Part shown: positions 1-64,000 of the stretch, in pieces | How the letters are laid out: each line of letters opens with the position of its first letter | How positions within the stretch are numbered: position 1 is the stretch's first letter | Source of the DNA: Podarcis liolepis | Lineage: Eukaryota | Assembly (NCBI GenBank): GCA_965112155.1 | Contig: OZ218103.1 | Length of the DNA: 64,000 nucleotides | Strand: one strand, 5' to 3' | Translations under genes and position numbers: made by a program | The notes under the pieces: model-generated | The model's database searches: none | What the model was told of the DNA's origin: nothing | Seen by the model: the letters and a program-made list of their open reading frames with translations, nothing else

Positions 1-2293
1 CAAATCAACAGCTTTCATGGATCTCTATGGAATGAAATAAACAGGGTGCAATGCAGTTCACAGCTTAGGGGGAGCAAGACCTGTCTCTCTGAATGAAGGC
101 TGAAGTCGTTTGTATGAAGAAGAACAGACATGCTTTTTACTACACAACACCTGTGACCTACTATAGCTGGTGCACACCTCTACCTATATAAGAGTTTCCA
201 CTGAACTGGATGGCACAAAATAAATCTGGATTTCATTCAAGTGAAGTGTAAAATTTGATTCTTGCCTAGTAGCTGCCCCCACCCCAGTGACATAGAAAAG
301 TGCACCCCCTTAACTTCTCCTCTATAGAAGAATGTCTGCCATTCAACCCTCCAGAATTTAGGACATCACTGTGGTGATCGTAGCCTCCCACAATTCCTTG
401 CACTAGCCTCTGCTGAGAGAAGGGAAAGGAAATGAGCTAAGCCATGTGGACAAGAATCAATGAGCTCGAGCGAAGTATTAGGGTTGTGTTCTCCCCTTTC
501 CTCCTACCATGTAGTTGGGAGGACTTCTGTCAAGTTTGATTTCTCTTTTACATGTTACACTTAATGCATGGCATGCAGCTGTGTCTGTTTCTTCTTCTGA
601 AATCTAGTATTTAACCCTTTGAATTTCATTGCTGAAGACACAGTGAAGTATCTCTCCCAGCTGCTGTGGAGTACCTCAAATAAAGTGTCATATTGCAAAT
701 TTATATTAGATCTGCTGCAGGCCTCAAAGCTTTGAAAATCTTTACGCTGATCCTCTGCTTGGATCAATGACATTTGCTGAATAAACAAATCTGATATCAT
801 TTACATTAGCAAACTCATGACCCATTTCTAATAATAAGGAATTTTTCGCTTTTTAGTAATGTAAAATAAAGATCCACATCCATCACTTTTAGAAATAGAT
901 TTCCCTCATCAGTGGCTCACCACCGCTCCAAGAAAAAGCAAAGTATCTTTCATCCCAGTTATACAACAAGGCCCTCTAAAGATTACATGACTGTATTATA
1001 CATATATTATTTGGTAGCACCGTGTCCTTGGGAAGACTTTTACCTGCCTTGATTTATTGCACACTCCCTGATGGTTGGCTGACCACAATTATTATCCCTC
1101 TGCCCTAATCCCTAAAAATATACTTAGTTGAAAAGAGACATGGAATTGCCTTCCAAATTCTCTTCCTGATTTGGCATTGAAGTTAATTAAATTTCTCCTT
1201 GAGAAACAAGAAATTTGGCCTGTTCCCAGAAGAACAGTCAGGTTTTAGAGAAAGCTGTTTCTGCGATAAAAGAATTTTCAGTTATTCATACGTGATGGCT
1301 AAATACAGTTTTCAGAAATATAACTCTTTCCAGCCTTCATCTACTGAATAAAATTAAGCCTCTCAACATAAAACCAAATTTGGGAGAAATCACTTTTCAG
1401 CTCAGTTAAGCTGTTGAGGGTTGTTGCTTGTTTGTTTTTTGGCCTAGAGTTTTGTGCTGCAGTAAATCAGATTTGGAGAACCTCTTCGATTCCAACTTCC
1501 AATATTGTTAGACTCCCAATTTCCATTGGGCTAGTCAGCATGACCAACGGTCAAGAATACTGTTATGTATTTATATTGGTTCTTGTATTGTAAACCACCC
1601 TGTGATCTTAGGATCTGAAGGGTGGTATAGAATTATTTATTTTTATTTTTATTATTAATGGAAGCTGAAATCCAACCACATCTGGAGGGCCATAGCTTCC
1701 CCATCCCTGCTGTAAATTATGCAGCAAAGCTTTTGGAAGCACGTCAGCTCTGGAGTGGCTTAATAACCTTGGTTACAAAAGGATATCATCCCAATGTAAA
1801 GAGACAATTATAGATGGTAACTTCACAGTGCCTAACAAACTGAAGTTCAGTCTTGATTTTTATAGCATCAATAACCAAAACGGATGGTGGCATGCCATGA
1901 AATCGTGTGCTTTACCCTGCTCTTATGATATACCTCCATCCAGGCATTCTTGCAAATGGCATCAAACCAGACCAGACCAGGCCATGGAGACATCTCCTAT
2001 GTGCAAGTGGCTAAATGTGCAAGTGGTTAAATGTTAATCAGGCCTCAGTTTTCTTATTACAAGCAGTTCCCCAAATGAAGAAAGCTTCTTCAGACTACTC
2101 TAGCACTAGATTAGCTAAACAGAAAACAGAAGGACTTCCAAGGAAGGAGTCAGATGATTGCGGAGTGTATCGATTCTGAAAGTTCGGTGGGAGCAACTGT
2201 GAAAGGAAAGAAGCGCTCTCCAAGATGGAATCAGATACTTGTCTAGAGAGCTAATATATTGGGAAGGAAATGTCCATATTACACAGCATTATA

Positions 2294-2382
2294 GACCTTG
2301 AGCTTGTTTGGAGGTTCTAGCAGGGGAGCGCAGCTATCGTATACCCTTGACCGAAGAACGGTACACTCCTTCTTTCTGGGAT
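2294..2382 (-). pseudogene. RN7SK: 7SK snRNA-derived segment (about nt 155-243 of human 7SK), 3'-truncated; 5' part probably hidden in the N gap
   Basis: The minus strand reads ...TCTTCGGTCAAGGGTATACGATAGCTGCGCTCCCCTGCTAGAACCTCCAAACAAGCTCAAGGTC, nearly identical to remembered vertebrate 7SK. No 3' stem or U-tract terminator follows. Confidence 0.88.
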
Positions 2383-2547
2383 NNNNNNNNNNNNNNNNNN
2401 NNNNNNNNNNNNNNNNNNNNNNNNNNNNNNNNNNNNNNNNNNNNNNNNNNNNNNNNNNNNNNNNNNNNNNNNNNNNNNNNNNNNNNNNNNNNNNNNNNNN
2501 NNNNNNNNNNNNNNNNNNNNNNNNNNNNNNNNNNNNNNNNNNNNNNN
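2383..2547. other. Assembly gap or masked segment, 165 N
   Basis: Run of N counted directly. Confidence 0.99.
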
Positions 2548-3553
2548 TACTACTTGAAGGAAGCGTCGATGTCCATATTTTCATATAAACTATCAAGTGG
2601 AACACAGCAGTCTTATGCCAAACAATCCAACATCTATTCCACCACTGCAAGGGTGGACACCTGAAAGGGACTCTCAGGATCTATTTATGGACTCTTCTAT
2701 AGTGCAATGCTATGCACATTTATATGACAACTAAAGTATGTATTCAATGCAGCATTAAGTAACCTCCCATGAGTGTAAGTAATTCCACTTGTGCAACGGG
2801 ACTGTTCTCCTCTTTCTTCCCCCCCCCCCCCTGCATGCCCCCTAAAACTGTTCTGGGGATTTCTCCAACCCTCTGGGGCAGATTTAGGAAGAGTGGTGGC
2901 ACACATGGGGGGAAATGGAAAGACAAGTGTAAATTCTTATGCTGATGAGACAGTTACTTAGCCCTGCACTAGGTACAAGCCTGTGTCGTTATAGATTCAA
3001 CAGGGCTTATTTCCAGATAAGAGCATAAGATTGTAGCCACAGACAGATAAATTAGGAATCTGGATGAATTGTTAAAATATAAAATTCTAAACAGCAATTA
3101 TGAGAACATGACAGATAAAATTTAGAATTAAACAAAGCAAAGATGAATACAACACTAGGAGAACATTCCTAGAAATAGGAATTGAAAGACTTAGGGCATC
3201 TACATTTATTTCATTTTTTACCGGATTGTTTGAACAACAGGATAGCAACCAACTAGTATATCTCATGTAATCCTCTGAATATGCACTAAACTAAGAACTG
3301 GTGACTCTAATCAGCTTCCAGAAATATGAAAACAAAATCCAGAGGATACAGGCTATTGTGGATTTACTAAATGAGAAATTAAAAAGCTTCCCCTGAAGGC
3401 TCTTTGTTCTCTGAGCAATTACCTGATTACTGAAAGTGTGATTATCCTGAACAGACTCATCAATCTCTGTGTGATCTGCCTCAATCACTGCATCTGGATG
3501 AAAGAGAGCACCATGCACTGTGTGAACTAATTAAAATCTAAATTCCACTCTTA

Positions 3554-3730
<177 letters not shown>

Positions 3731-4879
3731 TTAGCAGTGTAACCAGTCTGGTAAGCAACCATTTGCCTGGCTGCCCATGATGAGTAACAATCATCACCAG
3801 GTGGTGAATCAGGAAAACTTTACAAAATATGGTCGTTTTTTTCCTTTTAGCCACCAAGTTCTAATGTTGCTTTGCATAGGTAGGCAGGCATCATGATATA
3901 GTGACAGTGTTGGGATAATATAGTGTTATCGTTTGTGTGTGTAGTGTTAACATAACAATGTTGCTGCTTAATCACTTAAAAAATATGCAACTTCTAGTTA
4001 CTAAGTAGAGCTACTGCTTTGGAAAACAAGAAAATAATGTTAACACTCTTCTTTTTATTTATTTATTTTAAAAGCGTGCCTTTAAATATTTTCTTGTTCT
4101 GCATTAAAAAAGTAAGTTTCGCTCTTTCTGAAAGACCACTTGCTCGTGTATGTTTTAATAGGAAAACAGGTAGCTGCCTTATGTCGAGTCTGATCACCGG
4201 TCCATTAGCAGCCTGTCTGATCACTGGTCTATCTAGCAGCCTGCCACAGCCAGGTGCTAAGTCAGGAAGAAGAGCAGAAATAACTTTCCAAGATCAACAC
4301 CCAGCCTTGTGTCAAAAGGTTAGTAAAATTGTTTTAAGATCTGATCAGTTTGGGGGCTTTACTTGTAACACCTATTTGAGTTTAATAGTCAAAAGGCAAG
4401 AAAGTAAATATTCACAATTCTTTTCCAAAAGAAGGAATTTGGCGTGATAGCAAACAATATACTGGAAGGTTAGGATTGTCAATCCCCAGAAGAGGTTTTA
4501 CTTGCTTAAGGCATTGTTGGAAAAATAATTGCTGCTATCAAGAATGACTCATAAGGCCTCTCAGACTTTGTTCCTCCTGGGGGCCGAAATCTGAGTCGTT
4601 CAGATCCAAAAAAACCCAAGGGAGCCAGCCACATAGACAACAGTTTCAGAGGAATAGTGGGAGAAAACGAGATTAATTTGTAATATTATTTTTCTAGTTC
4701 AGCACTGATGAGCTAGGGAAAAACAAGGAATTAGCTCTCTGTCCAATGTTTGAATCTCATGGAAGCTACTCATGTGTTATAAAATGGTTTACTGGACCCA
4801 CATACAGTACTGTTACTGAAAAACAAAATACTTAAGCAGATACAGAAACAAAATTGAAGCCATGGTTTAGTGGCTACTA

Positions 4880-5017
<138 letters not shown>

Positions 5018-7670
5018 CTATTGTTAATTAAAAATAAAAGCATGCAGTAACTTTCAACTGTGTTCTTAGGTAGAAAAAACCTTTCCTTTTGCATTCTTTA
5101 TTGCCTTTCATTATATTCCAAGGTTTCAAAGAACTGCCTTTATAATCAAATAACCACTAAAGTGTTGTTCGTGATGATTTGTTTAAATAGCTCTTCTCTG
5201 TTTTAAATTATAACATATTCATAGCTAGATGGGATTCTCTTTTTAATTGCAATCAGGAGTAATTACAGTAAGCCTCCAATATATAAAAAAAGGCCATAAT
5301 GATTTCAGGATGGAGGGAACCACTAATGCTCATTTTATTCTCATTTTATGTTAAGCAAGGCATATAGCTCTGACTTCTCTGTTCAACTGATCAGAGCAAC
5401 TTCCTTTGACTTAGTAGTTATACTCCTATCTGACCAGGAAGAGAATCAGAACCAGAGCCTACAAATGCACTGCAGAGGCTCTAGCAGCAAAACTAAACTA
5501 CAGTATTTCTTCCTTTACATTGCAATAATCAGACCACATTACAGAAAGTTTTTATTGGGTGTTCATTGAGACTGCACTGAAGTAAGTGGCCTTAAAAGCT
5601 GCAGTATGATATCCATCTTGATTGAAGGTAAGAACACCAACAGTTTTGCTACAGGCCTTTCGTACCCCCTTTGCATGTGAATCATAGGGGAAGGGCCACA
5701 GCTCTCTGCTTTGCATGCAGTAGGTCCCAGTTTCAAGCCCCAGCATCTCCAGGTAAGCCTGGTAATGCCCTTTGGAGAGCAGCTGCCAGCCAGTGTAGAC
5801 CATATGGAGGTAGATGGACCACTAGTATGAAGGCAGCTTCCTATGTGTTCTACATGTAGAAAGGACTTATGCTACTAAAGTCCACCTCAAGGTTGTGCAG
5901 CTTCCCCTGGCCCCATCCTATGTTAACTGTAGATGCCTGTAGGCGACAGCTTACATGGGTAGACCTCTATGCAAGCTGTTTCTGTGCACAAATCGGTTTC
6001 CCTTGCAGACATCCACACCTAACACATGCATGTTATGGTAGGGCCAAGGACCAAGGTGAACTCACGGCTGGGCCCTGCAGCCCTTTCTATGCATGATGCC
6101 TCTTTCTGCATCCAATTTGTTTTCTAGAGACCGGCGCAAAGTGGCAAACTTAAGTGATAATAATGAAGGGCTGCAGTTCCTAGGTTGCTGGGCAGAAATA
6201 TCTACTCTACCCTTCTCATCAGAAATGAGCTTGTGTCACACTGCCCTGAACCACTGCAGCTTATGCTAGTCAAGTTGCTAATTAGTTTGATATCTGCTAG
6301 TAACGGGAAATTGCCCACTGTGAACAATTTCATTCCCTGCAACCTATTAGACAGTGCACATTATTAAAGCGGATTTCCAGTATAATGTACTGTTTAGGGA
6401 TGGTGGGAATTAGAATATAATGCTGAGAATATAGAATTTAGGTCAAATGTAGTTACTTCAGCAGCTAGCGAGAGTGCTAGTTAAGTAAAAGAGGAAAAAT
6501 AAAAACCTTGGTTGATATATACTTTATTTAACAGTTGCCAACATGACCTTGGTTTTAAAATACACACACAAATATTCTAGATTTATCTTTCTTAATCCTA
6601 GCATGCTGCTTATGGGAATCCTGACCTGACCCAGAATCTCCAAGTCCTTGTTTTATAAATCTCTTAATCTGCCTCCTTGCAAAACCCAAGGTGTAGTGGG
6701 AGTATTAATCTGGGTTTTTTCAGATCAGTAGACCAAGGTGCTGACCACCTTTGCTGGTATTGTGGTGTTGACATAAAGAAGCACCAATTTTGCATAATCT
6801 ATGCAGAGCCTATCTAAAATGTCCTGAAGTGAGCTGGCATATCTTCTCCCGATACCCTTTACTTGTTGCCCATAACATGTAGTTTGAATTTACCTGTAAC
6901 ATGTGGTTTTAATTTATTTGTAACACTGGTTGCACCAGTGTTAGAAACTGAGATATGAAAGCTAGGAGCTAAATGGCACCTTAAACCTAGGTTATGGGTG
7001 CAACAACAGAATGTCTAGGTGCTTTTTTTATAACAAGAATATAAAGCTGAAAATGAATGAACTGCAGCTAAAATATTATGTTCATTTTTCACATGGTCTA
7101 GTCCTTCCCCTGCTCACTCCCCTAATGTTCTTAAGAGGGCTTCTTCTTCAGTTTTCAGAGAGTAGCTAGAAGTGGGGAGGCAGAAAAAGGTCCTCCTTTC
7201 CTTCCAACTCTGCAATTTAAATCTGAAATCTTAGGCACAGTACTATGCCCAGAGCTCAGAAACTGCTTGTGCTAATTTCCCTGTCGCAAAATGCACCTAG
7301 AACAATGGGAGTTTCAAACACTGCTTTGCACCAACCCAAGAAACCAACTAAGGGATTCACTGACCCTGGTCATAAACTTCTCTTATTTATTTTGTATTTT
7401 TAGCTTGCCCATTCTGAAAGCTCAGTGTTACTTTAAAGCAGCTGAATTGTAATACAATGCGAGATGCAATAAAATTGCAATTTAAAAGCATACTGTATCT
7501 AGCACACAGCATTACAACTTCTACAACCAGGAGAAAAGTCATTAAGTGATATCCCACAACCACCAGCAATTTTCAAGTGGTTCACAAAGGGAAAAGTTTG
7601 GGAACCACTGGTCTAGGGCTAAAAACTCCCGTGCCAATCCCTAAAGTGTGAAGACAGTGATGTAATGTTA

Positions 7671-7898
<228 letters not shown>

Positions 7899-9015
7899 TT
7901 AGGAGCCAGCATGTGAAGAGAACGGCAGTTGCTTGAAATCATGAGAAAGGAAAGACGGAATGGGTGGTTAATGCTAAGACAATCGCACTCCTGAGGCATT
8001 AGGAAACAATGAAGCACAGCTGAATACTTCTGCTCCTCTCACATCAACCATACCCCAGTGCCTTGTGCCTATTATGAAAGTCTTTATCATGTGGAGAATT
8101 ATGTTTTTCTCCTACTGCAAAAAATGATGAAGTTGGCAGTTTTGGGAGGGTGGAGGGGATGAGGAAGATGCTGAACAGTGGTTTCAGATGAGCTGAGCGG
8201 CTCACAACGATTAATCCACTCCTTTGGAAAATGCTCATCAGCCTGAAACACTCTCTCAGACTTAGTTCTAGAGAGCATAACAGATGGTTTACGAGGAAAA
8301 TCCTTGAAAGATAAACCTATTTGTTATTACAGGCTTGTCCTTTTTCCTTTCACCCCATTACCGAGGCTTGGGCAAGGGAAAAATAGGCAAAGCAAGCTGA
8401 TAAACACATATTGTGCACCAGGCCCAAATGCAAACCCTGAGACGTTAAAAAAAAACAAACCAAAGTAACTATTTTGTTGGATCAGAGTAGTGATCCATTG
8501 TGGCATCCTTTCTCCAAGGACTGAGCAAAATTCAAGGTGCCACAAAGATGGGGCAAAATAGGGGAGGCTAATGGCAATCCAGGAAAAGCAGCAGCTTTAA
8601 ACACAATTTAAAAAGAGATAGCAAGAAAGCATGATGGATAAATAAGAGAAGGCTGTAGAAAATACATAGAGCAGAATGGCAGAAGAATGGGACAAGGAAG
8701 GAGAGGCGCTGAAAGCAGCAGAGAACATTGGCCCCTGACATTCAATTAGAGAAGACTAAAAAGTTAGGAATGGTGCACATACTACCATCTTCTATAGAAC
8801 TGTACCACCCCCTGGAACGGGCCACTTTTATTTCGAAGGAAAAGCTGCTAGAAAGCCCTAGTCCAAAACAGAAAGATGTTCTGGATCAAGGCCTGCAGCT
8901 GGTTTTTCTTCAAAATAGAAGTAGCCATTTTAAGCACGCTGTTTCAAAAGCATAAATGACATGATTCAGTTTGTGTTAAGATTAAGAATCACTTTGTAAT
9001 TATCTAGATACCTAC

Positions 9016-9181
9016 CTCCTGCAGCAATTTCCACTTCTGTAGAGTCCCTCTCCAAACTTCCAGCACTGCTGACTATGTTCATTAAATGAATGGCCGTCCA
9101 TGCAAAAGGCATGCGATATCTGCCAAGCCTTTGGCAAAATTGTTCTGATTGACTTTTCAGTTTTTCTAGCTTTTCCTTGTT
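9016..9181 (-). CDS. DOCK7: DOCK7 exon 11 ([56 protein letters not shown], 166 nt)
   Basis: Acceptor ctgcag|, donor |gtaggt; conserved DOCK motif RLGxYRMPFAW. Confidence 0.97.
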
Positions 9182-9412
9182 CTGCAGAGGTAAAACCCCA
9201 AAACTTACAAACTTGAAACATTTCTGAATTTTTTCATACTGCCTCTGCTATAAATAAATGCTGGGATTTCAACAGAAGGAAGTACTGTTTCAATAATGTA
9301 TGATTTATTTTTTTTTAAAAAAGAGAAACTTGCAACTGTTTTAAGGGCTACAGAACTATTTTTAAAAAGACACCACCTGCATTTAGGTCCAAACCCATTG
9401 AAAACTGCTTAC

Positions 9413-9493
9413 CTTTGCTGCATCTGCTTCTTTTAAAATCATATATGGCTCTGCACACTCCCCAATATCTCCCTGCTGTAGTACCTTTTCCAG
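9413..9493 (-). CDS. DOCK7: DOCK7 exon 10 ([27 protein letters not shown], 81 nt)
   Basis: Overlaps ORF 9383..9601; acceptor ccacag|, donor |gtaagc. Confidence 0.96.
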
Positions 9494-11012
9494 CTGTGGG
9501 GATGGGAAGTGGGATGGGATTGAAGAAGGAAAGGAAGAGGCAAGCATGATGTTGGAGATACGTACACCACACATATACACAATGTACTGACTAGCCAGCA
9601 CAGTTTAAGCTACCCACCCAGACACCCAATCAGGTAGACTGCCCTTCCTCTGTTGCACCAGCAATATAAACTGCAACTATAAAAGGTAAAGAGAGGCTTC
9701 AGCTATGTATGTGCAAGCAATTTCAACTGCATAGTCAGTGCCCCTGCAGAAGTCACAGAGGACCCCCTGCCTAAAGTTTTGGCTTTGGGGCTTTGATTGG
9801 TTGAGAGCCAAACCAAGGCATTGTTGTTGGATGTGCCATGCTCTGGAACATCTAATTACAAGTGAGACCAGACAAGGGAAGAAGAAGAAGAAGAAAAATG
9901 CAGTGTGGAGTCTTCCTGTTCAGGTTTCCTGCCACTCCATTCCATTCTCCCGACCGAGCAGTTGGCCAGCACTCCGCAGCCACTGAGCATGCTCAATTCT
10001 CATTGGTCCAACCGGCCCCCCCCCCCCCGTTTTTGTACTTCTGCAAACCTTGATATTTTCCCAAAGCCTGCTGATACCCCCACCTACATCTTCTGTGCGG
10101 ATGCTGCCATTGTGGCTACATATAGCTACCCAACTAATTTACTGTTAAATATATGTGGAAATTTAAAAAGGAGACACAGCTAAGCAAGAATTTCTGAAAG
10201 TATTATTACTTTCTTCAAGGAGAATTTTGGGGGAAACGTGCAGGGGAACTGTACATTCTCCATAAATGTTTTATTTAGCTGTCTCTCTCTTAGAGAAAGA
10301 ATCAAGCCTTGAAGCAAGGCAGAGAGTTTATGATGGACAGTTTTACCCAGATTGTTTCTTATCTTTTGGCATTTATATTTCTAAAGATCCTTTTGCACAG
10401 CTCAATTCAAATGTCACCAAGAGAGGTTAATAACATGGCATTCATTTAGAGAGGTTTTCTTATCGCATTGCTGGTGGGGAAACCCAGGCTCTGCTATAAA
10501 CAAGAAAAGTTCACACCCTCATAGATATCCTATGTGGATGAAGCAAGCAAACAAGCTGGAGCAGGAGGCGGGGGGGACGGGGGCGGACAACATTTAGGAA
10601 ACACGCTTGTTCCCAGCAACTAACCATATTCATATATTCATTCACCCTAATCTGATACAATGATATGGCCATGGAAACATGTTTTTGCATGTGCTCCTCT
10701 TGCTGGATCTGGAAATACTTATGCAAAAGGTTGCCGCATGAGCAATGTATAATACTGGATGTCTTCACCTAGCACACAGGCATGTTTCTATGACTCCAAA
10801 AAGCATCAAAACAGATGGTCAGCACCATCAGTTTGGACAATACTGATAATCTGTGAGGAGGTGGAAGGTGCTAAATTCAGCCCAAGTTCTACATCTTCTC
10901 AATTGGGGTGGGTGGGGGTTAAGGTTGGCTTGGAACCAAAGTCCCTCCTCCCACTCTTTCAAAAGCACAAATGGCACTGCCAAGGCTGACAGTTCCAAAC
11001 ATTTGCTAAGTA

Positions 11013-11240
11013 CAGTGGTACCTCGGGTTACAAACACTTCGGGTTACACTTTGGGTTACAAACTCCGCTAACCCAGAAGTAGTACCTCAGGTTGAGAACT
11101 TTGCCCCAGGATGAGAACAGAAATCGCAGGCCGGCGGCAGGGGGAGGCCCCATTAGGGAAAGCGCGCCTCAGGTTAAGAACGGTTTCAGGTTAAGAACGG
11201 ACCTCCAGAACGATTAAGTTCATAACCCGAGGTACCACTG
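11013..11240 (+). mobile_element. Tc1/mariner (Tigger/pogo-like) MITE
   Basis: Perfect 18-bp TIR CAGTGGTACCTCGGGTTA; TA target duplication on both sides. Confidence 0.88.
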
Positions 11241-12318
11241 TATGCAGATCAGCTAACCTCAACATGGTATCCTTCAGATGTTCTGTACTGCAATTCCCAT
11301 TATCCCTAGGAACCAGGGAAATGGGTTGAGGAAGGTAGCATAGGATGTCATAGCTAGTGTGGTTAGGTTTTGGAAGCAGGAAGTTTTCTATAAAATAATT
11401 CTTCTCACACTGCCCAAATCTCATTTGGGCCCAGATTACATTGCAAACAGCCATTTCACAAACTAACTGGCAGGGGAATGATCTAAAAAGGAGCACAATA
11501 TATGACGGCACCTGGCCTGTGACATATGACAAGCTATTTTTCTGGCTTATTTATCTTGCTCATGTCCTTTTCCTTCTCACCGACTAAAAACTTAGCACTA
11601 TTTTCAACAAATGACTGCTAGCTAGGCTCATCTCATTGAGTTTACAAGCATTAATGTGCAAGTGCAAGCTCTTTGAGGTAGATTGCATGGTGTTAATCTT
11701 TTTCTCTTTTCTTGTAAAAATCAACTACTGTGAATATATGCAGATTCTGGCTTCAGAAGGTATGCAATGAGACGTGTGCAAAATTTGAGAACAGAATCTC
11801 CTCTTAACGCTGCTGTCAATGAGGCTTCCCTCTTGCTTCGGCAATTTGGGAAAACGCAACGTGAATCTCAATCTTAACATATTTCCCATGGCATTAGGAA
11901 GCTTTTTTCTTCTTCTTCTTCAAAAATTCTATTGCATAGTGACTATCTTAAGTGCCTCCCGCAGGATAAGGCATTGCTCTATATTGCCCTATCTGCTTTC
12001 AGAGTTCAGTAATGTTACAAGTCTAAGGCAAGAAAGGTCAAAGCAAGAATTGTTTTCAGACAGAGCCTATATCTTAGTATCAAAAACCAAACTTCTGGAG
12101 ATAGAACTCTTCAATTTGAGAATGACTAAATTCAGTCAGCAAAAGGAAATGCCAACACTAAGCAGGGTCATTCTGTAATCTGATTTTCACAGGATTTGTA
12201 GTTTTCCTTTCAGTTTTCCCTATTGAGGAAGGATAAAATAAACACAGTACTAGCAAAATGCAACCAGGTGATATTTGTTGATGTTTGTGTACAGGCATGG
12301 TCCTCACAATAAACGGAT

Positions 12319-12338
12319 TTGTTGTTGTTGTTGTTGTT
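12319..12338. repeat. (TTG)6 microsatellite
   Basis: Direct count. Confidence 0.85.
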
Positions 12339-12358
12339 ATATGGGCACAGAAACTTTA

Positions 12359-12580
<222 letters not shown>

Positions 12581-13302
12581 CTAAAAGAAAATTATAGCTA
12601 ATTACACTGAAATATATCCAAAGGCTTCACCAAATTAAAAAATGTAAAAAAAAATGTTAACGGACATATGTTAATTTCACTTTCATGCCAACTGTGGTTA
12701 GCTTTTAACAGCAGACAAAAAAACCTGGTAGCTAGCTGAATTGTTCATTTCTTAACAGGCTATATAGCTATTTGTCCCAATATGATTTGGGCTTATTTAA
12801 AAATAAACCATCACCACCACCAAAAACAACAACTCTGCAGCCCACCAATGATACCATAGAGAAGTATAACCTTTCAAACAAATAAGCAAGGCAATGGCTT
12901 TGAAACCAATATACTCAAAACAGCATGCACAGCCAGGGATCCACTTCTCCACTCGTCACCCTTTCCTTGGTACATGCTTCATTGCCCTCCACCAAGAATG
13001 ACAAGAGAGCCCCAGACTTCCTCCCTAATTTGGACCTGGATAAGGAGTGGAAAGCATTCCAGTACAGCTTTGCTAATTTGTGATAGCTCAATGCAGCTAC
13101 GGGGAACATCACCATCCCCCCTCTAGAGGCAACCTAGAGAGAAAGATAGGGATAAAGTTTGGTAGCGGGCACCTCAAATGTTTTGATAGCAGAGGTTTTA
13201 GTTATCATGGGGCTTGCCAATTTTCCCTCTCCTTCAGATGATAATTTCCATCTGATCAGAGACCTGATAATCTGAAAATATACTTTAGGGAATTTGGATT
13301 TT

Positions 13303-13303
<1 letters not shown>

Positions 13304-13349
<46 letters not shown>
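13304..13349. repeat. (GA)23 microsatellite
   Basis: Direct count. Confidence 0.97.
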
Positions 13350-13352
<3 letters not shown>

Positions 13353-14278
13353 TCTTTTTTGGCAAGGATGAATGGTCCTGCTCCAACACCCTTCTCACCT
13401 CAGGCCCAAAATAACAGATACTAGCACCCAACAGCTGTCAGGCATGTCAATGAAGCTCTCTCATAAGGAAATATAATTTGGATTGAAGTGGGAACTTTCC
13501 ATCCATAAATCTAGCTTCTTAAAATGATATTGTGTAGTTCCTCTGCACGCGACTGAGGCAGGAGCAAAGAATTGTGGGAGGCAGGCTGAATCTCCTCAGA
13601 TTTTCCCTCCTGCCTTGACAGAGGAGTTTGCTCCCCCCCCCCCCACGTCTCACTGTTCCCCTTATATTCAGTTAAGTTTTCTTTCATTATTTCTCTTTGT
13701 ACTCTTCTTTCTTTGCATTGTGTTACATTGTCTTCATTTGCTTTCACTCTCTTCATGTTTTGTTTTCCTCCACTGAGGCATTTAAAAAACAACAACACAA
13801 GCCCTCCCTCTCCGCTTGCTGCTTCTCATTATTTCTTCACTTCCTTGCTGTTTTAAATTGCTTCCTAAACTTTATTTGGTTTTATTTCATTTATTTTTCT
13901 ATTGAAATAAAAAAAAATATAGAAGTGGAACAAACTCAGGGGCCCATCATGTTTCACTCTCCCTGCTGGAATCAGCTGTTTTTAGTTATGTTCACTGCAT
14001 TTTGCCTATTTGGGCTGATGTACACCACCCTGTGCTCTTTTAAAAAAAGGGCATTCTAGGAATATCCTAAATACTGTAAATAAATAAACAAAATAATCAG
14101 GCAACCTGTAAAATAGTTTACTGTATCCAGCAACCTCCACCATTCTTTACAGGGTTTGCTTTTTATAGTACTTTCAGTTCCTTCTGTTCTGCTTTCTATG
14201 TAATTTTGAATAGCAGGGATGAAAAACGCAGTATTCCAGTGAAGACTTCAAGTGCTTTTAAGCAGAGAGCTGCTGTTA

Positions 14279-14446
<168 letters not shown>

Positions 14447-16654
14447 TTAGATTTTTTTCAGTTTTATACACAACCAAACAGCAACAATGTTATTTCCTAA
14501 CTGAAACTGCACTACTGCAGCTGTGTGGCTCCCTAGAAATAACTTTAGGATGCCATAGCTCAGGGGTAAAATACATGCTCTGCATACCAAAAGGACACAG
14601 GTTCAATCCCTGCTGTCTCCAAGGTATGACTCAGAAAGATTCCTGTGTGGACCCCTGGAGAGTCACTATCTGTCACTTTCAGCAATACTGCACTAGACAA
14701 ACCAATTGTCAGAAGATGATGATTTATTTTTTTAAATTTGTATACCACCCTTCCGTCTGAAGATCACAGGGCAGTTCACAACTTCTGGGAAACAGATACT
14801 GCTGACTCTACTTAACAGTTGTGCCATCTAGAGGCAGTCCTGCAAAACCCAAACCTGCAACAAGTTCCCTGTTCTGATCCTGCATGGGGCCTAATCAGCA
14901 GCACCAGCTGACGTGCCTCATCCGAAATATGCTGGTGTTTAAAACAGGTTGTCAGCCAGTTTGACTGCACACCAGCAGCTTATGCACTTTTGTATATTGC
15001 TATTCATAAACCTTTTAAAATCTGCTGTGTATTACGAGATCTCAGGTCATAATCTTAAACAGACTTCTAATGAAATCAGTGGGAGAAGTTGTTTAGCGCT
15101 TAGGCGTGAATGGGAATGGACAGCAAACTGGGTCAAAGCCCTACCCTAAGCCCATTATTTGCAACTGTTGAGCTAAACTCAACAGTCCTTCTGCATAAAC
15201 TGTTTAGGAGCAGGGTGTTAATCACAAATAGCTTTATCTCGTTTAAATGCAGTTCTCCAAAGCTGCCAATACCAGAATTAATGAATTTACTCCACAGAGA
15301 TCAATGAGATTATGTCTTTTGTATCAATCAGCTGTTCACCATGGCTTCTATCTTTCTATCACTGGCAGCAGAGAACAAAGAACTGTAAGTCTCAAAACTG
15401 TCCCTCTCTTGCCACTAATGGTACCTTTTACCAGTTAAATAATGACTATTAGCTAATAAAGATTGCCTTCAAAACACTTCTGCTCAAAAGCAAGTCCCAT
15501 TCATTTCAATAATTGCTCACCACAATTTTTTGAACAGATGGCAGAACACCCTTGCATTTATGACAACTTTTAGACATTGTGATATACTCTGACCTTGTCT
15601 GGGATATTTTTCTCTAACACCTGAAAGAATCTGCTGGTGTATATGACTCTTCACTGTCTTGTTACTGCTAGTTTGTTGATCAATACCTGTAATGTTCTTT
15701 GTTCTTTTACAAATGCTATTATTATAGCTAATTATTGTATTTTAATATTTCATTTATAATGGACTTTGTTGAATGATGCAGGACTAAAATCTCAGAGGCA
15801 AATAAAACATCAGAATTCAGTTTTGAGTATGTGGGCTTAAAGTACCTAAAACTATAAAAACTATATACATATTTGTCCTTCCAGGCACTAAACACAATTC
15901 TCATTCTTTTTTTAAAAAAGAGCGCAAGATAAACATGAACTCTGTACAATAAAGACAAACATCATTTCCTCAGATCTAATATGAAGAGATTTCTGTAAAA
16001 GGAAAATCTTAATTAACTGCTGTAATTTGTTTTTCATAAAGCCATTCACTGTACAAGAGTTCTCCTGGGAGCTGGTACATCCTGTAAAAGGCTATGCCAT
16101 GGAATCATCTGGATTAGTGTCAGGACTTAAAAGCAGCTCTCCTCTAGGAGGCAATTCCAACATATATCTTAGTTACGAGAGGCACTCTAGTCTAACTGGA
16201 GCTCCCTAACAAGAAGGGTTGACCTAAGTGAGGACACACAAGATGAATACAGCCATGTGGAAAATCAGTTTTGTGCTTTATTTCTCTAAGGGAATACCAG
16301 TAAAATTTTACCTCGTGTTATTAGAGAAGAGTTATAGGCAATGAACCAGCTGCAGGTAACCCTACATTCAGGAGCTCCACTTCATTAAACTTGTTTAACA
16401 GGTTTCTCTTCTCCCCAGTGAAAGCTTTGCTAACTGCCTCAAGTCTCAAGTCTTAAAGAGGCAGCCATGGATTTAAAGACTCAACTTTGTCTTACTGAAT
16501 CAGTTGTCTGACTGGTGGTGTAAAATCTCATCTCAAAAAAAAGGCTACATCAATCATGTTGTTTTTAGCCAATTGTCCTTTGTTTGTGGGATAAAAGCCA
16601 GATGTAAACAGGATGAGGGAAGGAATTGTGTCTCTGCTGTGAAGTAAGACTTTG

Positions 16655-16980
16655 CAGACATTACATCTTTATTATACCAGCTGCATTGGCTGCCTGCGTG
16701 TTTCTGGATCAATTGAAAGTGCTAGTGTTGACTTTTAAAGCCCTAAACCGTTTAGGGACAGGTTACATGAAAGATGACCTGAACTCATACGAACTTAGCC
16801 AGGCCTTAACATCACCCTCAAAGGTGCTGCCTGTGGGTCTACCATCAAGTTCAATTTGTGGGCCTCCCATCAAAATTGGTGAGCACTAGCAATAGGACCT
16901 TTCAAGTGGTGATGATCCCGTTAAATTTTCTCCCAGGGGAAATACATCTGGCCCAATCTTTATTTATTTATTTTAATGGA
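16655..16980 (+). mobile_element. L2 LINE fragment (C-terminus of ORF2, decayed)
   Basis: LHWLP...KVLVLTFKALNRLGTGYMKDDL resembles the L2 motif LHWLPV..RI.FK.L.L.FKAL.GL.P.YL. Other L2-like 3' ends at ~1560-1657, ~14722-14780, ~24400-24630 and ~40740-41045. Confidence 0.75.
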
Positions 16981-17052
16981 CCTCAAAATTCCACATCCCT
17001 TCATTAAATTAGCACTTCACTTCCTTGCACTCAATACCACTTTATTGTATGG

Positions 17053-17208
17053 GTTTGCTGCCTTGTAGCTCAATCAGTAGAGCATGAGACTCTTAAAGCT
17101 CAGAGCTGTGGATCTGACCCCCACATTGGGCAAAAGTTCCCTGCTTTGCAGGGGATTGGACTAAATTACCCTCATAGCCCCTTCCAACTCTACAATTCTA
17201 TGATTCTA
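17053..17208 (+). mobile_element. tRNA-Lys(CTT)-derived SINE with CR1-type 3' tail
   Basis: TAGCTCAATCAGTAGAGCATGAGACTCTTAA...CCCCACATTGGGC head; CCTTCCAACTCTACAATTCTATGATTCTA tail. Confidence 0.8.
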
Positions 17209-17477
17209 TAGTACATACCATTTTACAAAAGCATGACTAGGTTTGAATATTGTGGCAAGCTTATTTTATCATTATTTCCAGTGTTTTTAATGTACGATGG
17301 GAATATTTAATTGACTTACTGCCCTCTTTGCACATTAAGGTGCTCAATGTAGAATTTGAAAGATTAATTGTCTCTTGGTAGTTCTATCAGTCCCAATTAT
17401 CATACAAGGTGCATTGATTTGACAGATCAAATGTAAGCATGCATATTTTTTAAAAAATTAACAACCTTATTACTTAC

Positions 17478-17563
17478 TTTAAAGACAAACACTTTACAAG
17501 AAGCCTCTGACCAAAGTGTTCCTTGGGGATTTCAGGGATGCCCAGTCTTTCTATTGGTTCTTC
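17478..17563 (-). CDS. DOCK7: DOCK7 exon 7 ([29 protein letters not shown], 86 nt)
   Basis: Acceptor ttgcag|, donor |gtaagt. Confidence 0.96.
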
Positions 17564-18259
17564 CTGCAATCGGGCACAAATCCAGCAAGTAATGCATGCA
17601 CTCCTTCCACAAACAAAGTGTATTGTTAAATGGCTAAAGAAGGCAAAGTAGATTTCCTCCCCTCCTATTCAATACAATTTAATCTTCAAGCTTAACAGCG
17701 TGTGGCTTTTGCTGCAACTATAAATAACACTGGAGGGGTTTAATTTAGGAGAGCTACTGAATAACGGATTGGAGTTCTGTAAGAAAATTCCTTGGAAAGC
17801 GATGATCCAAAAGTCCAGATTTGTGCTTTAATCACATGCTGCTTTGGCAGCAGTCACATGGAAACAAAAGCAAATACAATCTTAGGGTCAATCCCTTTAA
17901 AATCTTTGGCTCCTCCACTCCCCTCTACACTTTCTACAAAAGCTGGCAAACACCGCTGTCGAAAGTCTAGGACTCGTATTCAACATTAGTCATAAACAAA
18001 GTAGACTCATCAAATTCATTCCACTTAAGACGGCTGTGGCCCCACAGGCCTACAAACCCAACAAGTTATGGCAGATCTTCATGCTATTTTGCCTCTCTCT
18101 TCTCCCTCGCCATCTCATTTTAATGACTTCTGAAATTCAAGTTGTTATATATATATATATTCCAACTATAATAGACCAGCACTCACTATCTGGCTACAGA
18201 GTTGGACCTGGCACTTGTGTGTGCTTTGTGCTAGTATTAACAGGTCTCAGTTAAGCTCA

Positions 18260-18493
<234 letters not shown>

Positions 18494-18590
18494 TTAAACG
18501 AAGCATGTAAAGTGAAATATGGAAAATGTCACATGTATTTTTAACACGGTGATTTTTTTTTTAAAGATGCAGGCTTCATAAAGCACCTAC

Positions 18591-18720
18591 TTGTTCATCC
18601 TGGTAATTGTTACCATCCGGAGCTTCATCAGACTCAAATATCTGTTTGGGTAGGCCTTTTTGCCTCTCCTTCTGTTTGTCTAATGTGTTGGGATTAAATC
18701 CTGTTCCCAGTTTGTGATAT
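18591..18720 (-). CDS. DOCK7: DOCK7 exon 5 ([43 protein letters not shown], 130 nt)
   Basis: Acceptor ggatag|, donor |gtaggt; followed by a 112-nt intron. Confidence 0.96.
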
Positions 18721-19220
18721 CTATCCAAAAACAGATTGTATTAAGCAATGTCTCTCCTCTACAAAACCAAGCAGAAATGATGAGCAACATCTGAAAGCTT
18801 AATGTCCTCCCCAGAAAATAATTTTTGCTACTCTTGAAAGCATCATGCTGTACATCAAGTTCTGTAACAGGAATTTTTGAAAACAGCATTTTATCTTCTT
18901 TGACTGCAGGTGTTGATTCCAGTGTAGGATATTGAGACTTGCAGCCTTAAAAATCAACTCATACTTGTTACTTTTCCTGCTTGCAATAAGAAATGACTCC
19001 TGCTGTGACCATATAATCCTATAAGCATAAGCACCTTTCGATCAGCAATGAAATACTTGAAGTGTACCGCGATGTAGCTAAATGCAAACAATTTGTCCTA
19101 GAAGTCTGTATCCTTCACCTCATTAAATCACTAAATATTTTTTATAAGCAATCCAAGTATGACAGCATTTATTTGTTTATTTGCTTGTTTTAGCGTGGCT
19201 GCTTTCAAGGTCTCCTTGAC

Positions 19221-19383
19221 CAGTGGTTCCCAATTATCTAACTACTGCGGACCCCCTGTTTTTCAAAAGCCAAGCCATGGACCCTCTACTTTTGAAATTT
19301 GTGATACCTCTATGGTAGTTTTTGTTATGTGAATGGTGCCACGGACCTCCTTGGTTCCTTGGACCACCAATTGGGAGCCACTG
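19221..19383. mobile_element. hAT-Charlie-like MITE
   Basis: TIR CAGTGGTTCCCAA / TTGGGAGCCACTG; TSD TCCTTGAC/TCTTTGAC (7/8). Confidence 0.8.
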
Positions 19384-19647
19384 TCTTTGACTATTATAAA
19401 GGCTACTGTATCAATTTGAAGTTTAGTCCATCCGTATTCTATCGTTGCAACTCAGTGGCTTTTAATCAGAATACAGGAAGAGCCCTGCTGGATGAGATCA
19501 AAGGCCCATATAATTCTTTTTCTAATGAGATCGACTCACTTTATCCACACCATAAAAAAATGTCTAATCTGTCTACGCAGGCATTGTGCATTACCTGGCT
19601 CTAATATTGGTAAATATTATCTGACAAAGGTTGTTGATACTTTAGAG

Positions 19648-19893
19648 CAGGTGAGGGTAATCTCTGGCCCTCCAGTTGTTGCTGGACTACAACTCCCATC
19701 ATCCCTGGCTGTGCTTGCTAGGGATGATGGGAGTTGTAGTCCAACAACATCTGGCGCGCCAAAGGTTTCCATGCCTACTATGTATGTTGCTGAATTACAG
19801 CTCCCATCTCTCCTGACTATTGGCCATGCTTGATGGGGCTTAATGGAGTTGAAGTCCAATAACATCTGGAGGAAAACAAATTCTCAAATCCTA
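19648..19893. mobile_element. Two adjacent copies of the palindromic MITE family
   Basis: GGCCCTCCAGTTGTTGCTGGACTACAACTCCCATCATCCCT...AGGGATGATGGGAGTTGTAGTCCAACAACATCTGG, followed by a second degenerate copy from ~19783. Confidence 0.75.
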
Positions 19894-21568
19894 CTCTACT
19901 ATATAAATCAGAAAGCTCCAAAGGTAAATGTCTAGGAGCCACCATTATTATAGCAGACAATAGTGTCTGTCAGCAGTGCTGGATATATTGGTATGTATAT
20001 GTTCTGACAATCAAGGCAGTTGCAATATTGTGATCATTCTAGCCTATTATTCTCAGAGTTGCCCATCCCCAAGGTGTTGTTGTTACCATTTTCCCAGAAG
20101 CCAAATTAAAATTATTCTTTCTGTATGTGATCTTGATGGGTATGTGAAAACTCTCTGCCCTTCCTCCTCTATTTCAGCTGCACATCTAAAGAGCGTATTA
20201 CTGGGACTACTAATGACAACTCTTGGGAAATATGTACATTTATTCTGGCCTCCTGAGAAGCTGACAGCACTCTCCTGTCTCACTGCAGTCTCCATTCTGA
20301 CTGCAAAGAAGGGTGGGTGGCAAAAGGCTTATGGGTGGAACCAGACATGACACGGAGCACAAGGGGTTGCCAAATGGAATAGATTGCCCATAATAGGGCT
20401 GTCTGGCTAGGGTTGCCTGATATGCCTGAGAAGGCCCAATAACATTAACATATTTAACATTGCTACTGGATAATTTTACTTTTAAAACATTCCATATTTT
20501 ATCAGCGTCGCTCTATGTCAGCCTTCACCTTCGTGGTGCCCTTCAGATGTACTGGAGTACAGCTTCCCCTCAGCCCCAGCCAGCATGGAGGGCAAATTTC
20601 TCTAGGCAGTATACAAATATTCTGCTCTACTATAAAGGCAGAACCAGATGAGAAACAGTGGCGGCCAAAACTGGCAAGCACCATCTTGTCTACCTCCTTC
20701 TGAACCTGACCTGTTAGCCTGGTTTGTTAACTGACATTCAGCCAGAATTACCCCAGTTCAGATATAAAGGGAACTGTGGCTTAACACAAAGCCAGGAATG
20801 AAGTGTCAAAGTTGTCACACAAGGGGAGGGGAGGAAGGGTGAGCGAGGAGCCCCCCTCTGCCCCAATGCCTATTCTTGGACTCATAAACCACAGTTCATA
20901 AAGTTGTGAATGATAATCTGAACCTGCACACAGAGAAAATGATACTCCTGCACCGTCGAAAGAGGGTTATTTCCTACCGCCTTCCATTTCTTGTTATCAA
21001 CCTTTTCCACCATTATTATTTTCTTCTTTTTATTCCTCATCTTGGCATTTTCTTTTCTACCTAATTATATAAATCGTTTGAGTAGTTAATAGTGGTTTTA
21101 CCAAGTGATTACAAAAGCGCTGGGGGGACAAGTGAGCTTGGCATATACTCTAGTCTCACGCAAAAAGGCTCTATTCTGACACGATTTATGAGTCATCCCA
21201 CTGACTGCTGAACTGCTCCATTGCAAACATCTCACTGCATACGGCAAGCCCTTTCATCTAACTTGCTTCCTATAAGTATCCACAGCAAAAAGGTAGGGGA
21301 AAAGAATATGAATAGGTGACTCATACTTTCTCCATTATTCCCTCCAGCGCATTCAGAAAAGTTGTCTCTCCCTTTTCAGGAAGTTATCCTTAAGGGCACC
21401 TGCCTAAAAGCGATAACTAAAATAGCAGTACGGTCTTACATTGGCTCTGAATAGTTATTGATAGCTACAGCAACTGCATTCTGAAAATGAGTCTCCCCCC
21501 CCCCCCCGCCCAACACACACAGTTGAAGGGCATCTCTTCAAATATATAACTTTAAATACACAACTTAC

Positions 21569-21637
21569 TTTCTGTTCACAATGGCCCAGTCTTCTGTGTA
21601 ACTTCTTACGCAATCCCTCACGTGAGGGTCCATTTCA
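21569..21637 (-). CDS. DOCK7: DOCK7 exon 4 ([23 protein letters not shown], 69 nt)
   Basis: Acceptor ctatag|, donor |gtaagt; in frame. Confidence 0.96.
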
Positions 21638-21737
21638 CTATAGAGAGGGAGAAATAGCTCTAAATGGTCTCTTCAAATCACAAACATCTTATTTCATTTT
21701 AGACTGACAGGCCGAACTACCATTTAATACCCCAGTA

Positions 21738-21979
21738 CAGTGGAACCTTGGTTCCTGAATGGCTTAGCTGCCGAACAAATCAGCTCCCAAGCACCGCAAA
21801 CCTGGAAGTAAGTGTTCCAGTTTGCAAACACTTTTCGGAAGCTGAACATTCAGTGCAGCTTCCGCTTGAGTGCCGGAAGCTCCTGAAGCCAATCAGAAGC
21901 CACACCTTGGTTTTTGAATGGTTTCAGGAGTCAAACGGACTCCCGGAATGGATTAAGTTCAGGAACCAAGGTACCACTG
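21738..21979 (+). mobile_element. Tc1/mariner MITE (related subfamily)
   Basis: TIR CAGTGG(A/T)ACCTTGGTTCCT, TA TSD. Confidence 0.85.
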
Positions 21980-22428
21980 TAATAAATACAGCTTGCATTC
22001 TGTAAACATCTACTACATTTCCAGTCATCACAAGTGCATACAGGTTGCCCCACTTTCCTTCATTCAATGTTTATTAACGTGCTTCCTCCACCTTTATGCC
22101 ATAAGTTACATGCGACACAGGGCCTCTGCTTTTTAGACTCGCAGTCAATTCACTGCCTTTCCCTTTGCTTCTCAGCTCAACTGAGAATTTCAAGGGGTAC
22201 AGTTCCCTTCTCCAAGGCCCCACACTCTGATTCTGCCATCTCTCTGTACCTGTATAACTTGTGCTTCCTTTGCTCTCAAAGCTATCCTGGCTCCAGTGTA
22301 TAGTTTTGAGTGGTGAAGGAAGAGAAGGATATGGGGATAAAAAAGTCCAACTCCTGTTAATGGCTTCAGCCAGGCCATACCTGCTCAGCTGCAAGCATGG
22401 GCCAAGGTCTCTGTTGGCTAGCCCTTAC

Positions 22429-22604
22429 CTCTCTTCAGGTACTGCTGACACAAGCGTTCTGCATTCTCGAGGACTGTAGATAACTTCAATATCGTCAGAA
22501 GGAAATTCAAGCAAGTCTCTCAAAGGGCCGCAATCCACTGCAAGTGGATGTGTAAGGAGGTATTCTTCCAAATCCACTGGATCCACAGGCTCAGTAAGAG
22601 GCAC
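22429..22604 (-). CDS. DOCK7: DOCK7 exon 3 ([59 protein letters not shown], 176 nt)
   Basis: Acceptor ttatag|, donor |gtaagg; DOCK-C N-terminal motif EFPxDD. Confidence 0.96.
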
Positions 22605-23329
22605 CTATAAAGATAAAGAAAAGTTATACTAAAGTGTCAACATTTGGCTATTTTAAAATAAATATATCTGTACTTAATTTCCCCGCTCTGCATATTTTGT
22701 TTTCCTCTGCAGCTGAAAAATATCAGTATCTAAGACTGCCCAGAAATACACAGGACTGCCAATTTCATTAGATGTTAAGGTTTCCAGGCCAAAATCACAA
22801 GTACAGACACATCCAGATGGTAACTGCTTTGTTCCCTCACTGGGAAAAACATTTATCTCCTGTAGTAATAGCCCTCAGTCACCACTCCCACAGAAAACAG
22901 CCAGACAGCCATGCAGACCATCAAGTCCTTGCTAGGCTCAACAGTCATCCCCATAAAAGCACATGGACTAGAAGATGGGATATCAATAACAGCAAATTAA
23001 AATCTCAGAGCCTGTTCTGAAGAGGCATCATGCAAGCATCTTGCTGAAGCCAACGTGTGGCTCTTGTCAGTGCCTTAATGGAAGAACCCCATGTAAACTG
23101 CATTAATTTCAAACATGGAAGAAAAGCAGGATATAAATGTAGTAACTAAAGCAAAAACAAACTGTTCTGCACATATATCCTGCAGAAATTAGTCGTGCTA
23201 TTTAGCTCATGTGTGGCAAAGGCACAAGTTTTATGCCCTTCAAGATGGTATGCAAGTTGCTTTCCTGTGCTTTCTTGTGTCTCAAAAGACAATGGAGTGT
23301 ACCTCTGGGGGTGAAGTTTAGCAGCACCG

Positions 23330-23645
23330 AAGTGCCTTCCCTGGGAGGTGTGTATGGAGGTCCTGAGCTGCCCAGAAAACAAGACACACACACAATTTGG
23401 CCTTCCTGGTGTGGCCCTAAGACAAGCAGAGAAATACGTTTGGCACCAGCTTGACTGCAGAAGCTGCTGGAAGGAGGTGTACAAGGCACCAACTTAGGCA
23501 CTCCCCTCTGGATTTTTGTAGTAGGGTTTACTCCTCAGCCTTTTCTTCATTGGAAGATATCTCACAAGGCAGCAGAGGTTTAGGAGCAGAGTCTTCCTTC
23601 TCTTAGATGGGCTACCTTCCCAGGTTGATCAGCCCCAGCTTCCCA
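23330..23645 (-). mobile_element. Probable RTE/BovB-type LINE 5' region fragment
   Basis: Resembles remembered squamate RTE sequence (GAGGTTTAGGAGCAGAGTCTTCCTTCTCTTAGATGGGCTACCTTCCCAGGTTGA); family assignment uncertain. Confidence 0.4.
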
Positions 23646-23832
23646 CTTTCTTGTGAATTTAAGAGATTTTTTAAACTAGTCTACCAGCAGGAACAGTGCA
23701 ATGTCAGAGCAGAGGATTCAGCAAAAAGTGGATCAGCCTCACCAAATAAAGGGCTTCCAGTGTCAGAGTTTACTCTTCTTATAGAGGCTAATGTGTCTAG
23801 TTCCAGGAGTTCTGTCCTCTCCTCCCAAATGT

Positions 23833-24000
23833 GGTGTGATGTAGCACAGTGGCTAAGAGGAGTGAGATATGAGCTGGGGAGTAGTTGGTTCAGGTCTCAG
23901 ATCAGCCATGAATTTGCTAGGTGACCTTTCACAGACCATTATCCTCTCAGTCACAGTCCCACCCCTGTCTGCAATCTGGGGGTAATAATACACATATACA
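23833..24000 (+). mobile_element. Degenerate MIR/CORE-type SINE
   Basis: tRNA-like head GTAGCACAGTGGCTAAGAG and CORE-like GTGACCTT...TCTGCAATCTGGGGGTAATAATA. Confidence 0.5.
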
Positions 24001-24640
24001 GAACTCTTTGAATATTCTCAAGTCTTATTATTATGCCTGGCTCATGATGGATAACGGACCCTGTGAAAGCCAGCACCTAATTTTATTGAAGCTCGCGCCC
24101 ATCATCATCATAACTTAATGGCTCATTCTGGGGACAGAGGAAACGCGAGCTACAATTATGCAAGGAATCTGGAGATCCTGGTCCAACACTTGGTGTGCAC
24201 TATAATATCATCTTCTGCCTGGTGAAAGGAAACAGATGGTCCAAACTTCACAGGGGACATGCCAATTGGAACATAATATTCACAGGACAGCTACAGGGTG
24301 ATTACTCTGCGACCCAGGAATTGGGTCTAGGTATACTTCCACACCAATCTCCCTGAAAATCATTATCGGAAACCCTCATCCAGGTGATATGCCTGGGATG
24401 GGAACTTGCATCACCTCCTCAATGGAATAGTCTTCCTAGGGAGATTTGACTGCCACCTACTCATAAATCTAAACAGTGATGGTTTGTTTTTGTTCTTTAC
24501 TATTGCTTGTTTTATTCACTGCCTTAACCTTTTTAGCTTCGTTGTTGCTTTAATTCTTCGTTTTTGTAAAGTATGTGAGGCACCCTGAAAATATTTCTAC
24601 TGAAGGGTTTCAAAGAAGTGAATTAAACAAATTTTGTTCA

Positions 24641-24822
24641 CAGGAAAGGCTGTGGCTCAGTGGCAGAGAACATGCTTTTTGAATGCACAAGGTCCCAGGT
24701 TCAATCCCCATCTGGGAAAGACCTCCGCCTGAAATGCTAGAGTGCAGCTGCCAGTCAGAGTAGACATTACTAAGTTTGATGGACCGATGGTCAGATTCTT
24801 TATAAGGCATCTTCTTATGTTG
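24641..24822 (+). mobile_element. Older tRNA-derived squamate SINE (Squam3-like); related copies ~5687-5850 (+), ~14547-14715 (+), ~30882-31300 (-)
   Basis: A/B boxes TGGCTCAGTGGCAGAG and GGTTCAATCCC; shared body CAGCTGCCAGTCAG...GATGGACC...AAGGCA(G/T)CTTC(C/T)TATGT. Confidence 0.65.
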
Positions 24823-26909
24823 CACATGCCCAGGTTCTACATTCTGTTCTAAAGCAAACTCTATGGAACTTAAGAAGTACAGTATTACAGAAGTAGGTCA
24901 AAAATAATTGCCTTCTTATTCTGAGTCTTTCGTTTTCTTGAAACAAAACAATGCTACACGCAGTCCAATTCTAGAAAATGAGTGCTACAAATGCACTGGT
25001 TTTATACTTTTATTTCTGGGGCTGTGTCGCTTTCCATTATACTACAAGCCTAAGCAAAAATCATCAAGGTGACTCAGGAGAGAGACATTTCCACCCTTAG
25101 GCATCACCAAGTCATGAAAACCTGAGTACTGCCTTTGCTATGTCAGCATTTAGCAAAGCCTCCAAGGCAACACCTCCATTACTTTCAAAATCAATTCCAA
25201 ATGCAAAGCAAAGCCTTTGATCTGACCTTCCTTCTCATACAGGGCTGCAAAGTTAAGACTGAATTTGCAAAAGAAAGGGGAAAGGTGATCAAGCAAAATG
25301 GTTCAGATTGATAGGCTGGTTATTGAGTGGCTGAAGACTTCAAAATAAACCCTACAAAGCCTAATACACACATAAATAAACAAACAAACAAACAAAGAAA
25401 CAGTATAAACAATATAGACCTCCTAGTCACAGACAAGTGGTGAATATGGGAAACAGCAATACTCTTCATATGAAGGTGGAATTCTGAAGATAATCACCTT
25501 AAGCTAAGAAGGGATGGCTGACCAAACTATGCATAAAGCTTGGTTGCCCCTTAGAAAGTCAGGATTTGGTCCTAGGTCAAGAGGGTTTGATATCCTAATC
25601 TGCAACTGTGTTTGAATGTCATGCTAACCATATTGCTCTGGCACGGCTGCAAGGAGCAGATTGGAAGCTTCCATTTTTTTTGCTCCAAACAGACAATTCA
25701 AGTTGGCTTGTTTCACACAAACCATACCACACAAACCAGTAGGCACAGTTTGTCAATGGGAATGGGATGGCAGGGAGCACAAACTCAATGCCTGCCTAGC
25801 TCCATTCACATTCTGTCAAGCTATAGTTCAGCATGATGTCAAAACGTGGCCTCTGCATTTGCTTACATGAATCAAGACTTTGTGTGACCATATTCTCAAA
25901 TAAGCAGAGCACTGGTCTCTAAGAGCTTTGAGACAGACAAACACTTTATAGGTGCAGCTTCAGTGCAACACTTTAAAGAGAGAAGAATAGAGGCAATAGT
26001 TGCACTCCCATAAGGAGAGAGGTCAGAAGGTCAGGAGTTCTGCAAATACAGTATCTCCGGTTCAATCATGCCAAAGATTAGAATGCTAAAAATACTTTTA
26101 GGTACCAATTCTTGGCCATTTGGGAGTAGAGAGTAAGCTGCTGATGTGCTTGAAGTGAAACACATTTGCCCTGCCTCCCAGAAACACTGAATGGATATAT
26201 TCATTCTGAACTGGTAATATGGTGACCTAAATTTCCTGTGGGATAGATTCTGTTGCCTTTCCCCAAATTCACCATGTGTTTTCAACATCTGAAATGGTCT
26301 CTCTCTCTTTTCCCATGCAAAAACATTGTTCCCAACAGGAACACCCTCCCTCTCTCCCCACAACATGTGATCACCATAATCAGCAGCATCCCAGCCCTCT
26401 AAATTGCTAGGTTCTGCCGTTTAAGAAAGCTGGAGGGAAAGCACAAATTTGGTGTGCCGCTGTGGTGCTGCAAAGCAAAAGAGTACCCTACACCCCTACG
26501 AAGACCTACGTGTTAAACTGTATATGAAAGAAACACAGAGATAATCAGCTACACAGACAGGAAAGAAAATAAATGGGACAAACTTTTAAACTGAGTACAA
26601 ACTGATGTGGGCAGGGAATGTGCTGTATTTGTTGTTTTTTTTCTTCCTAATCCTCATCTTCACTAAAAGAGGAAAATTCTAATTATAGACTGGCTGCCCC
26701 TCCCAGCACACCGTCATCCTTCACAAAATAAAGTATAAATTATCATCATGCGTCACGGTGATCGTTGGGCAACTGTATTTATTATTTCTCCATCAATTTG
26801 AATCAATTCCTGCCAAGAAAACCATATATAGGGTGCCTTATTTTACAACAAAATATGGTAGGCGAAGAATGATAGGCAGAGAGCAGTAGAGGCTTGCTCA
26901 GCTTCTTAC

Positions 26910-26942
26910 CTGACCTCCCACCACTGCCATTCCTGCAGCGTA
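26910..26942 (-). CDS. DOCK7: Candidate alternative DOCK7 exon in intron 2 (YAAGMAVVGGQ, 33 nt, phase 0-0)
   Basis: Pyrimidine tract and acceptor ...ctcaccccttgcccttgtcttcccag|, donor CAG|GTAAGA, no stop, frame compatible with exons 2 and 3. No transcript evidence. Confidence 0.45.
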
Positions 26943-29172
26943 CTGGGAAGACAAGGGCAAGGGGTGAGGAGGCAGCAAGGCTGGTGGAGTGCAAACGCAC
27001 CAGCAGAGCCAATCCAGAGCTCCTGCTAGTGTATTTGCATCATGCCAAACTCTCCCCTTCATGCTCCTGATATGCCAGACCAATGGCAGTGACAGGAGGT
27101 CATGTAGACAATGCAGCCCCTCCCACCACTGCTGGCTGAAAGATTCTCCAAGGGCACTCAATACTTTATACACTACAATGCACATGTTCTTATGACATTG
27201 TACAGACTTCCCTGATCTGATCTGGTACCCTCCAGATGTTTTCAACTACAACTTCCATTACCCCACCCTCACCAGCCAGTATGGCATTGGCCACTGGTGG
27301 AAATCGTAGGTCAAAACATCTGGAGAGGACACAGTATATAAAATAGTTCAGCACAGGCCACTGGGTGATACATGACTAAATATGGGCCAGCCACATTCCA
27401 AGGCAAATGCACACATTCAATTTTTGATTTGCTTATAGGGAAAGAGAGTATGACTTAAAAAGGCTAGAACAGTCTGTAGAAAGAAAGTACTGGGAGCCAA
27501 TATAGACATGATTAGAGCAATAATGTTAGAACAATAAGAGTTAAAACAACAATGTTTCTATTTTAGGTGCAGAGTGTTCACAAACATCCTTATTCAAGTA
27601 ATGTCTTTCCTTTTATGAAATGGAAGTAAAACTGCCAACACATTCCAGGAACTTCATAATGAGAACTGATGTCAACAACGGCTACAGGAGCTCATCAGCA
27701 TCCAGAATCAGGTAAGGCATTCACATTTTTGTCCCTACACCTCTTCAGTTGACTATTATAGCATGAAGATGTAAACAAACATAAATGTCAAACCCAGAAG
27801 CCAACATTAGCCTCGCCATCTGTGCAGTCAGAAATACTGCCTAACACCTGAGTAAACAGGCAAAACATAAATTCTTGGTTATGAAGAGGAACTAGTTTGT
27901 GTCAGCTTATTGGCAGATGAAAGACAAACGCATTATTTTAAACTCTGGCTTTTTATGGTGGAGAGGCGGAGAAAGCAAGCTTTGGAAGGTCAACCTATCT
28001 CCTTTCTGGCTATAAGGGATTTGTTGGCACCGCCCTCCTGATGAACAGGTTGCCAACTCCTATTAAGAAAACAATGTTATGACCTTTCCTCAATAAGCCA
28101 TATCAGGACATGGGCTATTGTGCCAGTCAAGCTTTCAAGTGCTTTTTCAAAGGAACATTGGCGAAGGTATCATTATTTTCACTGTAAAAATTGAAAGCCC
28201 ATATAAAAGCAGAGAAACAGGACTAACGTGTAACAGGCAACAATGCTCCAAGGCAAGCAATATAAGAAGAAAGTTAAATTGATTCTATGAGTTAGATTCT
28301 TCCTGTTTCAGTTGCAGGGCCTATTCATACCTACATTTCCTTCTACAAAAAAATCTGGCACACGCTCACCTGTGTGATTTTACAATCAACAGTGCATCTG
28401 CTGTCATACATCAGAAAATCCAGCTCTTAGGATACCATCAAAAAAATGCATTTATGAAAGTATGCCAAAAGTTGGCTTTTGAACATCGCAGCAGATGCAT
28501 GCAACCCTACCAGCCTCACCAAGAGGAAGAATACCTCTATTTTAAAATATTTTCTTTTGTAGCTACTACACACCCAAAGGTCACATGAACATGACCTCAG
28601 ATAATGAGTTTTGGTCAACAATTCCTCTTAAATATTTTTTCTTCTGTTTCAATCTTTGACATTAGTCATTCTCTTGTTATGCGATTCCAACCACACCCTA
28701 TTTTTGTTAACATTCTGTCAATGGACCTTGGAGAATAGTTATAGCATCATTAACGTCTGATAATAAACACTTCTGGTGTTTATTATCATCAGTGAGCACA
28801 GCAAACATAATTGATCCGTACCAAATATTGTTTCAGATAGGATATAAGTTTTGACAACATTATGATTCTTGCTATGGAAAATAGTTTATTATTTCTGCAA
28901 GTAACATTTTATTTTATACATGTTGCTCTTTATAGGGATATTTCAAACAATTGTTATTTGTTTGGTGCATTAACTTCCTGCAATACTATTAAGTATGCTT
29001 TGTTTCGCTGGCTAAACATCTAACTCAACAAAACTTTCAGAAACTACAGGAGACAAGGTACCACCCTGCCAGCATACAATTGGGAAAACTGTTAAGGCAC
29101 ACTCTGTAAGAATACATATACCATAAAGCCTTCTGTGGCTCTATCCGTTTGAATCTCAGTACACACTCTGTA

Positions 29173-29236
29173 CAGTGGTACCTTGATTGTTGAATGGCTT
29201 GACTCCTGAACGCCTCAAACCCGGAAGTAAGTGTTT
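29173..29236 (+). mobile_element. Truncated Tc1/mariner MITE (left end only)
   Basis: TA|CAGTGGTACCTTG...CCGGAAGTAAGTGTT; no right TIR. Confidence 0.65.
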
Positions 29237-30905
29237 ATGAATGCAACAGTAAAATCAACTAGTCAAGGTACAGTCACCACAAGGTAAACAAGCTGTGCAA
29301 GAATTACAAAATAGAGAAGCAACGGCCATTAAGTTTGGAAATCTGCTAAGCTCCTAAGGCTGAAATCCTACACTTGCTTACCTGAGAGCAAGTCTTAAGA
29401 CACTAAATAGGACTTATTTCAGAGGAGACATGCATCGGGGTTGAAGAGGGACACCTATCAGGTATAACTGTGCAATAGCCTAGCACTGGAGGTCATGTTG
29501 ACAGCTAAGATCATGCTGAACTTTAACTGACAACTGATTCCAACTTATTTTCCCCACACATGTATTAGGCAATGGTCACCAGAGCTGTGGAGCCACCCCA
29601 CCAACACCATTCACTACAGCTTATGTGGATGTGGACAGGGGAGCAACAACATCAGGGCTGTGCAGGCACACCAGATTGGCTCTGTGTGTTTTTCTACAGC
29701 TGTATTAAAATAACTGGGAAAGAGCTCCATCAGCTGCACCAGAACAAAGAGCCACTCATCATGACTACCTTTGGCATATTCCAGTAATTGCTATAAACAT
29801 TCTGCCTTCTTCAGCGGTTCACAGCTCTTATGAGGGAACTGCCATCTTAAAGATATACATATATTATATCTATATAAATGTGCACACAGCCCTTAACTAA
29901 AATAAGATACCAGCTTGATAGATTGAGTTTATATAAACTATTATCCTTCACCCGGCTCCGTTGGGAAGCGTGCACAGGTAGAGTTAAGGTTGTCAGTGCT
30001 TGCATTATAAAACCCTGTCTCAAATGTTTATAACTGGACTGTTACAAGGACGCTCAAGCGTTTTGTCTTTAAGGCTCTGTTATTCTTCACTGTTATGTCC
30101 CCTTACTAGCTCGAAAATAAAACTCTGATTCCTATCGACTTTGTCCTTCCCTGGATGTCAAACACAGTATTTTGCAGTATTTTAGTGCTTCCTTTAGCCA
30201 GCCAACACTTGTTTCCATTTGCTCTCCTACCTGCATCCCTGCCGTATCATCTGCTACAACATGAGCAATGTGTTAGCTAAGCATGTCTATCTGTTATTCC
30301 ATCCATACAACACTGTTGTATTTCCTAGTGCCGTTTCATTTTTAAAGTGTCTTGGGGTTTGATGCACAAGCTATTTTGTCAAGGCGGAACCAAACGTGCT
30401 GCAAGTGAATCAAAAGAACAGGTCTAAGAGCCTTTTGTTCTAAGAGCATCTCAAATGCTCCAACCTGCATTCTATTTTCAGTGGCTTTTATTCTGTGCGA
30501 TCATTACTAATGCATTGTAGCAAAAAAGGGGCATTCACAAAACACTGGAATCTGTGCCAAAAAAATTCGAGGGGGTAAAAATTCATTCTAAACCAAGATT
30601 TTTTAAAAAAGAAAATATTTATTTTTAAAAAAACAATTTGTCTTTACTTTTTTAATTTATACCTTATTCACAACTGAGATTTAAATCAAACTCAGTGTTT
30701 TCTTAAAGTAAGTTTTAACTGCCCTGCAGCTTTCCAAGTTTCCAAATTGCTATTACAAAAGTCCTGTATGGTGACGTCTACGGTGCGTTATCTTTGATGG
30801 AATTTGCACATATCACAAAATCTCCAATATCTAATAACAAACTCTTACTGAAAATGCAAGTATCATCAAACAGTATGTATGAGCATAAGGAACTACCCTA
30901 TACAG

Positions 30906-31157
30906 CAGGGGTCAGCAGCCTTTTTCACCGTGGGCCGGTCCACTGTCCCTCAGACCATGTGGTGGGCCGGACTATATTTGGGGAGAGGGGGAAATGAACG
31001 AATTCCTATGCCCCACAAATAACCCAGAGATGCTTTTTAAATAAAAGGACACATTCTACTCATGTAAAAACACGCTGATTCCTGGACCGTCTGCGGGCCA
31101 GGTTGAGAAGGCGATTGGACCGCATCTGGCCCATGGGCCTTGTGTTGCCTACCCCTG
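30906..31157. mobile_element. hAT MITE, 8-bp TSD CTATACAG/CTATACGG, nested in an older SINE
   Basis: TIR CAGGGGT...ACCCCTG; TSD 7/8. Confidence 0.85.
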
Positions 31158-33052
31158 CTATACGGAGTTGGGTTATGCGACTATCTATTCTATTCTAATC
31201 CTATGGTGATTGGCAACAGCTCTCTAAAGGTGCCAGGAAAAAGTATTTTCTAGTTCTGCAACCAGAAATCCTTTGAATTTGAAATGCCAAGGATTAAACA
31301 GCTAATTGTGAAAGCACCTAAGTGTGTTTTACCCATACAAGGGACCTGTGCTGACACAGAAAAAGAACAAAATTTGGGAGTGGAAATCTTTCTATTTACC
31401 AGTGGCTTTCAAACCCCTGAAATCATGTTTCGTTCTCTATTAAAGAACAATAGCAAACATGCCAGTCAAAGAGAAATAACAACAATGGGTGCTTGACCTA
31501 CTTGGCTCAATCACCAAGACAGCATTTGTACTACCAAACAAAGGAGGGAGGGGGGAAATCTAAGGCATTAGATGAAGAAGATCAAAGTCTGCTCTACTAT
31601 ATTCAAAGACAAATAAAGTTCTTAAGCAGCAGAAGACAGACAGTAAATTTAACCCTACAGCTGCTGGCTACTCATACATTTACAGGAAGGCAAATCAAAT
31701 TTCAGGTGTTTACTTAAGTGGCCATGTAGCCAAGGCTTGAAAGACACTTGTGCCTATATTATCCGCATAACATTGATAAATGTAAGATATTCAGCTGCTT
31801 CCAAATGGGAAAAGGTGTAGCCTTTGAAGCTCTCCCTGGTAAACTCATAGGAGTTACTGTGAAGAAAGGAAACTGGTAACTTATAAGAACCACACTAAAG
31901 TGGGGCTGTGGGGATTAACACACAAGAAAAAACATTAATAACCGCTGTTAATATACAGAAGAATGTTCCTGGGTGTGGTGGGATTTCCTGATGCTTTGGT
32001 AAATGAACACCTTTTACTGCAGGCTTTTTCTAAGAAAACAAAATGACAGCGGGGAATATGATAAATTTAAGTTGATGAACATCCATTTTCCCTGCCAGAA
32101 TTCTCGCTTTTTAACTGGATTTGTTTTTCTTAAAGGCATAGATTCTCATGTGCTAAATTCCATTCTCCCTAGAGAAATAAGGGCATCCGAGTTTTTCTAC
32201 TGAGACTCTGGCCTTGCCTGCACTAAAACAGTAGGACTGAGAAACAAGACAAGTATAATTTGTAATTTTATTTATTAATCACTTCATTAAAAAATTACCT
32301 TAGGCAACATACAGATCAAAATACAGGCAGGGACCATTTTAGGCATGTCCAATTGATGTGCGATTGCTAACACACAGGTCCTTTTGGACATGAAAGAGAG
32401 GTTAATGGGGGTGCTTAGACATGCTCCACCAATATGCATGGGGGCAGGAACAGAACCCACACATGAAATGGTCACTACCTGTTCAGTAAATTCAGCATTA
32501 TAATCTTAAACAACCCAAGCAATGCAACGTAAGAAAAAACAAAACACATAAATGAGCCAAAGACCATCACAAAACTAAAAACCGCACAGCCACTATTAAC
32601 CACAAGGCAATAATGCTAGTAACTTTTCACTTGGGGACTGTTGAAATTCCTCCTCCAGGTCTCCATAAGTATTTCTGGAAGGATGACAGCATTAGACTCA
32701 GGCATGTGACAGATCAGGCTTCTCCAACCTGATGCCCTCCACTTTGTTAAAAAACAGCAATTCCCATCTCCCCTGGCCGTTTGTCATGATGGATGGGGTT
32801 CAGCTGAATTAAAGTCCAGGTTGGGAAGGTCGACATACAGTGTTGAACTTCAATGGAGAGGAAGATCAGGGTTGCATTCCTGCATATCCATGACACACAC
32901 TAGTTGACTCTGAGTCAGTCACTATCTCACATGATTGAGCCCTTTGGAAGGCAGCATGGAAGAAAAATGTAACCAGTCATCATTCTCTGGACTGCACATT
33001 TACCAGGAGTTTGCCAACCAAACAAGCCATGGAAGTATTGATTGAGGTCTAG

Positions 33053-33415
33053 GTAAAGGTAAAGGTACCCCTGCCCGTACGGGCCAGTCGTGTCCGACTC
33101 TAGGGTTGCGTGCTCATCTCGCTCAAGAGGCCGTGAGCCGGCACCGTCCGAAGACACTTCCGGGTCACGTGGCCAGCGTGACGAAGCTGCAGCTGACGAG
33201 CCAGCACCAGCGCAGCACACGGAAACGCCGTTTACCTTCCCGCTATAAAGCAGTCCCTATTTATCTACTTGCACTTAAGGGTGCTTTCGAACTGCTAGGT
33301 GGGCAGGAGCTGGAACCGAACGACAGGAGCTCACCCCGTCGTGGGGATTCAAACCGCCGACCATACGATCATACCATAGGCACTGAGGTTTTACCCACAG
33401 CGCCACCCGCATCCC
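33053..33415 (-). mobile_element. Full-length Sauria SINE with perfect 15-bp TSD (TTGATTGAGGTCTAG at 33038-33052 and 33416-33430)
   Basis: tRNA-like head GGGATGCGGGTGGCGCTGTGGGTAAAACC on the - strand, B-box-like GGTTTGAATCCCC, (ACCTTT)n tail, CpGs retained. Confidence 0.92.
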
Positions 33416-35571
33416 TTGATTGAGGTCTAGAAGACTCCAATTCAGTGTGTTATCAAAGCACTTTAATTTTTATTCTGAGCAGCCAACTCATAATTTCGTG
33501 CCTTTAGGTTTAACAGTGCTAGTTTCTTGGCAATTTAAAATGGTTGAAGAACTCAGCTGATGAGAAAAGGCTGTCACAATTCCAAAATTCTGAGGCTTTT
33601 TTTTTTCCTTCTGAAAATAAAATGTCAAGCAAGGCACAGAGGGAGACAGCCACGGAGGGAAAAACCTGTTCTAGGAGCTGGAAGGAAACTTAGTACGAAG
33701 AAAAAAGAAAATATGCCTCCTATTTTTCTCTGGTAGCTCAGGAATGAGGATGCTTGCCTAAAGGTGAAATTAACCGACCTGCTTGTATGCAATGCACACA
33801 CACACATTGAATATATAACTAATCAGCAAAGATTAAATATGCAGATTGGCTGCATCCTATCTTTCAGCAGTGTTTTGAATGGCAATTTTACAGAGATGGC
33901 CGCCAAGAGTGTGTTCATAAGAAGCCTATTTGCATTTAGTGATGCATTTAAACTGGAACTATCTTATACAGATGTGTCTAAGCTGAATGCAAAAAATATT
34001 TTACATCAGCGCTGAAAGATTTAGTCCTGATAAGTGCCTTTGTTATTTAATTAATTAATGACCAATCAGCAATGCTTGCATCTCCACAGGTTGCGCTTGA
34101 TGCAGAAATGCCTAGGGATGTGATCGCTATCTGTCTTGCAGACTTAACTGGGTCTCAAAGTCTCTCTCATCCAGTCAACTGTTCCTTTCTCTATTAGTAT
34201 AGCTGGTGGAGGTGTATAGAAAGGAGAGCGCGGATACTTTTTCTAGACAGTGCCACAAGATGGCAGAATGAATTCTCACCAGCCCTCTTGATAAATCTTG
34301 CTCTAATTCTAGTGCCCCATTGGGCAATGGCAAACGTTCAAAGAAATGCCTCAGAAATGAAAGGAAAGAGTAAGAGTCGTTGACCTTTTCATATTTAAAT
34401 GAAACAAGATTTAACAAATGCACTACCTTTTATTTAATTTCAACATGACTTTTACATTACCTGTCAGGTGATTTGCAGTCTAGCGTATCACTGCATAGTC
34501 AGATAATTCATTAGAGTTACTGCCCTGTCATAGATTGCACGAACTGAGCGTGAATACACAACACAATTGCCAATAATTAAAGGTACTCAGCGTGGGGAGG
34601 CAACGGGCTGCAATGCATAACCCTTATGCTGCACTGCTGCCACCTCGTTCATTGGGAATACTTGTAAGTGGGAGTATTCAAGACGTGAACTACAACCTAT
34701 AACAGCTTGGGATGAGTTTAACAACACTGTTTTCTATTCTCCTAAATCCTCCTTTGCTCTACCTTAATATTTATGGCTGAATATCTCAACAAGAAATGTC
34801 AGGGGTACATTAGCTATCTCCTTCTGTTAATTTTCTGAGGAAGTGAGGCAGCAAACCAACAGTGCTCCCATTCTGGAAACTAACAACACTCTCTTGAATA
34901 TGCAGCTATTTTAAATTTTTAAAATACATCTCCAACTCTTCCTCACAGCCAATCCTGTTTAATCTAAAGTTAGTTCGGAACATCTTGAAGAATCAGCTAC
35001 TTGTTTTTAATCTTTTTAGATTAATAATATCCAAGAAACATGTACCTATTGTGAAATTTGTGTAGGGATAATTACACAATCAAAAGTTGTTTCCAATATC
35101 TTAAATAATCAGTAATCTTTCAGGGCTTTAGAAGAGACTGATGTCATGCATGGGGATTGATAAGGGATTCAGTGTTGTGGCTCACATACTTCCAATTGTG
35201 CAAAGCAGCTTTTCCCTTCTCTCCTCTGCAGCTCCCAGCGCATCCTCAAGATTTGCTATAGAGGGCCAGGAAACCCTCTAGAACAGATTTCGGTGCACAC
35301 TGGGAAAGCTTATGAAAGAGAAGTCTCATTGTGCAAGCAGAACTCCGCTCATGTGATGCTGGATACATCCCTAAGTTTGTAGCCACAAAAATATAGCAAA
35401 AACACTTAACCAAGGAAGGGAAGCATCCAGAATTAAGAGAGAGGAAGTCCAACAGGATTTTACCTGCTACTTCTTCCCACTGCAGTCCCTGCAGCTCTCC
35501 AAAATTCCGCTGCAGCAGAATTTTGGCTGCAGTAGCAGGAGGAGGGGAATGCCAGAATACAGGGGAGATGC

Positions 35572-35709
35572 CTTAGAATCTTAGACTTTGCAGAGTTGGA
35601 AGGGACCACGAGGGTCAAGTCCAATGCAGAGATATTTTGCCCAGCCTGGGCCTCAAGCCAATGACCCAGAGATTAAAGACTCGTGCTCTACCAACTGAGC
35701 TACCCCAGC
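35572..35709 (-). mobile_element. tRNA-Lys-derived SINE with CR1-type tail
   Basis: Reverse complement of the same head and tail as 17053-17208. Confidence 0.75.
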
Positions 35710-36283
35710 TGTCTTGAATATGCAGAAGGAACTCTTGAATGCAACCCTTTATATGTATCTCTTAAAAGAGAGCTTTACCTGGCCAATTTTGTATTCTGGA
35801 CAGTATCCAAGTCTGCAGCCAAGCAAATCCCACATCCTACTACAAGTAGCTGCACCTGGGCAAAAATCCATATTGCTCACCCTAGTTATGCTGCTGTTCC
35901 AGGGGACACTACATACACGAAATCTAGCACAAGAACTCACACATCCCAATCTCCTTTGTGTAATTAATAATACATCCAGGCACATTCGTTTCCTAGACAT
36001 GCCCACCACCTTTGAAGACGAAATTTAGAAACTGGGTACAGATACGCTCCTTTAAGGCACTCAGAAAAGGGCCAAACCTCCTTGCCAATTCCAAGTATTG
36101 CAAAAGGGTATGCCCTCGGGTTTTCTTGGACATGCACTTCACACTTGAAGACAGATTTGGGTATCCACACATTCAGCATCCATAGCTAAGAGTGCAATCT
36201 AGAAACCAGCAAGCATGCTTGCTCTTACGTATAGGAAAGCCAGATTAAAGCAGTTTGTGTTCTGCACCAGTTCAGCTTTCTTA

Positions 36284-36433
<150 letters not shown>

Positions 36434-37764
36434 TCAAATATGATAGGACACTGCTTTTAGTAACAGCATTTTTAAAAATGCCAATATTTGCAGAGCATCA
36501 GGGCTCCATCCATGATACATTGCCATGTAGCCTATGCATGTATTAGATTGTATGTATGCAAGTCAAATTCCATTATTTATTTATTTTGTTAATTTATTCT
36601 TTAAAAGTTTTAGATTATCAACTGAACTACATGAACCTGTATCAACCCAAAAAAACTCAGTTTATACCAAGAAGTTAATATGGAAGAAATTAGAGAGGGA
36701 AAACAGATGGGGAACAGAAATGTTCTGCTATATTCATTTAAATTTATCAGAGTCTTGAATCATATTAAATGACAGTGCAGCCAGTTTTTCTTTGGTTTAG
36801 TTTCTGTTTGTTTTAAAACAATCAGAGTAGCAACCGGAGAGCCCAGCCCATTCTTGTCCTATAGACCTTCCCACTTCTGAAGCTTCCAAGGAGCAACAAG
36901 CAATATGGTGAGAGAAATCCTAACTCCCTTTTCCTGATGGAAGGGCTTTGGAAAGAGTTGGAACCACTGTCACATCTGTTCATGGTAGCTGGAAGGCAGG
37001 ATGAACCCTGATCCCCAGTGCTATTACAATGGTAGCAAGACTGGCTTAACTCTACTGCGTCTCTCAAAATGTCCCATTTTCAGGGCTTTCCATTGGCTCC
37101 CACACTCACATTTAGTGGACAACAGAAGGCCAGCTAAGAGAGCTGGGATGAGGGACACCTCTGCCTAATCCAATCCTCCTCCCAAACTGACGTGGCGGAG
37201 GTGGAGTGGATTGTTCTTTACAAATTTTCACTTTACCTCATGATTCAGAAAGTAATTTACTTCTGAATGCTAAAGTATTACCTTTCATTAATAACAAGAA
37301 GGCAAGGATTATCCTCTTGTTCATGAAATAAATATATGCACTGCAAACTTGCCCTTCTTCTATAGTTTGACCCAAAGCCCTCACTCAGAAAATGTCTGAC
37401 TACGCAAAGCCCTATGCAGAAACAAGACTAGGCATAAGACCTACGAAGGATTAGTCACCAAGTGACACGGGTCCATAAATTCTTGCACTGCCTCTCCAAA
37501 CCATCGCTGCTTTAAATCTTAATAATCAGCATACAGACTGCCAGAGTTTGATAGCCTCTTCAGAGTCCATCAGATGTTTGAGAGGAGGCTTTAAAAGCCT
37601 TTAAAGCATGAAATTGACAACACCTTCATCACAGGGATCATCAAAGTAGCCAGCAATGTAAAAGAAATGCTAGGCCAGCAGTGGAGGTAATTGTTTGCCA
37701 GAAAGAGAATAGACATGAGTGAGTACAGGAGATAAACTGTTAAGAGTAAGAAGTATGTTCATAA

Positions 37765-37930
37765 CACAAGAACTCACGGTTATCCATTGAAATTTTCAGG
37801 AGATGCAGGACTGACAAACAGGAGCAATATTTCATTAAAAGCATATTTAAATGTGTAAAATTCACTGTTACAGGATGTCCCTAAAGCTCTTAAACTCAGA
37901 TGGGTTTAAAATAGGATTTGACAAATCCCT
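37765..37930 (+). mobile_element. CR1 LINE 3' fragment (decayed)
   Basis: Remnant of the RTRGH.K...RT..R..FF..R....WN.LP...DGFK.GLDK CR1 ORF2 end, with frameshifts. Confidence 0.6.
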
Positions 37931-39478
37931 GACTGTGCAGATGGTGGCTGACTGGAGTTAGAGTTCAACATCTGGAGGTCCCCCATCACTGGTTGTTGTG
38001 TGGATAATGACTGCATGTTTGAGAAGCACTCTGAACACTTGAAAAAGCTATACAGGAGTTCAGGGTTGTTATTATTATGGACCTATCAGTGGCTATTTCC
38101 CCACAGTAACCAAGAAGAACTTCCAAGTTTCAAAGATGGGGTACAGACACAAGAGCAGGGAAGACTGTTGTCTTCACACCCTATATGCAAGCTTCCTGGA
38201 GACATCTGATCTGTGGGAAAACAGGATGATGACTAAGATGGGACACAAGGGATCTTCTTGTGTTCTTTATTGCTGTGTCCTCATAGGGAGGGCAGATGTT
38301 TCCTTAGCCCCCTGAATAGAACTGTCTGCAACAGCATCGTATTTAGTAACTATAAGGAGTAGATTTTGGTTCATCCAACTCTCCCTATCATATGTTAGAT
38401 CTTGTTCACAGGCAGACCTCCTTTTCTTTAATAAAGCCTGGCTGTAAACTGAAATTCCATGTATTAAGCAGTGAAGAAAGGTGGTGGCCAATTCTTCTGT
38501 ATTATTCCTTTAGGTAAGATGGAGAAACTTCAGCCTCCAGGTGTTGAACTACAATGCCCAACAGCCCCAGCCAGCATCACCAATGGTCAGAGATAATGGA
38601 AGTTGTGGTCCAACAACATCTGGAGGGCTGTTGGTTCCCCATTCCTGCTCATATACTAAACTAGGCTTCAGACGAAAAGAGAGCTCACTAGCTATGCATT
38701 TGGTTGGGACCTCCTCTCATTTTTGCAGTTCAAGGAAGTCAGCAAAATAAGTGGCTTTTTCTCTCATTTTGTGTTATGTCATGCCCCTCACAGCAGCAAT
38801 TTCATGTTGGGCCACAACCACCCCCCATCCCAGCAGCAGGTATTTTGTGATTGGTACCCTTAGCACTCTCTCAAAATTCAAAATGTGCCCACTGGCCCAA
38901 AAAGGTGGGCAACTCCTGAATGAGTTAACTTTACAGCCATAAGAAGAGATGATTTGCCTTAAAAGCACTTTGAGTCTATTAATGGAACATGTGTAACCTT
39001 TTCTAGTGGGATGCATATATTCATTTCTAGGAATTCACTGGCAGCAGGGGGAAAAATAAAGCCTCTGGAATTTGTCTACAAATTGTTACCAGGATGCAAC
39101 CACAATCCTCCGCCAAGAGAAAACGTAGCTTCTAATATTATCAAAGGATGGAACTGTTTATGTTACCAAAGGATATGGAATTAGTTTTCAAAGACTGTCA
39201 CAAAGGAGAAAAATAATTAACCAAATATTCTACCACATTTGTGATTCAATGAGATAATTATATGTAGAGAGGGGTTTTTTTCTGAAACAAAGGTTCGTTG
39301 ACAGTATATGAAAAGTCCAGACCAAAAAAGACCAAATGTAAATTTTGGAAACTGCTTTTGAAAGTCTGCAACTGCAGACTTTCAGTGTTTTTAAAAATGA
39401 AAAGTGATTAAAAAAGACACCCCTATTGTCCTTATATGCATAATTCAAGTATGTGTACTATGTTTAAAATTATGATTA

Positions 39479-39936
39479 CAGTGGTACCTTGGTACTCAAA
39501 CGCCTTGGTACTCAAACAACTTGGAACCCAAACACTGCAAACCCAGAAGTAAGTGTTCCTGTTCGTGAACATTTTTCAGAAGCCGAATGTGCTCAGTTTT
39601 GAATGTTACGCTGAGGTCTGTTTGTTTTTACTATTTATTTTGTGCTTTGGGGGGGGGGTGTTCATTGCGGGTTGTTTTGTTTTGTGACTATTTGGAACCC
39701 AGTTCAGCTACTGATTGACTGTGTGACTGTAGTACATTATTGTTTTCATTTGATGGATCTCATTAGATAGTAAAATCCATGTTAAATTGCTGTTTTATGG
39801 GTTGTTTTTAAAAGTTTGGAACGGATTAATCCATTCTGCATTACTTTCTATGGGAAAGCGCAGCTTGGTTTTGGAACACTTCAGTTTTGGAATGGACTTC
39901 CGGAACAGATTAAGTTTGGGAACCAAGGTACCACTG
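39479..39936 (+). mobile_element. Tc1/mariner MITE, longer internal variant
   Basis: TIR CAGTGGTACCTTGGT, TA TSD; shares GAAGTAAGTGTTCC and ATTAAGTT...GAACCAAGG with the 21738 copy. Confidence 0.85.
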
Positions 39937-42170
39937 TATATTGTTTTTCAGGGACAGCCAACAGTGCCCTCCACATGTTACAGACTACACTCCTCATCAT
40001 TCCTATTCTATAGCACCCAACTATAAGCTGTTTCTTGTGAAAAGCTCTGACAATGTTGGCCCAATTTGCACCAGCAATATTTTTGCCAAAATACCTTCCC
40101 CCATTCCTCAGTTTTGCTCAAAGTCACCCCAACTGAGCTAAAGACACCCATAAGACCTTTGGATTTCTTACCTAGTGTTTTCCAAATTACATTTTCCATA
40201 TATCCGCAGGCACAGATGTGGCTTTCAAAAGTATGACCAAGTTTTTAAAAAGTTATGTGAAAAGTAGCTCTTAAGAAGTAAAAAAGAAATGTAATAAAGC
40301 ACTCCTTTTGGTAACATCAGCTGAGCAAGCGGCCAAAAAGAAAAGCAATTCAGGCTTTGTACCGAGCCAACACATAACCAGTTGCAGACTGCAGTGAATC
40401 CTTACCACCACTAAAAATCATTGTGAATTTTGCTACTTTCCATAAGAACCAAGAAAGACAGAAAGGCTTTGCATTTTGAACTTTTGTTCAAACCCATTAA
40501 AACTGGATTCTGGTAAGAATCTAATTTTACTACCGAGAATATCTACGTATTTTGTGGAATGGTTTAATTGTACAACATGAGCAGCTGTTCACAGCATGAA
40601 GAAAACCAGAGGCTATAAATGGCTTGCATGGGGCCTAAGACTTAAAATTTCAACTTCTGAGATATCAATATTTCAAGAACAATGAAAACTTTTCATGGCT
40701 TCTAAATGATTGTTTTTAAAACAAAAACAAAAAAACTTGAACAGTTTTCACCAGGAGTCTCAAAGATGTTTTAAGGCACCATATGTAAGAGGGAGATTCA
40801 GTGTTGGGACAGAAATCTGTACGTTGGAGGAATCAGGCTTTTAGCGCAGCACCCTCCTATTAGGGCCTACTGAAAACCTTTCTTTTTCAGCAAGCCTTCT
40901 ATAAAGAAGTTCTTATCCCAGTCTGCATCTGAATTGGATTTGAAAATGCTTTATACTGTATATGTCTTTACTACATATTGATGTATTTTAATTATTAAAC
41001 ACTTCAGGGTGTTTTCATGGGAAGCAATTCATAAATAAATAAAAAATAAAATGCATAAAAATAAATTCCAAAATTGGTTGTAGGGCCTTCTCCCTTCTGA
41101 TACATCACCACTTCTTATGGATATACCTGAATATATTTCTCTTATTGCTGCTGTTGCAAAAAAAAAAATAAGGAATACACAGGGATCAAATACAGACAGT
41201 TCGTCACTTCTGGTCTCTTCCAGCATTTTCCCTTTCCCTATAAACAAAGTTAAGGACAAAAAAGGTTGACACTCTACTTCTCCTCCCCCCCCCCATTTTT
41301 CCTTTGGAGTGGTCCTCTGCCATGAATAGATTCAGTCACTGCTGCCAGAGCTTGCCATTCACAAGGGGTGAAAGTAACATTCTTCTGGCTCCTGCCTTCT
41401 GAATAGCTACAATTGAACCGGCCAATGTCAATCTGATGCAGTCACTACTTAAGAGAAGAGCGTTAGCAAGAGCACTTGATCAATCACTCAGTGTTCTAAT
41501 AAGCAAAACAGATTCTTTTCGTTCCCCTGGTGAGGGGTGAAATAAAGTTGCATCACTGCAAACATATTAATTGATTTCAATGGAACTTTCTCTTCGGTAT
41601 GCATGCTTAGAATTGCAACCTGTGATCCCCAGATTCTCAGACACAGTTATTTCTAGTTGTTGGGGAAGGTGAGGAAGAGAGATTAATAATAATAAATTGC
41701 CTGGGAGCCTAAGTGGAAATCTATTTAATTTCAAATGGAACTCACTTGCCTTAACTGTAGAGTTGCTCCCATGGCACAATCAGCTCCCATGGCAAAATGC
41801 ACCAGGAAGGAAGGTTTTCTTAACTGCATCCTGCCCCCAATCCTTTATCACTATCTGTCTCTCTAATAGGGAACTCAGCTGGGGAGTGTTGTAGCCCAAA
41901 GACTATGAGAAACAAGAGACAGATAAAAAAAAATGCTCGGGGGAACCAAACAGTCTGCAGGAATACAGAAGTATTTAGTAAAAGAAAGTAAGTCTAGGGG
42001 GGAAATTGGGACAACATTTCCCCCCCCCCCCAAAAAAAGCATCCCAAAGAGAAATGAGCATGCTCAGTAGCCACAGAATATCTGAGGAAGGGGTGGAATA
42101 GATGTTTTGGAAGAGGGCATGGTGAACTGAAACAAGTAGAATTTACTCTGCAACATTTTGTTACTTGTAA

Positions 42171-42306
42171 CAGGCATCCTCAAACTCGGCCCTCCAGTGG
42201 TTCTGTGACTACAATTCCCATCATCCCTGACCACTGGCCCTATTAGCTAGGGATGGTGGGAGTTGTAGTCCCAAAACAGCTGGAGGGCCGAGTTTGGGGG
42301 TGCCTG
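42171..42306. mobile_element. Palindromic (fold-back) hAT-like MITE, the best copy of an abundant family
   Basis: CAGGCATCCTCAAACTCGGCCCTCCAG...CTGGAGGGCCGAGTTTGGGGGTGCCTG, near-perfect self-complement with ACTACAATTCCCATCATCCCT cores. Other approximate copies: 1470-1709, 11250-11340, 20515-20590, 27216-27330, 32716-32830, 38512-38647, 51398-51497, 52427-52561, 57247-57412. Confidence 0.8.
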
Positions 42307-42848
42307 AATAATATCTAGCAGGGTGGGGAAAGCTAAGGGGGCATAACCCTTTAATCTGGAATTATTACTACTTCCTTGGTCATGAACTGAAAGCCAGTAA
42401 TGTAGATTAGCATCACCTACCCAAACATACATGCATGTAGGGAGGACTATTATCCTTAAAATCTCCCCATTACTCAATTTACAGCTGTAATCTAGGCCAC
42501 ATGCGCTCTATTCATTTAACACAGGGAACTCTGAGAAGTGTACCTCTGTAAAAGGAAGAAGGGTCTCTGCTAAGGGTTCTGAGAATTGTTCAAAGTACAA
42601 TTCCCAGGAGAAGCCAGGACTGTTAAAGTGGTATGATGCCGCTTTTAAATGTGGTCTAAAACACACTTAGTAGAGAGAAAGGGATTCACCTCTGAGTAAA
42701 CATGCAAAGGAATGCACTGTAAATGTGTGCCAGTAGTTCAAAGAAGCACAGATGGAACAGCTCTAAAGTTACTGAGGCAGCACTGTGTATAGGTGGAGTA
42801 GTGAACTTCAGCATACAGAATATGGCAATGGCTCCTCTACTCCATATA

Positions 42849-43090
42849 CAGTGGTACCTTGGGTTAAGTACTTAATTTGTTCCGGAGGTCCATACATAAC
42901 CTGAAACTGTTCTTAACCTGAAGCATCACTTTAGCTAATGGGGCCTCCTGCTGCCGCCGCACCACCGGAGCACGATTTCTGTTCTTATCCTGAAGCAAAG
43001 TTCTTAACCTAAAGCACTATTTCTAGGTTAGCAGAGTGTGTAACCTGAAGCGTATGTAACCTGAAGCGTATGTAACCCAAGGTACCACTG
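42849..43090 (-). mobile_element. Tc1/mariner MITE, same family as 11013-11240, opposite orientation
   Basis: TIR CAGTGGTACCTTGGGTTA and TA TSD; its reverse complement aligns by eye along the full length of the 11013 copy. Confidence 0.88.
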
Positions 43091-44390
43091 TAAATCCCCA
43101 CCCCAATATACTGCTCATTGCAACACTTTCCTTGGACTAATAATCTAACTTGCAAACTGGACTTCACTAAGTATAACTAAGATGGTACCAACAGACACCT
43201 CAGATATATAGAAAGTATTTCCTCATAAAAGAGAAAGTGAAGAATATACAAACTCTTAACCATCTTGCAGGGAAGCTAGCAGGAAATAAAGACATTGACA
43301 CATTTATAGTCCTTCCAGTTGCTGTGAAGAAAGAACTTAAGGAAAGGGACACTACAATTCCGGGGCAGGTTGACAGTTGAAAGACAGCAAAGAATTTCAG
43401 AGGGTTTTGCATCCCCTGAACATCAGGCCTGAATACTGCTCTCCACCTTATTCCGTGGAATGAGAGATGCTTACCATGCTGTATAGCAGACAAGAAAACA
43501 TCATTGTGTGTTCTGCACATGACCGAGAACCCATCCCAGATTCCCCTTTGTGTATAATGCACGCATCACCAGCTCCCTCAGGCACATACATCACAACCTT
43601 GAAGGCAAAGCCGTGGCGCACCTCACCAGATCACAGCACAGTAGGCAGCTTAGAACCACACTCTGACGAACACAATTCACAGGCATAAGGACAAGTGGGA
43701 GTCAAATACACCAGCCTGCTACACCAATCCGGGGAACAATGCAAGACAAAAGGGGCCTGCACACGATTCGCCGAATGCAAAGATAAAGAGGGGGGAAAGG
43801 ACAATGCATGCACAGCTGCTTTTAAGCCAGCGCATAAACGAACGGCATGCTTGGGGTTTGCTCCCGTGCACTTGCAAGCAGCTCACAAAGCACGGCGCAA
43901 TCACACAATGCAGCCACCTCCCTCCGACGCAGAACCCAGAGTACGGCAAAGCCCTGGGACGACCCTCGCTCGCTTTTTCTGCCAGATCGAGGAGAAACCC
44001 CACCAGGCGCCCCGCCCACCCGCCGGGTGCTCGGCAGACAGAAGGTCCCTGCAGATCGGGGTCACGAAGAGAGCGCAACGCCCTTTGCGATAACACGCGA
44101 GCGCACAATGCTCCCCGCCCCCGGGCAACGCGGGGCACCCGAGGACCGAGAGGGTGTGACTCCTGGCAGGACCAGGGCCAGCCCGGAGCGCGCAGCAGCA
44201 GCACCCGCCGGGCGAGCCCTTCCCCGCCCCAAGAGCACCCCGGCCACCCGCAGGCTGCCTCGGGGAGAGGCGCACGGAGACAGGCGGCATCTTAGGCCCC
44301 TGGCGCTTCGCCTGCAGAGCCCAAGTGGCAGCTCCTCCGGCAGCAAAGCCCGCGGGGCCCGCAGCTTGGTCTGCGCGCCGCCCGCCTTAC

Positions 44391-44428
44391 CTGCTGATCT
44401 TCTGCGCGAAGGCGCGGCGCTCGGCCAT
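44391..44428 (-). CDS. DOCK7: DOCK7 coding exon 1 (MAERRAFAQKIS-R, 38 nt)
   Basis: Strong Kozak accATGg at 44428 inside the CpG island; donor AG|GTAAGG at 44390. Confidence 0.96.
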
Positions 44429-44472
44429 GGTTGCTCAGGATCGACAAAAGCAAAAGCGCTTCCAGCTTCCCT

Positions 44473-44496
44473 CGCCGCCGCCGCCGCCGCCGCCGC
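44473..44496. repeat. (CGC)8 trinucleotide repeat, read as CGG-type in the DOCK7 5' UTR
   Basis: Direct reading: cgccgccgccgccgccgccgccgc, about 45 nt upstream of the DOCK7 ATG. Confidence 0.9.
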
Positions 44497-47400
44497 TGGA
44501 GAACAAGTCAAAGGAGCCAGGAATGGGCGCCGTAATGCTCAGGAGCGCCGCGCAGCCACACGGCGTTGCGCGTCCCCGCCCGCCGGTGCAAGGCCTCCCT
44601 TTCCAAGGGAAAAAAGGAGAATGCGCCTCTCGTCGCGTATATATGGCCCGGCCAAGGCAAACGGGAGGAGGAGAGGCTGAGGAGGGGTGGTCCCGCTCGC
44701 CCCCAAATCTCTCGCGGGCGGGGGAGGGGCTGGGATCCGGGCTCATCCCGCCTCGCGGAGGGGACGAGTCATCGAGGGGAAGGGAGGGCGCGCCTCCGCC
44801 CAGCTCCAGGGAAAGAGATGGGGCAAAGGGCGGGGGCAGAGCCGTGATTCCACTTCCCAAAGCTGGGAGCCTCCCTCTTGAATTCCTGACCGGGCTTTCG
44901 GGCTCCTGCTCCGCCCACAAGGAAGACGGAGGGAGGAAGAGATGCAGGTTTGTGGGGTTGTGGGAACCCGCGTCCGAAAAGAACCTGCGGAGGCGTGGAA
45001 GGAGGATTGAGGGGGGATCCTATCATCTTCTCGCCGTCGCCCGTCATTAAAACTGAAATGGTTGGTGCCTGGCGAGTCTTGTGTTATTTTTCCTAGTTGC
45101 ACGCTATCTCAGGTTTGGGGGTTTTAAGGCTGGAAACTTTAAAACAAGCAGGAATACTGAAGTTTCGTTGGTTGGTTTTTCGCCACTTTCTAAGCTGCGC
45201 CTCTTTTCGGAAGCGGCTTTGGTTTTGTGTCATAAGGGCGAGTGCTGCATAATCATAATACAGAGGGGGGAATTACCACGACGCACACTTCAAAATACCC
45301 TTCCCAGTTCCCTCTGCCACTTCCCCTTTCTCCGTAGCTTTGCTATTGACCCCACTTATGATAAACTTCTACTTGTTATTCCTGACTTTTCCCAAACCAC
45401 CCACCGCCTCTTCCTTACATGAAATCGTAGAGTTGGAAGGGGCCACTAGGGTCATCTAGTCCAACCCCCTAGCTCTCTTTCCTCGCCCGACTTTTCATGC
45501 TTTTCAAGCTTAGCCTACCATCGCTGAGGACCACGTGAAGTGTTTGGTTACCATTACAGTACCTCTTTGCAGCCTCCCTTCAGTGACTGAAGTCTGATAG
45601 AACAGAAAGTGAAAGGGCTCTCTTCTTTATTCCACCGTGGTATTAACTGCCTTCACATCCTTGCTTTCTCCAGAAAGCTGCCCTAGATAACAGAGAAGTT
45701 ATTGTTATTAAGGTTATATATTTATATTCTACCTTTCTTCCATTATGGAGCTCAAGGTGGTGTACATTGGGTTCCCAGGCAATTTCCGGTGCAAGCACTG
45801 ATCAGACCCAGGCCTGATTGGGGTCATTTTATTTTAGAATTATGTGATTTGAAGGGGGGAAACAGCCTTTAGGTTCCACCATAAATAGGACTAACAAATA
45901 CATGCTCTTCTTCATCACTATAAGGGAGAAAAAGGAAAACGGTAGGGGTTGTCCTGTCCCCAAAAATCAATGCAAAGGAATTATCACATTTACTGTCTAT
46001 AAATCAGTGGTACAGTTAGGGAATTTGGCCTTAATGTTCTTTATGGGTCCTTCTCTGGTAACACTTACTTTACAGTGTGGTAAGCCAGCCATTTGGGAAC
46101 CCCTTGCTTCCAGCTGTGCAGAAGGGGAGACAGGCGAGTACACTTGCACTGGACCTTGGAGGGCTAAGCCAGCTGGGGGCCTTGCCAAGGACTGGATGCT
46201 TTTTTGAGTTTATCACTTGAGTCCAACAGGACTCCCACCCTCAGCATCAGACAAGCTCTGTACAGGCCTGCCCTGCTCATTCTGCTATGTTGGGGCCCTG
46301 TACATGTGTCCCAAAGTTCTGCCCTGGTTGGCAGCATCACTGGCATTATCTGAAATGTCAGAGAGCCCACTCCACTGAAACCACAGAAATTCAGTAGCTG
46401 CCAGCATGGGCATAGCCAAGGGGAGAGCCTTCTGCCAACCTCGCAGTTGGAAAGCATGCCAGTGCAAGTAGATATATAGGTAAAACAATAGAAATACTTA
46501 AGTAACTGAACAATCAAGTCAGTTCTGCCCCCCCTAACAAAAGTCCTGCCCACCCCCCATGGCTGCCACATACAAGGCTCAGGATATCCCTGGAAGTTTA
46601 GAATGGTCCTACAGTTTAAAAGGATGGCAAGTAGCTTCGCAGAACAGCAGAAGTGCCTTGTCTTGAATTTTGAGGAGTATCTGGAATTGGTCACCGCAAG
46701 AGAGATGGTTATTGCCTGATCTTACATTATCTGGACAAACAACTGCAAAACTAGTATTCCTATATGTGACTTGTACGATTTGTTCAGCTTGTATAAGGTA
46801 GCTAGAGGTGCTTCTGATTGTAAAACAGAAGGTTACAATCTGCAGAAAACAACAGATGTTTATTCCATAATGTTATTCCACTATATGAAGTCCATATAAT
46901 AAACGCTAGGTCTCTGCAGTGTTACTTAGTTTATATATTTGATCTGGTAACAAATTTAAACTTTTTTTCATTAATTGTTAATTACTATTTCATATTCACA
47001 TTGAAATATCTCACATTTAAAATGTCAGTGCTCAGTTTTCATTAATAAATTGCTTTGAAATGTTGCTTATCTCATTCCCTCTGCTTTGTCATATCCTGTC
47101 TTTATTGCTGGGTTTCAGTCCTGCTTTGATTTGACTTGGTATTAACAGCACACACTGAATAATTCCATTAAAGCAGACAGTATTTCACATGGGGATAAAT
47201 GTCTGAAAAATCAAATTGCTAAAATATGTGGAGTTAGGGACAGGGCTGCCTTCGTTATTTGCTAGTATGAAGCACATATGATTTCAGTACTGTAATGCTG
47301 CCAACAATAAAACAAAAAACAGCTATTTCATGCAACACTGCAGTGACTCATTAACGTTGTGTTTATCAAGTATTTTGTCATACTTTGCTATGTATATATG

Positions 47401-48494
47401 AGTGTGCTGTCCCCACTCTGGGATCTTCTAAATAACCAATACTTTGGCCCATGTGGCCCATGTGAAAACTTAAAAGGCTAACCTTTTTTTTCCTTAGGGA
47501 AGTGAAACAAAATTATGCTGTCAGCAGAAAAAATGTGTATTGTTTGTGTAAGTGATCATAGGGTACAAAAATTAATAATCCACAGTCCTCATTTCTAACA
47601 AGCTCTTCTGAGACCTGGTCTGCAACAGCCCTGTTTTCAGTCTATTGACTGCCAGATGATTTAGACTACAATCCTAAACACGTCTATATACTCCTGGGAG
47701 AATTGATAAACTCAATGGGACTTTTGTTGTATAGGATTGCACTGTTTAGACTACAGTGCAGAATTTGAGGCCCAATGTAACATCCAACTAAGGTGTTATG
47801 TTAGTGACAAATTCCAGAAGCTAGCACTATCAGCATGAATTTAGCATAACAGATTCACACAAAGCCTCTTCCAGTAAATTTGAACCAAATAGGTATGTTG
47901 GCCAAAGTCTTGTTATAATATATTTTAAGGTGTTCAGGTCGTAACTCACCATATCTGAGAGCTAACATTTTAAAATAAATGTTATATCTTGGAAAAGCAG
48001 ACTAAACAAAGACGTAGTGGGCAAGATGTAAACTTCTATGCTCACACTGAAACATTCCCTGTTTTCTTTTCTGTCCTTGTTTTCCTCCCATCTTTAAAAA
48101 CAATCCCTTCATCTGAAATATATGAATAGGAATAAGATATATGCAACTCAGGCCCAGTTTCTTTATACACTGTCTGCAGTGGTTTTCTGAAGAGCTCAGA
48201 AGTCTACTTTGCAGGGTTTTTAGTGTGGCTGCCACTATTTTGTGGAACGGTATTCCTGTCAAGATATGATAGGCACTCAATATCTGCACTTTCCTGAAAC
48301 AATTGAAGACATTTTTGTTTCAACCACATTTCCCAGCTGGATAAATAGGCATTTTGCAAGGGTCTACTTTGTACAGTTTAGGCTTGTTTCAAGTGTATTT
48401 ATTCTTTATGTATTTTTAACAACTTTTAATTACCTTCAGTGTAAATTGCCTTGAGACGGTTGTTTAGAAGGTGACCAATAAATTATTGTTGTTA

Positions 48495-48575
48495 AGGGCA
48501 CATTTACCTGGGAGTAGGTCTCATTGAACCCAGTGGGACTTACTTCTGAGTAGACCTGCTTGTAATTGCACTGTA
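48495..48575. repeat. Short palindromic interspersed repeat (TTACCTGGGAGTAGGTCTCATTGAA...GGGACTTACTTCTGAGTAGAC); other copies ~29358-29445, ~47665-47745, ~56085-56172, ~42660-42720
   Basis: Recurring ~90-bp self-complementary unit; probably a MITE. Confidence 0.55.
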
Positions 48576-50840
48576 GCTGTGAAATCAACACTCACTCAGG
48601 TGAGTTGTGTTTTAAAATTGCAGCCTAATCTTGCAACTTGTATGTAAATGTAGCTAGTGTCGTATTCATATGTTTGCAGTATATAACAATCACAGTAGTT
48701 AAGGAAGAAGAAATTGGTAAATTATTTTTTATGCTTTTAAAATCAAATTACAAAATGTATCAGGCATAATATAATTTTAATACTGCATGCTGAGCACATG
48801 GTGAACAATTACATTTCTAGAAGGAAACTATTAATAGTAATATGGGAAGTGCCCAGAATAGGCACTATTAATTAACCTGACTCTTTCTGCTTTTTAAAAA
48901 AACCATCTTATTTCTATTTCTAGCCTTCTGAGACTGTAATCTAAATGTATTCATTTTCACCCTCTGTGGAGAAGACAGTTTAATGGAATTGTACATTATT
49001 ACTTTACTTACAAGCAGATTGCCTTGGCTTCCTTTTCTAGTCATCTAACTATTCTGGCCTTCCTAAGAACCTGAATAGCCACACAGTCTGTTTTCAGTGC
49101 TATGACTCAGCCCTGAGAATGTGAAGAGTAACTTTGAGCATGTCCAAAAAAATCCTGTATCTTAACCTGCGTAACCTCAAGCAATGCCTACATCTGGGAT
49201 TGTAAGAGCACTTGGAGTCACAAGAGGTTATTTACACAGGAGTGCTACCTTTGATGCCCCTCACTGCAGAAATTATGCAGTGCCTAACGCTTTCCCTGTT
49301 GCATTTGTCCCCCATCTTGCTTTATCATCTGTGATCTTGGTTTCTAAGGATGAAGATAGATATTGTAAAGTCTGATGGAAGTGGCTTGAACACCCATGTG
49401 CTGCATGCTGAGGCATTTGTTTCCAGGGCAGGGAATGTTCATTCCTTATTCATTGCATTTATGGTGTGTCTGTCTTCACTCTGTCCTGACTTCCTGGACA
49501 GGCTAATTGCTTGTTTCACGAGTTTAAAACTACAGAATGACCTACCAGACCTGATGCATGTCTTGGTCTTCAATTTGCACTTGCTTACCTGCTAGACTTC
49601 TGATGGTTTGCTCAACCTGTTATGTGGGTGAGTGACATTGAAACATTGCCTTCGTTCTTGGCCTGGAACCCCCAGACAAGCAAAATCAAGTGTGTATATC
49701 AGTTTTAAATGCAACACATCTCAATAAATCCTGAAGTTGGTGAGTAACATTCATGAGTTGAGGATCTAATAACAATATGACCCTGGCACATGCTGCATTG
49801 GAAAAATGCACAGAGAAGTCTCAGGATAAAGCTACCTTTTATTTTTATTTTTTAAAAAATGTTACGAGCACTAAAAATCATTTTTGCAAATTACAATGTA
49901 GAGAAATGCTGAGAATCATGGGCAGTAACAAATAGTCTCAGCTTTCTTATCCGATACATGATGAAAACAGCATAAAGAAGTGTATATCAGCCTCTAAAGT
50001 ACAGAATTTGAATACCTTTTAAATTCTTGCTACTACTGCTCATACTGCTACTACTTCTACTTGTTTACCCAGTGTTCCACAATGTAGATTGAAGGACCTT
50101 CTCTATACAACTACTGTAAAAAGCTAAATAAAATCTTTCACCTCACTGAATCTCAACAAGCAAATGGGGAGGGGGGAGTATTTCAGGTTACATTTTCCAA
50201 TATAGCTGCAGCTCAGTAACAAGCTACTACATCTGTGCCAATGAACTTAAATCATAACAGATGGATGAGGCTAGTAGAAATGTATACATGACCTTGTAAG
50301 GAAGACCAACAGATATCACAGACTGTCTGACTCAATTTTTTTCAGTGCATGGAACATTAACCAAAGGAAGTGAAGGAAAAACTGAATTAGTATATGAAAA
50401 GGGCCAGAGTTGCCTCCCTGCTCCTCATACGCTTCAAATAACACTATCCACTAAAATTCACATGAACAACAAATCTTGTGTCTCTAGTGCTGACAGGCAG
50501 CATTTCTGAGAGCCATAAAGTCCCACATACTTGCCCCACTGTGATTCCCCAGCTACATTCAACCTGCTTTCTAACCATACTCTCTTCCTTATAAAACCTG
50601 CTTATCTGCATATGTTTAATTATTTACAGAATTCTTATCTACTATAGCATCAAGTTAATTAGTCCTAAATAATTATTGTTCTGCATTGCTCAAAAAAGGC
50701 TGCTATTAGAGCATTTGTCATGTAGGCCCTGTATCACCCAGACTCCTCTTTTTGCTTTATCACTGCATCACTCAGGTACTCTTTTGCATTTCCTCTTAAA
50801 GACAATATTTACATAATGGGGGCATATGACAATTAACCTA

Positions 50841-51377
50841 CCGTATTTTTTAATGTATTGGACAAGGTTTTTTACTCAAAAATCATGTCAAAAAAGGGGG
50901 TCATCCAATACACAGATGGTGGCATGGGGTGGGGGAGAAGCGGGGGGCTGCCAGCCATGTGGTTGGCGGGAGTGCAGCTTCCCCCGATGCTGCAGCGAGC
51001 GGGGAGCGATCTGGGGGGTGTTCCCTGTGCACAGCTGTGTGGAAGGGAGAAGCTGTATGCTGCCAGCCAGCTCATTGGCAGGAATGCAACTTCCCCGGAT
51101 GCCGCTGCTCTAGGGGGGCACTCCCTGGGTTTTTTCCCGCATGCGCCAGCATCAGGGGAGGTTGCACTCCTGCCCACCGGATGGCTGGCAGAAGCACAAA
51201 TTCCCCCAATGTCGCTGCGTGCGGGGAAACGATCTAGGGAATGTTTCCTGTCCACAGCTGCCTGGGGAGAGAGGCTCAACAACTTTGGGCCATCTCCCCT
51301 AATTTTCTTAAATTTTTATCCCCCAAAATAGGGGGGAGTCTTATACATGGGGGCATCCTATAGACGGAAAAATATGA
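50841..51377. mobile_element. Tc2/pogo-like non-autonomous element with GC-rich internal repeats
   Basis: TA|CCGTATTTTT left end and degenerate ...TAGACGGAAAAATATG right end; internal ~70-90 bp units in both orientations. Confidence 0.7.
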
Positions 51378-52083
51378 GATATTATGTGGTGTCTCTGGCA
51401 GGAAACCTGTGGGCCTTCAGATGTTGCTGGACTCCAGTTCCCATTATCCCTGAGCACTGGCCATACAGACTGAGGCTGATGGGAGCTGGGAGTCGCACAA
51501 ATAGGGTGGATTAGAAAACTACATATCTCAGTTGGCAAAGCCCAGGATAAAGAGATGCATATTCTCCATTTGATGGAAAACTATATAATGAAGAAGATGC
51601 CAGGCACACCTCTGGGTGGGTGGGAGAATTAATCCTCCTCAATGGAGAGGGAGAGAGGATCAAGGGAAAGCACATGTATACACGAATGCTATTTATTAAT
51701 TTCATTTAAATACTGCTTTATAGAACTTTTCTGAAGTAAGAGCTTCATTGGCTTCCAGCAACTTCCTATTTGGCTCCGCAGAATTCTAGACAAAACTGTG
51801 ACTTAGTATTGCTCCTTTTGTTTTCCCATTTCCTCATGTACAGGAAGCTTCTAAACAATTGACTTCTGGCCATTAGCTTCCTATGAGGTTAGTTGTTAAT
51901 ATGAACGTTTATTATATCTGTCACTATCTGGAAATTGAGGAAATGGCTTGCAGCTAATGATCTACGCTTTGGGAGAGACAGAATTTAATATCAAGGTGTG
52001 TGTATTTCTTTGTGCATGTGTATGCAGGTGCATGCATGTATATGCTTATTAAATACAGGGAGCACTGCTAGGACATCTAGTTA

Positions 52084-52398
52084 TAGGACCAGCCCAAGAC
52101 ATTTTGACACCTGAGGCGAACCACAAAATGGTGCCTCCACACCAAGGAAGAAAATCTATATTGGGAACAAGGGAGAGAGGAGACCAGTAGCTCCTCCTAT
52201 TTGCCAAGAGGGTGCTGCAGAGATGCCACTGCAAGGGGCTGCTGAGATGGCAGATCCAGCCTCCAAGGAGTGCACAACAGCTCTTGCCACCACCACGGCA
52301 GCAGGTGATGCATTCCTTGGAGGCCGGATCTGCTGCCCCTGTGGTTCCTGCCACCTGAGGTGGTAGCCCCACCTTGCCTCATGAATGGGCCGTCTCTG
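52084..52398. mobile_element. Degenerate hAT-like MITE
   Basis: Ends resemble (C)AGGGCCGGCCC...GGGCCGGCCCTG TIRs; GC-rich interior. Confidence 0.45.
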
Positions 52399-54509
52399 CC
52401 AAATTATAAAACTGTGAATACTGTAGGGCAGAAATGGGAAACTTTTGTCCATCCAGAAGTTATTAGACTCAAACTCACATCAGCCGCAGCCAGCATGGTT
52501 AATGGTCAGGGTGAATGAGAGTTGCAGTCCAACAGATGGAGGGCCCATGTTTCCCACCCCGCTTTGTAGTGAAGACTGAGTTTCAAATTAAAAGGGAGAA
52601 TTAGACCGCAGATAGATGTGAAACATTACGCAAGTATTTATTCAGCTGACGAAAACGACCTGAAAGCAAGTAGTAGCTGTATACTGATATAGCAAAATAT
52701 CTATGTGAATTCTTAAAATGTTTGCATAATCAGACACTCATCAAAAAGTTCTGTTGTAAAAGGAAGGCAAAAATGACTGCATTTAGATGCAGATAGCACT
52801 AAGTGCAGCACTGTGAATAGAAATGAATATATGTCAACAAGGAACATTAAATTAGTGCAATCACTGAATGGGCCACTGACCCTATTTCACTGGAAGAATT
52901 TATCCTTTTTAACAGAGTTCCAAAGAACACAATTACATACGTGAATTTGTTCTTTTTGCATTTTAAATGTTTACTGCATTAGTTTATATGTACTATATGT
53001 CTTAACGTGGGGTGAAGAACCCTTTTCGGTCTCACACTTCATCATCGATAATCATTTGGGGGCCACATGACAAACTTAGCTGAGAATGAAGGTCACAAGC
53101 ACGCTGACTTTAAAGACTTTGACTCTTCACAGTAAGAATATAGCTCTTAAAAAACTTGCAAGTTAACACTTTCCTTAATCATTCACTTTCCTTATAATTC
53201 AGTTACTTCTTTTATCACAAATCTTGGTCTGCTGATGAGCTACTCCAGCATTTATTTGGCCTTGGTATTTCAATAGTGGACCGGTTATGGTTATCATTAC
53301 ATTTCTATCCTGCAAGTTGAAGGTCTTCAGTCAAGGTGTTTTTTTGGCTATTTCATTGTCATGAGCGATGTTATTTTTGGAAAGGAGGAATTGTTACAAA
53401 GTATATAGTTATTTATGTTAACTTTTAAACCAATGGTTACAAAGTAAATGACTGTGCAGTGACTGTAATTGGAGACAAAACAACCTGACTTTGCATTTGC
53501 AGGATATTTACCTCTTTCCAAAATTGTGAGTTTCAGTTTCAAAACACAAAAGTGTTCTATAATCAAAACAAAGAAAAAGCCAGTTCTGCAATAGAAGTCT
53601 CCCTATGTTAAGTGGAAATGAGAAAGAAATTCCAAAGGTAGCTATTTTAGCTTAAAAGCAGTGAGCAAGCACAAGTGTATCTTTAAATAAGATACACATA
53701 GTGCAAAGGTATAATAAAATTTTGGATAAAGATGCCATTAGAAGAATTATAATTAAAATACAGTGCATATTGTAGTAAGGCATTCATATTATTGTGAAGT
53801 GGGAAACCTGGCCAAATTGAAATTAAAATTATGTGGGTGCCATGCCTGACTTAGGTTTTTAAAATAATACAGGCAAATGTGGCTTTTATTTGGTTTTATC
53901 TTTCAATTAGTACATTGGTTTTCAACTTTTTCTGACCCACTATCAACACATTTCTTGATCTGGAGGCCCATTTCTTGATTCCCCCCCCCCTTTACCATTC
54001 ATTTGTTAGGTGGTAGTGCTGCTTGAGATCCACCTTACATCATGGCCTGGCAGTGGCTTCTGACCCAGATGAAGACCCATGAACTACTAGTATACACACG
54101 CCTGTTTTGCTTTCTGTAACTTACCTTTCTCTCTCAGAAACTTTAAATAAAACAAGCATTCCATTGCTTGGGAGGATCTACATTATGCAAATTATCCACA
54201 TAGGACCTTACATTAAGAGGGCCATCTGCTGGCGACTAGTTATATCTGCTAAATAGTATCAAGTCCAAATTGTGCCTGAGTCCAAGGCTACTTGGGTCAG
54301 TGTAGGTGTAGGACAACTATAAGAAAAGCAAACCTTTCTGTGTGGGTCTTTTCTGATAATATTTTACTTTTATTTTATCATTTTAAAAGTAATTTGTACA
54401 TTATAATGGTTTTTAATGTATGTGTATGAAATACACCTTAGAGTTGATTGGAGGTTATGTTTTATCTATTTCTACATACTGTACATACATATTTATACAT
54501 ACATTCGTA

Positions 54510-54624
54510 CAGAGCCATTTTTCTAGAAAAAGAGGTGCTGGAACTCACCATGAATGCTTCCCTCATTCTCTTAGAATGGCAATGGTGCCCACCTGAGAGG
54601 TGCCGGAACTGAAAAAAAGCCCTG
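54510..54624. mobile_element. Short hAT-type MITE
   Basis: Ends CAGAGCCATTTTTC / GAAAAAAAGCCCTG; flanks CATTCGTA/CATACATA as a degenerate TSD. Confidence 0.6.
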
Positions 54625-55269
54625 CATACATAAAATATGAAAATGCACTTAATTTTAATACTTAACAGTCACAATGTATTCCTATTTAGAAAATGGATAT
54701 ACTGTATGTTAAGCTGGTAGTTGTTTGCACGGAGAGATAGGCCTACACAACGTTTGCCTGGCTACAGCTTAATCCTCATATAACTTACGGGCTGAAGCAA
54801 GCACTCTATGGCTAGTTGCAAAGTATTTTTAGTGTTGTCATTTGCTCTATTAGGAAAATACGCGGTCAAGTTAGAAGGAGCAGAATTTATTTTGTACAGT
54901 ATTCAGGGGGCACAGAGTGGCTGGGGAACCCAGCCAGATGGGCGGGGTATAAATATTACCATTACCATTATTCATTATCATTATTATTGGCCAAAGAAGA
55001 AAATTCTAGGAAACTGAGGTGTCCAACGGTCTCGTTTTCTCTGGGTCTGAACTACCAAAGTTCTTCAAACTTCGGAGACTACATCTCCCAGAGCGCACTT
55101 CTTTCTCAGCGCAGGGGCACCCTCTTACGCCACTGGAGCAGTGCATTCTGGGACTTGTAGTGTCTGGGCAGCTAGCAAATAAGAAGAGTCGCAGTTTTGA
55201 ATTCCCGCCCTCCCGCTCGCGCCGGTGGTGACCCTCTGCTGTGTAGGCAGATTTGGTTTCCTCCTCAGT

Positions 55270-55447
55270 CCCGGAAGCGGCGCCACTGGGGGATTCGTAA
55301 CGGCGCCGACTGGCGCTTATGGTAGCCGGAGTGGGTCAAAAGAGTCGGTGGTGAAGATCGGAAAGTTAAAAAAAAAGAAAAAGAGTTTTAAAACAGGAGG
55401 GCCTTCCCCCTCCCCTTTCTCGCCTCCTTGTGACTCCGGCGTCCTCG
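55270..55447 (+). other. ATG4C: ATG4C non-coding exon 1 (start approximate)
   Basis: Donor TCG|GTGAGC at 55448 inside the CpG-rich promoter region; exon 2 carries the start codon, as remembered for mammalian ATG4C. Confidence 0.6.
55319..55354 (+). other. Short uORF1 in ATG4C exon 1 (MVAGVGQKSRW*)
   Basis: ATG 55319 to TGA 55354. Only in the mRNA if the TSS lies upstream of 55319. Confidence 0.45.
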
Positions 55448-55475
55448 GTGAGCGCGAACTTTAGGGGTCGGGTTG

Positions 55476-55519
55476 GGGAAAGGAGGACTTCGGGTTCGGG
55501 AAAGGAGGACTTCGGGTTC
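55476..55519 (+). repeat. Perfect 22-bp tandem duplication GGGAAAGGAGGACTTCGGGTTC x2
   Basis: Direct reading, just 3' of the ATG4C exon 1 donor. Confidence 0.9.
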
Positions 55520-58500
55520 CTCGGGGCCGCTTTCAGTGGGACAAGCATTTCAAGGCAGGGGGACCCTGATGTGCCTTGGGGGTTCCTCTGGAAATCCTTT
55601 GGGGTTTGGGAACGGACGGGGAGCAGCCTTGTCTTGTTGAAGAAGGAGGGGATTTTTTAAATGGGACGTTGAGAGACATACACAGCCATCTCTTCCTATA
55701 TTACCCAGTGATTTTGGGAAATAACGGCCTCTGCTTTTTGAGCTTTATCTAGAGGTTTTGCAATAAGGGCACATCTTGGGTCGTGGCAAAAAAGGGACGT
55801 CCCTGAATAAGGTTTCCGCTCGCAAATTTATCTCGTCCCACTTCCCTCAGTTGCTCCATCTGGGTGCTGAGATGCCACAGATTACCATTTTGGTCTGACA
55901 TCTGTCCAAACAAGGCGTTTCAGGCTACAGCTGTGTAGAGAACTTAGCATTTCAGGGTTCGTTCGTTCGTTTGTTTTTACTTATTTACTCTAAGCCACCA
56001 AAGCAACTTTGTTATAGGGTGGCATACAAATGTCATACATAAGTAATAAAATCCCATTCAGTTTGGTTGCTTATTGATACTTAGGCTGCAGCCCTGTACA
56101 TCTCGGCACATGAGGAACTCGCTTGGAGTTCAGTGGGTGTTACTTCCAGGTATGTGGGTACAGGATTGTCAACTTAGTGGTTTTTTAAACAGCCTTCTAA
56201 AAGAAACAGTGTGAATGTGTGCCAACCCCATTTAGGACACCTTGGCAGTGACAGTGCTCTTTTTCATCTCCTGTTAAAGGTATCAATTTATTTATTTACT
56301 AATGGCTCAGGTCAGTATGAGGTGAGAATAACCTCTTGTCTTCAGTAAAATCTAAATTGGTTAAAGCTACCTCAGGATAAATTTGTCCTGCTTAATATAG
56401 GCATCCCCATCAGACCAGCGTTGCACACCCTTTTGTACTTTTTTTTCTCATGATCTGTATAAATATAGATAAAAATATAGATAAAAACAACACCAAACAC
56501 ACCTACTTATTTCTCTGGCATTTATCCTGAGTCTTTCCCTTCTACATCTAGCCCCAATATTTCTCCTTAACACACACATTCATTCCCCAAGAGAAACCGC
56601 TGTCCTCTAAGCTTTCTCCTTATTCTCCATGATCTTAGCCTGCAAATGATCCAGTGCTTTCAAACAACAGTCTTGGAAGCAGCTTTGGGTTTTCTGGTAC
56701 AGTATCTGAATAAAAATAAGCTTACAGTTTTTGGCTAGCCCTGGTAGCCAAGCCAAAATTGTGGTTTTAAGGACCCTTCCCCTTTCCTTGTCACTTACTT
56801 CACCCTGCGCCCCTGCACATAGTCAAGGACTGTCTTCTTTTGTCCCTCCCTAGCTTCAAATCTGGAGCTCAAAAGAGCTGCAAGGAGTTGCGGGTTTGGC
56901 TGCTGTATCATACATGATGCCTAGGCATTAAGGAAACTCTTGCTTCACTTTCTTGCTGAAAAGAGGGAAGCGTTCCATTGTTAGCCACTACAGGCTTGTT
57001 TCCAATTCTCCAAAACATTGTTGGAAGAGTTGGAAACATTATGCACAAAACCACCCAAATGAATTTAGAATCTTGCTGACTGTCATTAGTATGACAATTG
57101 AATAAGCTCTAATGCAGTTTCCTATGTTGTCTCAATAATTTATATTTTGTATGTTCCATATGGGAAGTGTTCCAAGAGTGCTTTGGATTGATAGCTTCTT
57201 GTTGCATAAGAAATAAAAATAGTGTGCTTTGAGATTCAATTAGGGCAGGGCTAGATAATGTAATGTAATCTAATGCCCTCTAGATGTTGTTGGATTCAAA
57301 ATCCCATCATTCCTGGCCATCGGCCATGCTTGGGGCTGACAACAGGGGTATAAATAATAAAACTGTTGTTATTATTCTTCACATCTGGAGGGCACAATAT
57401 TGGTGACCCTTGATAGGTGCTTGGGCTTATTTTATTCCTGAAATAGCCAGGGAAAACTTTCAGAGTTGCAGGTCAATTTTAGCTTTACAAATGTCCTTGA
57501 TCTTAAAAAGGCAATGAAAGAAATCAGCCCCCCAGAAGCTGCTATTCTTTAGCCATTTACACTGACATAAAATCTGATGGAGCATATGCAAACTTATCCC
57601 TTTCTGAAGTTATGTAAAAACAACCTGTGATTGTTAAAATGAATGCTGATACACTTATTTCCATTCAGCATTGTTTATGTAATGAGATGTCTGTTCAAAA
57701 TTAAGTACTAATCTTGTGAAGAAATTCTTGCTTTGCTAACCTTGCTTTGTTTGCTTTGCTGTTTTCCAATGCAAATATTTACAGAAGTAGAAAGGAAGGT
57801 TAACACTCAACAATAGTTCCTCCATCCATATCCATCCAAAATCTATATCGCAGCAATATCGTTAGTAGCAGCAAAAAGACAAAGGAATAAATTAATATAG
57901 TATGTGAACAAGCAAATAGAAACCTGACGTATTATGGTCATTATATAATAACAAACAATGTGATCCATATACAAGCCAGTGAAATTATTTAAACAGTACA
58001 CTACAAATAGAAAAATTCCCCAATCAATTTGGAGTAAGATTTCCATGATTAAAACTCATTTCATGCTTTTTCAACTAACAGAGAGCATGTATGAATGGCA
58101 GCCCTCATTGCCTTCATTCTTTGGTGTTTTTCTTCCTTTCTCATTAATGTCAGTACAATAGACCCAGAAAACATATTATTAAATATATATTTTTTAAATC
58201 ACCCACTCTATGATATAGAATGTATAATGTAAGGCCACTATACATAATGTAATTGAAATACCTGTTAAGTTCTGTTAAATGCTTTCATGGTAATCTTACA
58301 TCAAACATCCAATATTATATTTCTTGACTTGGCACAGTATTTGGTGACATTTTGGTTAGCCTGTTAAAGGTATTGCCTTAATACAGATTTTGATTTTTTT
58401 TTAATGAGCCAACACATCTGACCTTTACTTGTATTCTTCATTTTATAATTGAAAGCCATGCAACGTATAAATTTTCTAGTGAATTTTTAAAGTAGCTCTT

Positions 58501-59090
58501 TTGCAAGAATAATCTAACATATTACAGGAGACTTGGTTTTGGTAATTTCTTTTTAAGCATACTCCTCTTTTTGTTTGCAACCCAGATTTCTTCCCATGTA
58601 ATACATTTTGGACTGGGATAGAACCCAACTCTCTTAAATAGAGCATTAATATTCATGAGCCCAGAGTCCTGCTTCTGAACAGAATAGACATAATATAAAA
58701 CTGTGTCCCTTTTGCAGCAATTCAAATATTTTTCTCTGTCTTCCAATTAGTGTTTAGGTGTTCTCAGATGTACACCAATGTAGTCTATGTACACAGGACA
58801 GTTTACTGTGAAATAGAGAGCATTTGGAGGACATTATGTTTTATTTAGCGTTGGATGATAATTTTACTGTTGTATATTTGGAATAAAATGTTTTTATTAT
58901 TTATTCATAGAAGTTACAATTGCTTTTCTCTCTGCAAGTGGAGGCTTCTGAGATTTTATTGCTCTTCCTAGTCACAATATGTTTAACCACCTAACAACAC
59001 AAGCATGCTTAGCTATGCCCTGAGTGTTCATGGATGTGTTTATTCCTTTTCCTTTTGCAGTAGCACAGATTAGTGTCTTTTGAGACAGTG

Positions 59091-59138
59091 ATGGCTTTTC
59101 CTCTTCATTCTGAACATGGAGGCCGCAGGGACAGATGA
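59091..59138 (+). other. Overlapping out-of-frame uORF in ATG4C exon 2 (MAFPLHSEHGGRRDR*)
   Basis: gtgATGg strong Kozak, 25 nt upstream of the main ATG; TGA at 59136-59138 inside the CDS. Confidence 0.7.
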
Positions 59139-59191
59139 AGTAGAGAAAATAAAATCAAAGTTTATGTCTGCATGGCATAATATGAAATACA
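59116..59191 (+). CDS. ATG4C: ATG4C first coding exon (exon 2; exon starts 59061) MEAAGTDEVEKIKSKFMSAWHNMKY-S
   Basis: Acceptor ttttgcag| at 59060, Kozak aacATGg, donor |gtaagt at 59192; matches the ATG4C N-terminus. Confidence 0.95.
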
Positions 59192-61242
59192 GTAAGTGAA
59201 ACGCGATAAATTGCATTGCTTAAAACAATTAATGGAAGAATGCAACCTCATCTTTGAAAATGGATTGTGCATTGTCTCAAATGACTGAAGCTGGTTTGCT
59301 GTTCCCAGTTAATGTTAACTGTTGTTAGTGCTGGTGCAGATGTAAAGCTAATACTACAAGGGAAGGAAGTGGGAATTTGCACAACAGAGAGCATGAGTCG
59401 TTTTTTTGAACTCTGAGGCCCAGTGGACTCATTCGGATGTAATGCCTAAGCCATTTCGTATTATGTGAATGAGACTTGGGTTTGTCAACTTCCTCCCCAT
59501 CTCTCCTCTCTCAGTGCAACTGCAAAAAGGAGATCAGAAGCATTCACTTCTATTTTTAGCTAACCTTTGTTTAGCATTATGTCCAAAGCAAACTATTTTA
59601 CCTATGGTTTATGTAAACAAGCCAGCTTTAAGCCATGGTTTATGAAGTTGGCTTGTTTTCATAAACCATAGATAAAGTTTAACCACAGTGTCGGGTTTGG
59701 GTGTAATGCTAGACTGCCATCGATTGAAAAGAGAGCTTTTGATCTCATTGTGGCAGTGTCAGAGGAGGAAATACATGAACCACAGTTTAGTACTGTTTCT
59801 GAATCAAGCCAGTGAGATAGCAATTAGGGTATGTTTAGTGCTAATGAAACATTGTTGCTTTGTCCTTGCTTAAGATCTCAACTGTACGGTTAAAACATAG
59901 TTTAGCTGAGTAGTCTTCAACCTTTTCAGACCCAGTGCCCACTTTCAACCCAAATATGTACATGGGAAATAATTTCTTAATTTTTTTACCATATATTTGT
60001 ATGGTGGTAGTATGACCTGTCTTAAATCAGGCCATGACCTGGTGATCGGTCCCAGCTGAAGACTGATGATTTAGCTTGTGAAACCCAACCTTTCCCTTGG
60101 AGGGCATCTGTAGATAGACCTACTTGTCATCTTGCAGGTTGGGAGGTTGATGACGTATGAAACTGCAATAGCCATGATTAAGAAAGTGGCTGTGTGATTT
60201 CTCCATTAGTTGACAAATTTTTCCTTCTAGAAATTTCTGCACCTCTTTGGACACCTACTCCTTTGTCACTATTAAAAGAATCACTTGCACTTAAATAGTC
60301 AGCAATAGCTGGGGATAAATCAGTGTATTTCCCCATTCTGTAAATTCCCTTTAATCAGATATCTATGACAGATACAAATCTATTCTGATATCATAGTCCA
60401 CGAGGAAGATGCTAGAAAAGGGGAAGAAGAGGATAGCTTGAGAAAAGAAAATATTTATGAAACTTTCTGCAGAAATAGCCAAAAGAGCAACTGTTGCTTT
60501 GTAGTTCCTAATAATTAAAGCTTAAAGAAAGCTTAAAAGATTCTACTAGGTTTTTGTCAGGTTTCTGCTCTCAGTAAAGAGAAACTCAAAAGACATAACT
60601 ATTTGAAGACTTTTTTTAAAAAAAACCCCACACCAGTCTTTAATTCTGTTGCTGTTTAATTTTTATTGTTTGCCCTGGATTTCTGGTCCCTATTTTTAAT
60701 GTGCTTTTAGCCTTCAATCTAGCTGTTTTTCAGCCCCATTTAGCCTTTCCTTCCTCTATGCGAGGAGCAGATCAGGGCTGAGTCAGTGTGAGCACCCCCT
60801 GCCCACAAGTTCCCATGACCATGTTGAGGACTGAATATGTTTTTGTATTTGATTGCTTTGAGTGTTGCCTTTCAGAGGGATGAAATGGGCTGGATAGAAA
60901 TGTTGTATGAATGTTTATTTATTTGAAACATTTATATACTACCTGTATCAAACAAGATCGGATTTATTTCTCAATACTGTGTTTCCACTAGTTGTTACTG
61001 CTGCTTGGAAAGTGAAACTTTCTATGTATGCTTGTTTTTAAAGTGCAGACATCAACATAAACTATTTAACAAATTTAACATAGGAATAGCCTAAACCCTA
61101 TTTGCGTTGTACAAAGCAGAGGAACTTGTTTTTAATAAAAGCTGAGACTGCTCATTTTCTTCCTTGCTTTCTGTGAACTTCATTAAAGTTGGCCTGGAGA
61201 TCATTTCTAAATGTCTTACTTTGCTTTTCTTCTTCTTTATAG

Positions 61243-61326
61243 GCTGGGTGTTGAAAACAAAAACTTACTTTAGCAGAAATTCTCCTGTCTTTTTGCTGGG
61301 AAAATGCTACCATTTCAAGACTGAAG
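61243..61326 (+). CDS. ATG4C: ATG4C exon 3 (WVLKTKTYFSRNSPVFLLGKCYHFKTE-E, 84 nt)
   Basis: Overlaps ORF 61164..61352; acceptor ttatag|, donor |gtatgt. Confidence 0.96.
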
Positions 61327-61968
61327 GTATGTGCTGCAAGCATGTAACTTGATCTTCAGTCCAAATGGACATTGATGCATATATATTACTGTTTCCCACT
61401 TGCAATAAGTGGCTGCTGGAAAAGTCTTACATTTCATATGTGAAGGATCTTCATAGGACATATTAAAGCTCTGTTTCCTTACACCCAAAGTTGTACACAC
61501 AGCTACTAACACAATATAGTCTGTGTGAAGCCAGCATATACCTCTCAGATCCTCTCTACTTTGTTAAGGACCTTGATGAGTGCAGTTGGAGGGTTGGGTG
61601 AGGCATCCATAGGCCTCAAATTCTTTATAGTGGCTTGTGAGCATGTGCAGACTGGGCAAACAGGGCTTTGTAAAATCCTGTGCCAATTCATTTGTGTCTA
61701 GGCAACAATTGTGCTTATATGTCAATTACAGCCCTGCCTTAATGTTAGTTACCGTATTTTCTTCGGTTTTCCTTTCTGCAAAAGTTGTATGCAGGATAAT
61801 TGTTTCTATAATATGGAAGAATGATATAACAAAAACCAATCTAAACTGGCAACTGTTTCTGTTTGCCTTCTGATTTTTATGTATTTTTTTCTCCCACATT
61901 TCCTTTAAATATTCTGACCTGAAGACACTGGCTTTACCTTTACTCTTTATGGAGTGAAGCCTCTAGCT

Positions 61969-62281
61969 CAGGGGTAGGTAACCTAAGGGCCATGGGCCAC
62001 AAGCAGCCCACAGGGGTCATTTAACTGACCCACGAACTGCCCCCGAACCGAGCCGCCCACTCGGTGAGTCCCCGCGCACTGTGCTAAACCGGCACAGCGT
62101 GGCTCAGGGACTCACTTGTGCAGTGCCGGAAATCATGTCTCCGCATGCTCAGACGCTGAAAATCGCGTCTGTGCAGGTGCAGACACCGGAAATCGCGGCC
62201 GTGCGTGCATGTGATCCGGCCCACGGAGGGATCTTCGCTGGAGTGAACCGGCCCAGTCGAGGTAAACTTTGCCGACCCCTT
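61969..62281. mobile_element. hAT MITE with perfect 8-bp TSD CTCTAGCT and internal ~30-bp tandem units
   Basis: CAGGGGTAGGTAACCT...TTTGCCGACCCCT(T); TSD at 61961-61968 and 62282-62289. Confidence 0.88.
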
Positions 62282-62469
62282 CTCTAGCTGTATATTCATT
62301 CCCTAGGGCAAATACCTGTAAGCTCAAGTTACTATTTTTGTTTTATTATTTTGTAGAGATTTCTCACAGTGGGCTTTGTACTGTTCACAGTTCTGATAAA
62401 TTTTACAAGATTTTGCAGTTGGTCACTTACTTAAAACAAGTACTAGTTTGTTATGTCTCTCTCTTATAG

Positions 62470-62703
62470 AGTCAAGTGACACGTCACCAAATGGGTCAAA
62501 TTATGATATAACAGATGAAGGGATTTCAAGAAATGTGGAAGAGTTCCGTAAAGATTTTATTTCCAGAATATGGCTGACATACAGAGAAGAATTTCCTCAA
62601 ATCAAGGGCTCAGCTTTAACAACAGACTGTGGCTGGGGCTGTACCCTGAGGACTGGTCAGATGCTTCTAGCACAAGGACTTATTCTTCACTTTCTTGGTA
62701 GAG
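62470..62703 (+). CDS. ATG4C: ATG4C exon 4 (...[57 protein letters not shown], 234 nt); catalytic Cys codon 62640-62642
   Basis: Peptidase C54 motif D-x-GWGC-x-LR-x-GQM; acceptor ttatag|; donor is GC-type, AG|GCAAGT at 62704. Confidence 0.95.
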
Positions 62704-62810
62704 GCAAGTTCCCCAGATTTTTGACCTATTCAGTTAACTTTTAGTTTTTTATTTGAGGGAATAGGTAACCAAAGGAATTGGGCCATGTGTGCTTATGAGA
62801 ATGAAGTGTG

Positions 62811-62950
62811 TTAGAATTGTAGAGTTTGAAGGGACCATGAGGGTCTTCTATCCCAAACGCCTGCAATGGTGGAATTTATTGCCCAACATGGGGCTCAAAC
62901 CCACAGCCCTGAGATTAATATTCTCATGTTCTACCAACTGAGCTATCCTG
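62811..62950 (-). mobile_element. tRNA-Lys-derived SINE with CR1-type tail
   Basis: Reverse complement TAGCTCAGTTGGTAGAACATGAGAATATTAATCTCAGGGCTGTGGGTTTGAGCCCCATGTTGGGC plus tail. A tail-only fragment also lies at ~45421-45470. Confidence 0.8.
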
Positions 62951-63731
62951 AGTGTTAGCCTTTCAAATTCAGTAGTTACATGCAATGCTTATTAGGTTTT
63001 TATTCTGAATGATTTTTAAAGAACAGTGTGGGGGATGTATTGGTGGGTGTTGTGAAACTCTGTAAAAACCATAATTATGCAATCCTTTTCCAAAATGGAT
63101 GCAACTTTCTAATGCCTGTGTTTGGCAAGCATTATAGTATATGTTTTCTTCCCCCAAAATATGGTGCTCTTCTAATGTTTTTTACCCCAAAGATACCTTG
63201 ACTTTTGTTTCTTATTTAGCATTTGAGAGGATGTAGCCTGTTCCGAAATCTTTCTAAGGCAATATCTTGTGGCATTGAGTTTCACAAACTAGTTGTAAAA
63301 TCATTTTGAGGAAATTGCCCATTTAATAATTTTAAATACAGATTAAAACAATTCAGTTTAACTAAAATTTATTCTAACTTATTGGAAACCATGTTTAATT
63401 CATGGAAAAATGAAAAATAATTCAATTGAAAAGTTAGCAGTTAAGTTTGGTGTAATTCAATGACATTTATTAATTCATCGATGCCCCTTAATCCTGTTCT
63501 GTGTGAAAAGATTTCTATGTTGTGGTGGACCTGTTATAAAATCAGTGTTGTTGTACTTTTATTCGGAAACTCTGAGATCGTCTGGCTGATGCTAAATCTC
63601 TGTTGTTTAGTATAGAGAACAGACAACTTTAAGCTTCTTTAAATTTTCACCAGATAATTTAAAACGAATAAAAATTCTTTAAATTGTTTACTAGCAGGCA
63701 AACCATTAAATATATGCTGTGTCTGTCACAG

Positions 63732-64000
63732 ACTGGACGTGGCCAGATGCATTTGTCATTGAAAATTCAGACTCTGAATCATGGACAAGTCACACAGTAA
63801 AAAAGCTCACTGCATCCCTCGAAGCATCACGTACAGGAGAGAAAGAATTCAGGAACCAGTCAAGCCACCACAAGCAAGCCCCAGGGGGGAACTGGGGGAA
63901 CAGAGAAAGGAGGGATGAACACTTTCATCGAAAAATAATATCGTGGTTTGGCGATTCCCCACTTGCAAATTTTGGCTTGCATCGCCTAACAGAATATGGA
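63732..64000 (+). CDS. ATG4C: ATG4C exon 5, truncated by the window end (WTWPDAFVIENSDSESWTSHTVKKLTASLEAS...HRKIISWFGDSPLANFGLHRLTEYG)
   Basis: Acceptor tcacag|; open in the expected frame to 64000; motif IISWFGDSP. Confidence 0.96.

Follow-up and report, generated by a model that had tools for sequence, protein, structure and literature searches.

A conserved out-of-frame upstream start overlapping the ATG4C coding sequence in a lizard and a bird probably acts as a constitutive repressor

In the ATF4 mRNA, a first upstream open reading frame (uORF1) of 3 codons plus stop is followed by a uORF2 of 59 codons plus stop, 27 codons of which overlap the coding sequence (CDS), with start codons in favourable contexts (PMC12839439, PMC11058473, accessible sections). 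The uORF2 start lies about 99 nt (about 33 codons) upstream of the ATF4 main start. Leaders of this general kind are common, since 1,161 of 7,685 transcripts in HeLa cells (~15%) carry a uORF together with an overlapping ORF, and as a group they showed no response to tunicamycin (bioRxiv 10.64898/2026.08.25.746704). The presence of a uORF was likewise found to be a poor predictor of the response (Andreev 2015, PMC4383229). According to the available part of the same preprint, most of the strong overlapping ORFs assayed gave no induction, the RNFT1 reporter being one example, and a single overlapping ORF can be sufficient for induction in DCP2, which requires a conserved inhibitory 3' part of that ORF. 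For autophagy genes, a review (PMC10743681, in part) describes uORFs suppressing the translation of ATG mRNAs and credits Yang et al. 2023 (Autophagy 19:457) with candidate uORFs in 32 ATG genes. The lizard leader analysed here resembles the latter elements, and it had been predicted from the sequence to work as an ATF4-like switch.

The analysed stretch of Podarcis liolepis DNA (64,000 nucleotides, hereafter the window) contains ATG4C, which was identified using exon 4 as a query matching named ATG4C proteins of squamates, birds, turtles and mammals. Among 254 proteins fetched in ATG4C searches, 202 start at the equivalent Met and 17 have extensions, with the remaining 35 being fragments, other isoforms or unrelated proteins. 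The first exon of the gene sits within a CpG-island-like stretch. An ATG4 paralogue at G000:C18:10964740-10970673, with 40-70% identity in the matched exons, is presumably ATG4D. The coordinates of the leader features are collected in Table 1.

Table 1. Features of the ATG4C leader in the lizard window and of its spliced copy elsewhere in the genome
Feature	Position	Strand	Description
Exon 1, non-coding	55249..55447	+	5' end from tagged reads; some contigs extend to 55212-55215
uORF1	55319..55354	+	ATG at 55319, 11 codons + TGA; C at -3, G at +4
Intron 1 (GT..AG)	55448..59060	+	joint in 8/8 runs examined
Exon 2	59061..59191	+	55 nt of leader, then the first 25 ATG4C codons
uORF2, out of frame, overlapping the CDS	59091..59138	+	15 codons + TAG; G at -3, G at +4
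Main ATG of ATG4C	59116..59118	+	A at -3, G at +4
Leader copy (L002)	about 1425-1591; G000:C12 near 35,050,250-35,050,415	minus	exon 1 spliced onto the beginning of exon 2

Transcript evidence came from close relatives of the lizard (organisms A and B, and not label C, whose DNA is identical) at low depth, with the RNA status of the contig runs being an assumed label and the raw RNA runs chosen by species label. The splice 55447|59061 was present in all eight RNA or RNA-like runs examined (24 listed), both in reads (X21, 3; X23, 1; X24, 3; X22, 5) and in contigs (X1, X6, X13 and X14). Six reads in X22 have 23 loose letters joined at 55249, which consist of the Smart-seq3 tag, an 8-letter UMI and a run of G, as in the template-switch layout of that method (bioRxiv 10.1101/817924, in part). 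These reads, possibly derived from few molecules, mark a cDNA 5' end at 55249, 70 nt 5' of uORF1. Leader contigs begin at 55212, 55215 and 55278, and the spliced X6 contig begins only near 55418, leaving uORF1 uncovered; contig starts cannot show where transcripts start. A transcription start 3' of 55319 was rejected, as no read pile-up was listed there and 55249 was the sole tagged 5' end found. Similarly, the eight runs contained no alternative exon-2 acceptor, at a shallow depth at which rare forms would escape, and an acceptor skipping 59091 was rejected because 55447|59061 was the only joint listed in them. Some reads of X21 (2) and X22 (4) run from 55437 into exon 2 across two intervening letters, as expected if organism A has an allele lacking 7 nt at the 3' edge of exon 1 (window 55438-55444).

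The spliced leader has just two upstream ATGs, those of uORF1 and uORF2. The uORF1 stop is separated from the uORF2 ATG by 123 nt, and the uORF2 ATG is located 30 nt from the exon-2 acceptor and 25 nt upstream of the main ATG, giving an overlap of 23 nt between uORF2 and the CDS. The original prediction was accurate in this anatomy: its uORF coordinates, gap, distance and overlap all match the sequence, the strong Kozak context of uORF2 and the weak -3 base of uORF1 are seen, uORF1 lies downstream of the tagged 5' end and hence in the mRNA, and the spliced leader includes 59091. Of the three outcomes set beforehand as counter-evidence, two (a downstream transcription start and a different acceptor) were not observed in the joint reads or at the 5' end at 55249. 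Both uORFs lie inside the mature mRNA, and uORF2 extends out of frame into the CDS, as in ATF4-type leaders; as a good-context out-of-frame AUG with its stop within the CDS, uORF2 also has the layout of a repressive overlapping uORF. The layout alone is not rare: when the 254-nt leader was shuffled 3000 times with its dinucleotides preserved, a uORF and then an overlapping ORF arose in 11% of cases, and in 2% with a strong context. A structured RNA element in the leader was rejected, with no Rfam match in 55000-59300 and a folding energy (-95.8) no better than that of shuffles (-95.3 +/- 5.8).

We propose, with a probability of about 0.6, that the uORF2 ATG is a conserved constitutive repressive upstream start passed by leaky scanning, which steadily damps ATG4C and involves no stress switch. 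This start would capture many scanning ribosomes under all conditions, and the two strong ATGs 25 nt apart would compete, with ATG4C made mainly by ribosomes leaking past the first of them. Ribosomes translating an overlapping ORF are unable to restart at the main start, and those using uORF2 could not restart on ATG4C since its frame runs past the main ATG in both lizard and bird. The net effect would be a steadily lowered ATG4C output, and basal repression of the lizard gene by uORF2 is plausible; for the lizard, we infer both that initiation occurs at this second upstream ATG and how strongly it represses. The arrangement is similar to constitutively repressive vertebrate uORFs and overlapping ORFs, in which a strong-context out-of-frame ATG near the main start is bypassed by leaky scanning alone, and mammalian ATG4C orthologues share with these the absence of induction by the integrated stress response. 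It differs from them in that translation of uORF2 and repression in the lizard are predicted, and in that lizard and bird have an overlap that human and mouse lack.

The start of uORF2 is conserved in a bird. One metagenome contig holding bird ATG4C (L003) is identical to the lizard in the acceptor, the ATG at -25, the G-3/G+4 context, the frame, the length of 15 codons and the position of the stop. The encoded peptides match in 7 of 15 residues and differ in the other eight, and residue 6 is changed from H to E in organism B, so that conservation seems to concern the start and not the peptide; a conserved uORF2 peptide was rejected on these grounds. Lizard and bird share 39/55 positions of the exon-2 leader and 37/65 four-fold sites, and the probability of retaining the ATG by chance is 0.18-0.32 (0.06-0.15 with G-3 and G+4), which makes its retention in the bird suggestive only. 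The organism B contigs also keep this ATG, with the sole two exon-2 differences at 59106 and 59108.

A spliced copy of ~165 nt of the ATG4C leader on another contig of the lizard genome (L002, Table 1) has the identical junction, which is DNA evidence for the splice that does not depend on the reads, as well as the uORF2 ATG, and its exon-2 part is 42/46 identical. It is likely older than the change at 59106, because it has the letter of the bird and organism B at this position. The copy is decayed and holds only the 5' leader, ending just before the main ATG, which is odd for a processed fragment, and the genome search found no coding ATG4C retrocopy. Predicted proteins of two songbirds (RW and QW) and one marsupial (GW) extend through this region in the main frame and retain a Trp whose codon supplies the TG+G of the uORF2 start; the residue before it (R, Q or G) is compatible with the A of ATG without proving it. 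Protein searches revealed no new N-terminal read-through proteins, and pattern scans for more outgroup DNA returned one metagenome locus and none in prokaryote genomes. The ATG4C start region is not frozen, as in-frame alternative starts arise repeatedly: the bird contig has an extra in-frame ATG at -6, two codons 5' of the main start, and 13 snake proteins (P0007, P0011, P0012, P0015, P0208, P0210-P0214 and P0216-P0218) have in their annotation an additional Met in frame, four codons before the main start (-12).

In human, ATG4C has a translated uORF of 36 nt (11 codons, chr1:63,269,419-63,269,455), which is conserved in mouse with a Ka/Ks of 0.66 (Ji 2015, PMC4739776). This uORF begins 30 nt past the start of the exon-2 block (63,269,389), the same offset as in the lizard and the bird, and from this we infer that the human and mouse uORF is orthologous to uORF2; the accessible table of Ji 2015 gives positions without its start codon. 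The same source (in part) classes it as a plain uORF, so that in placental mammals it terminates ahead of the CDS and the overlap found in the lizard and the bird is absent in human and mouse. The uORF2 start is probably old, being kept in a bird and, on the strength of the shared offset, in mammals. Thus, conservation of the out-of-frame ATG across squamates, birds and mammals, which the original prediction had put forward for checking, was observed in organism B and the bird and is probable for mammals.

The human basal footprint/mRNA ratio of ATG4C was 0.38 compared to a median of 1.14, with 3 of 35 reference genes lower and ATF4 at 0.075; a low ratio also has other possible causes. A list of uORFs whose translation exceeds that of their CDS more than 3-fold includes ATF4 but not ATG4C. 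A constitutive repressive start is favoured by the retention of uORF2 in the bird, the leader copy and organism B, by the translated human and mouse uORF, by the low human basal ratio and by the lack of stress induction; the weak two-species retention, the human uORF without CDS overlap and the absence of ATG4C from this list count against it. The absence from the list, together with the proportion of shuffles reproducing the layout, the frequency of both ORF types in HeLa transcripts and an exon-2 leader that is already 39/55 identical in the bird, would also agree with both upstream ATGs being tolerated and near-neutral, with little effect on ATG4C output. We consider this unlikely in view of the strong context kept in the bird, the equal-offset uORF translated in human and mouse, and the retention in the leader copy.

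Stress responses of the mammalian orthologues were available in three published data sets, and none of them showed a rise in translation on eIF2-alpha phosphorylation. In arsenite-treated HEK293T cells, the translation efficiency (TE) of ATG4C changed by a factor of 0.2 (Z 0.23), in line with the median drop of 5.4-fold, with ATF4 at Z 8.16. In tunicamycin-treated HEK293T cells (PMC4341466), the log2 TE change was -0.27 for ATG4C (reference SD 0.27) and +2.63 for ATF4, normalised to 35 of 59 genes from part 1 of a 10,943-row table, namely those with at least 300 mRNA reads in one untreated sample; ATG4C is also absent from the changed-gene list in the available part of this source. In mouse ES cells carrying eIF2-alpha A/A (our reading of KI, that is S51A, in PMC10962698, in part) compared to wild type, TE of Atg4c did not fall (+0.52, padj 0.62, and +0.46, padj 0.92), and that of Atf4 changed by -0.95 (padj 0.029) and -0.62 (padj 0.31). 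Given the modest counts for ATG4C and the different leader in mammals, these results lower the case for a switch in the lizard without closing it, and they are no strict refutation since uORF and CDS do not overlap in mammals. For starvation, Atg4c was absent from the supplements of PMC12476630 and the main text of PMC7367890; 11 of 23 supplement files of PMC12221301 searched contained no ATG4C row, and the accessible part of bioRxiv 10.64898/2026.08.25.746704 does not mention the gene.

The data found covered treatments other than amino-acid starvation, and DCP2 provides a precedent for induction through one overlapping ORF, so uORF2 alone might be regulated by another route, such as DCP2-like stalling, a shift in leaky scanning, factors restricted to certain tissues, or starvation signalling that does not pass through eIF2-alpha. 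This appears improbable given that the uORF2 peptide varies where DCP2 depends on a conserved part of its ORF, that the leader folds no better than shuffles, and that most strong overlapping ORFs assayed were not induced.

Compared to ATF4 and ATF5, the lizard leader has the same order of a short uORF followed by an out-of-frame ORF overlapping the main start, and the gap between its uORFs is of a similar scale to that of ATF4 (123 versus about 90 nt). In contrast to ATF4, uORF1 is 11 codons long in a weak context instead of 3 codons in a favourable one, uORF2 has 15 codons instead of 59 with an overlap of 23 nt instead of 27 codons, the window for bypassing uORF2 is 25 nt instead of about 99, and the mammalian orthologues are not induced. 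A toy model of reinitiation, which is illustrative only because its rates of leakage and reinitiation were assumed, gave at most 1.0-1.3 fold induction for the lizard spacing when uORF1 was leaky and 1.0-1.8 fold when it was strong, compared to 1.3-4.2 fold for the ATF4 spacing. With regard to uORF1, contig X13 of organism B has it intact, its ATG reads ATA in the leader copy (which could be copy decay), the bird contig apparently stops short of exon 1, and the exon-1 uORFs in human are 38 or 54 codons long, with their stops in exon 2 (Ji 2015, PMC4739776, in part). In the sequences compared, an intact uORF1 was seen in a close relative, and this uORF is probably incidental or adds a little extra repression.

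The predicted induction of ATG4C on eIF2-alpha phosphorylation is therefore unsupported, with flat human and mouse orthologues in all three data sets, and it is also undercut by a layout that is common and a poor predictor and by a uORF1 length, context and 25-nt window unlike those of ATF4. Despite the order of the ORFs with uORF1 inside the mRNA, the overlap common to lizard and bird, and the fasting phenotypes of Atg4c-null mice (PMC10549197, in part), delayed reinitiation, in which uORF1 is translated and rescanning ribosomes skip uORF2 only at low ternary complex, is very unlikely even as a reptile- or bird-specific mechanism, given the uninduced mammalian orthologues, the uORF1 and window differences from ATF4, the low maximal induction in the toy model with its assumed parameters, and the divergent uORF1 in the leader copy and human. 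Equally remote is the broader proposal that the reptile and bird leader forms a starvation- or stress-gated switch for this autophagy protease, lost in placental mammals once the uORF no longer overlapped the CDS.

The lizard uORF2 start is real and probably an amniote-wide repressive element of an ordinary kind. None of the papers covered by the literature search named a uORF of ATG4C, but the one in human is already catalogued (Ji 2015, PMC4739776), and ATG4C may already be named in the list of Yang et al. 2023. The importance of the finding is modest: ATG4C joins the genes with an apparently amniote-wide upstream start beside the main start. This provides a handle on the dosing of a little-studied ATG4 protease, and variants removing the human uORF are predicted to raise ATG4C. 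A stress switch, if true in reptiles and birds, would connect the integrated stress response with ATG8 processing in a new and direct way.

Several other features of the locus were observed. Within intron 1, the window segment 58799-58970 is identical to the bird contig in 137 of 174 positions, above the level of the four-fold sites, and shows no Rfam match and no exon joints; it is possibly a splicing or transcription element, or a rare alternative exon. A second, stronger CpG-island-like stretch (window 43501-45000), about 10 kb 5' of ATG4C exon 1, is probably the promoter of a neighbouring gene. Exon 4 apparently has a GC donor (window 62704-62705, inferred from the protein) where the bird contig has GT.
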